From an uncultured Chloroflexia bacterium (GTDB lineage: Bacteria; Chloroflexota; Limnocylindria; QHBO01): DNA of 64,000 bases. This document shows positions 1-64,000 of the stretch, piece after piece; positions within the stretch are counted from its first letter, which is position 1, and every line of letters begins with the position of its first letter. The position numbers and the translations under genes are program-made. The notes beneath the pieces are model-generated. The model was not told where the DNA came from, ran no database searches, and saw only the letters and a list, made by a program, of their open reading frames with translations. Where the stretch lies: NCBI GenBank assembly GCA_963814375.1, contig CAWFCQ010000008.1:160001-224000 (forward strand), in the 5' to 3' direction.

Positions 1-327
1 CATGACCAAGCCGAGGATGATCGCGGCCAGGGAGGCAAAGAGGCCCGCGCCGACCGTCGCCGTCCAGGCCCGCGTGACGCCGAGCTGCGTCGCACCGGTG
101 AGGGCGGCTCCCGCCGCAATGGCCACGGCGACCGCATAGGTCGCCGGATGCGCGCTGCTCGCGTCGGTAGGGGGCGCAACGACGAACCAGCCCAGCGCGA
201 CGGCTGGGCCGGCAAGCATGCCGAGCGCGGCGATCCACGTCAGCGGTCGGGTCCAGTCCTCGGGGTCCTCGGGCGGGACGACCTCACCGAGGCGCACGCT
301 GATCGGGACGTTGTCCTCGTCGCTCAC
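1..327 (-). CDS. hypothetical membrane protein, 3' end truncated by window edge
   Basis: GTG at 327-325 overlaps the upstream stop (GTGA). Frame open to position 1: VSDEDNVPISVRLGEVVPPEDPEDWTRPLTWIAALGMLAGPAVALGWFVV..., with several hydrophobic helices. Confidence 0.7.
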   Translation of the reverse strand, partial: MSDEDNVPISVRLGEVVPPEDPEDWTRPLTWIAALGMLAGPAVALGWFVVAPPTDASSAHPATYAVAVAIAAGAALTGATQLGVTRAWTATVGAGLFASLAAIILGLVM

Positions 328-1589
328 GCCGCCGCGATGTCGTGCGCGGCGACCGCGGACACGAGGCGCAGGCCGAGGATGCGCCCCGCGAGCTCCCGGA
401 CCGCCGCGCCCGCCCGAGCCGCCGTGGCCGGATCGTCCGCGTCGATCGCAAGGCGTGCGAGGGCCTCGAGCTCAGTCAGCGCCCGCGGCGTGTCGAGGTC
501 GTCGTCGAGCGCGGCCAGGAACGCCTCGCGATGCCTCGCGATCGTCCGGTCGACATCGTCCGCCCGGCTCGGCTGGCCGTCAGCGCCGAGATCTTCGGCC
601 CGCGCGGCCCGGGCGAGGAGCGCGACGGCATCGGCCGAGCGGTCGAGGTCCGCCGGGCGGAAGTGCACCTCCGACCGATAGTGATGGCTGAGCAGGTAGT
701 GGCGGATCGCGTCGCCACCGTGCGTCGCGAGCAGGTCGCGGACGAGCACGAGGTTGCCGAGTGACTTGCTCATCTTGGCGTCGTCGAAGTGCAGCATCCC
801 GGCGTGCATCCACCACGCCACGAATGGCCGCTCGCCGGTGGCGCCCTCCGCTTGGGCGCGCTCCGACTCGTGATGGGGGAACAGCAGGTCCGCGCCGCCG
901 CCGTGGATCTCGAACCGGCTGCCGAGATAGGCCATCGACATCGCCGAGCACTCGATGTGCCACCCGGGGCGGCCGGGACCCCATGGCGACTCCCAGGCCG
1001 GCTCATCGGGGAGCGAACGCTGCCACAGCACGAAGTCGAGCGGCTGGCGCTTGCCGGGCATGTCCGGCACGTTGCCGCGCTCGTTGGCGATCGGCAGCAT
1101 CGCATCGCGAGGGATGCCAGACAGCTCGCCGTACGAGGGGTCGGAATCGACCGAGAAGTAGACGTTCCCCTCGGCCTGGTAGGCGAGGCCATTGTCGAGG
1201 AGCCGCGCGATCAGCTCCTGCATCTGCGGGACGTGCTGGGTGGCACGCGGATAGTGGTCGGGCGGAAGCCAGTTCAGGGCGGCCATCTCGGCCAGGAACG
1301 TCTCAACCCATCGGTTGCCCAGCGCGAGATAGTCCTCGCCCGACTCGCGCGCCTTGCGCAGCATGTCGTCGTCGACGTCGGTCAGGTTCTGAACGTAGGC
1401 GACGTCGTGGCCCAGGTACTCGAGATACCGATGCAGCAGGTCGAAGCTGACATAGGTGAAGGCATGACCGAGGTGCCCGGTGTCGTACGGCGTCACTCCG
1501 CAGACGTAGAGGCCCACTCGGTCGCGGCCGGGGATCGGCTCGAAGGCGTGCAGCGCGCGACGGCGAGCATCGTAGAGGCGGAGGGTCAC
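324..1589 (-). CDS. cysteinyl-tRNA synthetase-family ligase lacking the anticodon-binding domain (MshC-like cysteine ligase)
   Basis: CGVTPYDTGHLGH (HIGH), GRPGWHIEC, FPHHE and KMSKS motifs. ERGNVPDMPGK resembles the MshC ERGGDP motif. Ends after the DDDLDTP helical region (~421 aa). GTG start 7 nt after TAGAAT. Confidence 0.85.
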   Translation of the reverse strand: MTLRLYDARRRALHAFEPIPGRDRVGLYVCGVTPYDTGHLGHAFTYVSFDLLHRYLEYLGHDVAYVQNLTDVDDDMLRKARESGEDYLALGNRWVETFLAEMAALNWLPPDHYPRATQHVPQMQELIARLLDNGLAYQAEGNVYFSVDSDPSYGELSGIPRDAMLPIANERGNVPDMPGKRQPLDFVLWQRSLPDEPAWESPWGPGRPGWHIECSAMSMAYLGSRFEIHGGGADLLFPHHESERAQAEGATGERPFVAWWMHAGMLHFDDAKMSKSLGNLVLVRDLLATHGGDAIRHYLLSHHYRSEVHFRPADLDRSADAVALLARAARAEDLGADGQPSRADDVDRTIARHREAFLAALDDDLDTPRALTELEALARLAIDADDPATAARAGAAVRELAGRILGLRLVSAVAAHDIAAA

Positions 1590-1705
1590 GCTGCGGATTC
1601 TAAAGCGGATCGGCTCGACGCTCGTCGGGGGCACTTGGCGCTGGACGCGACCGATAGAATCTGCGACCGACGGTGTCTGCTGCCTCGCACGTTACGGAGC
1701 CGAGC

Positions 1706-1810
1706 ATGGAAGTACTGCGGTGGTTGCTCTTCTTCGCGATCGCGATGTTCCTGATCGTGGCCGGAATCTTCTTCGTCCTCGGCCGTCCGCTGCCGATCCC
1801 GAACTTCTAG
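1706..1810 (+). CDS. small single-pass membrane protein (34 aa)
   Basis: MEVLRWLLFFAIAMFLIVAGIFFVLGRPLPIPNF*. GGAG SD, TAGAAT at 1655-1660, GC3-rich codons. Below the ORF-track cutoff. Confidence 0.65.
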   Translation: MEVLRWLLFFAIAMFLIVAGIFFVLGRPLPIPNF

Positions 1811-1814
1811 CCCG

Positions 1815-2264
1815 TCACCACAGGTCGGGCTTCGTGCTCATCAGGAAGCCGATGACCCCGATCACGCCAGCCATGCCGTAGGCCACGTAGCGCTGCTGGT
1901 GGGCACGCCGCCGCCACGTCGCCTCATCGGCGCCGGAGTCGCGCATGCCGATGAGCCGTCTCAGGTTCGGGCGGCTGATGACGGCGGCGACGACGAGGTT
2001 GATCGCGTACAGCGTCAGCGCGACCAGCAGCCACGGCTCGGTGAGCAGCTCAGGCCCCAGGATCCACAGCATCGCGCCGCCGGTGATCGCCAGGCCGGCC
2101 GCGATGACGAGCGTGCCGGTGCCCTGCATCGCCATCAGGAACCGTGTGAACCGGCCGGGCTCGCCACCGCTGCGCCGCAGCACGAAGGGAAGCAGGACGC
2201 TGGGCAGGAGCAGCGCCACCGCCAGCGCGATGTGGGTGATGAGGAGGACGGGGAACCAGTTCAT
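1815..2264 (-). CDS. DUF2269-like integral membrane protein
   Basis: Four TM segments, N-terminal LITHI, ITGG...PWL, C-terminal FLMSTKP. Confidence 0.7.
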   Translation of the reverse strand: MNWFPVLLITHIALAVALLLPSVLLPFVLRRSGGEPGRFTRFLMAMQGTGTLVIAAGLAITGGAMLWILGPELLTEPWLLVALTLYAINLVVAAVISRPNLRRLIGMRDSGADEATWRRRAHQQRYVAYGMAGVIGVIGFLMSTKPDLW

Positions 2265-2314
2265 CGACTGGTCCCGATGCTAGCGCACCGCCTGTCGGGC
2301 CGCGGGACGCTCAG

Positions 2315-2662
2315 TCAGCGGCCCTTGGTGAAGGTGGTGTGGACGCCGGCCCGGCGCAGGAGCGTCGGGATGTTGACCGCCCAGCCGACGCCGAGCGGGC
2401 GTGCGGTGAACACCTTCGGCGAGTGCGGGTTCCAGTACGCCTGCCGGAGGCCCTCCACGGTAGGCAGCCGGAAGTCGTACGGCACGGTCCCGAGGAGCTT
2501 GCCATGCCACGTACGTTCGGCAGACGGCTTGCTCAGCTCGGTGTAGAGCGCTCCGGCCACCGCCGCGACCAGGCTCATCTTCAACAGCCACATGAACGCG
2601 CCGAACTCGCCGCGGGCGGTGTCGGCGCGGCGCGAGATGTCTGTGCGGACGTCGTCGATCAT
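2315..2662 (-). CDS. DUF5808-like small membrane protein
   Basis: AAGGAGG SD before ATG 2662. One TM segment, then VPYDFRLPT...YWNP...VFTARPLGVGWAVN. Confidence 0.7.
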   Translation of the reverse strand: MIDDVRTDISRRADTARGEFGAFMWLLKMSLVAAVAGALYTELSKPSAERTWHGKLLGTVPYDFRLPTVEGLRQAYWNPHSPKVFTARPLGVGWAVNIPTLLRRAGVHTTFTKGR

Positions 2663-2687
2663 GGGTCCTCCTTGGCGGTGCTGCCTC

Positions 2688-2702
2688 GCAAGCGGCGTGC
2701 CG
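2688..2702 (-). promoter_or_regulatory. candidate sigma-54 -24/-12 promoter
   Basis: Minus strand CGGCACG-CCGC-TTGC (GG-N10-GC). Predicted TSS ~2676, just upstream of the SD at 2673-2667. Confidence 0.5.
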
Positions 2703-2783
2703 CGTGGCATCATGGGCGGGCCGATCCGCCACGCACGTACCTTACCGCGCGGCGGCCCCGTCGAACGAGCGATCTGCCGAACG

Positions 2784-3752
2784 ATGACGAGCGCGCTGCC
2801 CTTCCTCGACGCCGACGCCATTCGCGCGGCGGTGCCGGTCGAAGAGCTGCTCGACGCCGTCGAGCGCGCCTATCGCGACGTTGCCGAGGGCCGCGACCGG
2901 TCACCGCTCCGCTCTCGCGTCGAGCTTCCCGGAGGCGATCTGCTGCTCATGCCCGGCGTTCGCGCCGGGGGATCGGGATCGACGGTCAAGCTCGTGACGG
3001 TCGTGCCGGCGAACGCGGAGCGCGGGCTCCCGACGATCCAGGCACTCGTGATCTGGTTCGACGCCGAGACCGGCCGACCGCTGGCCATCCTTGATGGCGA
3101 GACCGTGACCGCGATGCGGACGGGCGCCGCATCCGGCGTCGCGACCCGGCTCCTGGCGCGTCGGGACGCCGCGACGCTGGGAGTGATCGGGGCCGGCGGC
3201 CAGGCGGAGTGGCAGGTGCGCGCGGTCGCCGCGGCACGTCCCATCCGGCGGGTGATGGTCTATGCGCGATCGCCGGTCGCCCGACGCGCCTTCGCACGGC
3301 AGATCGCCGACGCGCTGGGCATCGAGGCAACGGTCGTGGGCAGCGCCGAAGAGGCGGTCGCCACCGCCGACGTCGTGTGCTGCGCCACCACCTCCACCAC
3401 ACCGGTGTTCGATGCCGATGCGATCCGGCCGGGCACGCACGTGAACGGCATCGGCGCTTTTCGGATCGGCATGGTCGAGATCCCGCCCGAGCTGTTCGGA
3501 CGGGCCGATCTCGTCGCCGTGGACTCCCGTGCCGCCGCTCGCGCCGAGGCAGGCGACCTGGTCGCCGCGATCGAGCGTGGGCTACTTGCGGAAGCGGACC
3601 TGGTGGAGCTCGGAGAGGTCGCCCCGGCCTGGGCGTCCGAACGCAGGCCCGAGGCGGTCACCGTCTTCAAGTCGGTCGGGCTGGCCATCCAGGACGTCGC
3701 CGCGGCGGAGATCATCGCCGATCGCCTGCTCCGAACCGAGGACGGCGGCTGA
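2784..3752 (+). CDS. ornithine cyclodeaminase/mu-crystallin family protein
   Basis: LLMPG, VKLVTV, TAMRTGAASGVA, GAGGQA Rossmann motif, FKSVGLAIQD. Confidence 0.92.
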   Translation: MTSALPFLDADAIRAAVPVEELLDAVERAYRDVAEGRDRSPLRSRVELPGGDLLLMPGVRAGGSGSTVKLVTVVPANAERGLPTIQALVIWFDAETGRPLAILDGETVTAMRTGAASGVATRLLARRDAATLGVIGAGGQAEWQVRAVAAARPIRRVMVYARSPVARRAFARQIADALGIEATVVGSAEEAVATADVVCCATTSTTPVFDADAIRPGTHVNGIGAFRIGMVEIPPELFGRADLVAVDSRAAARAEAGDLVAAIERGLLAEADLVELGEVAPAWASERRPEAVTVFKSVGLAIQDVAAAEIIADRLLRTEDGG

Positions 3753-3759
3753 CAGGCCC

Positions 3760-4866
3760 TCAGCCAGGCTCGCCAGCAGCCGGTCGACCAGGCCGCGCAG
3801 TGCGGATCCACTCGGGCGTCACGACGGGTCCCGACACCCATCCAGCCGGTGCACTGGCATCACGGGCCCGCTCGGCGTCGGTGAAGCGCTCGAAGGCCAC
3901 GACGCGGTGCGTCGGATCGAGATCGGCGACAACGGGCGCCGCCACCGGCGCGGGCGCGGCCACCACCGGGGCGGCGGGGGCATCGGCGACCGTGACGACC
4001 ACCGGCTCGGGGTTCGCGGGTGGCGGAGGCGGCGGGGCGGCGATGCCGGCTTGGCCTCCACCGGGTTGTTCCGTCGTCGTCGGTGCGGGCGTCGGCGTGG
4101 GCTGAACCGTGGGTACCGGCGTTGGCGCCGGTGTCGGGGCCGGCGCCGTCGAGGGCGGCGGGACGGCCGGGGTCGGCTGAGCCGTCGGCACCGGTGTGGG
4201 CGTGGGCCGCGGTGTCGGCGCGGGTGTCGGCGGCGGGGCCGGCGGCGGCGCGGCGCTCACCACCACGCCGGCGTAGTAGATGCCCAGGATCTGGGCGGCG
4301 CTCTTGCCTGCGAGCCCGCACGACTGCGTGCCCCACTGGTACATGCGCCAGCCGTTCGCGTTGGCGCCGCACGGCTCGCTCGGAGCGCCGGCGTTGTAGT
4401 ACGTCGCGAAGATGCGGCCCCCCTTGAGGGCCAGCGTCGTCCAGGTGGCGTCCACCGCCGAAGCCATTGAGGCGTAGGTCGGGCGAGACGGGTCGTAGTG
4501 CTGGTCGCGGGTCGAGTCGAAGACATCGAAGCAGGCGCCCGAAGCGTTGACATAGCCGCGCCAGTGGAGGACCTGGTACCAGGCGTAGTTCTTGACGGCC
4601 AGGGCGCCCGACCTCAGCGACTCGGTCGTCCACGAGCTGATCCACTCTCGGCTCAGGACGTTCTTGGTGTAGGCGCGGAAGTCGACCGTCTCGACGGCGC
4701 CGGTTGCCGTTCGGAATACACGAATCGTTGGCGGGGGCACGGTCTCGGACCGATACGTCCCGCACGCTCCGGCCGCGGCCGCGCGCGACGGCGACGTCAT
4801 CGGCGCGATGGCGACGACCGCCACGATGATGACGAGCGCGCTCGTCAGGGTCTCTCGTCGGTGCAT
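3760..4866 (-). CDS. secreted SpoIID/LytB-domain protein with Pro/Thr-rich tail
   Basis: Signal peptide; YTKNVLSREW...ESLRSGALAVKNY...DSTRDQHY...AVDAT; MYQWG...AQILGIYY; followed by PT/PA repeats. Confidence 0.75.
   Translation of the reverse strand: MHRRETLTSALVIIVAVVAIAPMTSPSRAAAAGACGTYRSETVPPPTIRVFRTATGAVETVDFRAYTKNVLSREWISSWTTESLRSGALAVKNYAWYQVLHWRGYVNASGACFDVFDSTRDQHYDPSRPTYASMASAVDATWTTLALKGGRIFATYYNAGAPSEPCGANANGWRMYQWGTQSCGLAGKSAAQILGIYYAGVVVSAAPPPAPPPTPAPTPRPTPTPVPTAQPTPAVPPPSTAPAPTPAPTPVPTVQPTPTPAPTTTEQPGGGQAGIAAPPPPPPANPEPVVVTVADAPAAPVVAAPAPVAAPVVADLDPTHRVVAFERFTDAERARDASAPAGWVSGPVVTPEWIRTARPGRPAAGEPG
4080..4255 (-). repeat. low-complexity Pro-Thr/Pro-Ala coding repeats (linker)
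   Basis: PPPAPPPTPAPTPRPTPTPVPTAQPTP...PAPTPAPTPVPTVQPTPTPAP inside the SpoIID ORF. Confidence 0.7.
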
Positions 4867-4931
4867 TGAACAAGCACCGTATCGGTCCCCCAACCGCACC
4901 ACACCCCACCGAAAGTACCGGGTTCGGCGGG

Positions 4932-5817
4932 TCAGTCAGCCCAGCGGTGTACCCGTTCGCGGACCGTGTCGAAGCCCAGCTCGTCGCATAGACCGATGAA
5001 CGCGGCGCGCGGCACCCCGTGCCACTCGAGGTCCTCGAGCGACCGGGTCGTAGTCACCGAGGTCGGCCTCTCGGTTGAGCGTGGCGAGGGTCCGAAACAG
5101 GATCGCGTCGTCTCGTCGCTCGGCGAGCGTCGAGGCCAGGCGGGACGCGTTGCGGATGTCCACGCCCCAGTCGAGCACCGATGGCGGAATGTCGTCGATG
5201 TGCCCGAACTTGGCCAGCACCGCCGCAGCACTCTTGGCACCCCATCCGGGAAGGCCCGGATAGCCATCGCTGCTGTCGCCGACGAGCGCAAGGTAGTCGG
5301 CGATCGAGCCGGGGGAGACGCCGAACTTGGCGATGACGCCGGGCTCGTCGTAGGTGATGTTCCGCATCCGGTCACGCAGGACGATGCGCTCGGCGTCGAC
5401 GAGCTGAGAGAGGTCCTTGTCGACGGAGCAGATCACGGTCTGCTCGAGGCGCGGATCGGCCGAGAAGCGTTCAACGGCGGTGGCGATCGCATCATCGGCC
5501 TCGTCGGGAACCATGGGCCACACCCGCATGCCGAGGGCGAACAGCGCGCGCTCCGCGTCGCGGAACTGGGCAAGAAGGGCCGGGTCGATGCCGGCGCTCG
5601 ACTTGTAGCCCGGATAGAGGTCGTTCCGCCACGATTCGATGACGTAGTCGGTGGCCGCGCCGATGTGGGTGAGGTCCGGCTCGCGCAGCAGCGACAGCAT
5701 GGAGTCGATCAGGCCCTGGACCGCGTTCACCGGCCTGCCATCGGGCGCGCGACGCGGCGGTCGCGAGTAGTAGGCGCGGAACAGCTCGAAGGTGGCGTCT
5801 ACGAGGTGGAGCTTCAT
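4932..5817 (-). CDS. 5'-3' exonuclease (PolA N-terminal/FEN-like); frameshift near 5045
   Basis: LVDATFELFRAYYS, RNDLYPGYK, EADDAIAT, SVDKDL, LVGDSSDGYPGLPGWGAKSA. The plausible C-terminus SLEDLEWHGVP...RVHRWAD is in another frame ending at 4932. Confidence 0.88.
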
Positions 5818-6005
5818 CGGTCTGCTCGATGGTAGCGGTAAGCGGCTGGTAATCAGGCTTGTGGAAGATGGAGCGCCGGACGCGCGGCGTGAAGGAGCGT
5901 GCCCTGCTTCGCCGGGTCGGACTCCCATCGTGCCCGGCACTCACCCGCGCGTCCCTCCGCGCACGGGTTGACACGTCCCGGACGATGGATGTGGAGGACT
6001 TTCCC

Positions 6006-7232
6006 ATGCAAACACGCTTCTTCCATCGCGCTGCCGTATTGGCGGCCATCGCCCTCTTCATATTCGTCGCCCCAGCCGCGGCCGGTGACTTCCGCGGCGG
6101 CCAGACCGCCACCGTGGCGGAGGGCGAGACGATCGACGACGACCTCTACGTGGGCGCCGGCACGGTCACGATCGCCGGCACGGTGAACGGCGACGCCACC
6201 ATCGGTGCCGGGACCGTCACGCTCACCGGCACGGTGACCGGATCGCTGAACGTCGCCGGCGGGAGCATCGACGTGCTCGGCGACGTCGAGGGTGCGGTCC
6301 GCGTCTCCGGCGGCACGGTACGCGTCGCGGGAACGGTCGGTCGGGACGTCGTCACCTTCGCGGGGACGACCACGATCCAGGCCGGCGCCGAGGTCGACGG
6401 CGACGTCGCGGGCGCCGGAGGCTCGGTCTCGATCGGGGGCTCGGTCGGCGGCGACGTCCTCGTTGGCGCCGGCACGCTCGAGATCACGGGCGCCGTCGAG
6501 GGCTCAGTGGACACACAGGTCGGCGATCTCGTCATCGGCCCGGAGGCGACGATCGGAGGCGACGTCACCTACACCTCGACTCGAGAGGCCCGGATCGCCG
6601 ACGGCGCGACGATCGAAGGCTCGGTCACGCAGAACGAGCCGGCCGAGGGCACGGACGGTGGAGGCCAATCGGTCATCAGCGACAACCCGGTGGTGAGCTA
6701 CCTCGGCATCCTTCTCGGATTGCTCTTGCTCGGCTTCGGGTTGCTGCTGGTGCGATCACGGCTGGCGCTGGGCAGCGCCGACGCGCTCCGGACGGCCGCG
6801 CTTCCCTCGCTGGGCTGGGGACTCGTGGCCTGCATCGGCCAGTTCCTGCTCGTGATCTTCCTCGTGATCGCGGCCGTTCTCTTCGCGCTGCTGGCCGGGT
6901 CGCTTGGCGGCGCATTCGGGGTTGCCGCGGTCATCGTGTCCATGCTCATCGTCATCCTGGTCTTCCTCTCGGCCGTGCCGGTGGCCATGGCGGTCGGACA
7001 GCTGGTCCTGACGCGGTCCGGATCGCCGTATCTGCAGTACCTGGTCGGCGCGGCGATCGTGGCCCTCGTGCTGGTGGCCAGCGGATTCGTGCCCGTCCTT
7101 GGCGGAATTGCCTTCCTGCTCCTGTGGATCCTGGGCCTCGGCGCCTTCGTCATCTATCTGTGGCGGACGCGTGACGAGCCGACGATCGACACGACGCCAC
7201 CGCCGGCCCCGGCGGCGGCACCGGCTGCCTGA
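6006..7232 (+). CDS. polymer-forming cytoskeletal (bactofilin-like beta-helix) membrane protein
   Basis: GGAGGA SD, signal peptide, repeated G-x-V-x-G-D-V beta-helix units, multi-TM C-terminus. Confidence 0.8.
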   Translation: MQTRFFHRAAVLAAIALFIFVAPAAAGDFRGGQTATVAEGETIDDDLYVGAGTVTIAGTVNGDATIGAGTVTLTGTVTGSLNVAGGSIDVLGDVEGAVRVSGGTVRVAGTVGRDVVTFAGTTTIQAGAEVDGDVAGAGGSVSIGGSVGGDVLVGAGTLEITGAVEGSVDTQVGDLVIGPEATIGGDVTYTSTREARIADGATIEGSVTQNEPAEGTDGGGQSVISDNPVVSYLGILLGLLLLGFGLLLVRSRLALGSADALRTAALPSLGWGLVACIGQFLLVIFLVIAAVLFALLAGSLGGAFGVAAVIVSMLIVILVFLSAVPVAMAVGQLVLTRSGSPYLQYLVGAAIVALVLVASGFVPVLGGIAFLLLWILGLGAFVIYLWRTRDEPTIDTTPPPAPAAAPAA

Positions 7233-7241
7233 GGGCGAGCC

Positions 7242-8988
7242 TCAGACGGCGAGCGGCTCGCGGTACTCGCCGTAGACGACGCGCAGGGCGCCGCACATCT
7301 CGCCGATGGTGGCGTACGCCTCCACCGCGGCGACGATGGCCGGCATGAGGTTGACGTCGCCGGCCCGCGCCTCGTCGGTGAGCCGCCGCATGGCGGCCGC
7401 GTGGGCATCGGCATCGCGCTCGGCACGCACCCGTGCGAGCCGATCGAGGTGCCGTCGCTCCTGGACCTCGCTGATCTCGAGCAGCGGAATGCGCACTTCC
7501 TCCTCGGGGTCGGCGAAGCGGGTGACGCCGATGATCTCTCGCTCGTGGGCCTCCAGCTCTCGCTGCTGCTCGTAGGCGGCATCGGCGATTTCGGCCTGCG
7601 GGAATCCGGCCTCCAGCGCCCGGACCATGCCGCCCATCTCGTCGATCTGGGCGATGTAGCGCCACGCGGCCTGCTCGGTCGTGTTCGTGAGCGTCTCGAC
7701 GAAATAGGAGCCGGCCAGCGGATCGACCGTGTTCGCCGCGCCGGACTCCTCGGCGATGACCTGCTGCTGGCGCAGGGCGAGGAGCGCGGCATCCTCCGAC
7801 GGAACGGCCCACGCCTCGTCATACGCATCGGTATGGAGCGACTGGGTGCCGCCGAGGACGCCGGCCAGCGCCTGGATCGCGACGCGCGTCAGGTTGTTCA
7901 GCGGCTGCTGCGCGGTGAGCGAGACGCCGGCGGTCTGGGTGTGGAAGCGCATCCAGGTCGAGCGCTCGTTCTCGGCGCCGAAGCGCTCGCGGCACAGCTT
8001 GTACCAGATGCGACGCGCCGCCCGGAACTTCGCGATCTCCTCGAAGAAGTCGTTGTGGCTGTTGAAGAAGAAGGAGAGGCGGGGAGCGAAGTCGTCGAAG
8101 CGCAGGCCGCGGGAGAGCGCGTCCTCCACGTAGGCGATCCCGTCCGCGATCGTGAAGGCCAGCTCCTGCACGGCGGTCGAGCCGGCCTCGCGGATGTGGT
8201 AGCCGCTGATGCTGATGGTGTTCCAGCGCGGCAGCTCGCGCGTGCCCCACTCGACGGTATCGGTCACGAGCTTGAGGGACGGTGCCGGCGGGAAGATGTA
8301 CTCCTTCTGGGCGATGAACTCCTTGAGGATGTCGTTCTGGAGCGTGCCCGAAAGCTGTGCACGCGGCACGCCGGCCTTCTCGGCGGCCACGATGTACATC
8401 GCCCAGATCATCGCGGCGGGGGAGTTGATCGTCATCGAGGTGCTGATCTCGCCGACCGGCAGGCCGTCGAGCAGGATCTCCATGTCGGCCAGCGAGCTGA
8501 CCGCAACCCCGCAGGTTCCGAACTCGCCCTCGGCCATCGGCTCGTCGTGGTCGTAGCCGTAGAGGGTCGGCATGTCGTACGCGATCGAGAGACCCGTGCC
8601 GCCCTCTCGGATCAGGGTCTTGAAGCGGGCGTTCGTGTCCTCCGCGGTACCGAAGCCGGCGAACATCCGCATCGTCCAAAGGCGACCGCGGTGCCCCGTC
8701 GGATGGATGCCGCGCGTGAATGGCGGCTCGCCGGGCAGTCCGACGTCGTCGATCTCGTCCCAGCCGCCGGCCTCGGGCTCAGGGCGGGCTGAACCGATAG
8801 CGCGGGCGGCCGGCGTCGGGATCATTGGCAGGATCCGCGAGGTCGGCCGGCGTGTAGACGCGATCGATCTCGACGCCGGACTGGGTGATGAAGCGATCTC
8901 TTCGCTCCGGCCCGCGCTCGAGGGACGGCCGGAGGCGCTCAGCCTCCCAGCGTTCGGCGTGCTCGCGCCAGCGCTCGTCGTCGCTCAT
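7242..8988 (-). CDS. icmA: B12-dependent acyl-CoA mutase large subunit, isobutyryl-CoA mutase-like; +1 frameshift near 8782
   Basis: [19 protein letters not shown] (Phe), [14 protein letters not shown] (Gln), [20 protein letters not shown]. No B12-binding domain. N-terminus (ORF 8779-8988, [13 protein letters not shown]) joins if one C is removed from a C run. Confidence 0.85.
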
Positions 8989-9040
8989 CGAGCCGAAGTG
9001 TTGCCGGAAGCGGCGGCTCGGCGCAAGCGGCCGCGGGCGC

Positions 9041-9994
9041 TCACCCGGCGCGAGCTGCCTGGCGCTCCAGCGTTCGTGACCGCTTCTCCTCGAAGCGTGT
9101 GGCCTGCGCGTCGAGGTCGGTGATGAATGCCCGCAGCTCGGCTCGGCGCATCTCGGCCGAGGGGGAGAGGTTCTCGAGCTCGAAGACGCCCCAGTGGTCG
9201 AGCAGCGGCCAGAGGACGTCGTCGTGATGAACGCGAAGGTCGTAGATGCCGGCCTTTGCCATCTGCGCCGCCTTCCGCGTGAAGTTCACCATGCCTGCGC
9301 CCGGCATCTGGAAGTCGAGCACCTCGTCGGCGATGGCGTGCACCGCCGCGGATGGATCCAGCTTGATCGCCTCGCCCAGCATGTCTCGGTAGAAGACCAT
9401 GTGAAGGTTCTCGTCCGCGGCGATGCGGGCCATGATGCGGTCCGCCACCGGGTCCGATGAGTAACGGCCGGTGTTGCGGTGGCTGATCCGCGTGGCGAGC
9501 TCCTGGAAGGCAACGTAGGCCAGTCCGCGCAGGACGTTGCCTCCGTCGTCGTGGTTGTAGGCGATCTGCAGCTGGTTCATCCGGGAGCGCTCGAGCGCGA
9601 CGGGATCGATGTTGCGGGTCACGACGAGGTAGTCGCGCAGGACGATGCCGTGGCGGCCCTCCTCGGCGGTCCATCGGTTCACCCAGTTGATCCATGGCCC
9701 GTCGCCGCGCCCGAACATCCGATGGATCTCCCGGTGGTACGAGGGCAGGTTGTCCTCGGTGAGGAGGTTCACCTCGAAGGCGACCTGCGCGACACCGCTG
9801 ATGCGGGGTTGGTCCGGCGTCCAGGGTTCCTTGTCGAAGTCGCGGCCCATCGAGTAGGGGATGTAATCGTGCGGGAACCACTCCTTGGCCATGTCGAGAT
9901 GGCGGTTGAGGAAGCGCTCGGCGGCAGGCTCGAGCTGGGCAAGGAGATCTGCGGGCGGGGTGAACGTGGGCTCAGGGATATTCGACGCTGTCAT
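9041..9994 (-). CDS. acyl-ACP desaturase (DesA1-like, diiron)
   Basis: LTEDNLPSYH, WTAEEGRH, FQELATRISH and AADENLH diiron motifs; FQMPG. Confidence 0.92.
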   Translation of the reverse strand: MTASNIPEPTFTPPADLLAQLEPAAERFLNRHLDMAKEWFPHDYIPYSMGRDFDKEPWTPDQPRISGVAQVAFEVNLLTEDNLPSYHREIHRMFGRGDGPWINWVNRWTAEEGRHGIVLRDYLVVTRNIDPVALERSRMNQLQIAYNHDDGGNVLRGLAYVAFQELATRISHRNTGRYSSDPVADRIMARIAADENLHMVFYRDMLGEAIKLDPSAAVHAIADEVLDFQMPGAGMVNFTRKAAQMAKAGIYDLRVHHDDVLWPLLDHWGVFELENLSPSAEMRRAELRAFITDLDAQATRFEEKRSRTLERQAARAG

Positions 9995-10046
9995 CGCGTC
10001 GAATCGTCGCACGAATCAGCCCGGGCTGCCGGGTAGCATGCAGTAC

Positions 10047-12080
10047 ATGACCGATTCCTTCGATTTCGACGCCTATCTGCGCCTGCCGCGCCTCTCCGGC
10101 CTGCGCGCCTCTCCCGACGGCAGCCGGCTGATCGTCACGGTCGGCCGGCCGGCGCCGGATGGCAAGAAGATGCACAGCTCGCTGTGGGAGATCGACGCCA
10201 CCGGCGACGAGCGACCACGACGACTGACGCGCTCCGCTCCCGGTGAGAGCTCCGCGGCATTCGCGCGAGACGGCTCGATCCTCTTCACCTCGTCGCGGCC
10301 AGATCCGGACAGGTCACCCGACGACGGCGGCGATGACGACGAGCCAAGTGGCCTCTGGCTGCTCCCCGCCAACGGTGGCGAGGCGCGGCTGCTGGCGGCG
10401 CCTTCCGGCGGTGTCGATGCGGTCGTCGCTGCACGCGACGCGGATGTGGTCGTCTACGCGGCATCCGTCTTCCCCGGCAGCGCCGATGCGGCCGCCGATC
10501 GTGAGCGGCACGCGGCGCGCAAGAAGGCGGGGGTCGAGGCCCTCCTCTTCGACACATTCCCGATCCGGCACTGGGACGCGTTCCACGGCCCGCGTGAGCG
10601 GCACCTGTACGCAGCGCCGATCCCGGGCGGGGAGGAACGCATCGGCGACGCAGTCGACCTGACGCCGACGGCCGGGTCGGCGCTGACCGAGCAGGAGTTC
10701 GACGTCACGCCCGATGGCGGAACGGTCGTCACCGGCCTGCTGACGCCGGACGACATCGGCAGGACCGACTTCGAGGTCGTCGCGATCGACCGCGCCACCG
10801 GCGAGCAGCGGCGGCTTGCCGGCGGCGAGGCGTGGTACCTCTCGCCGCGCTGCTCGCCCGACGGACGCTCCGTGGTCTGCGTGCGCCACGAGATCGACGT
10901 GCCGGAGCGGATCGGCGACGAGACTCTCTGGCTGGTGGACCTGGCCACCGGCGAGGGGCGCGATCTCACACCCGAGCTGGACGCCTGGCCTCAGCACCCG
11001 ACCTGGAGCCCCGACGGGGCATCGATCTGGTTCACCGCCGATCTTCGCGGCGCGGGGGGCGTGTACCGGCACGACCTCGCGTCCACAGAGACGACACTCG
11101 TCGCCGACGACGGAGCGTTCAGCGACCTGGCCCTCGAGGCCGCCGGCGGACCCGTCGCCCTGCGCGCCTCATACACCGAGCCGCCGGTTCCGGTGCGCCT
11201 GCCGTCCCAGGCGGCCGCCGGTTCCCGGCGCATCAGGACGTTCCCCGAGCTCGACGCCGAGGCGCTCGACGACGCCTTGCCGGCGCGTGCCGAGCGGCTC
11301 AGCGCATCGGCCCCCGACGGCCAGGAGATCGGCTCCTGGCTGCTCCTGCCGAAGGGGGCCACCGCCGATGCGCCCGTCCCGCTCGTCGTGTTCGTGCACG
11401 GCGGCCCGGTCGGGACATGGAACACGTGGAGCTGGCGCTGGAATCCGCAGCTGATGGCCGCGAAGGGTTACGCCGTGCTCCTGCCGGACCCCGCCATCTC
11501 GACGGGGTACGGCCATGCCTTCGTGCAGCGCGGCTGGGGCCGGTGGGGCGCGGAGCCTTACACCGACGTCATCGCCGCCGTCGACGCGGCGCTCGAGCGT
11601 CCCGAGCTCGACGGCGATCGGACGGCGCTCATGGGCGGCTCGTTCGGCGGCTACATGGCGAACTGGGTCGCCGGCTCGACCGAGCGGTTCAAGGGAATCG
11701 TCACGCACGCCAGCCTCTGGGAGCTTCGCGGCTTCCACGGGACGACCGACTACGGTCCGGACTGGGAGCGCGAGTTCGGCGATCCCTACGCCGATCCTTC
11801 ACGGTACGAGGAGTGGTCGCCGTCGCGCCTTCTGGCGAATATCCGAACGCCGATGCTCGTCATCCACGGCGAGCGTGACCTCCGCGTGCCGATCAGCGAG
11901 GCGCTGCGCCTCTGGACCGACCTGCGTCGCCACGGCGTGCCGGCACGGTTCCTCTACTACCCCGACGAGAACCACTGGATCCTGAAGCCGCAGAACGCGC
12001 GGCTCTGGTACGAGACGGTGTGGGCCTTCCTGGGTGAGCAGCTGCGCGGTGAGGAGTTCCAGCGACCGGCGCTGCTCTGA
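10047..12080 (+). CDS. S9 family (prolyl oligopeptidase/acylaminoacyl) peptidase
   Basis: N-terminal beta-propeller; VHGGP, GGSFGG nucleophile, HGERDLRVP, PDENHW. Confidence 0.93.
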   Translation: MTDSFDFDAYLRLPRLSGLRASPDGSRLIVTVGRPAPDGKKMHSSLWEIDATGDERPRRLTRSAPGESSAAFARDGSILFTSSRPDPDRSPDDGGDDDEPSGLWLLPANGGEARLLAAPSGGVDAVVAARDADVVVYAASVFPGSADAAADRERHAARKKAGVEALLFDTFPIRHWDAFHGPRERHLYAAPIPGGEERIGDAVDLTPTAGSALTEQEFDVTPDGGTVVTGLLTPDDIGRTDFEVVAIDRATGEQRRLAGGEAWYLSPRCSPDGRSVVCVRHEIDVPERIGDETLWLVDLATGEGRDLTPELDAWPQHPTWSPDGASIWFTADLRGAGGVYRHDLASTETTLVADDGAFSDLALEAAGGPVALRASYTEPPVPVRLPSQAAAGSRRIRTFPELDAEALDDALPARAERLSASAPDGQEIGSWLLLPKGATADAPVPLVVFVHGGPVGTWNTWSWRWNPQLMAAKGYAVLLPDPAISTGYGHAFVQRGWGRWGAEPYTDVIAAVDAALERPELDGDRTALMGGSFGGYMANWVAGSTERFKGIVTHASLWELRGFHGTTDYGPDWEREFGDPYADPSRYEEWSPSRLLANIRTPMLVIHGERDLRVPISEALRLWTDLRRHGVPARFLYYPDENHWILKPQNARLWYETVWAFLGEQLRGEEFQRPALL

Positions 12081-12091
12081 GGGACGTTGGG

Positions 12092-13363
12092 TTACGGGTA
12101 GAGACCGCGCAGGGAGGTTGCGTCCGCGACGCGCGCGACGGCGACCATCATCGCCGCGCTGCGCAGGTCGATCTTCTCGGTCTCGGCCATGGCCTGGATG
12201 CCGGCCATGGCGCTATCGACGATGCGGTCCATCTGGGCGGTGATCTCGTCCTCGGTCCAGAAGAAGGCCTGCATGTCCTGGACCCACTCGAAGTAGCCGA
12301 GGACCGTGCCGCCCGCTGTGCAGATGATGTCCGGGATGACGGTCACGCCGCTGTCGTGGAGGATGAGGTCGGCTGCCGGGGTCGTGCCGCCATTGGCGAT
12401 CTCGGCCACGATGCCGGCGCGGATCGAGCCCGCATTCGCGTCGGTCACCTCGCCCTGCAGGCCGGCGAGGGCGAGGATGTCGCAATCGAGCGCGAACAGC
12501 TCCGCCTTCGTGAGCGGCTCCGTGTCGGGCAGCCCGCGGATGGCGTCGTGCTCGCGCATCCACTCGACGGCGCGCTTCACGTCGATTCCGGCGCTGTTGG
12601 CGACCGCCTCGCGGTCATCGGCGATGCCGATCACGATCGCCCCGATCTCCGCCAGCTCTTCCGCCACCGTCATGCCGACCCGGCCGAAGCCCTGGATCGC
12701 GACCTTCGCGCCGCTGCAGGCGAAGCCCTGGGCGTTGGATATCGCCGCGATGCAGCGATACGCGCCACGTGCCGTCGCGCTGCGGCGCCCGCGCGTTCCG
12801 CCCACCTCGAGCGGCTTGCCGATGACCGAGGCGGCGACGGTGTGACCGCGGTGCATCGAGAGCGTGTCCATGATCCAGGACATCGTCTGCGAGCCGGTGT
12901 TGACGTCGGGGCTCGGGATGTCGCTGTCCGGACCGAGCAGAATGCCAATCTCTGTCGCGTAGCGGCGCGTCAGCCCCTGGCGCTCGTTGTCGCTCAGGCG
13001 GCGTGGGTTGACGCGGACGCCGCCGGCGGCACCGCCGAACGGGATCTCGACCAGCGCCGCCTTCCAGGTGTTGAGCATCGCCAACGCCCGGACCTCGTCG
13101 AGGTCGAGGTTCGGGACGTACCGAATGCCGCCGCTCGTCGGCCCGCGGTTCACGTTGTGGTGGACGCGGTATCCGGTATAGACCTCGACGTGACCGTCGT
13201 CGTGGGTGACCGGGAAGCTCACGGTGAGCTCGCGCTTCGGCACCCGCAGGACGCGGTGCATCCCATCGTCGAGATGGAGGCGCTCGGCCGCGGCGTCGAC
13301 CTCTCCCTGCGCGTTTGCCCAGATCCCGTTGGCCCGCGAGGTCGGCGGTTCGGAGGTCGTCAT
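12092..13363 (-). CDS. glutamate dehydrogenase paralogue with degenerate active site (putative regulatory subunit)
   Basis: Colinear with the GDH at 38992-40260 but has GPTSGG for GPAKGG, GGAAGG for GGGKGG and VLGYFEW for TVSYFEW. Retains TWK, PD and GFGRVG. Confidence 0.85.
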   Translation of the reverse strand: MTTSEPPTSRANGIWANAQGEVDAAAERLHLDDGMHRVLRVPKRELTVSFPVTHDDGHVEVYTGYRVHHNVNRGPTSGGIRYVPNLDLDEVRALAMLNTWKAALVEIPFGGAAGGVRVNPRRLSDNERQGLTRRYATEIGILLGPDSDIPSPDVNTGSQTMSWIMDTLSMHRGHTVAASVIGKPLEVGGTRGRRSATARGAYRCIAAISNAQGFACSGAKVAIQGFGRVGMTVAEELAEIGAIVIGIADDREAVANSAGIDVKRAVEWMREHDAIRGLPDTEPLTKAELFALDCDILALAGLQGEVTDANAGSIRAGIVAEIANGGTTPAADLILHDSGVTVIPDIICTAGGTVLGYFEWVQDMQAFFWTEDEITAQMDRIVDSAMAGIQAMAETEKIDLRSAAMMVAVARVADATSLRGLYP

Positions 13364-13489
13364 CGGCGAATAGGCTAGCGCCCCCATGCAAGTGCCCGGA
13401 ATGGCAAGATTGGCAAGTTCACTCCAGACCGATGCGCCGGCGGCCGACCAATGACCGACCGGACGTCCGACAACCCGAGGAGGTCCCCG

Positions 13490-14428
13490 ATGGCGCCACG
13501 CGTCATGACCGTGTCCGGGCCGATCCCGCCCGAGAAGCTGGGCTTCACGCTCCCGCACGAGCACACCGGCATCTACCTCTGGCACATCGAGAAGCGGTGG
13601 GACTACTGGGAGCTGACGCCGAACGAGGACCTCATCGCCGAGGAGCTGCGCGACTTCCGTCGCCGCGGCGGCGGAACGCTGGTCGACCTGACGCTGGATG
13701 GGGTCGGGCGTGACCCGCATCGGCTTCGGAGGCTCGCGGGCGTCACCGGCCTGAACATCGTGATGGGCACGGGCTGGTACCGCGGCGCGCACTACCCGGC
13801 CGAGGCGCTCATCGATCGCCGCACCGTGGACGACCTGGCGGCGGCGATGATCGCCGAGTTCGAGAACGGTGTCGCCGATACCGGCGTCCGGCCCGGAATC
13901 ATCGGCGAGATCGGCACCGACAAGCCGTGGGTCAGTGCTCTGGAGGAGCGGGTGCACCGCGCTGCGGCGCGCGCGTCGCTTGCCACCGGGATGGCGATCA
14001 CGACGCACGGCGTGCAGTCGGCGGTGGGACTGGCACAGCTGCGCATCTTCACCGACGAGGGGGTCGACCCCGCCCGCGTCGTCATCGGCCACGCCGACTC
14101 GTATCCCGATCTCGACTTCTACCTCGCCGTTCTCGACGCTGGAGCGAATCTCCAGTTCGACTTCCTCGGCCACCGATTCGGGACCGAGGAGTCGCTGGAG
14201 CCGCGCCTGGTCGAGATCGTGGTCGAGCTGCTCGAGCGCGAGTACACGGGGCAGCTCCTCCTCTCCCAGGACGTGTGCCACAACCGTCAGCTCAAGGCGA
14301 ACGGCGGCTTCGGCTACGTGTACCTCCACCAGCACTTCCTGCCGACCCTGCGGACTGCGGCGGTCGGGGAGGGGGAGATCCGGACGATGACCATCGACAA
14401 CCCGGCGCGGATCCTCACGCTCCCGTAG
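13490..14428 (+). CDS. phosphotriesterase-family (Php-like) amidohydrolase
   Basis: GAGGAGG SD; LPHEH, GIIGEIG, ITTH, VIGHAD, LLSQD, IDNPAR. Confidence 0.92.
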   Translation: MAPRVMTVSGPIPPEKLGFTLPHEHTGIYLWHIEKRWDYWELTPNEDLIAEELRDFRRRGGGTLVDLTLDGVGRDPHRLRRLAGVTGLNIVMGTGWYRGAHYPAEALIDRRTVDDLAAAMIAEFENGVADTGVRPGIIGEIGTDKPWVSALEERVHRAAARASLATGMAITTHGVQSAVGLAQLRIFTDEGVDPARVVIGHADSYPDLDFYLAVLDAGANLQFDFLGHRFGTEESLEPRLVEIVVELLEREYTGQLLLSQDVCHNRQLKANGGFGYVYLHQHFLPTLRTAAVGEGEIRTMTIDNPARILTLP

Positions 14429-14540
14429 CGGCCGTCACAATCAATCGCGGTCGCTGCACCAGAAGGCGCCTTCAGGCTGCGTTCCCGCGAGGAATCGCGA
14501 GCCTGCACGCCTAAGGAGCGCCCGCAGGCGCCGTTCGTGC

Positions 14541-14732
14541 GTGGCAGCCCGCGATAGATCGCGAGAACGACTCCTCAACGCCCTCTCTGGTGAATTCGCC
14601 GCGACAGATCGTGGTCCGCCGATATGTGGGCCAGGAATTCACGCGGATCGACTCTCCGGTGAAGTCCTGACCGATGGAACGGTCAGCACGGCACGAGATG
14701 GCCCGGCATGTGAAACTCCGTCCGATAGATCG
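14541..14732. repeat. four degenerate 21-23 nt direct repeats in an intergenic region
   Basis: GTGGCAGCCCGCGATAGATCG (14541), GTGAATTCGCCGCGACAGATCG (14590), GTGAAGTCCTGACCGATGGAACG (14659), GTGAAACTCCGTCCGATAGATCG (14710). Confidence 0.45.
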
Positions 14733-14777
14733 ACGAGCGGGCGGGCGCCAGACGCGCAGACCCGCTACCGTCCAATC

Positions 14778-15815
14778 GTGCCAGAGCCGCGTGATCCGGT
14801 CGGCGACCTGAGGCGCATCGCGCTGCTCCTGGAGGCGATGCAGGAGCCGAGCTACCGGGTGCGCGCCTTCCGCGGCGCCGCCACCGAGCTCGGCAAGCTC
14901 GGGCCTGAAGAGACCGCCAGGCGGGCAGCGGGCGGGAGCCTGCGCGAGCTGCCGGGCATCGGCGAGGTGACCGAGCGCACGATCCTCGAGAGCCTGCGTG
15001 GCGAGGAGCCGGTCTACCTGCGGCGGCTCGAGACGACCGATGGGACGCCGCTGGCGGAGGGTGCGGCGAAGCTGAAAGCCGCGCTTCGGGGCGACCTCCA
15101 TGCCCACACGCTGGCGTCGGATGGCGGCGCCACGATCCGGGAGATGGCGGAGACGGCGATCGAGCTGGGGCACGCGTACCTCGCCATCACCGACCACTCG
15201 CCGCGGCTGACCGTCGCCAACGGGCTCTCGCCCGAGCGGCTGCGCGGCCAGCTCGACGAGATCGCGAAGCTCAACGACGAGCTGAGCCCGTTCCGGATCC
15301 TGACCGGGATCGAGGTCGACATCAATGAGGACGGCACGCTGGACCAGGAGCCCGAGCTCCTCGCGCTGCTCGACGTCGTGGTGGGCAGCGTCCACTCCGA
15401 GCTGCGCATGGCCGAGCGCCCGATGACGGTCCGGATGGTCACCGCACTCGCCAATCCGAACCTCGACATCCTCGGCCACTGCACCGGGCGAATGAAGACG
15501 CGCAGGCGTGATCGACCGCCATCGGCCTTCGATCCGGAGCTCGTCTTCGCCGCCGCCACGCGGTTCGACAAGGCGATCGAGATCAACTCGCGGCCGGAGC
15601 GGCTCGATCCGCCGAAGCGCCTCCTGCGCCTGGCGGTGGAGGCAGGGTGCCGCGTCTCGATCGACTCCGACGCGCACAGCGAGGGGCAGCTTTTCTGGCT
15701 CGGCAACGGCTGTGAGCGCGGATTCCTGACCGGCGTCACCTCCGAGATGGTGGTGAACGCCCTGCCGCTTGACGAGCTGCTGGCCTGGACCGCATCCCAC
15801 GACGCGGCCGCCTGA
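14778..15815 (+). CDS. PHP-domain protein with N-terminal HhH (PolX-like, lacking the polymerase core)
   Basis: YRVRAFRGAA, ELPGIGEVT; GDLHAHT, ITDHS, GIEVDI, GSVHS, ILGH, EINS, DSDAH. Confidence 0.88.
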   Translation: MPEPRDPVGDLRRIALLLEAMQEPSYRVRAFRGAATELGKLGPEETARRAAGGSLRELPGIGEVTERTILESLRGEEPVYLRRLETTDGTPLAEGAAKLKAALRGDLHAHTLASDGGATIREMAETAIELGHAYLAITDHSPRLTVANGLSPERLRGQLDEIAKLNDELSPFRILTGIEVDINEDGTLDQEPELLALLDVVVGSVHSELRMAERPMTVRMVTALANPNLDILGHCTGRMKTRRRDRPPSAFDPELVFAAATRFDKAIEINSRPERLDPPKRLLRLAVEAGCRVSIDSDAHSEGQLFWLGNGCERGFLTGVTSEMVVNALPLDELLAWTASHDAAA

Positions 15816-15862
15816 GCGAGGCGCATACTGCTGCTCCCGATCCACCGCAAGGAGGCAGCCAT

Positions 15863-16066
15863 ATGTCCGTCGCCAGGGTGACCGAGCTTTCCTGCACATC
15901 GACCGAGAGCTTCGAGGATGCGATCCGCCAGGGGATCGACCGCGCCAACAAGACGCTGCGCGGCGTGAGGAGCGCGTGGGTCAAGGAGCAGCGCGTCGCC
16001 GTCACCAGCGATGGGGGAATGGAATTCCAGGCCAACATCCTGGTGACCTTCGTCCTCGACGACTAG
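15863..16066 (+). CDS. dodecin family protein
   Basis: AAGGAGG SD; SVARVTEL...SFEDAIRQGIDRANKTLRGVRSAWVKEQ...VTFVLD. Confidence 0.92.
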   Translation: MSVARVTELSCTSTESFEDAIRQGIDRANKTLRGVRSAWVKEQRVAVTSDGGMEFQANILVTFVLDD

Positions 16067-16101
16067 GCGAGGAATAGCCCGCTGGCGCGGGCACGCCGGG
16101 A

Positions 16102-16911
16102 TCAGTCGGCCAGGCCGATGCGTCCCTCGTCGCGCACGAAGCGCGACCGATAGGTCGGGTTGCTCACCCGCTGGCTGACCATGGCCGCATCCAGCGGCTT
16201 CCCGCTGCGCGGCGGTGCGTAGCGACCGCGGAGCACGATGGCACCTGCCAGCTCCGCGGCGGTCATCGGTCCCTGCTCGCGGATGACGGCGATCATCTCG
16301 TCGTGGAGCGCCACTCGCTCGCCACTCGGCTTGGCCTTGACGGTCTTTCGCCCCCGCCGCCGAGGCTCAGGGTCTGACTTCGCGGCTGCAGGCTCCGCCG
16401 CGGGCGCCGGCGTCTTGTCGGCGCTCGTCGAAGGCTCTGGCGCCTCTGGCGCGACAGGCTCGGGTGCGCTCACGCCGCCCGCGCCCTCCAGTGCGGCGAC
16501 CCGGGCGGTGAGCGCTTCCAGCATCGAGCGGAGGTCGGGACTCCCCGGAGCCGGCTCCATGCCGCGGGCGGCGTCGATGCGCTCTTCGACCCAGTGGCGA
16601 ACGAGATCGCCGGGGCGCTGATTGCTCTCGGCGGCCAGCTGCTTCAGGGTGCCGAGCCGTCGGGGATCGAGGCGGATCGACATGCCGCCCTCGTCGCGTG
16701 AGGAGTCGAAACGTGGCCGGCCGCCGCCCTGCGGTCGGTCGTCGCGGCTACCGACGTGCCGCTCGCGAGTATGCCAGCCGCCACCGCCCCCCTCGGGACG
16801 GCGCTGAGGTCGGTCGCCCCCGCCCCCGCGATCGCGACTGTCGTATCGGTCGCGGTCGCCGCGTCGGTCTGGTGGGCGTCTGTCGGGTGGTGGGCGTCGG
16901 TTGAAACTCAT
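16102..16911 (-). CDS. hypothetical DNA-binding protein (R/G/D-rich disordered N-terminus, RHH-like domain, linker, winged-helix-like C-terminus)
   Basis: MSIRLDPRRLGTLKQLAAESNQRPGDLVRHWVEERID resembles CopG/RHH. LHDEMIAVIREQGPMTAAELAGAI... resembles a wHTH. Confidence 0.6.
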   Translation of the reverse strand: MSFNRRPPPDRRPPDRRGDRDRYDSRDRGGGGDRPQRRPEGGGGGWHTRERHVGSRDDRPQGGGRPRFDSSRDEGGMSIRLDPRRLGTLKQLAAESNQRPGDLVRHWVEERIDAARGMEPAPGSPDLRSMLEALTARVAALEGAGGVSAPEPVAPEAPEPSTSADKTPAPAAEPAAAKSDPEPRRRGRKTVKAKPSGERVALHDEMIAVIREQGPMTAAELAGAIVLRGRYAPPRSGKPLDAAMVSQRVSNPTYRSRFVRDEGRIGLAD

Positions 16912-16953
16912 CGGTTTCAACGATACTCGCTGTTTAAACTTCGCGCCAGTCCG

Positions 16954-18708
16954 TTAAAACGAGCCGGATCCGCCTCCGCCACCGCCGCCTCCGCCACCGC
17001 CGAAGCCGCCTCCTCCACCACCGCTCGAGCTCGACGCGCTCGAAGGCGGCGACGACCCCACGCTTCCGAGCGCGTCGAACATGCCGCCGATGTCGGGGAT
17101 GGCCGATCCGGAGAAGCCGCTGCCCGATCCGTAGATGGCGCCGCCGGCGAGCCCCGCCGCCGATCCGCCGCTCCACGCCGACGATGAGGACGAGCCGCTC
17201 GATCCGAGCCACATCGGGTAGTACGCGCCCTGCGGCGACCCGGTCGCCTCGCGTTGCTCCTCCAGGCCCCGGGCGAGGACCTCGGAGACCTCGTTGTGGA
17301 GGCCGAGCGCGAGGCCCCACACCACCGCCTTGTCGGGAGTGTCGGCCAGCTTCGCGATCTCCGGCTGCTGGACCACCTCGCCCATGTTGCGCGCCTGCTC
17401 CATCGTCTTGGCCAGGGTGCGTCGGTAGGCAGTCAGCATGGCATCGACGTACGCGCCGCTCTGGGTGCGCTGGCTCATGGCACGACCGAACGCGATCGTC
17501 CCGATTCCGCCGAGCACCAGCGCGCTGCCCAGCATGACCGCGCCGCTCATCGGGATGATGATGCCGAGGCCCACGATCCCGGCGCCGATGACTGCGATGG
17601 CGATGCCGATGCCGGTCATCCGGGCGATCGAAGGCCCCGGCATGCGCGCCAGCCAGCCGAGCCTGACCGCCTCGTACTCGAGCGCGCCCTTCACCGGCTC
17701 GAGACTCGAGTTCAGACGCCACAGACGCTCGCGGCTGAGGCTGTTGGACTCTCCAGCCAGCTGGCGAATCCTGTCCCACGCCTCGTTCTGCGGCTTGCCG
17801 ATCGGCTTTCGATCGTCGTCGCGGTTGACCACGATGGCCGGATCGGTGAGCGGATCCGGCTCGTCGTCGCTCTTCATGCCGCGCACGTTCTCGATGTTCA
17901 TCAGCTCGATGCGGCCGCTGGAGGCGAGCTCGACCAGGGTGGTGTTGATCGTGTGCTGGTCTGCTCGGCCCTGCCGGATGACGGTGGCGAGCGCCGGGGT
18001 CATCTCGGCCGGAGGGCCGGCCATCAGGATCGACGGCGAGTCCACAAGCTCCGGGTCGTCGCCCTCTCGGCGCCAGCGCCGCCAGGCGAGCCCGAGCGTC
18101 GCGACCAGCGCGATCGGGGCCGCGATCAGGCCGAGACCGGCATTCACGACCCGCATCGTCTCGATCCGAGCACGCCCGTCGCCGGTCACCCGGCTGTCGA
18201 CCTCGGCGATCGTGGCGAGAGTGGCGCCCTCGAGGTCGCCGTTGAGCGCCGCAGGGACGAACTCGTCGCTGACGATCTCCTGGAGCGCCTCCTCGTCGGC
18301 GTAGGCCGCCAGGAAGCCGGAGCCGCCGTACAGCGCGACCTTCCCGTTGATGAGGTTCTCCTCGAGCCCGACCATGAGGACGAGCCCGTCGTCGAAGCCT
18401 GAGCGGCCGATGCCCCACTGGTCCATGAGCGCGCGTGCGTTCGAGAAGTTCATCTCCTCGCCCACGCCCGGATCGACCTGCGTGTAGACGACGACCTCGG
18501 CTCCGGATCGCGCCTCGATCCCGTCGATCGTGCTCTCCAGCTGTTGCTCGGCCGCGGGCGAGAGGATCCCGGCCGTGTCGTAGACCGCCTGGTCGAGCAC
18601 CGGCTCGGGGAACGGCGGTCCGGCCGCGACCGCGACGCCGGCCGTCAGCGCGAGGAGCCCGAGCGCGCCCGGGAGCGCGCGAGCGCTTCGATGCATGCGC
18701 CGCAGCAT
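16954..18708 (-). CDS. TPM-domain / DUF2207-like membrane protein with Gly/Ser-rich tail
   Basis: AVYDTAGILS...QWGIGRSGFDDGLVL (TPM); PPAEMTPALA, TLVELASSGRI; C-terminal GGGFGGGGGGGGGGSGSF. Start approximate. Confidence 0.8.
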   Translation of the reverse strand: MLRRMHRSARALPGALGLLALTAGVAVAAGPPFPEPVLDQAVYDTAGILSPAAEQQLESTIDGIEARSGAEVVVYTQVDPGVGEEMNFSNARALMDQWGIGRSGFDDGLVLMVGLEENLINGKVALYGGSGFLAAYADEEALQEIVSDEFVPAALNGDLEGATLATIAEVDSRVTGDGRARIETMRVVNAGLGLIAAPIALVATLGLAWRRWRREGDDPELVDSPSILMAGPPAEMTPALATVIRQGRADQHTINTTLVELASSGRIELMNIENVRGMKSDDEPDPLTDPAIVVNRDDDRKPIGKPQNEAWDRIRQLAGESNSLSRERLWRLNSSLEPVKGALEYEAVRLGWLARMPGPSIARMTGIGIAIAVIGAGIVGLGIIIPMSGAVMLGSALVLGGIGTIAFGRAMSQRTQSGAYVDAMLTAYRRTLAKTMEQARNMGEVVQQPEIAKLADTPDKAVVWGLALGLHNEVSEVLARGLEEQREATGSPQGAYYPMWLGSSGSSSSSAWSGGSAAGLAGGAIYGSGSGFSGSAIPDIGGMFDALGSVGSSPPSSASSSSGGGGGGFGGGGGGGGGGGSGSF

Positions 18709-18746
18709 ACCGACGCCGTCCGGCTGCGGCTCGTCCGCCGCGCGGC

Positions 18747-19205
18747 TCACGAGCAGCTGATCGTCACTGAGCCCGGCTCGGCCTCGAGCCCGGGGATCGT
18801 CTCCACCAGCTCCTGCGTCGCACCACCCGCGATCCGGTCGGTGATCGTGCTGCGTGTCCGTAGCCGCTCTCCGTCGGTGCCGAGCGCCACGAGGCGGCAC
18901 TTCGCCCGTCCAGGATTCGTCCCCTCGTTCGTCACCGCGTAGGTGATGGCATAGCCGACGGGCTCCGCCGGCGCCACGCCGCGCAGCTCGGCCGCGTACG
19001 GGCCGACGCCGCGGAGCGAGAGGCTCGCGGCGACCGCGAGGCCGGCCACCGCGAGGACGATCGCCACCACGATGGTGCCGTGGTACTGCGAGGCGGATGG
19101 GGTCGCCATGCCCGCCTGGTTGCAGACCTGGCAGATCGACTCATCGGGCCCGACCTCACGGCCGCACTTTATGCATCGGCGAAGCTCGCGCGCAGATTCC
19201 GACAT
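18747..19205 (-). CDS. zinc-ribbon single-pass membrane protein
   Basis: CIKC...CQVC at the N-terminus, one TM helix, extracytoplasmic beta-rich domain (VTNEGT...C...C). Confidence 0.7.
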   Translation of the reverse strand: MSESARELRRCIKCGREVGPDESICQVCNQAGMATPSASQYHGTIVVAIVLAVAGLAVAASLSLRGVGPYAAELRGVAPAEPVGYAITYAVTNEGTNPGRAKCRLVALGTDGERLRTRSTITDRIAGGATQELVETIPGLEAEPGSVTISCS

Positions 19206-19207
19206 CG

Positions 19208-19849
19208 TCAGCCGCGGGGTGCCGCGAGACGCTCGCCGGCCTCGATCGCGACCGGCAGCCAGTTCTCCTGCGGGGCGAGGGGGCACGACCACACCGAGTC
19301 GTAGGTGCACGAGGGGTGATAGGCGTAGTTGAAGTCGAGGACGAGCTCGTCGCCGTCGGCGCCGAGGTCCGCCCCCTTGGCCGAGTCCCACAGGTAGCGT
19401 CCGCCGCCATAGGTGTCGGTCCCGCTGGTTGCGTCGCGGAAGGGGATGAAGAGGCCGCCCGCGTAGTCGTTCAGCCAGAAGACCGAGAGTCGGCAGGGCG
19501 AGCCATCGACCATGAAGCGCACCCAGCCGATACGCGCGAGAGGAAGGTGCGGCCCGTCATCGGAGCGGGGGACGTCGAGGTCGGGCGCGGCGGGATCGGC
19601 TTCGAGGTGCGCGCGCAACGCGAGGGCGGGGTCGTGGCGGAAGTAGGCGAGGCCCGCGAAGTCCCGTCGCTCGTCGGCCGGGATCGGCGAGGATGGATGC
19701 TCGGCGAAGAGCCGATCACGCGCCGTGCGGAAGGCTATCGCCCGCATCGGCCCGGGACGCTCGTCCCGGCGGAGTGAGGCGTAGAGCTCGGCGACGCGAC
19801 GGCGCCAGTCGGCGAGATCGAGGTGGCGTGTGGGGGCCGTGGTCCGCAT
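19208..19849 (-). CDS. DUF1684 family protein
   Basis: HPSSPI, LFIPFRDATSGTDTYGGGRYL, LDFNYAYHPSCTY...CPLAPQENWL, AGER. Confidence 0.92.
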   Translation of the reverse strand: MRTTAPTRHLDLADWRRRVAELYASLRRDERPGPMRAIAFRTARDRLFAEHPSSPIPADERRDFAGLAYFRHDPALALRAHLEADPAAPDLDVPRSDDGPHLPLARIGWVRFMVDGSPCRLSVFWLNDYAGGLFIPFRDATSGTDTYGGGRYLWDSAKGADLGADGDELVLDFNYAYHPSCTYDSVWSCPLAPQENWLPVAIEAGERLAAPRG

Positions 19850-19872
19850 CGGCTCCCATGATGAACGACGAA

Positions 19873-19900
19873 GGGGCGGACCGGCGAACCGGCCCGCCCC
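19873..19900 (-). terminator. intrinsic terminator after the ABC substrate-binding gene
   Basis: Minus strand GGGGCGGGCCGG-TTCG-CCGGTCCGCCCC followed by TTCGTCGTT. Confidence 0.6.
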
Positions 19901-19920
19901 AAGGCTTCGAGAGGATCGGC

Positions 19921-20847
19921 CTAGTCCAGGCCGTTATCGGTCAGCCACTCGCTGGCGATGTCCTCGTAGCTCTCCTGCTCCGCGATGCGGAGGTTCAGCG
20001 CGGTGAGCTCCTCCGTGGTCAGCAGCTCGCTGACCGCGTTGAGCGCGCTGGCCAGGGCGTCCCCACCGGCGTCGGCCAGCTCCTGGGTCAGCACCGGCGC
20101 GAGGTTCTGAGCCGGCGCCAGACCGCCGTCGTCCTCCATCAGGACGAAGTTGAAGCTGGCGATCTCAGCCTGCGTGGTGCAGACCTGGGCCACGTCGATC
20201 GCGCCCTCGTTCAGCGCCTGGGCGATCTCGGCTCCGCACGGATCGAGCGACTCGGTGTCGAGCGTCGCGATGTCGATGCCGTAGACGTCGTTCAGGCCCG
20301 GGCCGCAGACCGGGTTCTCCGGGCATCCGGATGCCAGACCCCAGACGAGCTGATCCGCCACGCCGGCGAGATCGGTCATGTTCGCCAGGCTCAGCTCCTC
20401 GGCCGTCTCGCTGCGGACCGCGAAACCGTCGGCATCGGTCCCCGGCGAGAAGTCCAGCGCCGTCTGGCCGATCTCCTCGAGCGCGGCGACGAGGTTCGCG
20501 TGCGTCTCCTCGGCGTCTGACGAGATCTCGGCTTCGAGCAGGCTTGCGAGGCCGCCGAGGTAGTCGGGTGCCAGGTTGATGTCGCCGCTGTCGAACGCCG
20601 CGCGGACCGCGGGACGTTCACCGAGCTCCAGGTTTCGCTCGACCGTGAAGCCGTTTGCCTCCAGGGCCTGGGCGTAGATCTCGGCCACCAGGGCCGCCTC
20701 CGGGAAGCCGGCGGAGCCCATGGACACCTCCGGCAGGTCGGCTGACTGGCTGCCTGCCGACGGACTGCTTCCCTCTCCCGGCGAGCAGGCGCTGAGGACC
20801 AGCACCATCGTCGCCGCCCCGAGGGCGAGCGTGCGGTTGATCCGCAT
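19921..20847 (-). CDS. osmoprotectant (glycine betaine/choline) ABC transporter substrate-binding lipoprotein
   Basis: Lipobox LSAC; GSAGFPEAALVAEIYAQALEANG, PDYLG, LMEDD...PAQNLAPV. Confidence 0.9.
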   Translation of the reverse strand: MRINRTLALGAATMVLVLSACSPGEGSSPSAGSQSADLPEVSMGSAGFPEAALVAEIYAQALEANGFTVERNLELGERPAVRAAFDSGDINLAPDYLGGLASLLEAEISSDAEETHANLVAALEEIGQTALDFSPGTDADGFAVRSETAEELSLANMTDLAGVADQLVWGLASGCPENPVCGPGLNDVYGIDIATLDTESLDPCGAEIAQALNEGAIDVAQVCTTQAEIASFNFVLMEDDGGLAPAQNLAPVLTQELADAGGDALASALNAVSELLTTEELTALNLRIAEQESYEDIASEWLTDNGLD

Positions 20848-20959
20848 TGGGTTCTCCTTCTGTGCATGGCGAAGCCGGATTCAGCCTCGCCGGTGAGCGG
20901 CAGTCTACCGCAGGGTCCGGGTGGCCCCGACTTCGGTACGTGTCAAGTGGCGTGCCGGT

Positions 20960-21703
20960 TCATCGCTCGTCGACGACGACGGGGGCGAGCGTGCGATCTC
21001 GCATGCGCTCCGGCCCGGAGGGTCGCACGCCGGGTGAGACCGAGATGCGCTCGACCAGCGAGAAGGCGAGCTCGACCATGATCGCCAGGATCGCGACGAG
21101 GATGGCGGCGCCCACCACGCGGTCGAGGGCGCGGACGAAGATGCCCTGCACGATGAAGTCGCCCAGCGTCCCACCGCCCACGATCGCGGCCAGCGTGGCG
21201 GTCGCCACGATCTGGACCGCCGATACCCGGACGCCGGCCAGGATGACCGGGAACGCAATCGGGATCTCGACCTGGCGCACGATCTCGGACTCGCGCATCC
21301 CCATCCCGCGTCCCGCGTCGACCATGTCGCGATCGACCTCGCGCATCCCCGCGTACGTGTTCGTCACGATCGGCGGGATTCCGAGCGCGGTCAGCGCGAT
21401 GACGGAGGGAATGAACCCGAGCCCGGCCCGCCCCAGCAGGACGAGCGTGATCGGGAAGACGATGCCGAGCCATCCGACCGACGGCACCGCCCGCCCGATG
21501 TTGGCGACGGCGATGACGGTCCCGGCGGCTCGGCCGGTGTGCCCGATCCAGAGGCCAAGCGGGAGGCCGATGGCGATGGCGATGGCGAGCGCCGTCGCCG
21601 AGATCGAGAGGTGCTCCCAGATCCGCAGGAAGATCCCGTTGCGCTCATCGGTCCAGTTGTCCGGGTTCGACAGCCAGGCCAGTGCTTCGCCGAACAGCTC
21701 CAC
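20960..21703 (-). CDS. osmoprotectant ABC transporter permease
   Basis: ANIGRAVPS, PPIVTNTYAG, DAGRGMGM (EAA loop), ATATLAAIVGGGTLG. Confidence 0.92.
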   Translation of the reverse strand: MELFGEALAWLSNPDNWTDERNGIFLRIWEHLSISATALAIAIAIGLPLGLWIGHTGRAAGTVIAVANIGRAVPSVGWLGIVFPITLVLLGRAGLGFIPSVIALTALGIPPIVTNTYAGMREVDRDMVDAGRGMGMRESEIVRQVEIPIAFPVILAGVRVSAVQIVATATLAAIVGGGTLGDFIVQGIFVRALDRVVGAAILVAILAIMVELAFSLVERISVSPGVRPSGPERMRDRTLAPVVVDER

Positions 21704-21706
21704 CGG

Positions 21707-22375
21707 TCAGGCGCTCGCGTCGCGGGCGCGAGCCCACGGGGTCAGCCGGCGCTGGAGCCACTGCAGGCCGAGGTCCGCCCCGACGGCGAGCAGCACGCAC
21801 AGGATCACTCCCACGTAGATCGAGGTCGGGAAGAACCGCCGCGTTCCGCTGTTGATGATCAGGTAGCCGAGGCCGCCCAGCCCGATGAACGTGGTGATGG
21901 CCACGAGCCCCACGGTGGTCACCGTGGCGATGCGCAGCCCGGCGATGACCACCGGGACGGCGAGGGGAAGCTCGACGCGCAGGAAGCGCTGCCGTGGCGC
22001 ATAGCCCATGCCGGTGGCCGCCTCGATGGCGTCGGCCGGGACGTTGTCGAGCGCGACCACGATGTTGCGCACGAGGATGAGGAGCGTGTACAGCACGAGC
22101 GCGATGATGCCCGTCGTGAGCGTCAGCCCGGTCAGCGGGATGAGCAGGACGAACATGGCCAGCGATGGGATCGCGTAGAGCGTCCCGGTGATCGCCACGA
22201 TCGGGCCGTACAGCCACCGATAACGTCGCGCCAGGAGCGCCAGACCGAAGCTCAGCACGAAGCCGATGAAGACGGCGCCGAGCACCATGAGCACGTGCTC
22301 TCCCAGGCGCTGCCCGATCTCGTCGAGGTTGTCGATGATCCAGTCGATTCGGATGAACGGCTGGCCCTCGGTCAC
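21707..22375 (-). CDS. osmoprotectant ABC transporter permease
   Basis: LYAIPSLA, EAATGMGY, VELPLAVPVVIAGLRIA, GLGGLG. GTG overlaps the ATPase stop. Confidence 0.92.
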   Translation of the reverse strand: MTEGQPFIRIDWIIDNLDEIGQRLGEHVLMVLGAVFIGFVLSFGLALLARRYRWLYGPIVAITGTLYAIPSLAMFVLLIPLTGLTLTTGIIALVLYTLLILVRNIVVALDNVPADAIEAATGMGYAPRQRFLRVELPLAVPVVIAGLRIATVTTVGLVAITTFIGLGGLGYLIINSGTRRFFPTSIYVGVILCVLLAVGADLGLQWLQRRLTPWARARDASA

Positions 22376-23514
22376 GACGGGACCTCGACCCGGAGCCGGT
22401 CGCCGATCGCATCGACGCTGACGAGGCCGATCACCCGCTCGCGTCGATCGACGACCACACCGAGCTGGACGCTCGAGCCCAGCATCGCCGAGAGTGCGTC
22501 GCGCAGCGTTGTCTCGAGCTGGACCGTGGGTGCTCCGGGAAAGGCGGCATCTTCCTTGACAGGCCCGTCGCCGGCCAGCGCATGCCGATCGAGCCATCCG
22601 ACGGGACGCTCGTCGCCGTCGACGAGGAGCGCGAAGGCGAGCTCCGCGCTCCCATCGAGGCGCCCTCGGACCTCGGCCCGGTCCTCGCCGACGCGGACGA
22701 CGAGCGGCTCGATGAGATCCAGCTCGCCGACTCGAGCGAGCGAGAGGCGCTTCAGGCCCCGATCGGCACCCACGAAGCGCTCCACGAACTCGGATGCCGG
22801 GTTGGCCAGGATCTCCGCTGGCGTGTCGTACTGGGCCAGGATCCCGCCGCGCTCGAGGATCGCGATGCGGTCGGCCATCTTGATCGCCTCGTCCACGTCA
22901 TGGGTGACGAACACGATCGTCTTGCGGACCTGCTCCTGGAGCCGCAGGAACTCGTTCTGGAGGCGTTCGCGCCGGATCGGGTCGACCGCGCCGAACGGCT
23001 CGTCCATGAGCATGACCGGCGGATCCGCGGCGAGGGCGCGAGCCACGCCGACGCGCTGGCGCTCGCCGCCGGAGAGCTCGCTCGGATATCGGTCACGGTA
23101 GGCCGGCTCGAGCCCGACGAGGTCGAGCAGCTCGTTCGTCCGCGCGCGGATGCGCTCGGCCGGCCAGCGCAGGAGGCGCGGCACGACCCCGACGTTCTCG
23201 GCGATGGTGAGGTGCGGAAAGAGGCCGACCTGCTGGATGACGTAGCCGATGTTTCGCCGAAGCTCGACCGCGGGCAGGCTCATGATGTCGCGCCCATCGA
23301 TCGTGATCCGGCCGCTCGTCGGCTCGATGAGCCGGTTGACCATCTTCATGGTCGTCGTCTTTCCGCAGCCTGATGGCCCCACGAGGACGCAGATCTCTCC
23401 GGCGGGGATGGTGAGGGTCAGATCGGTGACGGCCTCGGGGGTGCCCGGAGGGCCGTATCGCTTCGTGACGTGCTCGAAGGCAACGACCGCCCCGGCCGCG
23501 TCAGCGTCCTGCAT
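22372..23514 (-). CDS. osmoprotectant ABC transporter ATP-binding protein (C-terminal CBS-like region)
   Basis: GPSGCGKT, YVIQQVGLFPH, LSGGERQRV, LMDEPFGAVDP, VTHD. Confidence 0.95.
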   Translation of the reverse strand: MQDADAAGAVVAFEHVTKRYGPPGTPEAVTDLTLTIPAGEICVLVGPSGCGKTTTMKMVNRLIEPTSGRITIDGRDIMSLPAVELRRNIGYVIQQVGLFPHLTIAENVGVVPRLLRWPAERIRARTNELLDLVGLEPAYRDRYPSELSGGERQRVGVARALAADPPVMLMDEPFGAVDPIRRERLQNEFLRLQEQVRKTIVFVTHDVDEAIKMADRIAILERGGILAQYDTPAEILANPASEFVERFVGADRGLKRLSLARVGELDLIEPLVVRVGEDRAEVRGRLDGSAELAFALLVDGDERPVGWLDRHALAGDGPVKEDAAFPGAPTVQLETTLRDALSAMLGSSVQLGVVVDRRERVIGLVSVDAIGDRLRVEVPS

Positions 23515-23538
23515 CGGCCAATTCTAGGGTCAGCAAAC

Positions 23539-25524
23539 CTATCGATCGGCCAGGCGCCAGATCACGGGTCCGCGGTCGTAGACGGGCTCGAACTGGGACG
23601 ACGAGCCGAAGTCGACTGGCTCGACGCAGGGCTGAGGGCGGGCGCCGTCGATCACGTGGGTCGCGCCGAGCTGGCGCATCAGATCGGCCGATGCGTCCGC
23701 GTCGCCGCCGCAGTAGATGGTCATGACCTGTGCGATGCGCTCGTCCGGCCCGAAGCCCAGGTTGGCGATGTAGGCGCCGAAGGTCGTCAGCCGCCTTCGG
23801 CCGGCGGCGTCGGTCAGCGAGTTGACCCAGCCATCGGTGACGAAGACGGAATCAGCCGGCGTGTTGCTCGCCACCCAGCGAGAGGCCGCGAGGTCGGTCG
23901 CGCTCATGACCTGGAGGTTGCTCGTCGCCGTCCAGCCCGCCACCAGCAGCGGGGACGGCACGCTGAGCGCGATGACGACCGCGACCGCGGGCAGGGGCCA
24001 TCGACGCATGAGCCAGGCCGCGAGCACGGCGACCCCGATCCACATGGCCTGGAAATACTTGTTCATGTCGAAGTCGACGACGCTGACCTGCACGATGTTC
24101 GGGATCGCGAACAGCCCGATGACCCACGCGGCGAGGAAGGCGCGGTGGGGGAGCCGCGGGACGAAGATGGCGACGAGGGCGAGCACGAACGGCAGCCCGA
24201 GGTTGGTCAGGTAGAAGAAAGCGACCGCCCACCCGCCGTCGACGAACGGCGCCGACTGCCATCCCGGGACGAGCTTGAGCGAGCCCGATCCGGCGGCCTG
24301 GACGAGCGGCGCGAGGAGGAACGGAAGCGCGAGGAGGTAGGGGCCAAGGAACGCGGCCGCGTTGCGCGGGGCGTCGCGGTCGACGAGCCGGCCGCCGGTC
24401 ACCACCCAGGCCAGCGCCAGCAGCGGGACGGCCGGGAAGAAGAAGAAGTGGAACGGCGCCAGCAGCGCGCCCAGTGTCCCGGCCAGCACGAGCAGCATCG
24501 GCCGGTCGCGCCAGCCGGCAAGGCGAGCGCGCGCCGTGGGCAGGCCGGCGACCACGAGCAGGATCGCGCCGGCGACGATCGGCAGTCCCGCGGTCGTGGC
24601 GCGGTGGGCCAGCAACCCGGTGCCCATCACCGATGGGATGCGGAAATACGGCCAGCCGGTCAGCCACTGGTTGTCGTAGCTGTTCTGCGCGACCAGCTCG
24701 AGCCCGTCGCCCATCCCGGCCGAGAGGTCGCCGATGAATCGGACGTAGCCGAGCCCGCCGGCGAACACCGCCAAGGCCGCTGCCACCGTCGCGATCCGCA
24801 CCGCTCTTGGGCCGCGCAGCAGCCGGCGCGCCAGGGAGAAGACGATGAGCGCCAGGGCGCCGCTCAGCAGGGCGGACTGGACGACCATGGCGGGCACGCT
24901 GAACAGCTGCGCCGCCTCCGCCAGGATCGCGGCGTGGAAGTCCGCGAACCAGTGGTATACGAGCGGCGCGCCGGCGAAGTAGGGGACCTCCGGCGGGAAG
25001 TTGGCTCCGGCGTTGAGCGTCTCCGCGATCGAGAGGTGGACCCCGAGGTCGCTCCAGTTCGAGCCCCCCGAACTGACGCCGAATTCGTCGACGCGCCAGA
25101 TACCCGCAGCCAGTGCCCCGCCGACCACGAGGGCAGCGAGCCCGGCAACGACGATCGCGCCGGCCTGCCCGCGCCATCTCGAGTCACGGGGTGAGATCCC
25201 GACGCCACGCCAGGCGGCGTATGGAATCGGCGTCGCCAGGACGGCGGCGGCCGCGAACACGACGCCACGGCTGTAGCCACCGGCGAGGTGGGAGAGCCAG
25301 TAAACGAGGTGTGTCGACACCGCGACCGAGATCACGATCGCAAGACCAGCACGGCCGGCTGTGTCGATCCTGGGCCGCGCGAGCGACACCGCCGCCAAGC
25401 CGGGGAGGAGCAGGAGCGTGGGCCACACGACCGCGACGGCCAGGAGCGGGAAGAGCCAGGCGAGGACGAGCGCGATGGCGACGGCCAGGCTGGTGAGCGC
25501 CGCACGCACGGCTCGCGGGGTCAT
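23539..25524 (-). CDS. polytopic membrane protein, probable GT-C fold glycosyltransferase
   Basis: More than 12 TM segments. First extracytoplasmic loop WSDLGVHL...NFPPEVPYFAGAPLVYHW. C-terminal soluble domain (WVASNTPADSVF). Confidence 0.6.
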   Translation of the reverse strand: MTPRAVRAALTSLAVAIALVLAWLFPLLAVAVVWPTLLLLPGLAAVSLARPRIDTAGRAGLAIVISVAVSTHLVYWLSHLAGGYSRGVVFAAAAVLATPIPYAAWRGVGISPRDSRWRGQAGAIVVAGLAALVVGGALAAGIWRVDEFGVSSGGSNWSDLGVHLSIAETLNAGANFPPEVPYFAGAPLVYHWFADFHAAILAEAAQLFSVPAMVVQSALLSGALALIVFSLARRLLRGPRAVRIATVAAALAVFAGGLGYVRFIGDLSAGMGDGLELVAQNSYDNQWLTGWPYFRIPSVMGTGLLAHRATTAGLPIVAGAILLVVAGLPTARARLAGWRDRPMLLVLAGTLGALLAPFHFFFFPAVPLLALAWVVTGGRLVDRDAPRNAAAFLGPYLLALPFLLAPLVQAAGSGSLKLVPGWQSAPFVDGGWAVAFFYLTNLGLPFVLALVAIFVPRLPHRAFLAAWVIGLFAIPNIVQVSVVDFDMNKYFQAMWIGVAVLAAWLMRRWPLPAVAVVIALSVPSPLLVAGWTATSNLQVMSATDLAASRWVASNTPADSVFVTDGWVNSLTDAAGRRRLTTFGAYIANLGFGPDERIAQVMTIYCGGDADASADLMRQLGATHVIDGARPQPCVEPVDFGSSSQFEPVYDRGPVIWRLADR

Positions 25525-25565
25525 CGGCAGCGGATCATACGACGCCGACCTAGACTGGCCGCCGA

Positions 25566-26264
25566 ATGCTGGCCTCGCTCGTCCGAGTGCATCCCTACGC
25601 GCTGCTGGCCGCGGCCTGCGCCGTCGCCTTCATCCTCCTGGCGGTGATGGTGGGCGCCGGCCTGACCGATGCGTTCGACGCCGCGATCATCGAGGCGATC
25701 CGGGCGCCGGAGCTCGACGCCGTGCTCGCGCCACTCGCGACGATCACAGAGCTCGGTTCGACATGGGCGATCGTCGTGGTCGCCGCCATCGCCTTCGCGC
25801 TCGGGGTCGCCATCGGCCCGTGGCGACACGGGCTCCTCGCCGCCCTGACGATCCTGGTCGCCTCCATCGTGGTCAGCCTGGTGAAGGTGAGGATCGCCCG
25901 CGATCGACCCGAGCTGCTGGAGCCGATCATCGTGGAGCACGGCTTCAGCTTTCCCTCCGGCCACGCGACTCTGTCGATGGTGGCGTACGGAGTGCTCGCG
26001 GTCCTCGTTGGCCGCACGAGGCTGCCACGTTGGCTGCGATCGGTCGTGATCTTCGGCCTCGGCATTCTCGTCGGGCTGATCGGGATCTCGCGCGTCTGGC
26101 TGGGGGTCCACTACCCGAGCGACGTCCTCGCCGGATGGGCCCTCGGCGGCGTGGTCGTGATCGGCTATGCGGCCCTCAGCCGCCGCGTGTCGCCTGCGCC
26201 AGCCGCGGTAGCGGTTGACGCGGATCCAGCAGCGCCACGATCCGATCGACCTGTGGTGGGGTGA
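25566..26264 (+). CDS. PAP2 family phosphatase
   Basis: KVRIARDRP, SFPSGH, SRVWLGVHYPSDV. Confidence 0.93.
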   Translation: MLASLVRVHPYALLAAACAVAFILLAVMVGAGLTDAFDAAIIEAIRAPELDAVLAPLATITELGSTWAIVVVAAIAFALGVAIGPWRHGLLAALTILVASIVVSLVKVRIARDRPELLEPIIVEHGFSFPSGHATLSMVAYGVLAVLVGRTRLPRWLRSVVIFGLGILVGLIGISRVWLGVHYPSDVLAGWALGGVVVIGYAALSRRVSPAPAAVAVDADPAAPRSDRPVVG

Positions 26265-26742
26265 GCACGTCCTCGGCCGAAACGAGGCCAGCGAGACGTC
26301 TCGGGTCGGCCTCCGCGGCGAGCCCGACCTCGTCGCCCGGGGCGGCGGAGATCTCCGCATCGTCGGGTGGGACGAGGATCGGCAGCACCGTGGCCGGGAG
26401 GCCGGCTCCCTCGAGCACGAGGCTCAGACGTCGCGCGGCGAGGCGGGCGGCGGTGATCGGCGCGGCCTCCCACGGCACCCACGACTCGGTGGATCGGTTC
26501 CAGCGATACCAATGCCCGTTGCGCCGCGTGAAGCGGCCGCGCTCGCTCCCGATGGTCAGGGCCCACGTGCCGCCAGGCCCGACGAGGACCGCGTCCACCG
26601 GCTCGATGCCGGACGGCGCAACCGATCGGAACCAGTGGTAGTCGTCGTCCAGGCGCTGGCCGAGGGCCGTGCCCAGCCGGTCCGGCGCCGGCAGTCCCGG
26701 GATGCCCAGGCGGCGCGTGCGCGTGGTTGTGTGGTTGATCAT
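26176..26742 (-). CDS. NERD-like nuclease-related domain protein (degenerate)
   Basis: [11 protein letters not shown]...[17 protein letters not shown] resembles NERD IDHxxxGPxGxxxxExK but lacks ExK. 3' end overlaps the PAP2 gene. Confidence 0.55.
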
Positions 26743-26852
26743 GTGAGCCGCGTTTCCCAGGTGCGGAAGGCGTCGATTGGGCGTTTGCGAGTGTAGCGCG
26801 CGCTCGACATCGCGCACAGGCGATCGCCAGGCCAGGTCCTATGATGCGGCCC

Positions 26853-27419
26853 ATGGCTGATCCCAAGTCCTCGCTCGAGGCCGCCGTGAGCACCTTGCTG
26901 GGCGAGATCGGCGAGGACCCGTCGCGCGAGGGCCTGGTCCGCACGCCTGAGCGGGTACGGCGCATGTACGACGAGCTGACGGCCGGCTATCACGTCGATC
27001 CCGACGAGCTCATGAACGGCGCCTGCTTCAACGTCGACTACGACGAGATGGTCGTGGTCCGCGACATCGAGTTCTTCAGCCTGTGCGAGCATCACCTGCT
27101 GCCTTTCACCGGCGCCGCCCACGTCGGATACCTGCCACGCGGTCGCGTGGTCGGTCTCTCGAAGATCCCGCGCATCGTCGACATGTATGCCCATCGGCTC
27201 CAGATCCAGGAGCGGCTCACCGTCCAGGTCGCCGACTTCCTGATGGAGCGGCTCGAGCCGAAGGGTGTCGCATGCGTGATCGAGGCCACCCATCTGTGCA
27301 CGATGATGCGTGGCGTGAAGAAGCAGCAGGCGACGATGGTCACATCCTCGATGACCGGAACGTTCCGCCGCGACGCCCGGACCCGTGCCGAGTTCATGGG
27401 CCTCATCGGCAAGGCCTGA
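26853..27419 (+). CDS. folE: GTP cyclohydrolase I
   Basis: [45 protein letters not shown]. Confidence 0.97.
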
Positions 27420-27424
27420 GACCG

Positions 27425-27727
27425 ATGCCGTACGCCGATCCCCTCACCGATGCCGAGCTGTCGGCCGCGCTCGCCGATCTGCCGGAGTGGTCGCGTGACG
27501 GTGACCTCATCCGTCGATCGGTGCGGGTCGCCGGATTTGGTGCAGCGGCGGAGCTCGTCGTCGCGGTTGCTTCCGCGGCCGATGCGGCGAACCACCACCC
27601 CGACGTCCACATCACCGGCTATCGCAACGTCACCTTCGAGCTGACGACCCACGCCGCCAATGCGCTGACCCGGCGCGACGTCGACCTTGCCGCCCAGATC
27701 GACCGGCTCATAATCGGCGCCGAATGA
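27425..27727 (+). CDS. pterin-4-alpha-carbinolamine dehydratase family protein
   Basis: [31 protein letters not shown]. Confidence 0.9.
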
Positions 27728-28131
27728 GCGACGAGACGCCGATCCGGATCCTCATCGCCAAGCCGGGCCTCGACGGCCACGACCGCGGCGCCAAGGTTCT
27801 CGCCCGCGGCCTCCGCGACGAGGGGTTCGAGGTCATCTACACCGGCCTGCGCCAGACGCCGGAGATGATCGCCGACGCGGCCGAGCAGGAGGACGTGGAT
27901 GTCGTCGGCCTCTCGATCCTCTCTGGCGCGCACATGGCGCTGCTGCCGCGCACCGTGGCGCTCCTCCGCGAGCGCGGCATGTCGGACGTGCTCGTGGCCG
28001 CGGGCGGGATCATTCCCGATGCCGACGTCGCCAAGCTGAAGGAAGCGGGGATCGCCGAGATCTTCGGCCCCGGCACGTCCATCGGCCAGATCGCGCGCTA
28101 TTTCCGCGAGCACGTCAGCCGCGAGGCGTGA
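27724..28131 (+). CDS. cobalamin-binding small subunit of acyl-CoA mutase (IcmB-like)
   Basis: [12 protein letters not shown] (DxHxxG), [19 protein letters not shown]. Confidence 0.93.
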
Positions 28132-28144
28132 GGTCGCAACACCC

Positions 28145-29050
28145 GTGGTGAACGAGCTCGCATCGGGTGAGCGGCGGCCGCTGGCTCGGATGCTGACCCG
28201 CATCGAGAACGGCGACGCCTCGGTGCGGGAGCTGCTGCCCGAGCTGTTCGCGGCCGGTCGAGGCGGCCACGTCGTCGGCATCACGGGGCCGCCGGGGAGC
28301 GGAAAGTCCACGCTCGTCAACGCGCTGATCGGCACCTGGCGCGCGCGGGGCCTGCGGGTCGGGATCCTCGCCGTCGATCCATCCTCGCCGTACACCCGGG
28401 GCGCCATCCTCGGCGACCGAATCCGGATGATGGAGCACGCCGCCGACCGCGACGTCTTCATGCGGTCGATGGCGTCGCGCGGCGAGCTGGGCGGCCTGGC
28501 CGCCACGACCTGGATAGCGGCCGCCGCCCTCGATGCGGCCGGATTCGACCCGATCCTGATCGAGACGGTCGGCGCGGGGCAGTCGGAGGTCGAGGTGGCG
28601 CGCCTGGCCGAGACGACGGTCGTGGTCGAGGTCCCGGAGATGGGCGACGAGGTCCAGGCCATCAAGGCGGGGCTGCTCGAGATCGCCGACATCGTGGTCG
28701 TCAACAAGGGCGACCGACCGGGTGCCGATCGCGCGGCGCGCCAGCTGCGAGCGATGCTCTCGACCGCAGGCGGGCGCATCGAGCGGCCGCCGCCCCCGGT
28801 GCTCGTCACGACGGCGACGAACGGCGACGGCGTCACCGAGCTGGCCGACGCGATCGAGGCTCATCGGGCCCTGGCGCGCGAGCCGATTGCGGCCCGTGAC
28901 CGCGCCGCCAACCAGGTGCGCCGCGCGCTCGCCGATCTCGCGGCCGCACGCGCGGGTGCCTCGCCCGATTGGGAAGCGACGCTGGAAGCTGTCGCGGCCC
29001 GCCAGCTCGACCCGGTCACCGCCGCCACACGCTTGATAGAAGGAAGATGA
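28145..29050 (+). CDS. meaB: mutase-associated GTPase MeaB/ArgK
   Basis: GITGPPGSGKST, AVDPSSP, GAILGDRIRM, ETVGAGQSE, KAGLLEIAD, NKGD. Confidence 0.95.
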   Translation: MVNELASGERRPLARMLTRIENGDASVRELLPELFAAGRGGHVVGITGPPGSGKSTLVNALIGTWRARGLRVGILAVDPSSPYTRGAILGDRIRMMEHAADRDVFMRSMASRGELGGLAATTWIAAAALDAAGFDPILIETVGAGQSEVEVARLAETTVVVEVPEMGDEVQAIKAGLLEIADIVVVNKGDRPGADRAARQLRAMLSTAGGRIERPPPPVLVTTATNGDGVTELADAIEAHRALAREPIAARDRAANQVRRALADLAAARAGASPDWEATLEAVAARQLDPVTAATRLIEGR

Positions 29051-29995
29051 TGACGCCCATGCAGGTCGACGCCGTTATGGAGCGGTACGGTCCGCCCGCC
29101 ACGATCGAGATACCGCCGTGGATTGCCGATGCCCGCCTGGCCATCGGCGGCGCGGTCGGACGGCTGCTCGAGCTCGACGATGCGGTCCTCGCCCAACGAT
29201 GGCTGTGGCGCGACGATCGCGAGGGTGACGTGGACGCACGCTACGCGTTCTTCCGCTGCATCGAGACCCTCGAAGGGGCATCGGTCGCCGCGGCTCGTGC
29301 GACCGGCGAAGGCGGGCCCGATGCCGCCCGCCGCCGGAGCCTTCGGCCTCGGCACGATGGCCCGCTGGGACCTGCATGGCCTGCTCGCGCCGCTGGCTGA
29401 CGCCGACCTCGACCTGGATCCCGGCGGCGGCGAGTGGACCATTCGCCAGACGATCGCCCACGCGGTCAACGTCCAGCGCGCCTACCCCTCCTTCTCCGCC
29501 TGGTGGCTCACCCGAGAGCAGACCCCCGACCTGCCGCCGAGCGTCCCGGACGAGGTCGGCGAAGGCTTCCCGGAGGAGTCGGAGGAGGGAGCGGGATCGC
29601 TGGCGGAGATTCGCGCCCGGCTGGACGAAGCGATGGACGGCGCCGCGACTCGGCTGGCATCACTGGACGACGCACAGCTGGCGACGCCGGCGCGCTGGTC
29701 GGGCTACGCCGTGGACGTCGGCTTTCGCCTGACCCGCCAGTCGTCTCACCTCCAGGAGCACACGGTCCAGGTCGAGAAGACGCTCGTGATGCTCGGCCGG
29801 ACGCCGAGCGAGTCGGATCGGCTCGCCAGGCTCGTGCTGCGTGCCTACGGACGCCTCGAGGCCGCCGTGTACGCGCTCCCGACGGCAGCGGCGGAGCTGG
29901 GTCGCGACACCGTGCTCGGCGCGGTCGACAGGGTCGCCGACGTGGCGGGCCACGTCCGGCAGTCAGGCTCGACCGAGGCCGACACCGGTACCTGA
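29047..29995 (+). CDS. DinB/YfiT-family protein; frameshift near 29300
   Basis: ATGA overlap with meaB. N-part in frame 28969-29400; C-part GEWTIRQTIAH...SHLQEH in frame 29123-29995. Confidence 0.7.
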
Positions 29996-29999
29996 CGGC

Positions 30000-30404
30000 T
30001 CAGATCGCTGCGATCGCCTGGACCTCGATGAGCATCTCCTCGCTGGCGAGGCCGCTGACGATGAGAAGCGTGCTCGGCGGATAGCGCCCGTCCGGGAAGA
30101 GCCGCGCGAACTCGCGGGTCCGCCACTCGCGGAAGGCCGCGACGTCCTCGCGCCGCGTGAGGAAGCTCATCGTCTGAATGACGCTGGCCCAGCCGGCGCC
30201 GGCTGCGTCGAGCGCCGCCCCCAGGTTGGCGAACACCTGCGCGCACTGGTCCTCGAAGCCATCGGCCAGCGTGCCATCGGCCCCGACTCCGACCTGTCCG
30301 GCGATGACCACGAGGGTCGCGCCAGCCGGCGCGCGCGCGACGTGCGAGTAGGTGCCCGCGGGTGGCCGGACCGTGTCCGGATTGAAGATCTCGATCTCGC
30401 TCAT
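30000..30404 (-). CDS. RidA/YjgF/UK114 family protein
   Basis: PAGTYSHV, IAGQVG, QVFANL, PPSTLLIVSGLA...IEVQAIA. Confidence 0.9.
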   Translation of the reverse strand: MSEIEIFNPDTVRPPAGTYSHVARAPAGATLVVIAGQVGVGADGTLADGFEDQCAQVFANLGAALDAAGAGWASVIQTMSFLTRREDVAAFREWRTREFARLFPDGRYPPSTLLIVSGLASEEMLIEVQAIAAI

Positions 30405-30472
30405 GGCCGCCAGTATGAAGCCGGGCCGGGGCCCTCCGGGCACTCGACCACGGCTGGTACGCTTCGTCGCGC

Positions 30473-31346
30473 ATGAGCATCGACCGCGTCTTCGTCATCG
30501 GCGCCGGCCTGATGGGCCATGGGATCGCGCAGGTCAGCGCCGCCGCCGGCAAGCGGGTCACCCTCTCGGATCGCACCGGCGACCTGGCTGCGAAGGGGAG
30601 GGACCGCATCGGCGGCAACCTCGCCCGCCAGGTACGAGAAGGGCAAGCTCGACCAGGCAGCCGCCGACGCGCTGCTGGAGCGCATCGGTACCTCCGAGGG
30701 GACCGATGGCGCCGCCGGCCACCAGATCGTGATCGAGGCCGTCTTCGAGGACGAGGCCGTCAAGCGCAGCACCTGGGAATCGCTCACCAGGTCCGCCGAC
30801 GCCGATGCGATCTTCGCCTCGAACACGAGCAGCATCAGCATCACCGGCCTGGCGACGGCGACCGATCGGCCTGCGAGGTTCATCGGCCTTCACTTCTTCT
30901 CACCCGTGCCGGTGATGGGCCTGATCGAGATCATCCGCGGCCTCGAGACCGATGACCCCACCTACGACGCCTGCCGCGCGTTCGCCGAGGATCTCGGCAA
31001 GACGGTGATCGAGTCGAAGGACATGCCGGGCTTTCTCGTGAACCGAATGCTCGGCCCGTTCATCAACGAGGCGGTCTTCGCGCTGATGGAGTCGACCGGC
31101 ACGGCCGCCGACATCGACACCGGGGCAAAGCTCGGCCTCAACCATCCGATGGGCCCGCTCGAGCTCAGTGACTTCATCGGCAACGACGTCATGCTCAACG
31201 TCATGGACGTGCTGCACCGCGGCTTCGGCGACCCGAAGTTCCGCGCCGCGCCCCTCCTGCGCCAGATGGTCACCGCCGGGCACCTCGGCCGGAAGACGGG
31301 GCGCGGCTTCTACGCCTACGACGAGGCGGGGAAGAAACTGGGCTGA
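30473..31346 (+). CDS. hbd: 3-hydroxybutyryl-CoA dehydrogenase; +1 frameshift near 30634
   Basis: VIGAGLMGHGIAQ; IEAVFED, ASNTSSISIT, GLHFFSPVPVM, PGFLVNR, NHPMGPL. One extra A in CAGGTACGAGAAG splits ORFs 30473-30955 and 30519-31346. Confidence 0.9.
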
Positions 31347-32527
31347 TGGCCGTCGAGACCGCACCGGCCCGCGATCCGCTCGCCCTCAGCGAGGAGGAGC
31401 GCTCCGTCCGCGACCTCGTTCGCGACTGGGCGCAGCGCGAGGTTGCGCCGGGTGCGGCTGAGCGCGACGAGGAGGAGCGCTACGACCGGAAGCTGTTCGA
31501 GCGCGCCGGCGAGCTCGGCATCACCGGCCTGCCCTACCCGGAGGAGGTCGGCGGCGCCGGCCTCGGAACCTTCGAGTGGGCACTGGCCCTCGAGGAGATC
31601 GCCGCGGCCGACATGGCAATGGCGGTCAGCCTGTCGGTCCACATCCTCAGCCAGCTCTGCATCTTCGCCAACGGCACCGAAGACCAGAAGTCGCAGTTCC
31701 TGCCGCCGATGACCGCCGGTCGCGAGCTCGGCGCCTTCGCGCTGACCGAGCCCGGCGCCGGCTCCGACGCCGCCTCGCTGTCACTCGCCGCGCGACGCGA
31801 CGGCGACGCGTACCTCCTCACCGGCACGAAGATCTGGATCACCAACGCGGGGGACGCGGCGCGCTATGTCGTCTTCGGCACCGTCGATCGCTCGAAGGGC
31901 AAGAACGGGATCACCGCCTTCGTGGTCGAGGCCGACACCCCCGGCTTCCGGCTCGGGTCGAAGGAACGCAAGATGGGGATCCGCGGCACGACCGGAGCCG
32001 AGCTCGTGTTCGAGGACGCCCGCGTGCCGGTCGACAACCGCCTCGGCGAGGAGGGCGATGGCCTGCGTGTCGCGCTCTCGGCGCTCGGCGCCGGGCGCAT
32101 CGGCATCGCCGCAGCCTGCACCGGGCTGGCCCGCAGCGCGCTCGAGCTGTCTGCCCGCTACGCGCTCGAGCGCCGCCAGTTCGGCCGCGCCATCGCCGAC
32201 ACCGAGATGATCCAGGCCATGCTGGCCGAGATGGCAGTCCAGGTCGACGCGGCTCGCCTCCTCACCTGGCGGGCGGCGCGCATGCGGGACGCGGGTCAGC
32301 CGATCAACAGCGCCTCGAGCATGGCCAAGTGGTACGCCTCCGACGTCGCCATGAAGGTCTCGACCGATGCGGTCCAGATCTACGGCGGCGCCGGCTACTC
32401 GCGCGACAACCCGGTCGAGCGCCTCATGCGCGACGCGAAGGGCGCGCAGATCTACGAGGGAACGAACCAGATCCACCGTCTCATCGTGGCGCAGGGGTTG
32501 CTCGACTCCGTGCGCCGCGACGGATGA
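31346..32527 (+). CDS. acyl-CoA dehydrogenase (short/branched-chain type)
   Basis: FALTEPGAGSDA, GTKIWITN, KMGIRG, RRQFG, QIYGGAGY, QIYEGTNQI. Confidence 0.95.
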   Translation: MAVETAPARDPLALSEEERSVRDLVRDWAQREVAPGAAERDEEERYDRKLFERAGELGITGLPYPEEVGGAGLGTFEWALALEEIAAADMAMAVSLSVHILSQLCIFANGTEDQKSQFLPPMTAGRELGAFALTEPGAGSDAASLSLAARRDGDAYLLTGTKIWITNAGDAARYVVFGTVDRSKGKNGITAFVVEADTPGFRLGSKERKMGIRGTTGAELVFEDARVPVDNRLGEEGDGLRVALSALGAGRIGIAAACTGLARSALELSARYALERRQFGRAIADTEMIQAMLAEMAVQVDAARLLTWRAARMRDAGQPINSASSMAKWYASDVAMKVSTDAVQIYGGAGYSRDNPVERLMRDAKGAQIYEGTNQIHRLIVAQGLLDSVRRDG

Positions 32528-32558
32528 GCACGCCCACCACCCGCAGGAGACGAGACCG

Positions 32559-34514
32559 ATGACGACGACGATCGCTCCACGCGACCCGGCGACGGAGCCC
32601 GAAGCGGCCACAGCGCCGCAGCGGCTGATGCAGACGCCCGAGATCGAGCCGCTCACGGTCGCGCCTGAGGACCGGGCGCGCAATGTCGTCGACCTCATCG
32701 CGCGTTCCGTCGAGCGCAACGCCGGTCGCGAGGCGCTGCGATGGAAGCTGCCGAAGGCACAGCGCACCGAGGGTGCCGAGAGCGTCTGGACGAGCCGCAC
32801 GTATCGCGAGATGTGGGACTGGGTCACCAAGCTGTCGCTCGGCCTGCGCGACCTCGGCATCCGCGACGGCGACAGCGTTGCGATCATCGCGCGCACGCGC
32901 CCCGAGTGGGCGATCAGCGACATCGCCTCCCTGGCTCTCGGCGCCGTGACCTGCCCGATCTATCCGCAGTCGGAGCCCGGCCAGGCAGCATTCGTCCTCA
33001 ACAACACCGGCGCCAGGGCGGTCTTCGTCGAGAACGTTCAGCAGGCAGCGAAGATCGCATCGGTCCGGTCGGAGTGCCCGAAGCTCGAGCACGTGATCAG
33101 CTTCGAGGCGAGCGGCAAGCTGCCGGAAGGCACCCTGACGCTTGACGACGTCATGGCGCGCGCCGACATGGAGGCCGCCAACCGCGTTGCCTGGCGCGAC
33201 GGGTGGTTGGCGGTCGACCGCGATCATCTCGCGACCGTCATCCACACCTCGGGCACGACCGCCAACCCGAAGGGGGCCATGCTCAGCCACGGCAACCTGC
33301 TGTTCAACTACGAGGCGGCCAACCAGGTCGTCGACTTCTACGAGACCGATGTCTTCCTCAGCTTCCTGCCGCTCAGCCACATCTACGGGCGGATCATGGA
33401 CGAGATCGTGGCCCTCGGACGGGGAGCCGCGGTTGTCTACGCCGAAGCGCTGATCGAGCGCCTGCCGGCGAACATGGTCGAGGTCCAGCCCACGGTCATG
33501 GGCTCCGTGCCGCGCCTCTACGAGCGCGTCTATGCCCGGGTTCAATCGGCCGTCGAGGCCGGCTCGCCGATGCGCCAGCGCATCTTCCACTGGGCCTCCG
33601 GGCTCGGCGCGCAGAAGTACGCGAACCACGTGGCCGGCAGGGGCGACTCGCCCTGGCTGGCCCTCCAGCTCAAGCTCGCCGATGCACTCGTCTTCGGCAA
33701 GATCCGCGACCGCACCGGCGGACGGGTGCGCTACTTCGTTTCGGGCTCGGCGCCGCTGGCGGGCGAGATCGGCGAGTTCTTCTACGCCATGGGCATGCTC
33801 GTGCTCGAGGGCTACGGCCTGACCGAGACCTCGCCCTTCGTGAGCCTCAACCGTCCCGACGACTTCGTCTTCGGCACCGTTGGTCGCCCGGCGCCCGGGT
33901 CGGAGGTGAAGATCGATCCGGAGACCGGCGAGATCCTCGTGCGCGGCCCGCAGATCATGCAGGGCTACCTCAACGCGCCGGAGGAGACGGCCAAGGCGAT
34001 CGATCCCGACGGCTGGTTCCACACCGGCGACATCGGTGAGCTCGATGAGATCGGCCGCATCCGGATCACCGATCGGCTCAAGAACATCATCGTCCTCGGC
34101 AACGGCAAGAACGTGTCACCTGCGCCGATGGAGGCCGCGCTGTCCACCTCGCGCTACGTGGCCCAGGCGGTGATCCTCGGCGACCGCCAGGCCTACACCG
34201 GCGTGCTGATAGCCCCCGACTTCGACGAGCTCGGGGCGTGGGCCGCCACGAACGGCATCGCGGCCGAGATGCCACCGGAGCAGCTCATCGAGGAGCGGGC
34301 GGTCGAGAAGCTGTTCGATGCGGAGGTAAAGCGCACCCTCGACGGTTTCGCGATCTACGAGCGACCGCGGCGCGTCGCTCTCCTGCCCCGCCTCCTTACC
34401 GAGGAGGCCGGTGAGCTGACGCCGTCGCTCAAGACGAAGAACCGCGTCGTCCTGAAGAACTGGGCCGACAAGATCGCCTACCTCTTCGACGAGAAGAAGG
34501 CCGAGGCCCGGTAG
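32559..34514 (+). CDS. long-chain fatty acid--CoA ligase
   Basis: HTSGTTANPKG, SFLPLSH, EGYGLTET, GWFHTGDIG, ELTPSLK; AGGAG SD. Confidence 0.93.
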   Translation: MTTTIAPRDPATEPEAATAPQRLMQTPEIEPLTVAPEDRARNVVDLIARSVERNAGREALRWKLPKAQRTEGAESVWTSRTYREMWDWVTKLSLGLRDLGIRDGDSVAIIARTRPEWAISDIASLALGAVTCPIYPQSEPGQAAFVLNNTGARAVFVENVQQAAKIASVRSECPKLEHVISFEASGKLPEGTLTLDDVMARADMEAANRVAWRDGWLAVDRDHLATVIHTSGTTANPKGAMLSHGNLLFNYEAANQVVDFYETDVFLSFLPLSHIYGRIMDEIVALGRGAAVVYAEALIERLPANMVEVQPTVMGSVPRLYERVYARVQSAVEAGSPMRQRIFHWASGLGAQKYANHVAGRGDSPWLALQLKLADALVFGKIRDRTGGRVRYFVSGSAPLAGEIGEFFYAMGMLVLEGYGLTETSPFVSLNRPDDFVFGTVGRPAPGSEVKIDPETGEILVRGPQIMQGYLNAPEETAKAIDPDGWFHTGDIGELDEIGRIRITDRLKNIIVLGNGKNVSPAPMEAALSTSRYVAQAVILGDRQAYTGVLIAPDFDELGAWAATNGIAAEMPPEQLIEERAVEKLFDAEVKRTLDGFAIYERPRRVALLPRLLTEEAGELTPSLKTKNRVVLKNWADKIAYLFDEKKAEAR

Positions 34515-34559
34515 CCCCGCGATTCGAGGCCATCCGCCGCGGCGAGTACCATCAGCTCC

Positions 34560-35735
34560 ATGCGTGACGTGTACATCCTCTCCGCCGCCCGCACGCCGAT
34601 CGGGAAGTTCGGCGGGGCGCTCTCGACGACTCCGGCCACCGACTTGGGGTCGACGGCGATCCGCGCCGCGGTCGAGCGTTCCTCGGTGGCGCCGGAGAAG
34701 GTCGACGAGGTGATCATGGGCCAGGTGCTCCAGGCGGGCGCCGGCCAGGCCCCGGCGCGCCAGGCTGCCCTGAAGGCGGGGCTGCCGGAGAGCGTCAGCG
34801 CCACGACCATCAACAAGGTGTGCGGCTCCGGGCTCAAGGCCGTGATGCTCGGTGCATCGGGCATTCGAGCCGGCGATGCCGAGCTCATCGTGGCCGGCGG
34901 CATGGAGAGCATGAACATGGCGCCCTACCTGCTGCCGCAGGCGCGGACCGGGTACCGGCTGGGCGATGGCAAGGTGGTGGACTCGACCGTCCACGACGGC
35001 CTGTGGTGCTCGACCTGTGACGTCCACATGGGCATGCATGCCGAGCGGGTCGCGGCCAAGCACGAAGTCACCCGCGAGGCCCAGGACGAGTTCGCGCTGC
35101 GCTCGCACGAGCGCGCGGTCGCCGCCCAGGAAGCTGGCCGATTCGACGAGGAGATCGTCCCCGTGACGGTGCCCGGCAGGAAGGGCGACACCGTGGTGAA
35201 GGCCGATGAGGGCCCGCGCGCCGATACCAGCCCGGAGGCACTCGCGAAGCTGAAGCCCGCCTTCCAGCCTGACGGCGGGACCGTCACCGCCGGCAATGCA
35301 CCGGGCATCACCGATGGTGCCGCGGCGCTCGTCATCGGCTCGGAGGATGCGCTGAACGGCGCCCAGCCGATGGCGCGCATCACCGGCTATGCCCAGGCCG
35401 ATGTCGCCCCCGAGTGGCTGTTCGAAGCGCCGATTCACGGCGTGCGGCGGCTGATCGAGCGCGTCGGCGGCTCGCTCGACGACTACGACCTGATCGAGAT
35501 CAACGAGGCATTCGCCGCACAGGTCCTGGCCGATGGCAACGAGCTCGGCTTCGACTGGGATCGCGTCAACGTCAACGGCGGCGCCATTGCGCTCGGCCAC
35601 CCGATCGGCGCATCCGGCGCCCGCGTCCTGACCACGCTCCTGTACGAGCTCCGACGCCGCGGCGGTGGCAAGGGCCTCGCCACGCTGTGCCTCGGCGGCG
35701 GGGGAGCGGTGGCGATGGCGGTCGAAACAGTCTGA
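34560..35735 (+). CDS. acetyl-CoA C-acetyltransferase (thiolase)
   Basis: [34 protein letters not shown]. Confidence 0.96.
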
Positions 35736-35749
35736 CGACCGATCCCGCG

Positions 35750-36493
35750 GTGCCCGACGCGGTCTTCGACAATCCGAAGCTCGCCGCGATCTACGACGCG
35801 CTCGATCCGGACCGCTCCGATCTGGACGCCTATCTCGCGATGGTCGACGAGTTCGGCGCGCGCTCGGTGGTCGACCTCGGGTGCGGGACCGGCGTCTTCG
35901 CCCTGCTCCTGGCCGAGCGTGGCGTCGAGGTCATCGGAGTCGACCCCGCCGGCGCGTCGCTCGACGTCGCCCGCGCCAAGCCGGGCGCAGAGCGCGTGAT
36001 GTGGATCCACGGGGATGCATCGGCGATTCCGGCGTCCGTGCAGGTGGACGCGGTGACGATGACGGCCAACGTCGCCCAGGTCTTCCTGACCGATGCGGAC
36101 TGGCTCGCGACGCTTGCCGCCGCTCATGCCGCCCTCCGTCCCGGCGGGCGCCTGATCTTCGAGTCGCGCGACCCAGGCCGACGCGCGTGGGAGGGGTGGA
36201 CCGAGGAGCGGACTCGCTCGACGATCGACATTCCCGGCGTCGGCAGGGTGACCGATTGGGTCCAGGTGATCGAGGTCGACGGTGAGCTCGTGACCTTCGA
36301 ATCGCCGAATGTCTTCGAGGCGGATGGCACCGTCATCACGTCGCGATCGACGCTTCGATTTCGCTCGCGCCAGGCCATCGAGGAGTCGCTGGCGGCTTGT
36401 GGGTTCGCGCTCGAAGACGTCCGTGACGCGCCGGACCGCCCGGGCCGTGAGTTCGTGTTCGTCGCGAGGAGGGATACCGATCCGGGACGTTGA
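35750..36493 (+). CDS. class I SAM-dependent methyltransferase
   Basis: VVDLGCGTG, GVDPA, MTANVAQVF, LRPGGRLIFES. Confidence 0.9.
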   Translation: MPDAVFDNPKLAAIYDALDPDRSDLDAYLAMVDEFGARSVVDLGCGTGVFALLLAERGVEVIGVDPAGASLDVARAKPGAERVMWIHGDASAIPASVQVDAVTMTANVAQVFLTDADWLATLAAAHAALRPGGRLIFESRDPGRRAWEGWTEERTRSTIDIPGVGRVTDWVQVIEVDGELVTFESPNVFEADGTVITSRSTLRFRSRQAIEESLAACGFALEDVRDAPDRPGREFVFVARRDTDPGR

Positions 36494-36506
36494 CCAGACC
36501 AGCTGA

Positions 36507-38828
36507 CTAGGTGAGCGCGGCGAGGACCTGGTCCAGGGTCGCGACGATGACCGCCGCCTCGTCCCGGGTGATGCACAGCGGTGGCCGGATCTTGATGGTG
36601 TTGCCGAGGCGGCCGGTGCTGCCTATGAGGACGCCGGCCTCGGCCATCTCGTCCTTGACCCGCGCGGCGAGATCGGTCGCCGGTTCGCGGGTGGCCCGAT
36701 CGCGGACCAGCTCGACGCCGGTCATCAGCCCACGGCCGCGCACGTCGCCGATGACGGGATGGCGCGCAGCGAGATCAGCGAGCGACGCGCGGAGCTCATC
36801 GCCCACGGAGGCGGCGTGCGCAACCAGTCCCTCCTCCTGGATGACGTTGAGGACGGTGAGAGCTGCAGCACAGGCGACGGGATTGCCCCCAAATGTGCTG
36901 AAGAAGGTCGTCCGCGAACCGAGCCGATCGGCGATCTCGGCGCGCGTGATGACCGCGGCGACCGGGTGACCATTCCCCATAGGCTTGCCGAGGGTGACGA
37001 TGTCGGGAACCACGCCCCAGCGGCTGAAGCCCCACAGCTCTCCGGTCCGCCCGTGGCCGGACTGCACCTCGTCCGCGACGAAGAGCGCACCCGCATCGCG
37101 CGCCGCCCCGACGATCCCCGCCACCACGTCCGGCTCCGGCACGAAGATGCCGTCCGCGGTGAAGGTCGAGTCGATGAACAGCGCCGCGGGCCGCCGTCCA
37201 CGGTCGGCTAGGCGTTCGACGGCGCCCGCGACCTCGGCGCGCCCGACCGACGCCGGATCGGCCGCATCGGCGTAGCGGCCGCGGTAGGTGTCGGGAGCCG
37301 CGAAGGTCTCCACGCCGGCGGGCTGCTCGCCGCGCGGCCACTCCGAGGGCGAGAAGTCGGCGATCGCGGCGGTGACGCCGTGGTACGCCCACTCGGTGAC
37401 GAGGCCCGCATCGGCTCCGGTGTAGGTCGTCGCCAGGCGCCAGGCGAGGTCGTTCGCCTCCGAGCCGGAGTTGACGAACATCACCGTGTCGAGGCCGTCG
37501 GGCATCGTCGCCACCAGGCGCTCGGCCAGCTCGACGACGCGCTCGTGCAGATAGCGCGTGTTCGTGTTGAGCGCCGCGGCCTGGCGGGCGATGGCCTCGA
37601 CCACCCGCGGGTGAGCGTGCCCGACCACCGGCACGTTGTTGTAGGCGTCGAGGTAGCGCCGCCCGTCGGCGGCCTCCATCCATGCGCCCGAGGCGCGGAC
37701 CAGGTGAAGCGGACGCCGATAGCTGAGGCCCTCGAGCGCAGAGCCCAGCACGGCGTGCCGTCGGCGGCAGGAGCGAGTCGTCGGGCTCGCGATGCCGGAT
37801 CGGCGCTCGGGCGATCGCCGCCAGCCGGTCTCCCGCCTCGTCAAAGCCGATTGCATCGAGCTGCTCGAGCAGCGCCCACGCCGGCTCGGACCAGGCGTGG
37901 ATGTAGGCGTTGTCGGGGTACTGGCGCGTCCGGAAGGCGCTGATCAGGATCGTCTGCGCCATTCGCCCCGCAAGCAGGTCTCCCAACAGCGCCGCCTCGC
38001 GCTCTTCGAGCGGGATGACCGATGCGTAACCGGCGAGGAACGCATCGGCGACTTCAAAGATGTCGGTGCGGTCGCGGACCAGCGACTGGAGGGTGGCGGG
38101 AACGTCGAGCACGAGCGCGGTGTGGGCCATGTCGCCGAAGTCGATGATCCCGGTCACCCGATGCTCCTCGTCGAGCAGCAGGTTGTCGAGCGTGACGTCG
38201 TTGTGGATCACCTGCGCCCGGAGGCTCGGAAGCACGGGCAGGACCGTCGCCTGAAAGCGCTCGATGACTCGATCGAGCAGTGCGCGCCGCTCGCCGTCCT
38301 CGATCAGCGCGGCGTGCCGGAACAGCAACGGTAGGCGCTGCTGATCCCACAGGATGGTCCGACCGGCCGCGGGATGGAAGAAGCCGCGAAGGGCATGGCC
38401 GAGGCGGCCGACGACCTCACCGATGCCCGCGATGGCGTCGAGGTCGAGCTCCCCGGGCACGGCGTTGCGGCCGGGCATGAGCGGCAGAAGGCGGACGAGG
38501 TGGATCGCCGTTGCCGATCTCCACCGATGAGACTGTCGAGCCATCGAGCGCCGGGACGGCCACCGGCACGGGCAGCCCGGGGTCGACCGCGGCGATGTGC
38601 TCGACCGCGGCCACCTCCATCTCGACCACGCCGCGGTCCTCGACGGCGTTCGAGACCTTCAGGACCCATGCGGCGCCCTCCGCTTCGGTGAGGCGGAAGT
38701 TCTGGTCGCGCTCGCTGACCAGCGCTTCGGCACTCGCGGTCAGGCCGAAGGTGCCGCGGGCAATCTCCTCGGCGTCGCTCTGGCGTGAGCTCAGGCGGCG
38801 CGGCGTCGAGAACGTCGGCGGTCGTCAT
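36507..38828 (-). CDS. fused aminoglycoside-phosphotransferase-like kinase + class III PLP aminotransferase/phospho-lyase; three frameshifts (~38785, ~38505, ~37780)
   Basis: SERDQNFRL...VLKVSN; VIHNDVTLDNLL and IIDFGD (kinase); YLDAYNNVPVVGH, FVNSGSEAND, ADEVQSG, TLGKPMGNG, STFGGNP (class III). Pieces lie in successive frames. Confidence 0.8.
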
Positions 38829-38991
38829 CGGCTCGATCGTAGCGCTCCGCTCGTACCGCGTGACGCGCGCGGGCCGTGCGCTAGAATCGGCACCCGTTAC
38901 CCGCGAACCCGGCCTGCTTCCGCTGACGGAATACGGCGCGTAGAGGCGCCGGCGCATCGCGACGCATCACAGGAGGCACGCAGCGCACCTG

Positions 38992-40260
<1,269 letters not shown>

Positions 40261-40263
40261 CCC

Positions 40264-40869
40264 ATGCTCGATCACGAAGAGCGCTTCCTGTTCCGCGAGG
40301 AGATCCACAACCTCGCCAACGCCCTCGCCGATCCCGGACAGCTCGACAACGTCGAGGATCTCCTGGCCGAGGTCACCACCAGCCCGCGCTTCGACGCCGA
40401 CGTCTTCACGCTCGAGCGCTCGCTCCAGGTGATGCTCGGGGGTCGTGCCGGCTCGACGCTGGTCGGCCTGCTGACTGTGGACCGCGGCGTCTTCGAGGAG
40501 CTCGGCGAGATGGGACTGCCGACGGACGTGCAGGAGCGTCTCGTCTCGTGGCGGGCGCGCTTCGGCCTCGTGATCGACAACGCGCTCAACTTCCTCAACA
40601 ACCCCGACGGCATCCAGGGGCACAACTTCGGCACACAGCTTTCGCACACCGAGGCCGGCCTCACGCTCCAGGGCCGCCTCACCCTGGTCCGCTACAACAA
40701 CGAGCCCCAGTTCTTCATCGCCGATGCCGACGTGCTTTTCTCGGTCGCTGCCGACATGCTCGAGCGCCTCGGCGAGCACCTCGAGCCGGAGATGATCGAC
40801 GCCGACCTCGTCACCCGCCTGCGCGAGGGGGTCGACCTGGTCGAGCGCCGCACGAAGCCCCGCTCCTAG
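40264..40869 (+). CDS. hypothetical protein (acidic, soluble)
   Basis: 201-aa ORF starting 3 nt after gdhA, strong GC3 bias, no recognised motif. Confidence 0.75.
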   Translation: MLDHEERFLFREEIHNLANALADPGQLDNVEDLLAEVTTSPRFDADVFTLERSLQVMLGGRAGSTLVGLLTVDRGVFEELGEMGLPTDVQERLVSWRARFGLVIDNALNFLNNPDGIQGHNFGTQLSHTEAGLTLQGRLTLVRYNNEPQFFIADADVLFSVAADMLERLGEHLEPEMIDADLVTRLREGVDLVERRTKPRS

Positions 40870-40882
40870 TCCCTCGCCCCCC

Positions 40883-41974
40883 ATGCCAGCCAAGCGCGTC
40901 TTCCTTGCGGCCACCGGGCAGAACCGCGGCAAGACGACGATGAGCCTCGGCCTGCTGGCCGCCATCCGTGAGCGCGGCCTGCGTCTCGGATTCGTGAAGC
41001 CGGTCGGCCAGCGCTACCTGGTGGTGGACGGCACCCGCGCCGATGAGGACGCCGTGCTGATGAGCGAGGTCTTCGGCCTGCCCGATGCGCTCAACGACAT
41101 GTCGCCGGTGACGCTGCCGCGCCACTTCACCACCGAGTTCGTCATGGGACGTGTCCACGACGATCTCGAGGCGCAGATCCGCGACGCGGACGCCAGGGTC
41201 GCGGCGGACAAGGACCTCGTCGTCATCGAAGGCACCGGGCATGCCGGCGTCGGGGCCGTGGTCGGCGTGTCGAACGCCCGGGTCGCCGCGCTGCTCGACG
41301 CGCCGGTGATCATCGTCAGCGAGGGGGGCATCGGCCGGCCGATCGACGAGATCGTGCTCAACTGCGCTCTGTTCGCCGCCCACGACGTACGCGTCATCGG
41401 CGCCGTCGTCAACAAGGTCGACGTCGAGTCGCATCCGCACCTGCCGGAGGTGCTCGAGCGCGGGCTGGCTCAGCACGAAATCGACCTGCTCGGCTGCATC
41501 CCGTACTCGGAGTTCCTCGCCAACCCGTCCCTGGAGCTGATCGCGACCCACCTCGAGGGCGAGCTGCTCAGCGGCGAGGCGACGCCCGGCGCCACGATCG
41601 GCTGGGTCGCCATCGGCGCGATGCAGGCGGTCCACGCCGTGGAGCTCCTCCGCGACCGGACGCTCCTCATCACGCCCGGCGACCGCGAGGACCTCCTTCG
41701 CGCCGCGATCGAGGTCAACCGCATCTCGGGCGAACGCCCGCGGGTCATCGGAATCATCCTCACCGGCGGCTTTCGACCACCGGAGCCGGTGCTGGACGCT
41801 CTGCGCCAGGCGGGGATCTTCAGCTTCCTGGTGGCGAGCGATACCTACCGCGCCGCCCAGGCCGTCGACGAGATCCTCGTCAAGACGCATGCCGCCGACA
41901 CCGAGAAGATCTCGACCATCATCGAGCTGGTGGATGGGGCGCTCGACGTCGATGGGCTCCTGGCGCGCCTCTAG
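40883..41974 (+). CDS. phosphotransacetylase N-terminal-like protein (BioD-like AAA + DRTGG, no PTA_PTB catalytic domain)
   Basis: ATGQNRGKT, GFVKPVGQ, VIEGTGH, VVNKV, LITPGDRED, ILTGG. Confidence 0.85.
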   Translation: MPAKRVFLAATGQNRGKTTMSLGLLAAIRERGLRLGFVKPVGQRYLVVDGTRADEDAVLMSEVFGLPDALNDMSPVTLPRHFTTEFVMGRVHDDLEAQIRDADARVAADKDLVVIEGTGHAGVGAVVGVSNARVAALLDAPVIIVSEGGIGRPIDEIVLNCALFAAHDVRVIGAVVNKVDVESHPHLPEVLERGLAQHEIDLLGCIPYSEFLANPSLELIATHLEGELLSGEATPGATIGWVAIGAMQAVHAVELLRDRTLLITPGDREDLLRAAIEVNRISGERPRVIGIILTGGFRPPEPVLDALRQAGIFSFLVASDTYRAAQAVDEILVKTHAADTEKISTIIELVDGALDVDGLLARL

Positions 41975-42013
41975 CGGCGGCTGTCGGCGGCGGGGCTTGG
42001 GCCCGAGAGGCAG

Positions 42014-42056
42014 ACAAAGCGAAGGGAGGCCGGACGTGGGCACCCGCCGGCCTCCC
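42014..42056 (-). terminator. intrinsic terminator
   Basis: Minus strand GGGAGGCCGG-CGGGTGCCCACGT-CCGGCCTCCC-TTCGCTTTGT. Confidence 0.65.
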
Positions 42057-42102
42057 AGCACCTCTGGCGCTCACGGCCGGTGACGGCCGGCGCCTCGGTG
42101 AC
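42014..42102 (-). ncRNA. candidate small structured RNA
   Basis: TATGAT at 42114-42109, then a CACC/GGCGC/CGGCCG hairpin and a terminator hairpin. No start codon at the +1 position. Confidence 0.4.
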
Positions 42103-42165
42103 GGCCGCATCATACGGTGGCGCCCTCCGCGGGCACTAGTACTTTCGAAGCCGAGGATCCGACGC

Positions 42166-43020
42166 TCAGGCCACCGGTGCGTCGAGCGCCATGTTGTCGG
42201 TCAGTCGCGCCCGGCCGATCCACACTGCCAGGAGCGCCAACGACGGCCCGGAGACACGCTGGAGCTCGGCCAGCGAGACCGCGTCACACACGCTGACATA
42301 GTCGATGCGGGCCTTGGGCTCGCCGGCCAGCACATCGGTCATGCGCCAGCGCAGCACCTCCGCCGATCGCTCGCCCGCGTCGAAGGATGCCTTGGCCGCG
42401 TTGAGCGCGTTGTAGAGGCAGGTGGCCGCGTGGCGCTCCTCGATCCCGAGCAGCGCATTCGCGCTCGAAAGGGCAAGCCCGTCGTCATCCCGAACCGTTG
42501 GACAGATGACGAGCTCGAGGTTGATGAACAGGTCGCGCAGCATGCGGCGCACGAGCACGACCTGCTGCGCGTGGCGCTGGCCGAAGTACATCCGCGCCGG
42601 CCCGACGAGGTGGATCAGCTTGAGCATCACCGTGGTCAGGCCATCGAGGTGCCCGGGCCGCGACGCCCCCTCGAGCTGGCGCGTGAGGCCCTCGACCGAG
42701 ACGCGCGTCGTGTCGTCGGGCGGATAGAGGGTGCCGACCTCGGGCAGGAAGGCGATGTCGACCTCGGCATGCTCGAGGAGGGCCAGGTCGCGAAGGTGGT
42801 CGCGCTCGCCGATGTCCGCCTCGTCGAGCGTGCTGAAGGCGTGGGGGTTGACGAACGAGCTGACGACGACGCACCCGTTCTCCTCCCGTGCGCGCCGCAC
42901 GAGCGAGAGCTGGCCGTCGTGGAGCATCCCCATGGTCGGCACGAAGCCGACGCTGTCGCCGGCGATCCGGCGCTCGCGGATCGCGTCTCGCAGCTCGTCC
43001 GCGAAGTGGACGACGATCAC
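42166..43020 (-). CDS. panC: pantoate--beta-alanine ligase homologue with altered active-site motifs
   Basis: GFVPTMGMLHDGQ, SFVNPHAF, LEGASRPGH, YFGQRHAQQ, VRDDDGLALSSAN, RLTDN. GTG overlaps the coaBC stop. Confidence 0.85.
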   Translation of the reverse strand: MIVVHFADELRDAIRERRIAGDSVGFVPTMGMLHDGQLSLVRRAREENGCVVVSSFVNPHAFSTLDEADIGERDHLRDLALLEHAEVDIAFLPEVGTLYPPDDTTRVSVEGLTRQLEGASRPGHLDGLTTVMLKLIHLVGPARMYFGQRHAQQVVLVRRMLRDLFINLELVICPTVRDDDGLALSSANALLGIEERHAATCLYNALNAAKASFDAGERSAEVLRWRMTDVLAGEPKARIDYVSVCDAVSLAELQRVSGPSLALLAVWIGRARLTDNMALDAPVA

Positions 43021-44288
43021 GAACGGCGGCGGCGACGGCCGGGCGAGGCGGCCTCCGTCGCGGGACGGGCGCGACGGTATCGGTCTCCGATGAGGTCCCA
43101 GAGGCGCTCCGCCACCTGGCGCTTGGGGAGCATCGGCCAGTCGGTCAGCGATCCCTCGCCGCCGAAGACGGTCACCTTGTTCTCGTCCGAGCCGATGGCG
43201 TCGAACGGCCCGCCGACGACGTTGCCGACGATGAGGTCGAGCCCCTTGTCGCGCAGCTTGCCAACCGCGTTGGCCTCGAGGTCGTCGGACTCTGCGGCGA
43301 AGCCGATGAGGAAGGGGCGCACGTCCTCGGGCATCTCGCCCACCTCGGCGACGATGTCTGGATTTGGGACGAGCTCGATCTGGATGTTCTCGCCCGAGCG
43401 CTTGATCTTGCGCTGGCTGGCCCGCGCCGGCGCGAAGTCGGCGACCGCCGCGGCCATGACGAGGATGTCGGCCTGGGGAGCGGCCCGCAGCACCGCCTCC
43501 CGCATCGCCTGGGCGGTGGTCGCGTCGACGACCGTGACGCCACGCGGCGGGGTGACGCTCATGGCGCCGGCGACGAGCGTGACGGCGGCACCCCGGTCGC
43601 GCGCCGCCTCGGCGATCGCGGCGCCCATCTTGCCCGACGAGCGATTGCCGATGAAACGCACCGGATCGAGCGGCTCGCGGGTTCCACCGGCGCTGACGAC
43701 GACGTGGAGTCCCTCGAGGTCGCCGGCACGCGCGAAGAGGCGCTCGACCGCCTCGACGATCGTCGGCGGCTCCGCCAGGCGGCCGATCCCGGTCAGGCCG
43801 GAGGCCAGCTCGCCGACCTCGGGCTCGATGACGAGGTAGCCGAACTCCCGCAGCGTGGCGACGTTGCGCTGGGTGGCGGGATGCGTCCACATCCCGGCAT
43901 CCATCGCCGGCGCGACGATGACCGGGGCGCGGCTGGCGCAGGCGATGGCGGTCACGGCGTCGGCCACCAGGCCGGCGGCGAGCTCGCCCAGGAGGTTCGC
44001 AGTGGCCGGGGCGAGGACGATCGCATCGGCCGCCTCCGCCAGCTCGATATGCGCGATCTGCTGGTCGGAGTCGAGCTCGAAGACGTCGTCGAGGACGGGG
44101 CGGTGCGTGAGGCTGGCGAAGGTGAGCGGCCCGACGAAACGCGTGGCGGCGGCGGTCATGGCGACGTCGACGACTGCGCCGCGCTCGGTGAGCAGCCGTA
44201 CCAGGGTGACGGCCTTGTAGGCGGCGATGCTGCCGGAGACGCCGACGACGATGCGCCGCCCGGCGAGCGGCCCGAGGGTCTCGTTCAT
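43017..44288 (-). CDS. coaBC: bifunctional phosphopantothenoylcysteine decarboxylase/synthetase
   Basis: GSIAAYKA, APATAN, PAMD, GGTREPLDPVRFIGNRSSGKMG, AAVADF, GFAAES. Confidence 0.96.
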   Translation of the reverse strand: MNETLGPLAGRRIVVGVSGSIAAYKAVTLVRLLTERGAVVDVAMTAAATRFVGPLTFASLTHRPVLDDVFELDSDQQIAHIELAEAADAIVLAPATANLLGELAAGLVADAVTAIACASRAPVIVAPAMDAGMWTHPATQRNVATLREFGYLVIEPEVGELASGLTGIGRLAEPPTIVEAVERLFARAGDLEGLHVVVSAGGTREPLDPVRFIGNRSSGKMGAAIAEAARDRGAAVTLVAGAMSVTPPRGVTVVDATTAQAMREAVLRAAPQADILVMAAAVADFAPARASQRKIKRSGENIQIELVPNPDIVAEVGEMPEDVRPFLIGFAAESDDLEANAVGKLRDKGLDLIVGNVVGGPFDAIGSDENKVTVFGGEGSLTDWPMLPKRQVAERLWDLIGDRYRRARPATEAASPGRRRRRS

Positions 44289-45112
44289 CGATCGCCCGCC
44301 GCGGCGCGCTCGCGCTCCCGCTCGCGGATCCTCGCCCAGCCGTACTGGATTCCACGCAACGTGAGGTCCTTCTCGACGGCGTCGATCCCCGGCACCTCGG
44401 CCAGCCACGGCTGATGGGTGTAGCCGCCGGTCGCGATCACGGTCACGCGGGCGGTCGCCGGGGAGCGCTCGAGGAGCTCGCCGCGCAGCGCGGTGAGCAG
44501 GCCGCTGACGAGGCCGATGTAGCCGAGCACGGCACCCGACTGCATGGCGTGAACGGTGTTGGCGCCGATGGCGCTCGGTGGCCGCCGAAGCTCGATCCGG
44601 GGCAGCTTGCTGGCCCGTCCCACGAGGGCTTCCAGGCTCAGGCCCATGCCCGGAGCGATGGCCCCGCCGATATACGCCCCGTCGGCGTCGACGAGGTCGA
44701 AGTTCGTGCTCGTGCCCAGGTCGATGACGATCGCCGGCCCCCCGAACTCGGTGCGCGCCGCGAGTGCGTTGGCCAGCCGGTCGGCGCCTGCCTCTGTGGG
44801 CCGATCGATCCGGATCTCGAGGATGCCCTCGAGCGAGGTCGCATCGATGATCGCCGGCTCCAGGCCCACGCGCTCGGTCGCGAGCCTCTCCCAGGTCTCG
44901 GTCAGCGGCGGCACGACGCTGGCGAGGGCGATGGCATCGAGCTCGTCGAGGCGATGGCCGTCGAGCGCGAGGAGGGCGGAGAGCGCGGCGGCCACCTCAT
45001 CGGTGGTGGCATTGGCCCGAGTGATGGCGCGCCAGGAGCGCGCCAGGCGGTCGTCCTCGAAGAGGCCGATGGTGACGTTCGTGTTCCCGATGTCGGCCGC
45101 CAGCAGCTTCAC
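44285..45112 (-). CDS. coaX: type III pantothenate kinase
   Basis: DIGNTN, ASVVP, GADR, IDLGTST, GGAIAPG, ATGG. Confidence 0.95.
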   Translation of the reverse strand: MKLLAADIGNTNVTIGLFEDDRLARSWRAITRANATTDEVAAALSALLALDGHRLDELDAIALASVVPPLTETWERLATERVGLEPAIIDATSLEGILEIRIDRPTEAGADRLANALAARTEFGGPAIVIDLGTSTNFDLVDADGAYIGGAIAPGMGLSLEALVGRASKLPRIELRRPPSAIGANTVHAMQSGAVLGYIGLVSGLLTALRGELLERSPATARVTVIATGGYTHQPWLAEVPGIDAVEKDLTLRGIQYGWARIRERERERAAAGDR

Positions 45113-45202
45113 GGCCGGTATCGTAGCAGCCGCTCTGCGGCGAACCGCCGCACGGAGGACCGGTGCTAGACTCGCCGACGACCCCAGCACAGAGCGAGCC
45201 CG

Positions 45203-45710
45203 ATGTCCGAGGCGCGTGCCAAGCTCTACATCAACACGGGCGTCGTCACCGCCAAGAGTGACATCTACAACATCCTGCGCCCGCTGCTGAAGCAGACCGT
45301 CAGCTATCGGTACTACCGTGGCCAGAAGGTCGAGTCGACCGGGACCGGCTGGGTGGAGCGGATCGTGGTCGATCACCCCGACATCGCCTCCTACTTCACG
45401 CCCCTGGCGATCTGCCTCAACCTCGACTCGTTCGACTATCTCCAGTTCGACACGACCAGCGAGCAGCTGCTGGTCTACACGCTCACGGTCGGCAGCGAGC
45501 GGGTCGTGCTCGAGTTCGCGGCAGGCGGCCAGCCACGGCTCGGGATGGACGACGAGGACGGCGCGCCACAGGACGGGCCGCCGGCCATTGCCACGAAATG
45601 CCGACGAGCTGGCTCGGGACCTGCGCTTCATCCAGATGGAGCTGCTCATGGCAGCCGACCCTGACACGGCCGAGGGAGAGCGTTCGGACGAGGACGAGGA
45701 CGGCGCGTGA
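45203..45710 (+). CDS. hypothetical protein; probable frameshift near 45580
   Basis: Coding-like N-part MSEARAKLYINTG...; acidic C-part ...DLRFIQMELL...DEDGA is in another frame whose stop overlaps the M16 start (GTGA). Confidence 0.6.
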
Positions 45711-47032
45711 CCGCTTCCCCGGCCCGGGCCCGACCGCGTTCGGTTCCCACGCATCGGCGCACCGTGCTGCCGAGCGGGCTCCGAGTGGTGACCCAGGCGA
45801 TGCCGGGCGCACGCTCGGCCAGCGTCGCGATCTTCGTGCCGGTCGGCTCGCGCCACGAGGACGCGGCGCACGCGGGGCTCTCGCACCTGCTGGAGCACCT
45901 CGTCTTCAAGGGGACCCGAGCGCACCCCGAGCCTGGCGCGCTGTCGCAGGTCGTCGAGGGCGTCGGCGGCAGCGTCAACGCCAGCACCGATCGCGAGCTC
46001 ACGGTCTTCAGCTCGAAGGTCCCGGCCGAGCGGCTCGACGTGGCCCTCCACGCGGTGAGCGAGCTCGCCCTTCATCCGATGCTGCGCCGCGCGGACCTGT
46101 CGGCCGAGAAGCCGGTCATCGTCGACGAGATCCGGATGTACGTCGACTCGCCTTCCGATCACGTGTTCACACTCTTCGACGAGCTCATGTACGGCAGCCA
46201 TCCGCTCGGGCGCGAGATCGCCGGAACGATCGGATCCGTGCGGCGGGCGACCCACCGCAACGTGCTCGACCACTGGCGGGCCTCCTATCGTCCGTCGGCC
46301 ATGGTGCTCGCCGTGGCCGGTGCGATCGATCACGAGGCCGTGGTCACCGCGGCGACGCCGTGGCAACCGGAAGGCCCGACACTGAACGGCGGCCCGTCGC
46401 GCCGACCGCCCGTTGCCGCGCCGGCGCCGCAACCCGGTGAGCCGGGCGCCATGCGCGTCTCCTATCGCAGGCTCAGCCAGGGCAACCTGTGCCTCGGCAT
46501 GCCGGGCGTGGCTCGCGACGATGCCGACCGCTGGGCGCTTGACCTGCTCGGCGCCGTCCTCGGCGACGGGATGGGCAGCCGCCTCTTCCTGGAGCTTCGA
46601 GAGCGCCGCTCGCTCGTGTACGACATCTCGACCTTCAGCTCGACCTACTCCGACGCGGGCACCTTCGGCATCCACGCCGGCTTCGCCCCGGAGGACGCGG
46701 AGCCCGTCGTGCGCGCGATCGTCGAGCAGCTCGACCGGATCACCACCGTGGAGGTGTCGCAGGCAGAGCTCGACCGGGCACGGGCCTACACGCGCGGCCG
46801 GCTCGAGCTGCGAATGGAGGACTCGGGCGCCGTGGCAGGCTGGATCGGCACCGGCGAGACGCTGCTCCCGCGCATCCTGCTCGTCGAGGAGGTGATCGAG
46901 CGACTCGATGCCGTCACCACCGCCGACATCCTTCGCGTGGCTCAGCGGCTCATCGCGCCGCCCCAGGCTCGCCTCGCGGTCCTCGGGCCGTTCCGCGCCC
47001 GGCGCCCGTTCGAGCGGGCGCTGAAGTCGTGA
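45707..47032 (+). CDS. M16 family zinc peptidase
   Basis: VGSRHE, SHLLEHLVFKGT (HxxEH), NAST, LGDGMGSRLF, LVY. Confidence 0.95.
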   Translation: MTASPARARPRSVPTHRRTVLPSGLRVVTQAMPGARSASVAIFVPVGSRHEDAAHAGLSHLLEHLVFKGTRAHPEPGALSQVVEGVGGSVNASTDRELTVFSSKVPAERLDVALHAVSELALHPMLRRADLSAEKPVIVDEIRMYVDSPSDHVFTLFDELMYGSHPLGREIAGTIGSVRRATHRNVLDHWRASYRPSAMVLAVAGAIDHEAVVTAATPWQPEGPTLNGGPSRRPPVAAPAPQPGEPGAMRVSYRRLSQGNLCLGMPGVARDDADRWALDLLGAVLGDGMGSRLFLELRERRSLVYDISTFSSTYSDAGTFGIHAGFAPEDAEPVVRAIVEQLDRITTVEVSQAELDRARAYTRGRLELRMEDSGAVAGWIGTGETLLPRILLVEEVIERLDAVTTADILRVAQRLIAPPQARLAVLGPFRARRPFERALKS

Positions 47033-47823
47033 GTGACGCGGACGAGGTCGAAGAGCCGCGCTCGATCGACCTGATCGCCGACGAGCTCGCGCTGGCGCGG
47101 GCCCAGCTCGACGCCGGGCAGCCCGCGCTTGCCGAGGGAACGGTCCGGCGCCGCATGGCGCACCTCGAGGCCGACGGGGCCGACGCGAACGAGGAGACCG
47201 ACGCGCTGCGCGTCCAGCTGGCCGAGTCACTGTGGCGGCAGGGACGGCCTCTTGCGGCCCGCACGGCGCTCGAGTCCACACGCCCCGGCAGCTCGCAGCG
47301 GCGTCTGCCGATCGCGATCCTCATCGATGCCGAGACGCTCGCGGCCGTCGGTGAGATGGACCGCGCGGCCGGCGCACAGGAGCGGCTGCTGGCCGCGATC
47401 GGGCCGGACGAGGCGTTCGAGCTGCGCGGCGGCGTGCCCGGACGCCTGGCATGGCCGCTGCCGGCCGCCCTGCGTCCCGAGCCCGCGGTGGCGCAGCGAG
47501 CACCGTGGGTCGATGCGCAGGACGACGCCGAGCCGGAGCCGGCCGTCGGCGAGGACGCGCGCGTCACGGCGGGCCGAGAGCGGATGGAGAGCGCGCGGGT
47601 CGCGTACGTGGCCGGCGATCTCGAGCGTGGCGACACCGACATGTCGCTCGCCGTTCGCCTCGACGCCAGCCTCGCCGGCGACGGCGTGGCGATCCTCGAG
47701 CCCACCCTCGGCGGCCAGCCCACTCCGGAGCGTCTGCTACTCTACGGCGACCTGCTGCGAGCCGCCGGGCGCGAGGTCGAGGCCGACCGAGCCGTCGACC
47801 GCGCCGCGCAGCGGCAGGACTGA
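47029..47823 (+). CDS. hypothetical alpha-helical (TPR-like) protein
   Basis: Helical repeats such as LAESLWRQGR and LYGDLLRAAGR; coupled to the M16 gene. Confidence 0.6.
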   Translation: MSDADEVEEPRSIDLIADELALARAQLDAGQPALAEGTVRRRMAHLEADGADANEETDALRVQLAESLWRQGRPLAARTALESTRPGSSQRRLPIAILIDAETLAAVGEMDRAAGAQERLLAAIGPDEAFELRGGVPGRLAWPLPAALRPEPAVAQRAPWVDAQDDAEPEPAVGEDARVTAGRERMESARVAYVAGDLERGDTDMSLAVRLDASLAGDGVAILEPTLGGQPTPERLLLYGDLLRAAGREVEADRAVDRAAQRQD

Positions 47824-47851
47824 TCCCACCGAACCAGGAGACGGCCTCGTC

Positions 47852-48322
47852 ATGCAGCGCACCCTCGTCCTCGCCAAGCCCGACGCCGTGCAGCGTGGCC
47901 TCATCGGCGAGATCCTCGGCCGCTTCGAGCGCAAGGGACTCAAGGTCGTCGGCCTGCGATTTCTCGACGTCAGCGGCGAGATGGCCGAGGAGCATTACGC
48001 CGTCCACGCCGGCAAGCACTTCTACGCCGGGCTGGTCGAGTTCATCACCTCCGGCCCGGTGGCCGCCATCGCGTTGGAGGGCCCGGACGCGATCGCCGTC
48101 GTGCGGCGCATGGTCGGCAAGACGATGCCGAACGAGGCCGAGCCTGGGACCATTCGTGGCGACCTCGGCGTGAGCGGGCTGCGCAACCTGATCCATGCCT
48201 CGGACGCGCCGGAAACCGCGGAGGCCGAGCTCGGGCTCTGGTTCGGCGCCGATGCGCTCGTCGACTATGGGCGCGAGGTCGATGCCTGGATCGTGGCCGA
48301 GGAGCCGGCGCCGGCCGGCTAG
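47852..48322 (+). CDS. ndk: nucleoside diphosphate kinase
   Basis: QRTLVLAKPDAVQRGL, FITSGP, PGTIRGD, NLIHASD. Confidence 0.97.
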   Translation: MQRTLVLAKPDAVQRGLIGEILGRFERKGLKVVGLRFLDVSGEMAEEHYAVHAGKHFYAGLVEFITSGPVAAIALEGPDAIAVVRRMVGKTMPNEAEPGTIRGDLGVSGLRNLIHASDAPETAEAELGLWFGADALVDYGREVDAWIVAEEPAPAG

Positions 48323-48996
48323 CTCTCCGTCGCGGTCAGCGTCGGGTACTCCGGGCGCTCGATCAGGCCAACCCGCTCGAGCGGGAAGTAGCGCAGCCAG
48401 GCCCGCCCGATGATGAGGTCCTCGTCGACAGGCCCGAAGACGCGCGAGTCCTGGCTGTGGGGACGGTTGTCTCCCATCACGAAGTACTCGTTCTCGCCCA
48501 CGATCCAGCTGAGCGGGCAGTCGGCGCGCGGGCACTGCGTCGGCGCCGTGGAGCCGTCCTCCTCCGTCACGACGTAGGGCTCCTCGATGCGCACCGGGCT
48601 CTCGCCTGGGCGCGTGACGAAGACGCGTCCGTTCTCGAGGCTCACGGTGTCGCCCGGCATGCCGATGATGCGCTTGATAAAGGGAATGCCATCGGTCTCG
48701 AGCCCGGAGCCGGTGGGCGGGTCGAAGACGACGACGTCGCCGTAGTGGTAGCCATCGAATCGCGTCGTGAGCTTGTCGATGAGGATGTACTCGCCGTCCA
48801 CGATGGTCGGGAACATCGAGCTCTGCTGCACCTCGAACGGCTGCGCCACGAAGTTGTGGATCACGAGGTAGATGAGGAGCGTCAGAACCAGCGTCTCGAC
48901 GATCTCGAACGCGCAGCCGAGGGCACGGCGCGAACCGGCGCGCTCGCCATCGGCGGGCGCGCCGGAAGGATCGGCGTCGTCGGAGAGGTAGGTCAT
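48319..48996 (-). CDS. lepB: signal peptidase I
   Basis: TM helix, SSMFPT, GDVVVF, FIKRIIGMPGD, YFVMGDNRPHSQDSR. Confidence 0.95.
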   Translation of the reverse strand: MTYLSDDADPSGAPADGERAGSRRALGCAFEIVETLVLTLLIYLVIHNFVAQPFEVQQSSMFPTIVDGEYILIDKLTTRFDGYHYGDVVVFDPPTGSGLETDGIPFIKRIIGMPGDTVSLENGRVFVTRPGESPVRIEEPYVVTEEDGSTAPTQCPRADCPLSWIVGENEYFVMGDNRPHSQDSRVFGPVDEDLIIGRAWLRYFPLERVGLIERPEYPTLTATES

Positions 48997-49063
48997 CGGC
49001 CCTGGGCTGCGGGGACGGGAGGGCACAGAATAGCGCACCGGCTCGTTTAGACTCGCTCGACCG

Positions 49064-49717
49064 ATGGGCACCCTCGTCCTCGTTCGCCACTCGATCACCG
49101 CGGCCTCCGCAGCGGGGCGCAACCTCGGCCAGCGCAGCGACCCGCCGCTCGCCGCCGAAGGGGTGGAGCTGGCCGGCAGGCTGGCCGCGACCCTGGCCCT
49201 CGAGCTCACCGAGCTGCCGCACGACGAGGTCCGTCTCCTCAGCAGCCCTGCGCTGCGCTGCCGTCAGACCGCCGAGATCCTCGCGACCGCCGTGGCAGCG
49301 GGAGCCGGCGCGGATGGCAGCGAGATCGAGATCCATCCTGGCCTGATCGAGATCGACTACGGCGCGTGGGACGGTCTCACCGCCGACGAATGCCGCGCGC
49401 GCGACCCGGAGGTCCGAGCGGCCTGGGAGGCGGACCCGTTCACCACCCGCTGCCCGGAGGGCGAGAGCGGCGCCGACGTGGCCGAGCGCGCGTTTGCCGC
49501 TTTCGATCCACTGGAAGACTGGCTTGCGGCCGATCGGGCGAGGTGCGCGATCGTCGTGGCGCACAACCACGTCAACCGTCTCCGGCTGTGCGCCGTCTTC
49601 GGCTGGCCGATGCGCGAGTATCGCGATCGGCTTTCGCAGGATCCGGCCGGCTACAGCATCATCGGCTTCGGAGGCGAGACGCCGGTCATCCGGCGCGTGA
49701 ACGCCGCCCCGGCCTGA
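49064..49717 (+). CDS. histidine phosphatase family protein
   Basis: LVRHS, SSPALRCRQTA, LIEIDYGAWDG, PEGES, VVAH. Confidence 0.9.
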   Translation: MGTLVLVRHSITAASAAGRNLGQRSDPPLAAEGVELAGRLAATLALELTELPHDEVRLLSSPALRCRQTAEILATAVAAGAGADGSEIEIHPGLIEIDYGAWDGLTADECRARDPEVRAAWEADPFTTRCPEGESGADVAERAFAAFDPLEDWLAADRARCAIVVAHNHVNRLRLCAVFGWPMREYRDRLSQDPAGYSIIGFGGETPVIRRVNAAPA

Positions 49718-49748
49718 GCGATCGCACGGCGGTCGCGGCAGGCATCCC

Positions 49749-49754
49749 TATAAT
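49749..49754 (+). promoter_or_regulatory. -10 element upstream of rpoN
   Basis: Perfect TATAAT 24 nt before the rpoN ATG. Confidence 0.5.
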
Positions 49755-49778
49755 CCGGGTCCCGTACTGCGAGGCTCC

Positions 49779-51197
49779 ATGTCGGTCGAGGTCAGTCAGC
49801 AGCTCCAGCCGGTGATGCAGGTCAAGGTCACGCCGAAGCAGATCGCGGCGAACTACATCCTGCAGATGAGCTCGGTTCAGCTGCAGGACGCCATCTCCCA
49901 GGAGCTGGACGAGAACCCCGCGCTCGAGATGCAGGAGCTGCCGACCTGCCCGATCTGCGGAAGCCCGGTCGTCGGCAACTACTGCACCGACTGCATGCCG
50001 CGCAAGGCCGAGGGCGACGGCGACGACCCGGCGCGGGTGAGCGCCGATGACCTGCCCGGAGACGGCGCCACTCGCCTTCGCGACGAGGCGGACGAGTTCG
50101 ACCCGATCGCGCGCGCCGAGGCCGACTTCACGCTCGAGGACCATCTGACCTGGAACCTCCATGCGCTCCTGCCGTCAGCCCTCCATCCGGTCGCCGACCA
50201 CGTCATCGGCGCGCTCGACTCGAGCGGCTTTCTCACCGAGTCCGATGCCGAGGTCGCAGCGGCGACCGGCGTCACGACCGCCGACGTCGAGCAGGTGCTC
50301 GACGCCATGAAGGGGCTCGAGCCGATCGGGATCGGCTCTCGCTCGATCACCGAGTCACTGCTGGCGCAGATCGACTACCTCATCGAGCTGGGCGAGCCGG
50401 AGATCCCACCGTTCGCGGTCGAAGTGGTTCGCGACCACCTGGCGGACCTCGGCGAGCGCCGGTTCCGCGAGGTCGCGGCTGCGCTCGGGGCGACGCAGCG
50501 CGAGGTGATCGCGGTCTGGGAGTTCGTCAAGAGCAATCTCAATCCGTACCCGACCGCGGCCTTCACGGCGGCGGTCAGCGGCGAGGGTGGGCGCGCCATC
50601 GTTCGCCCCGATGTCCTGGTCCGGAGCGTCGACGGCGAGCTGATCGTCGAGGTGGTCGAGTCGCGCCGGTTCAGCCTGCGCGTGGCGCCGATCTACGCCT
50701 CGTTGAGCTCGACCCTGCGTGGCGCCCAGACGACCGAGGACGAGAAGCAGCACGTCCGCCAGTACGTCGGCCGCGCGAAGTTCTTCATCGACAACATCAA
50801 CCGGCGGCGCGCCACCATTCAGCGCATCGCCGAGGCGCTTGTCGATCGCCAGCGCGACTACCTGCTCCACGGCGTCCAGCACCTCGTCCCGCTGACCCGC
50901 GCCGAGGTGGGTGAGCTGATCGGCATGCACGAGTCGACCGTCAGCCGCGCGACGGCCGAGAAGTACGTGATGCTCCCGTCGGGCGAGGTGGTGCCGTTCA
51001 GCCACTTCTTCACCGCCTCGCTGGGCGTCAAGGACCAGATCAGGCGCATGATCGACGACGAGGACACCGCGCACCCGCTGTCGGACCAGGAGATCGCAGA
51101 TGCCCTCGGCGCCGAAGGCATCGTGCTCGCCCGCCGGACCGTCGCGAAGTATCGCGACGAGCTCCAGATCCTGCCCGCGCGCCTCCGGCATCGCTGA
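49779..51197 (+). CDS. rpoN: RNA polymerase sigma-54 factor
   Basis: Region I (QQLQP...ILQMSS...ELDENPALE), PIGIG, MHESTVSRA, LSDQEI, RpoN box ARRTVAKYR. Confidence 0.96.
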   Translation: MSVEVSQQLQPVMQVKVTPKQIAANYILQMSSVQLQDAISQELDENPALEMQELPTCPICGSPVVGNYCTDCMPRKAEGDGDDPARVSADDLPGDGATRLRDEADEFDPIARAEADFTLEDHLTWNLHALLPSALHPVADHVIGALDSSGFLTESDAEVAAATGVTTADVEQVLDAMKGLEPIGIGSRSITESLLAQIDYLIELGEPEIPPFAVEVVRDHLADLGERRFREVAAALGATQREVIAVWEFVKSNLNPYPTAAFTAAVSGEGGRAIVRPDVLVRSVDGELIVEVVESRRFSLRVAPIYASLSSTLRGAQTTEDEKQHVRQYVGRAKFFIDNINRRRATIQRIAEALVDRQRDYLLHGVQHLVPLTRAEVGELIGMHESTVSRATAEKYVMLPSGEVVPFSHFFTASLGVKDQIRRMIDDEDTAHPLSDQEIADALGAEGIVLARRTVAKYRDELQILPARLRHR

Positions 51198-51218
51198 CCC
51201 GCACCGGTCGCTGCGCCG

Positions 51219-53251
51219 ATGCGGTCAGTCCTTCTCCGCACCCTCGCCGTGGTCGGCGCGGGCGGGCTCGTGCTGGCCGGCGTCCTCTACGTGGCGAGCA
51301 CCGTCGATGCGCGTGCCCCGCAGGTCGTCGGGATTCGCCTGACCCAGACTGCCGGCGACGACGCCCGGGTCGGCCTCATAACCACGAGCCTGGAGATCGC
51401 GTTCAGCGAGCCGGTCGAGGCCGAGGATGCCGCCGACTCGGTTTCGCTGCGGCCGTCGGTCGACGGGGCGGTCAGCTGGAGCGGCAGCACCATGATCCTG
51501 ACGCCCGCCGACCCGCTCCAGCTCGAGAGCGCCTACACGCTTCACATCGAGCCCGGGATCCATGACGTCGCCGGCAACGCCATGACGGAGGTTCCGCCGC
51601 CGTGGGAGTTCACGACGAGTGGGAGGCCGACCCTGGTGCAGTCGGTGCCGGAGGACGGCGGCGAGGACGTCCCGCTGGAGGAGCCGATTGCACTGACCTT
51701 CTCGAGCCTGATGGACACCGCGTCGGTCGAGGCCGCGCTGCGCCTGCGTCCGAGCTTCGGCCACGAGCTGCGCTGGAGCGGGAGCCTGCTCGAGATCGTG
51801 CCGACGCAGCCGCTCCGAGCGGGCCAGCGCTACGAGGTCTCGATCCAGGACGATGCCGCCGACGCCGCCGGGGTGGCGCTCGCGGAGGCGCTGCTCATCA
51901 GCTTCGAGACGGTGTCGCCGGGGCTGGCGGTCGAGACCCTCGTGCCCGCCGACGGTGTGGACGGCATCGCGGCCACCTCGCCGATCGCCGTCATCTTCGA
52001 TCGGCCGATTGATCCCGCCTCGGCCGACGAGGGGCTGCTGGTCATCACGCCGGAGCTGGCCGGCACGCTCGAGGTCGTTGCGCTTCCCGATGACCCGGCA
52101 TCGCCGGACGGCGCCGGATCGCTCCTTCGCTTCACGCCGTCCGGCCCGCTCCCGCCGAACACGACGTTCGAGGTCGAGCTGGCGGTCGGCGTCACCGCCC
52201 CGGAGGACGGTGGTGGCATGGGCGGGCCGGTGAGCTGGAGCTTCACCACCGGCGCGCCGCTGGACGCGATCTCGAACCGCATCACCTTCATCACCGATCG
52301 GGCCGGCGTCGCGAACGTGTGGGCCATGAACGCCGACGGGAGCGGCCAGCGCCAGGTCAGCGCCGAGCTCCTCCCCATCGTCGACTACGCCGTCGCGCCG
52401 GACGGCAGCTCCCTCGTGCTGGCGGATGGGTATCGGCTCGTCCATCAGCGTGCCGATGGGTCAGATCGCCAGGTGCTGACGGGCGAGGGCCTCGTCGAGT
52501 TCGACCCGACGTACTCTCCGAACGGACGGCGCATCGCCTTTGGCCGCTCCGATGCCGAGACGGGCGAAGGTCTCGGCCTGTGGGAGTGGGTGATCGGCGG
52601 AGGCGACCCGACGCCGATCGTCCTGCCCGACGACCCGGAAGCCGGACCGACGCCGTCCGGCCTGGTGGCGGCCGCGGCGCTGCGCGCGCCCCGCTACGCG
52701 CCGGACGGAGAGGCGCTGGCCTTCGCCGACCTCGACGGCCGCATCGGCATCCTCGACCTGCCGGCCGGACTCCTGTCCCGGCTCCATACGCGCCGGAGGC
52801 CGCCCCGACATGGCTGCCCGATGGATCTGGCGTGCTGCTGGGCGGCTCGCTGGACGCGTCGGTCGAGGCGGAACCGCTGATCGGCCCGGTGGAGCCGCTT
52901 GTGCCGGGCCGCGACGACGGCGTCCACCGCTTCGCGCGCTCCGGGCTCTCGGTCCAGGAGACCGCGCTCGGGGAGGGGGCGGTCGTCCTGGCCATTGCTG
53001 GCGACGGCACGATCGCGTACCTCGACGACGACGGAGATCTGCGGCTCACCGACGACCCGGACGAGGCCGGAGGCGACCCGATCGTCGCGGACGCGCGGGT
53101 CGTGGCGGCGTCCTTCGCGCCGGGGGAGGGGATGGCGGTCATCGTCGTCGCATCCGAGGGTGAGGTCGGGAGCGTCGAGCTGCTCGACCTGGCGACCGGC
53201 GAGCGCACGCCGCTGGCACCGGAGGGCTCGCGACCACGCTGGCTGCCCTGA
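51219..53251 (+). CDS. membrane-anchored protein with three Ig-like (Big_5) domains and a TolB-like beta-propeller; frameshift near 52785
   Basis: N-terminal anchor; IAFSEPV, LTFSSLMD and VIFDRPI Big_5 repeats with WSFTT; PD40-like YSPNG/YAPDG/WLPDG; C-part in frame 52319-53251 ending RPRWLP. Confidence 0.8.
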
Positions 53252-53394
53252 AGGTCCCGGTGGTCCGTGCTAGAATCCGCCCGCCGTCGCTGGCGGGCAT
53301 GTGACGTAAGTCCTCCGCCGGCGATTCCTGTGCGTCAAACCCGGTCGAGTTCGAGCCCGCTTTCTCGTGGCCGCCGACCGCACTCGGAGGTCTC

Positions 53395-55614
53395 ATGGAG
53401 CTCTTGACCTGGGTGATCCCCGTGGCGGGGATCGTGGCCGTCCTCTTCGCGCTCTACCTCGCTCGTGACGTGATGTCGCGCGACACGGGGACGCCGGAGA
53501 TGGTGGCCGTCGGCGACACGATCCGCGAGGGTGCAGACGCCTTCGTGCGACGCCAGTACACGACGATCGCCGTCCTGGCGCTCGTCGGCGCGGTGATCAT
53601 CGGCATCGTCATCGCCCTCGTCGAGACGCCCGAGGTGGCCGACGTGCCGAGCCTGGCCGGCATTCCGATCGGGATCATGACGGCGATCGCCTTCCTCGTC
53701 GGCGCCGCCTGCTCGATGGCGTCCGGGATCATCGGCATGTTCGTCAGCGTTCGCTCCAACGTCCGGACCGCCGCGGCGGCGCGAACCAGCCTCGTCGGCG
53801 CGGTGCAGGTCGCGATGCGCGGCGGCGCGGTCTCCGGCTTCCTGGTCGTGGCCCTGTCGCTGCTGGGCGTGTGGGGCATCTTCACCGTCTACCAGGCCTT
53901 CTTCGACGTCACGGTGGCCGAGGCGCCGTTCCTCATCGTCGGCTTCGGGTTCGGGGCGAGCTTCGTCGCGCTCTTCGCCCAGCTCGGCGGCGGGATCTAC
54001 ACCAAGGCCGCCGACGTCGGCTCCGACCTCGTCGGCAAGGTCGAGGCGGGAATACCCGAGGACGATCCCCGCAACGCGGGCGTCATTGCCGACCTCGTGG
54101 GTGACAACGTCGGCGACTGCGCCGGCCGCGGCGCCGACCTCTTCGAGTCGACGGCCGCCGAGAACATCGGCGCCATGATCCTCGGCGTGGCCGCCTTCGC
54201 CATCGCGGAGAGCGCTGGCTGGCCGAACCCCGAGGCGTGGATCTTCTTCCCGCTCGTCGTGCGTGCCTTCGGCCTGCTTGCCACTATCGTCGCGATGTTC
54301 TTCATCCGGGGCTCGGAAACCGAGAACCCGATGAACATCCTCAACCGCGGCTACTGGGTCACCACCGTCCTCTCGGTTGGTGGGCTCGCCCTGACGACCT
54401 TCCTCATGATGAACACGAACGGCACGATCTCGAACGGCCTGCCGGTGTGGGTGTGGTTCTTCTTCGCCGGCCTGATCGGGCTCGCCACCAGCGTCGCCTT
54501 CGTCTACATCACCCAGTACTACACCGCCGGCTCCTTCCGCCCCGTGCGCGAGATCGCGGAGGCTTCGAGGACGGGCCCGGCGACGAACATCATCAGCGGC
54601 ACTGCGGTTGGCTTCGAGACGACGTTCGTGACCGCGATCTCGATCGGCATCGCGCTGATCGCGTCGCACTGGCTCGGCTCGCAGGCCGGACTCGTCAATG
54701 CCGCGGGTCACGACGTGGGCGGCATCTTCGGCACCGCGGTGGCGACGATGGCCATGCTGATGACCACCGCCTACATCCTGGCCATGGACACCTTCGGGCC
54801 GATCACCGACAACGCCGGCGGCGTCGCCGAGTTCAGCCGCTCGGAGGCCCATACGCGCGAGATCACCGATCGGCTCGACGCCGTGGGCAACACCACCAAG
54901 GCGCTGACCAAGGGCTACGCCATCGCGTCGGCGTCGCTCGCCGCCTTCCTGCTCTTCAGCGCCTATATCGACAAGGTCAACCTCATCATCGGCAACCAGA
55001 TCGCCGCCGGCCGCACCGATATCGAGCTCCTCACTGCGGTCAACCTGGCCGACGTCGGGGTCTTCGTGGCGGCGCTCATCGGGGCGATGATCGCGTACTT
55101 CTTCAGCAGCCTCGCGATCCGCGCGGTCGGCGTCACAGCGCAGTCGATCATCGTCGAGGTGCGACGGCAGTTCCGCGAGATGCCCGGGATCATGGACTAC
55201 TCGCAGCGCCCGGACTACGCCCGCGTGGTCGACATCACCACGCGCGCCGCGCTGCGCCAGATGGTGGCTCCCGGCCTCGTGGCCGTGGCCGCCCCGATCG
55301 CGGTCGGGCTGCTGCTCGGCTACCAGGCCGTCGCCGGCTTCCTGATGGTCGGCACCATCTCCGGCGTCCTTCTCGCCACCGTCCTGAACAACGGTGGTGG
55401 GGCGTGGGACAACGCCAAGAAGTACATCGAGTCGGGCAACCTGAAGGACGAGGACGGGAACGTCCTCGGCAAGAAGACGGAGGCCCACGCCGCAGCCGTG
55501 GTGGGCGACACGGTCGGTGATCCGTTCAAGGACACCGCCGGCCCTTCGCTCCACGTGCTCGTCAAGCTGTTCGCCACCATCACGCTGGTGCTGGCGCCGC
55601 TCTTCATCCGATAA
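53395..55614 (+). CDS. hppA: membrane-bound proton-translocating pyrophosphatase, K+-independent type
   Basis: GGGIYTKAADVGSDLVGKVE, DNVGDCAG, GPITDNAGG, GNTTKA (Lys marks the K+-independent type), GGAWDNAKK, GDTVGDPFKD. Confidence 0.95.
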   Translation: MELLTWVIPVAGIVAVLFALYLARDVMSRDTGTPEMVAVGDTIREGADAFVRRQYTTIAVLALVGAVIIGIVIALVETPEVADVPSLAGIPIGIMTAIAFLVGAACSMASGIIGMFVSVRSNVRTAAAARTSLVGAVQVAMRGGAVSGFLVVALSLLGVWGIFTVYQAFFDVTVAEAPFLIVGFGFGASFVALFAQLGGGIYTKAADVGSDLVGKVEAGIPEDDPRNAGVIADLVGDNVGDCAGRGADLFESTAAENIGAMILGVAAFAIAESAGWPNPEAWIFFPLVVRAFGLLATIVAMFFIRGSETENPMNILNRGYWVTTVLSVGGLALTTFLMMNTNGTISNGLPVWVWFFFAGLIGLATSVAFVYITQYYTAGSFRPVREIAEASRTGPATNIISGTAVGFETTFVTAISIGIALIASHWLGSQAGLVNAAGHDVGGIFGTAVATMAMLMTTAYILAMDTFGPITDNAGGVAEFSRSEAHTREITDRLDAVGNTTKALTKGYAIASASLAAFLLFSAYIDKVNLIIGNQIAAGRTDIELLTAVNLADVGVFVAALIGAMIAYFFSSLAIRAVGVTAQSIIVEVRRQFREMPGIMDYSQRPDYARVVDITTRAALRQMVAPGLVAVAAPIAVGLLLGYQAVAGFLMVGTISGVLLATVLNNGGGAWDNAKKYIESGNLKDEDGNVLGKKTEAHAAAVVGDTVGDPFKDTAGPSLHVLVKLFATITLVLAPLFIR

Positions 55615-55635
55615 GGAGCGGGCACAGGGCCGATC

Positions 55636-55651
55636 GTATATACGTATATAC
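55636..55651. promoter_or_regulatory. perfect 16-bp AT-rich palindrome GTATATACGTATATAC upstream of uppP
   Basis: Self-complementary and a tandem of GTATATAC; overlaps a TATACT -10-like hexamer. Confidence 0.45.
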
Positions 55652-55671
55652 TTTCGGCCGCGCCCACAACC

Positions 55672-56517
55672 ATGGACGTCGTCTTCCAGGCCGCGGTCGT
55701 CGGGATCATCCAGGGGCTGACAGAGTTCATCCCCGTCAGCTCCTCCGCGCATCTCGAGCTCGTGCCATGGATCTTCGGATGGGAGTCGGACGCCCTGATC
55801 GGGTCGCTCGCCTTCGATGTCTTCCTCCACCTCGGAACGCTCGTCGCGCTGCTCGTCGTCTTCGGCGGCGACTGGCTGCGCTACATCCGGGCGGCACTGG
55901 CCAGCATCCGCGAGCGCCGCATCGGCGACGATCCGGAGCGACGGCTGGCATGGCTCCTCGTCCTCGCCACTATCCCGGCGGCGCTCATCGGCTTCGCCTT
56001 CGAGGACCTGATCGAGACGACGTTCCACGGCGACAGCGATGCCGCGCGGCTCGCGATCGCCGCGTTCCTGGTGGTGGGCGCCGTGATCCTGTGGCTGGCG
56101 GACCGGCTCGGCAGCCGGCGCCGTGAGATGAACGACCTCCGCGCCCCGAGCGCGCTGGCGGTCGGCTTGTCGCAGGCGGCCGCGCTGCTGCCGGGCATCA
56201 GCCGATCCGGAGCAACGATCAGCGCCGGGCTGGCGATCGGACTGACGCGCGAGGCCGCCGCGCGCTTCAGCTTCCTGCTCGCCACGCCGATCACGCTCGG
56301 CGCCGGCCTGTATGGATCGCGCCGGCTCCTGACCGAGCCGCACAGCGGCACGGAGTGGGTGGCGATCGTCGTCGGCTTCGTCGCGGCGGCGGTGGCCGGG
56401 ATGATCGCGATCCGCTTCCTTCTCGCCTGGCTGCGCGAGCGATCGGTCGCGGTCTTCAGCCTCTACCGAATCGGCCTGGCGGCCCTCGTGGTCGCGCTCG
56501 TCGCCGCCGGCCGTTGA
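55672..56517 (+). CDS. uppP: undecaprenyl-diphosphate phosphatase
   Basis: GIIQGLTEFIPVSSSAH, HLGT, PGISRSGAT, AARFSFLL, YRI. Confidence 0.96.
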   Translation: MDVVFQAAVVGIIQGLTEFIPVSSSAHLELVPWIFGWESDALIGSLAFDVFLHLGTLVALLVVFGGDWLRYIRAALASIRERRIGDDPERRLAWLLVLATIPAALIGFAFEDLIETTFHGDSDAARLAIAAFLVVGAVILWLADRLGSRRREMNDLRAPSALAVGLSQAAALLPGISRSGATISAGLAIGLTREAAARFSFLLATPITLGAGLYGSRRLLTEPHSGTEWVAIVVGFVAAAVAGMIAIRFLLAWLRERSVAVFSLYRIGLAALVVALVAAGR

Positions 56518-56530
56518 GCGTCCGGAGGCT

Positions 56531-56559
56531 TTGACGCGGGAGGCTTGCACGCCTACAAT
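56531..56559 (+). promoter_or_regulatory. sigma-70 promoter of greA
   Basis: TTGACG-17 nt-TACAAT. Confidence 0.75.
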
Positions 56560-56610
56560 CTGGCGACCGTCGCCGAAGCGGCGGACTGCCTGGCCCATCG
56601 GGTACGGCCA

Positions 56611-56655
56611 GCTTCAGGAGACGCCGCGGATGGCGCGGGGCCTGAAGCGTTTTTT
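56611..56655 (+). terminator. intrinsic terminator/attenuator in the greA leader
   Basis: GCTTCAGG...CCTGAAGC stem followed by GTTTTTTGTT, between the promoter and the greA start. Confidence 0.75.
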
Positions 56656-56751
56656 GTTATCGGAGCGCGGACAAGCCGACCCGTTGCGACCCCATGACGG
56701 GCCGATGCCTCTCCCGGAGGCGCCGCAGGAGGAAGAGGGGGCACAGTGACC

Positions 56752-57213
56752 ATGAACACCAAGCCCGTCTATCTCACCGCCGAGGGCCTCGCCAAGCTCA
56801 AGGCCGAGCTCAACGAGCTCATCACCGTCGACCGGCCGCGCGTTGCTGCGCGGATCCACGAGGCGAAGCTGGACGGTGACCTGTCTGAGAACGCCGAGTA
56901 CGAGGATGCCAAGCAGGAGCAGTCGTTCCTGGAAGGCCGCATCGCGACGCTCGAGCTCCAGCTCCGGAACGCCGAGGTCATCGAGAAGACCAATGGCGAC
57001 AAGGTCGGGATCGGCTCGAAGGTCGTGATCAAGGGCGGCGACGGCGAGGAGACATTCACCATCGTCGGTTCCGCCGAGGCAGCCCCCCGCGAGGGCCGCA
57101 TCAGCAACGAGTCGCCGGTCGGCGCCGCGCTGATGGGACTCAAGAAGGGCGACAGTTTCACGGTCCAGGCGCCCGCCGGGCCGATCGAGTACACGCTCGT
57201 CCGCATCGGCTGA
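56752..57213 (+). CDS. greA: transcription elongation factor GreA
   Basis: YLTAEG, GDLSENAEY, IVGSAEA, ISNESPVGAAL. Alternative GTG start at 56746. Confidence 0.97.
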   Translation: MNTKPVYLTAEGLAKLKAELNELITVDRPRVAARIHEAKLDGDLSENAEYEDAKQEQSFLEGRIATLELQLRNAEVIEKTNGDKVGIGSKVVIKGGDGEETFTIVGSAEAAPREGRISNESPVGAALMGLKKGDSFTVQAPAGPIEYTLVRIG

Positions 57214-57219
57214 GCAGCC

Positions 57220-58818
57220 GTGTTCTGGGCTGACGAGCTCGCGACGTCGGCCACCGGTCCCCAGGTCGTCAACGACTCGAAGACGCCCTCGGGGACCGTC
57301 CATGTCGGCAGCCTGCGCGGTCCGGTGGTGGTCGACACCATCGCACGCGCGCTCCGCGACGCCGGAGTTCCGGTCGAGCTGCGCTACGGCGTCGACGATC
57401 TCGACCCGATGGACGCCCAGGCGCTCCTCACCCCCGATGCCATCGAGCGGTCGATGGGGGTGCCGCTGTCCCGCGTGCAGGATCCAGCCGGCGACTGCCA
57501 CGCGTCGTACGCCCGGCACTTCGCGCAGGTCTTCATCGACACCTTCGACGGGCTCGGCATCCGCCCGGACACCTATTACTGGATGAGCGAGGTCTACGGC
57601 TCGGGCGCCATGGACCGATACATCCGCACCGCGCTCGACGCCGCCCCGGTGATCCGCGACATCTACCGCCGGGTGGCGAACGTCAACCACCCCGACGAGT
57701 GGCACCCGCTGTTCGTCATCTGCGAGAGCTGCGGCCGCATCGGCACGACGATCGTCACCGGCTGGGACGGCGAGCGCGTCCGCTACGAGTGTCGCGCCGA
57801 TCTCGTGCAGTGGGCGACCGGCTGCGGGCACGCCGGCGAGGTCTCGCCGTTCGGCGGGCGCGCCAAGCTTCCCTACAACGTCGACTGGGCCGCCAAGTGG
57901 GACCTCTTCGGCGTCACGATCGAGCCCGCCGGCAAGGACCTCTCGACCAAGGGTGGCTCCCGGGACCGATCCGACGCAATTGCACGCGAGGTGTTCGGCA
58001 ACGAGCCGCCGCGCAACGTGCCGTACGAGTTCCTCAACATCGGCGGCAAGAAGATGTCGACCTCGAAGGGCCTCGGGGCGTCGGCGGCGCGCGTCGCCGA
58101 GGTGATTCCGCCCGAGCAGCTGCGTCTGCTCTTCCTGCGTCCGAAGCCCAACACGGCGATCGAGTTCGACCCCGACGGCACCGATGCCATCCCGCGCCTC
58201 TTTGACGAGTCGGACCGGCTCGCCGGCGCGACCGCGGGACGGGAGGTGCGCGGCGAGCTGCCGGCCGACCACGAGCGGCTCTTCGCACTCAGCCTGGTGG
58301 AGCCCGATGCCGATGTCGCCTCGGAGGCCGGCGCCTACCGGCCCGCGTTCAGCCACCTGGCCCTGCTCGACCAGATTCCGGGGATCGACGTCGGCGAGCG
58401 CGTGGCAGCCGAGAAGGGCTCGGCACTGACGGAGCGGGAGACCGAGATTCTCGGCGAGCGCCGCGCGGCGGCACGCTCCTGGCTCGAGACGTACGCGCCG
58501 GAGCGGGCGCGGCTCGCCGTGCAACGTGATGCCCTGCCCGCCGAGGCGGCGGACGCCGACGGTGCCCAGCGGAGCTATCTCGGCGCGCTGGCCGAGGCGC
58601 TCCAGGACGTCGAGTGGAACGGGGAGTCGCTCCAGGCCGCGATCTTCGCCACGGCGACCGAGCGCGACCTGCCGGCCGGCCGAGCCTTCGCGGCGATCTA
58701 CCTTGCGTTCCTCGGCCGCCCGTCTGGGCCGCGCGCCGGCTGGCTGCTTGCGGCGCTCGACCGCGACTTCGTCATCGGCCGCCTCCACGAGGCCGGCGGG
58801 GTCGGGGTGCGGCCATGA
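57220..58818 (+). CDS. lysS: class I lysyl-tRNA synthetase
   Basis: TPSGTVHVGS (HIGH), CESCG, VDWAAKW, EPAGKD, KMSTSKG, GPRAG anticodon-domain motif. Confidence 0.95.
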   Translation: MFWADELATSATGPQVVNDSKTPSGTVHVGSLRGPVVVDTIARALRDAGVPVELRYGVDDLDPMDAQALLTPDAIERSMGVPLSRVQDPAGDCHASYARHFAQVFIDTFDGLGIRPDTYYWMSEVYGSGAMDRYIRTALDAAPVIRDIYRRVANVNHPDEWHPLFVICESCGRIGTTIVTGWDGERVRYECRADLVQWATGCGHAGEVSPFGGRAKLPYNVDWAAKWDLFGVTIEPAGKDLSTKGGSRDRSDAIAREVFGNEPPRNVPYEFLNIGGKKMSTSKGLGASAARVAEVIPPEQLRLLFLRPKPNTAIEFDPDGTDAIPRLFDESDRLAGATAGREVRGELPADHERLFALSLVEPDADVASEAGAYRPAFSHLALLDQIPGIDVGERVAAEKGSALTERETEILGERRAAARSWLETYAPERARLAVQRDALPAEAADADGAQRSYLGALAEALQDVEWNGESLQAAIFATATERDLPAGRAFAAIYLAFLGRPSGPRAGWLLAALDRDFVIGRLHEAGGVGVRP

Positions 58819-60110
58819 GCGTCGGGCTGCAGCGGCTGCGTGACGACAACGATCGGTTGAGGCTGGCCGCCGGCGACAAGGGCGAGGACCCGACGATCGT
58901 CGACCGTGCGCTCGAGCTCGACGAGCGGCGTCGCGCGCTCGTGGCCGAGGGAGACTCGCTCAAGGCCGAACGCAACGAGGCGAGCCGGCGCATCGGCGAG
59001 GCGGTCCGCGGCGGCGCCGATGCCAGCGGGCCGGAGGTGGCGGAGCTCAAGCAGGCATCGGCCGCCGTGGCTGATCGAATCGCGGCGATCGACGCGGAGC
59101 TCGAGCGGGTCCAGGCCGATCTCGATGACGCGATGCTGCGGATCCCGAACCCGGCTGACCCGGATGTGCCGGTCGGCGGCGAGGAGGCGAACCAGGTCGT
59201 GCGGACCTGGGGCGAGCCACTGCCGCGCGGGGATCTGCGCCCGCACTGGGAGATCGGCGAGTCGCTCGGGATCATCGACAACGCCCGCGGCGCGAAGGTC
59301 ACCGGCTCCGGCTGGCCGGTATACGTCGGCGACGGCGCCACTCTCCAGCGGGCCCTCATCGGCTGGTTCCTGGACACCCATTCGCGCGAGAACGGGATGA
59401 CCGAGGTGTGGCCGCCGGTGCTCGTCAACGCCGACAGCGCCCGCGGAACGGGGCAGATCCCGGACAAGGAGGACCAGATGTACGTCGCCACGCGCGACGA
59501 CCTCTACCTGGTTCCGACCGCGGAGGTGCCCGTCACGAACCTCCACCGCGACGAGATCTTCGAGGCCGATGCGCTGCCGCGACGCTACGCGGCCTACTCG
59601 GCATCGTTCCGCCGCGAGGCCGGCGCCGCCGGCCGCGACACGCGCGGGATCCTGCGGGTCCACCAGTTCGACAAGGTCGAGATGGTCAGCTTCACGCGCC
59701 CGGAGCACTCGGCCGATGAGCTGGAGTGGCTGACCGGCTGCGCCGAGAGGCTCCTTCAGCGGCTCGGGCTCGCCTACCGGGTCGTGCTGATGAGCACGCG
59801 AGAGATGGGCTTCGTGCAGGCCAAGAAGTACGACCTCGAGGTCTGGGCGCCGGGGGCCGAGCGCTGGCTCGAGGTGAGCAGCGTCAGCAACTTCCGTGAC
59901 TACCAGGCGCGCCGCATGGCGATTCGCTACCGATCCGGGGCGGGCGCCCGGGCTGACCTGGTCCACACCCTCAACGGCTCGGGTCTCGCCCTGCCGCGCA
60001 CGGTTGCCGCGCTGCTCGAGACCTACCAGCAGCCGGACGGCAGCGTGACCCTGCCCGAGGTGCTGCGCCCGGCGTTTGGCGGCCGCGATCGGATCGCTGC
60101 CACCGCCTGA
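58815..60110 (+). CDS. serS: seryl-tRNA synthetase
   Basis: N-terminal coiled coil, LVPTAEVP, FRREAG, RVHQFDKVE, EVSSVSN, HTLNGSGLA. Confidence 0.97.
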   Translation: MSVGLQRLRDDNDRLRLAAGDKGEDPTIVDRALELDERRRALVAEGDSLKAERNEASRRIGEAVRGGADASGPEVAELKQASAAVADRIAAIDAELERVQADLDDAMLRIPNPADPDVPVGGEEANQVVRTWGEPLPRGDLRPHWEIGESLGIIDNARGAKVTGSGWPVYVGDGATLQRALIGWFLDTHSRENGMTEVWPPVLVNADSARGTGQIPDKEDQMYVATRDDLYLVPTAEVPVTNLHRDEIFEADALPRRYAAYSASFRREAGAAGRDTRGILRVHQFDKVEMVSFTRPEHSADELEWLTGCAERLLQRLGLAYRVVLMSTREMGFVQAKKYDLEVWAPGAERWLEVSSVSNFRDYQARRMAIRYRSGAGARADLVHTLNGSGLALPRTVAALLETYQQPDGSVTLPEVLRPAFGGRDRIAATA

Positions 60111-60870
60111 TCAGGGTTGCGCTTCCGGCGGCTCGCAGGTGAACTCGATCGTCCCCGCTACGTCGATGGGGTCTGCCTGGCCGAAGCCGGTCTCGTAGGC
60201 CTCGTTGCGCACGAGGCCAGCGAACTCGACGCTGCCCGTCAGGCCATCGGTGCTCGCCGTGACCGTGCTCGACGGGTCGCTGACCATGACGACCTCGGTC
60301 GGGCTCCCGTCCTCGGCGATCGGGCCGGTGTTGCCCAGCAGGACCCACACCTCGTGGTCATCGTCACGCGGGTACGTCGCGTCCCACAGGTCACCCGTCG
60401 CGAATGAGATGTGGGCGATGACCCAGTCTCCCAGGTCGATGCCCCGGCCGGAGTCGATCGACACCTGGAGGTTTTCTCCGCCGCTCGTCGATGAGCAGGT
60501 CACGTCATGCGTCGACTCTGACGCCTGCGGGCTGGTGAGCACCACGGTCATGGAGCCCGCGCTCGGAACTGGAAGCTCACGCGCCGGGCCCGAGCACCTG
60601 GCCGACGATCAGCCCGATGGCGATCGCCCCTACGACCGCACCGATCGACCGGGACAGCGGGCGCGGAATCAGCAGGGCAACCACCGCGATGATGCCGAGG
60701 CCGATGGCGGCGATCGTGATGACGATGGCGTTGTACGGCTGCCACAGCTCCCAGTCGAGCCAGGCGCCGACGACGGCTGCGATCGCCGCGACAACGAGCA
60801 GGCCGCCGATCCACCACCAGCGCAGCCGGCGGCTCGGAGCCATCTCGGGCGTGATCTCTGGTGCGGTCAT
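60111..60870 (-). CDS. hypothetical membrane protein (3 TM + extracytoplasmic domain); probable frameshift near 60585
   Basis: AGGAGG SD before ATG 60870. TM part (60577-60870) appears to continue ...GP-ARELPVPSAGSMTVVL into ORF 60111-60551. Confidence 0.55.
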
Positions 60871-60966
60871 GGTTGACGGTGTGCCTCCTGCTCGGTGGAG
60901 CCCGTCCATTGGCGCCGCGGATCATACGGGGTCCGGCGCTCGCCTGGGGCTTCCCTTCCGCGGAGG

Positions 60967-61425
60967 TCAGTGGTGCCCGTGGATGACGGCGTGGCCCCGG
61001 CCGCGCGAGATGAGCCAGCGGTTGACCGGGAAGGCAACGACCCAGGCGATGGCGAGCGCGACCGCCAGGCTGCCCCAGAAGAGGAGGCTGTCGAGGTGGG
61101 CATCCATGGCGCCCGGGATGACGAGCATGATCGCGTTGTCGACGAGCTCCATGATCGCGATCGAGATCGTGTCGGCCACGAGCGCGAGTCCCATGGCCCG
61201 GCCCAGCGCCATCCCGGAGGCGATCAGCGGCCAGACGGTGAGGCTGTACCCGAAGACGAAGGCGAGACCGATGGCGAGGACGATCGTCGCCGCCGTGCTC
61301 CAGCCCAACGCCGTGCCGATCACCATTCCGGCCACCTCGCCGATGGCGCATCCCGTCAGGCAGTGCGTGGTGGCCCTGGCCGCAAGCCGGTTGAGCGACT
61401 CGCCCGCTCGCCCCGCGTGGTCCAC
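60967..61425 (-). CDS. DUF4396 family membrane protein
   Basis: ATTHCLTGCAIGE, DTISIAIMELVDN, FPVNRWLISRGRGH, His-rich end. Confidence 0.85.
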   Translation of the reverse strand: MDHAGRAGESLNRLAARATTHCLTGCAIGEVAGMVIGTALGWSTAATIVLAIGLAFVFGYSLTVWPLIASGMALGRAMGLALVADTISIAIMELVDNAIMLVIPGAMDAHLDSLLFWGSLAVALAIAWVVAFPVNRWLISRGRGHAVIHGHH

Positions 61426-61427
61426 GA

Positions 61428-62633
61428 TCAGGCGGTCGTGGCGGGAGCCTCCGCGACCTCGGGCGGAAGTTCCTCGATCGCCGGCGGGGTAGCCGGACGG
61501 AGCCCGAACAGCGTCCGCATCGGTCCTACCCGTCGGACCGCGTACTCGTACAGCAACCAGGTGGCGCCGAACGACCCGGCGACGATGGCGATGTGCTTGA
61601 CCCACATCCCGACCGGCCACGTCACCGCCACGACGGCGATCGCCACCACGATCGGGTGGTGCAGCACGTAGAAGGGCAGCACCGCGTCGCTCGCATAGTC
61701 CAGCGCGGCGGTCCGCCGCGTCAGGTAGCGAATCGCGAAGCCGAGGACGGCCATCACCCACAACGTCGTTGCGGCGGATCGAACGACGAGGTACGCGACG
61801 CCCTCGGGCGTGATGGCCAGCACCCGCTCGAACTCCCACAACCGATCCATGGCGACGAACGGCACGAGGCCGATCGATGCCGCGATGGCACCGGCCATCA
61901 GCAACCAGCGCCGCCTGGTCAGCGCCTCGCCGAATCGATCGTCTGCAACCAGCATCGCACCGGCGATCACGAATCCGAGACCCAGGATGAAGTCCGCCCA
62001 GTCATACAGCTGCGGGAAGAACGGCCGCAGCGCGAGCTGTGCGACGACCAACGCAGCCAGCAGGCCGACCGTCCCAAGCACCCGCCCGCCCGGCGTAGCC
62101 ATGCGTCCAATCAGGCGGCGGCCCGGCTCGGATCGGAGCCACACCAGCGCCGGGAGGGAGAGGATCCCGTACAGGAAGAGGAAGCCGATGAACCAGAGGT
62201 GATAGCCGTAGACCCCGAGCCAGCTCGGGCCGGTCGGGATCGGCAGTGCGGCGAACCACCCGGGGACGAAGCCCGCCAGCGACTCCTGCGAGCCGCCATT
62301 GACGGCGGCCAGCCAGGCCTGGAGCGGGCTGATGAGGAGGAAGCCGAGGACGATCGGGGGGAGCAGGCGCTGGACGCGCTGCATCGCGAACGCGCGGGCA
62401 GGGCGCGTCTCGAGCGCGAACCATGCCGCTGCACCGGAGAGCATGAACAGCAGCGGGAGACCGAAGAGATAGCCGAAGCCGGCGAACGCGCTCAGCGCCA
62501 GGCTGCGCTCGTCATCCTGGATCAGCCAGCCGGCGATGGTGAAGACCTGGGCGGTGTGGTAGTAGCACACGCCGATGACGAGGATCACCTTCAGCCAGTC
62601 GATCCAGGGCAGATGCTCGCTCGGGCGTGCCAT
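61428..62633 (-). CDS. acyltransferase 3 family (OpgC/MdoC-like) membrane protein
   Basis: WIDWLKV...YYH, PLLFMLSG, RVQRLLPP, YHLWFI, PFYVLHHP. Confidence 0.88.
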   Translation of the reverse strand: MARPSEHLPWIDWLKVILVIGVCYYHTAQVFTIAGWLIQDDERSLALSAFAGFGYLFGLPLLFMLSGAAAWFALETRPARAFAMQRVQRLLPPIVLGFLLISPLQAWLAAVNGGSQESLAGFVPGWFAALPIPTGPSWLGVYGYHLWFIGFLFLYGILSLPALVWLRSEPGRRLIGRMATPGGRVLGTVGLLAALVVAQLALRPFFPQLYDWADFILGLGFVIAGAMLVADDRFGEALTRRRWLLMAGAIAASIGLVPFVAMDRLWEFERVLAITPEGVAYLVVRSAATTLWVMAVLGFAIRYLTRRTAALDYASDAVLPFYVLHHPIVVAIAVVAVTWPVGMWVKHIAIVAGSFGATWLLYEYAVRRVGPMRTLFGLRPATPPAIEELPPEVAEAPATTA

Positions 62634-62723
62634 CGGCGCGGATCATGCTCCGCTCCACCGCTTGCCCGCAAGGTTTCTTTGCACCGGGCTGCCGGACGAC
62701 CTTGCTACTCTGGAGACCGCCGC

Positions 62724-62813
62724 GGAGGGGTGGCAGAGCGGACGAATGCGCCGGTCTTGAAAACCGGAGTGGGTGCAAGCCCACCGTGGGTTCGAATCCC
62801 ACCCCCTCCGCCA
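62724..62813 (+). tRNA. tRNA-Ser (anticodon TGA)
   Basis: GGAGGGG/CCCCTCC acceptor stem, discriminator G + CCA, anticodon arm CCGGT-CTTGAAA-ACCGG, long variable arm, GGTTCGAATCC T-loop. Confidence 0.97.
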
Positions 62814-62826
62814 CGGCCGATGAGGG

Positions 62827-63018
62827 TCAGAAGCGGTCGCAGGTGCAGGCGGCCGTGCGTCGGGCAGTTGGCTTCCACCAGTGATCGGGGCAGCCGCCGA
62901 CGATCGATCGCATCATGGCGCGCCGCTCCCACCAGCCCGCGGCGGTGCGGCGCGCACCGCCCTCGATCACTCTCAGGGTCACCGTCGTGGCTGGCATGGC
63001 CATCGCGTTCATGGTCAT
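62827..63018 (-). CDS. small hypothetical protein (63 aa) with C-terminal Cys/His cluster
   Basis: GGAGAAG SD; MTMNAMAMPATTVTLRVIEGG...GGCPDHWWKP...ACTCDRF*. Confidence 0.45.
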   Translation of the reverse strand: MTMNAMAMPATTVTLRVIEGGARRTAAGWWERRAMMRSIVGGCPDHWWKPTARRTAACTCDRF

Positions 63019-63137
63019 CGGTCTTCTCCCATCCATCGGTCGATTGGTCAATGGAGCCGATGGTGGCGGCGGGGCGCGCCCTGGTCGTCCGACGCAGGAC
63101 GGTCGGCGCACCGGACATCCGCACGCGAAGCGCTACG

Positions 63138-63719
63138 TCATTCGACGAGCCCGGGCACCTCGTGGTGGAGCCGGCACCGCGCCTCGTAGGTCTCGTCGCC
63201 CATCCCGCCGATCACGATCAGCGGTGAGTCCGCGCCCGCGGGCACGCCGTCGATCAGCCGCTGCGTCCGCGTCGCCGGCTCGCCGCACACCACGCAGATG
63301 GCGGTCAGCTTGGTCACCTGGTCGGCCAGCGCCAGCAGACGGGGCATGGCGCCGAACGGGATGCCGCGGAAGTCGCGATCGAGCCCGGTGACGACGACCT
63401 GCTTTCCGAGCTCGGCCAGCCGCTCGACGACGTCGGGAAGGCCGTCGTCGAAGAACTGGCCCTCCTCGATCGCCACGATGTCGGCCTCGGACACCGATGC
63501 CTCGATCTCCGAGGAGTGGTCCACGGTGACCGCCTGGTGCTGGGCGCCCGAGCGGGAGACGACGGTGGCCGCATCGGTGCGTGTGTCGAGGCGCGGCTTG
63601 ACGAGGATGACCCGCCGGCCGGCGATCGAGAAGCGGCGCAGCAGCCGCAGCATCTCGTCCGTCTTCCCGCAGAACATGCAGCCCGCGATGACGTGGACCC
63701 AGCCGTGCGTATAGAACAT
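63138..63719 (-). CDS. tdk: thymidine kinase
   Basis: GCMFCGKT, IEEGQFF, GLDRDFRGIPFG, KLTAICVVCG, YEARCRLH. Confidence 0.96.
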   Translation of the reverse strand: MFYTHGWVHVIAGCMFCGKTDEMLRLLRRFSIAGRRVILVKPRLDTRTDAATVVSRSGAQHQAVTVDHSSEIEASVSEADIVAIEEGQFFDDGLPDVVERLAELGKQVVVTGLDRDFRGIPFGAMPRLLALADQVTKLTAICVVCGEPATRTQRLIDGVPAGADSPLIVIGGMGDETYEARCRLHHEVPGLVE

Positions 63720-64000
63720 CAGGCGTCGAGCGGCGCGACGACGACCGGATCGCTGGTTGGTGCTGCCACGCGCTCCGACTCGACCGTCACCGCGAAGGTG
63801 GTCGAGTCACCGAGGGACTGCTCGAGCGTCACGAGAGCCACGCCATCGGTGTCGGTGATCGTGCCGACCGCGGTCGGCGTGCCGTCCGGCCCGATGAGCC
63901 ACAGCTCATAGAGCTGCCCGCCGGAGAGCTCGGCAAGGTCCTCGGCCATGAACATGGCGTCGTCGCCGCTCTCGATGACCCAGCCGGAGCCGGCGGTGCC
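63719..64000 (-). CDS. anti-sigma-K factor RskA-like protein, C-terminal part (5' truncated)
   Basis: GQLYELWLIGPDGTP...FAVTVE...APTSDPV. Confidence 0.8.
   Translation of the reverse strand, partial: GTAGSGWVIESGDDAMFMAEDLAELSGGQLYELWLIGPDGTPTAVGTITDTDGVALVTLEQSLGDSTTFAVTVESERVAAPTSDPVVVAPLDA

Follow-up and report, generated by a model that had tools for sequence, protein, structure and literature searches.

Glutamate dehydrogenase (GDH) connects carbon with nitrogen metabolism. In Thermus, GdhA is an inactive regulatory subunit that assembles with GdhB into a hexamer of four GdhA and two GdhB chains, according to two reports (PMC9570180; bioRxiv 10.1101/2025.10.31.685773); PMC12364357 also describes the system. 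The Thermus leucine site is formed by an Arg, an Asp and a C-terminal R..YP motif (PMC9570180). A further precedent from the same genus is a dead alanine dehydrogenase that senses NAD and acts on an unrelated enzyme (bioRxiv 10.1101/2025.10.31.685773). Besides Thermus, our literature search found no bacterial GDH regulated by a dead paralogue. The functional residues are illustrated by the GDH of C. symbiosum, for which bioRxiv 10.1101/2024.12.26.630402 identifies K89 and S380 as ligands of the γ-carboxylate and as positions setting amino-acid specificity, K113 as a contact of the α-carboxylate, D165 as the catalytic Asp, and N240 as a contact of both the nicotinamide amide and the phosphates.

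A lysine-less paralogue of an intact GDH

The window, i.e., the whole stretch of 64,000 nucleotides analysed here, comes from a soil bacterium of an uncultured Chloroflexota family and carries both of the GDH-family genes found in its source assembly (89% complete): a lysine-less paralogue, P0001, and a canonical GDH, P0002 (Table 1). A sequence-only reading had described the former as an uninterrupted, full-length paralogue of the latter, which is borne out by a gapless BLASTP alignment with 218/417 identities (52%; E 7e-167). An alternative start at 13387, eight codons earlier, is possible and gives the 431-aa form of the public gene call P0003; the residues MGALAYSP lie in frame upstream of the 423-aa start, and the frame stays open in that direction, as is usual for high-GC DNA. 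Both proteins contain the Pfam domains ELFV_dehydrog_N and ELFV_dehydrog with scores far above the cut-off. With 163.5 bits for PF02812, the N-terminal domain for dimerisation and substrate, and 192.1 bits for PF00208, the C-terminal NAD(P)-binding domain, P0001 is a member of the Glu/Leu/Phe/Val dehydrogenase superfamily, and it matches GDHs in the PDB at up to E 2.6e-121.

Table 1. Positions in the window of the two GDH genes and of the diagnostic motifs of P0001
Feature	Position	Strand	Remarks
Lysine-less GDH paralogue P0001	12092..13363	minus	423 codons and stop; uninterrupted translation
C-terminal LRGLYP	12095..12112	minus	R419, Y422, P423; correspond to the C-terminal part of the Thermus leucine site
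CTAGGTVLGYFE (canonical: CNAGGVTVSYFE)	12287..12322	minus	N373, V377 and S380 equivalents replaced
DD pair	12614..12619	minus	D249 and D250; invariant in orthologues
GFGRVG dinucleotide fingerprint (canonical: GYGNAG)	12674..12691	minus	Asn to Arg (R228)
GGAAGG (canonical: GGGKGG)	13019..13036	minus	K125-equivalent residue 113 is Ala
GPTSGG (canonical: GPAKGG)	13127..13144	minus	K89-equivalent residue 77 is Ser
Canonical GDH P0002, candidate catalytic partner	38992..40260	plus	422 aa; catalytic and substrate motifs all intact

The blocks said to be common to the two proteins (LDDGMxRVLRVPxRELTV, YFEWVQDMQxFFWTE and VARVAxATxLRGLYP) are all present, as are the quoted departures from the intact copy, namely GPTSGG, GGAAGG, the replacement of CNAGGVTVSYFE by CTAGGTVLGYFE, and EIANGG where P0002 has EAANGP. 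The C. symbiosum numbering used here was assigned motif by motif. The Lys of GGGKGG (pattern GG[GSA]KGG), which we take to be K125 of C. symbiosum, the catalytic lysine, is thereby lost together with the lysine of GPAKGG, and the S380-equivalent is Gly356. The γ-carboxylate roles that the earlier reading had assigned to K89 and S380 agree with the account of the C. symbiosum enzyme (bioRxiv 10.1101/2024.12.26.630402). That reading had passed over the retention in P0001 of the K113 and D165 equivalents (K101 and D153) and of the GxGxxG loop. Because the catalytic lysine and two γ-carboxylate ligands are gone, P0001 is predicted to be incapable of the GDH reaction. Homologues of its type are annotated in public sources as 'glutamate dehydrogenase (NAD(P)+)', a label that is probably wrong for the purposes of metabolic reconstruction.

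Conservation, constraint and origin of the lysine-less clade

Of 50 further genomes from the family, sequence comparison verified a lysine-less orthologue in 48 and a canonical copy in 43. One genome of the family (G042, 95% complete) showed the canonical copy only, and another (G141, 85% complete) the lysine-less copy only; as a canonical GDH occurs almost throughout the class (a match in 148/151 genomes), co-occurrence is uninformative on dependence. Across 47 published orthologues of P0001, the K89-equivalent is Thr in 33, Ser in 11, Asn in two and Ala in one, while the K125-equivalent is Ala in 17, Met in 15, Phe in 14 and Ser in one. In contrast, both positions are Lys in 44/44 canonical copies of the family, in which the P0002-type motifs are invariant. 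Other former substrate-pocket positions are also replaced and variable: the lysine-less orthologues display T/S/A/I/N at the N373 position, L/M/T/F/I at the V377 position and G/A/S/N at the S380 position (Ser in only 3/47), and their ANGP motif is relaxed. Other parts of the ancestral apparatus are kept, with K101 present in 46/47 orthologues, D153, G78 and G79 (the latter two being the G90 and G91 equivalents) in 47/47, and G225, G227, G230 and D249 invariant throughout. The Asn of GxGNxG (N240-equivalent) is Arg in 46/47, and the clade has fixed changes of its own at the nucleotide site, R228 (46/47) and D250 (47/47). Further changes particular to it are the invariant N72, L86 and G301, along with R191, R194, D273 and Q303, each conserved in at least 90%; E373 and N98 are likewise specific to the clade.

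The clade extends well beyond the sampled genomes. Public homologues with 78–100% identity to P0001 lack both lysines in all of the at least 120 matches listed, every one of which is a member of the clade; soil metagenomes are rich in such sequences, and the source names of the close homologues point to Candidatus Limnocylindria. One could see in P0001 a pseudogene undergoing decay, or a product of misassembly, given that its amino-acid sequence evolves about 2.3 times faster than that of the canonical copy (median over 903 genome pairs), with 106 invariant columns as compared to 224. However, the frame is open in 49/49 orthologous loci read, and intact homologues number in the hundreds in public metagenomes. 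Moreover, with 10 close genome pairs pooled, dN/dS comes to 0.164 in the lysine-less gene (0.097 in its domain I) and 0.100 in the canonical one, and the closest pairs taken singly range over 0.06–0.14. The claim of selection is based on close pairs only, since the NG86 estimates over all 903 pairs (medians 0.37 and 0.19) are inflated by the saturation of dS in GC-rich DNA. Decay or artefact is thus highly improbable, and the proposal of a conserved pseudo-GDH stands, with the lysines absent in 47/47 published orthologues and dN/dS of about 0.1–0.16.

The constraint is unevenly distributed along the protein. Columns that are at least 90% conserved and the same in both clades make up 47–60% of residues 121–180 and 7–10% of residues 241–330. 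R133, R134, D166, R419, Y422 and P423 are invariant in the lysine-less and canonical clades alike; these leucine-site residues also occur in ordinary GDHs of the subfamily and are hence a non-specific marker. Conservation persists, as had been anticipated, in the oligomerisation domain, the C-terminal RGLYP and the dinucleotide fingerprint, a pattern that fits a subunit still required to assemble. The former substrate-pocket positions are free to vary (entropy 1.2–2.3 bits), which makes a new, precise catalytic site less likely.

The retained K101, D153, G78, G79 and the GxGxxG/Asp are also compatible with a ligand-binding or catalytic role of P0001's own. In this vein, P0001 might be a neofunctionalised enzyme, whose remodelled and less charged pocket, with the K113 and D165 equivalents, takes a neutral substrate in an NAD(P)-linked reaction or another one that dispenses with the classical lysine. 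The near-complete conservation of these residues and purifying selection on the whole protein are in line with this, as is the nature of the lost K89 and S380, which are specificity positions in the account of the C. symbiosum GDH. Set against it are the replacement by Arg of the N240-equivalent, which that account gives as a nicotinamide and phosphate contact, the relaxation of ANGP, and the variation within a single family at the catalytic-Lys, V377 and N373 positions, which is unexpected for a working active site. To our knowledge, no characterised Glu/Leu/Phe/Val dehydrogenase can do without the lysine. On balance, we regard a new enzymatic activity as decidedly improbable.

In phylogenetic trees the P0001 clade is the sister of the canonical GDH of its own family (SH-aLRT 99–100). 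A joint clade with Thermus GdhA was rejected by the AU test (p 0.0067; 26 rows); the tested grouping was specified after inspection of the first tree. For this comparison the Thermus gdhA–gdhB locus was located by a search with a degenerate pattern. Judged by these trees, the two lineages have separate origins, as the earlier reading had suggested, and the GGAAGG that they have in common is a convergence given that common ancestry is rejected. Nor is the loss confined to these two: among the best 150 cluster representatives at 50% identity, 23 have a residue other than Lys in the K125 column (A/S/M/Q/G/C/H/W), and these are scattered over many separate tree positions, with two of the 23 being fragments of P0001's own clade. 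Three representatives considered as possible Thermus GdhA or GdhB (P0142, P0126 and P0127) proved to be neither in PDB searches.

Candidate partner and possible roles

In our view, P0001 most likely serves the normal GDH as a partner or sensor that is itself non-catalytic. Specifically, we propose that the canonical GDH gene duplicated in the ancestor of this Chloroflexota family and that one copy became a pseudoenzyme, which keeps the fold together with the dinucleotide fingerprint, the oligomerisation domain and, where subunits meet, the leucine-site residues. The likeliest mechanism is co-assembly of this protein with P0002 into mixed hexamers, whose activity or allosteric response it would tune much as GdhA does for GdhB in Thermus. 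In our estimate there is about an even chance that P0001 enters mixed hexamers with the unlinked P0002 as their non-catalytic subunit.

A complex prediction from the P0001 and P0002 alignments scored 0.48, the best of three controls scoring 0.00. This is a weak pass that may reflect memory of solved GDH hexamers: the mark is reached by 58/80 solved complexes and 2/110 mismatched pairs, and a pass at or below 0.60 is seen in only 7/80 solved complexes plus both passing mismatches. The runs agreed in at least 93% of contacts, with a partner pLDDT of at least 89; such a weak in-silico pass would be expected whichever two GDH paralogues were paired. The AlphaFold2 model of P0001 from a 47-row alignment has a mean pLDDT of 79.9 and a pTM of 0.81, with residues 1–11, 73–78 and 145–189 below 50, likely owing to the shallow alignment. 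The low confidence at 73–78 and 145–189 makes the pocket geometry unreadable from the model.

The two genes are unlinked, lying 26 kb apart on opposite strands with separate upstream regions. By eye, a TAGAAT box and a GGAGG site were recognised upstream of P0002 and neither of them upstream of P0001, and no promoter motif common to the two upstream regions was seen. Unlinked genes count against the mixed-hexamer reading, the Thermus pair being adjacent, and so do G042 and G141, each of which showed just one of the two copies. Contigs of 148–262 nt with 0–3 mismatches, from soil metatranscriptomes of two studies, fall inside the P0001 gene; as RNA libraries can contain DNA, these contigs are no proof of its transcription. 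Gene parts lacking contig cover in the RNA sets are uninformative; of these sets, X2, X3 and X4 comprise small shares.

The same gene arrangement bears on another possibility, namely that P0001 functions on its own as a non-catalytic homo-hexamer, sensing a metabolite or NAD(H) and acting on a partner other than GDH, such as a regulator or a neighbouring enzyme. This would accord with its separation from the canonical gene, with the invariance of GxGxxG and D249 alongside fixed changes of its own at the nucleotide site and elsewhere, and with the NAD-sensing dead alanine dehydrogenase of Thermus, as related in bioRxiv 10.1101/2025.10.31.685773. Furthermore, the divergent neighbour of the P0001 orthologues is a phosphotriesterase-family gene in 24/29 loci (23/27 when two unpublished genomes are left aside). 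Nevertheless, this neighbour may only mirror the general synteny of the family, as in most of its genomes the canonical GDH, too, is kept on the same contig 20–30 kb from the lysine-less gene. The strongest conservation, moreover, falls in the parts common to the canonical paralogue, i.e., domain I and the C-terminus, and no partner candidate was identified. We therefore rate a stand-alone sensor as somewhat unlikely.

Going beyond the mixed-hexamer reading, we offer a more speculative generalisation, itself rather unlikely: lysine-less GDH subunits may be regulatory pseudoenzymes that evolved repeatedly and have largely gone undescribed as a class. In P0001, the vestigial active site and the remodelled nucleotide site (R228 and D250) might then act as pockets that sense adenine nucleotides or neutral or hydrophobic amino acids. 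These sites would thereby adjust the activity of the hexamers that P0001 forms with a separately encoded and transcribed canonical GDH, the subunit stoichiometry itself being regulated. If P0001 does form mixed hexamers, the Thermus solution would have been reinvented here independently and convergently; taken with the further lysine-less lineages, this would suggest a general mode of GDH regulation.

Comparison with described GDH systems

The best PDB sequence matches of P0001 are short hexameric GDHs at 408–409 bits, namely those of Thermotoga maritima (1b26, 1b3b and 2tmg) and Thermus GdhB (3aoe_A and 3aog_A). These enzymes have the same domain architecture, and GdhB aligns without gaps over residues 12–423 of P0001. 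However, active short hexameric GDHs keep GPAKGG, GGGKGG, ANGP and NAGGVTVSY, all four of which are changed in P0001. The other lysine-less GDH-like lineages resemble it in lacking Lys at the K125 column, but are distinct lineages with differing replacements.

The parallel with Thermus GdhA drawn by the earlier reading is apt in several respects. Like P0001, GdhA is a full-length, short-type GDH paralogue that coexists with an intact one, and the GdhA of Thermus parvatiensis also has GGAAGG; both proteins keep the K113 equivalent and the R..YP and RR/D of the leucine site. They differ in that GdhA retains K89 (GPAKGG) and S380, both of which are absent from P0001, whereas GdhA has lost the Asp after β-2 (VAVATS), which P0001 keeps and supplements with a second Asp. 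The identity of P0001 to GdhA is only 40%, and its bit score is 289 against 3aoe_E (the GdhA-type chain of PDB 3AOE) versus 408 against GdhB. While gdhA and gdhB are adjacent, the genes for P0001 and P0002 lie far apart on opposite strands. Finally, the function of GdhA has been shown biochemically, whereas that of P0001 is predicted from its sequence.

The lysine-less paralogue and its relatives

P0001, the lysine-less glutamate dehydrogenase (GDH) paralogue, is encoded by an uninterrupted open frame of 423 residues; in a public annotation (P0003, 431 residues) this gene begins 8 codons further upstream. It aligns to P0002, the intact canonical GDH and candidate catalytic partner, with 52% identity and no gaps (218/417 positions, E 7e-167). 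Both contain the two Pfam domains of the Glu/Leu/Phe/Val dehydrogenases, both are similar to short hexameric GDHs from Thermotoga and Thermus (408–409 bits for P0001), and they are the only GDH-family genes detected in the assembly (2.5 Mb, 89% complete). The substitutions that led the sequence-only reading to regard P0001 as a dead twin (GPTSGG, GGAAGG, CTAGGTVLGYFE and EIANGG) are all present at verified coordinates. The lysine of the GGGKGG motif is, we assume, the catalytic K125 (Clostridium symbiosum numbering); the equivalents of K113 and D165 are kept as K101 and D153. According to bioRxiv 10.1101/2024.12.26.630402, K89 and S380 of the C. symbiosum enzyme hold the γ-carboxylate, as the same reading had it, K113 faces the α-carboxylate, D165 is the catalytic aspartate, and N240 and V241, within the GxGNV loop, make contact with the nicotinamide amide and phosphates.

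Among the best 120 of 5745 public hits to P0001 (8000 candidates scored), which are 78–100% identical and come mostly from soil metagenomes, the K125 position is Ala in all 120 and the K89 position is S, M, T, N or A in all 120; the named sources are Chloroflexota or Candidatus Limnocylindria apart from a single Binatia. We further screened 150 genomes from the window's class and then read the genes. Of the 50 other genomes of the window's own family, 48 have a sequence-verified lysine-less copy, the remaining two being G042 (95% complete), where the canonical copy alone was seen, and G087, whose unpublished sequence lay outside the reading. A canonical copy is confirmed by sequence in 43 of these 50, with six of the remainder outside the reading; G141 (85% complete) gave a lysine-less match alone. 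By comparison, 17 loci from other families of the class keep the K89 motif in every case and match the K125 motif pattern in 16, the exception (L105) being judged by pattern alone. These genome tallies take in seven unpublished genomes; the loci L010 and L014, from two of these genomes, were excluded from later analyses. Some genomes of the class code for an extra GDH copy with both lysines (L106, G036:C52; L098, G038:C2), which is of a different lineage and groups with the representative P0129.

Kept and relaxed positions

The persistence of the lysine losses in relatives is borne out by the family comparison set, in which none of the 47 lysine-less sequences has Lys at the K89 or K125 position.

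Residues at substrate-site and catalytic positions (C. symbiosum numbering) in the family comparison set
Position	Lysine-less (n=47)	Canonical (n=44)
K89	T33/S11/N2/A1	K44
K125	A17/M15/F14/S1	K44
N373	T33/S8/A4/I1/N1	N44
V377	L14/M12/T10/F8/I2 (top five)	V44
S380	G39/A4/S3/N1	S44

Elsewhere, 128 of the 423 columns are at least 90% conserved with the same residue in both clades; these are dense in residues 31–180, where they make up 33–60% of each 30-residue window, as well as at the C-terminus, and sparse at residues 241–330 (7–10%). Invariant in both clades are G78, G79, R133, R134, D153, D166, the three GxGxxG glycines, D249 and the terminal R419, Y422 and P423. The lysine-less clade also has signatures of its own: the N240 equivalent is R228 in 46/47 sequences, D250 is fixed in 47/47, E or Q takes the place of the canonical R372 in 46/47, N72, L86 and G301 are invariant, and N98, A102, R191, R194, D273, Q303 and L400 are at least 90% conserved. 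The AlphaFold model of P0001 (pLDDT 79.9, pTM 0.81) is poor exactly at residues 73–78 and 145–189.

The free variation of the old catalytic and substrate positions in this clade, together with a strongly constrained assembly domain and a nucleotide fingerprint that is kept yet altered, points to a protein that would still fold and assemble but whose pocket probably no longer serves a defined reaction. An enzyme with new chemistry is improbable, being opposed by the A/M/F/S variation at the old catalytic position.

Gene context, selection and expression

By its layout, P0001 is monocistronic. No Shine–Dalgarno-like run was seen before its ATG in the divergent intergenic region, where a TAGCCT-like box lies about 7–12 nt upstream, and either its mRNA is leaderless or translation begins at the upstream ATG used by P0003. 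Judged by eye, the upstream regions of P0001 and P0002 differ.

Features around the two GDH genes and RNA-library matches (window coordinates)
Feature	Coordinates	Strand	Remarks
S9 peptidase gene	9885–12080		convergent to P0001
P0001	12092–13363	-	ATG at 13363
P0003	start at 13387	-	P0001 locus
Intergenic region	13364–13450		87 nt, divergent
Phosphotriesterase-family (PF02126) gene	13451–14428	+	divergent from P0001
APH phosphotransferase/class-III aminotransferase ORFs	36507–38544	-	overlapping; upstream, divergent from P0002
P0002	38992–40260	+	canonical GDH
201-codon ORF	40264–40869	+	no Pfam match; starts 4 nt past P0002 stop
AAA_26 + DRTGG gene	40883–41974		after 201-codon ORF
RNA set X4, record 25	13221–13396		0 mismatches
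RNA set X1, record 7	13221–13479
RNA set X3, record 13	12336–12500

In most genomes of the family, the two GDH genes lie on one contig 20–30 kb apart, as in the window, indicating that the whole region is syntenic. The PF02126 gene is the divergent neighbor of the P0001 orthologue in 24/29 loci, down to 60% identity (23/27 without two unpublished genomes); because the family is generally syntenic, this is no evidence for a functional link and may be plain synteny. Near P0002, the putative 201-codon ORF may be co-transcribed with it. Of the overlapping long ORFs upstream, one has an APH phosphotransferase domain and another a class-III aminotransferase domain; together they may be a single fused or frame-ambiguous gene in high-GC DNA.

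Pooled over ten close genome pairs, Nei–Gojobori omega is 0.164 for the lysine-less and 0.100 for the canonical gene, the respective values being 0.097 and 0.057 in domain I (residues 31–195), 0.237 and 0.155 in domain II (196–345), and 0.122 and 0.083 in the C-terminal part; the closest single pairs give 0.06–0.14 versus 0.03–0.10. Although its amino-acid sequence evolves about 2.3 times faster than that of the canonical copy (median, 903 pairs), the lysine-less copy is clearly under purifying selection. P0001 is thus a conserved gene, and its being in decay is highly improbable. Metatranscriptome contigs from two studies, of which the table gives examples, fall within the gene with 0–3 mismatches, a weak sign of expression since DNA can occur in RNA libraries.

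Origin, proposed partner and comparison with Thermus GdhA

In a 48-row tree (IQ-TREE quick, LG+C20), the lysine-less sequences form a single clade (SH-aLRT 99) that joins the canonical GDHs of its own family (SH-aLRT 100), with the joint clade nested within canonical GDHs belonging to the class's other families. A larger tree of 82 rows agrees with this (supports 100, 99 and 98). As the two clades join in both trees, the duplication dates to the ancestor of this family. In the larger tree, GdhA of Thermus parvatiensis, which in Thermus is the inactive regulatory subunit, pairs with the representative P0173 (SH-aLRT 99), and this pair joins the catalytic GdhB and P0148 (SH-aLRT 94), all distant from the P0001 clade. 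Constraining the lysine-less clade to group with GdhA and P0173 lowers the log-likelihood by 25.4 units (p-AU 0.0067; set of 26 rows, group chosen after the first tree was known). The earlier guess of an origin independent of Thermus is supported accordingly. Non-Lys residues occupy the K125 column in 23 of the best 150 50%-identity cluster representatives, two being fragments of P0001's own clade, and are scattered over many branches; judged by this column, lysine loss is common in the GDH family at large.

We propose that P0001 would enter mixed hexamers with P0002 as a non-catalytic subunit and there modulate P0002 as GdhA does its partner. This is the best-supported reading, which we consider about an even call. 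Complex prediction for the pair supports it weakly, scoring 0.48 against 0.00 for the best control, a pass that may reflect likeness to solved GDH hexamers, the two being paralogues of such a hexamer. The mark used was passed by 58/80 solved complexes and 2/110 mismatched pairs, passing scores of 0.60 or below coming from just 7 of the 80 and from both of those mismatches. Three runs agreed in at least 93% of contacts, with partner pLDDT of at least 89. That P0001 is a stand-alone sensor acting on another partner is a less likely, though serious, alternative to the mixed hexamer.

PMC9570180 and bioRxiv 10.1101/2025.10.31.685773 describe GdhA as a non-catalytic subunit of mixed hexamers that modulates GdhB, and the former places the leucine site, formed by Arg, Asp and the C-terminal R..Y-P, at the subunit interface. 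In a gapless alignment to GdhB, the RR, D166 and RGLYP of P0001 fall on these motifs (the residue numbers in PMC9570180 are off by one from the chain as printed). A GdhA-like role requires such residues, but they do not mark it specifically, since ordinary GDHs of the subfamily also carry them.

We found a gdhA–gdhB pair in Thermus parvatiensis; in the public record of T. parvatiensis RL, the catalytic-subunit gene gdhB (L115:2755-4025; G151:C1:499948-501176) lies beside an intact gdhA but matches in two different frames separated by a TGA, owing to a frameshift or else to an error in sequencing. This GdhA has the motifs GPAKGG, TLK and GGAAGG. Like P0001 it has Ala for K125, but unlike P0001 it keeps K89, and its VAVATS segment has no Asp after β2. 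P0001 shares 40% identity with GdhA and 47% with the GdhB fragment. Since their origins are separate, the shared GGAAGG is a convergence. In the literature searched, where subscription journals were thinly covered, we found no described dead-GDH regulator other than that of Thermus. A dead GDH paralogue acting as a regulator is a known kind; what is new in the P0001 lineage is its independent derivation, its lack of linkage to the presumed partner P0002, and the loss of both γ-carboxylate ligands with the NAD-type Asp kept.
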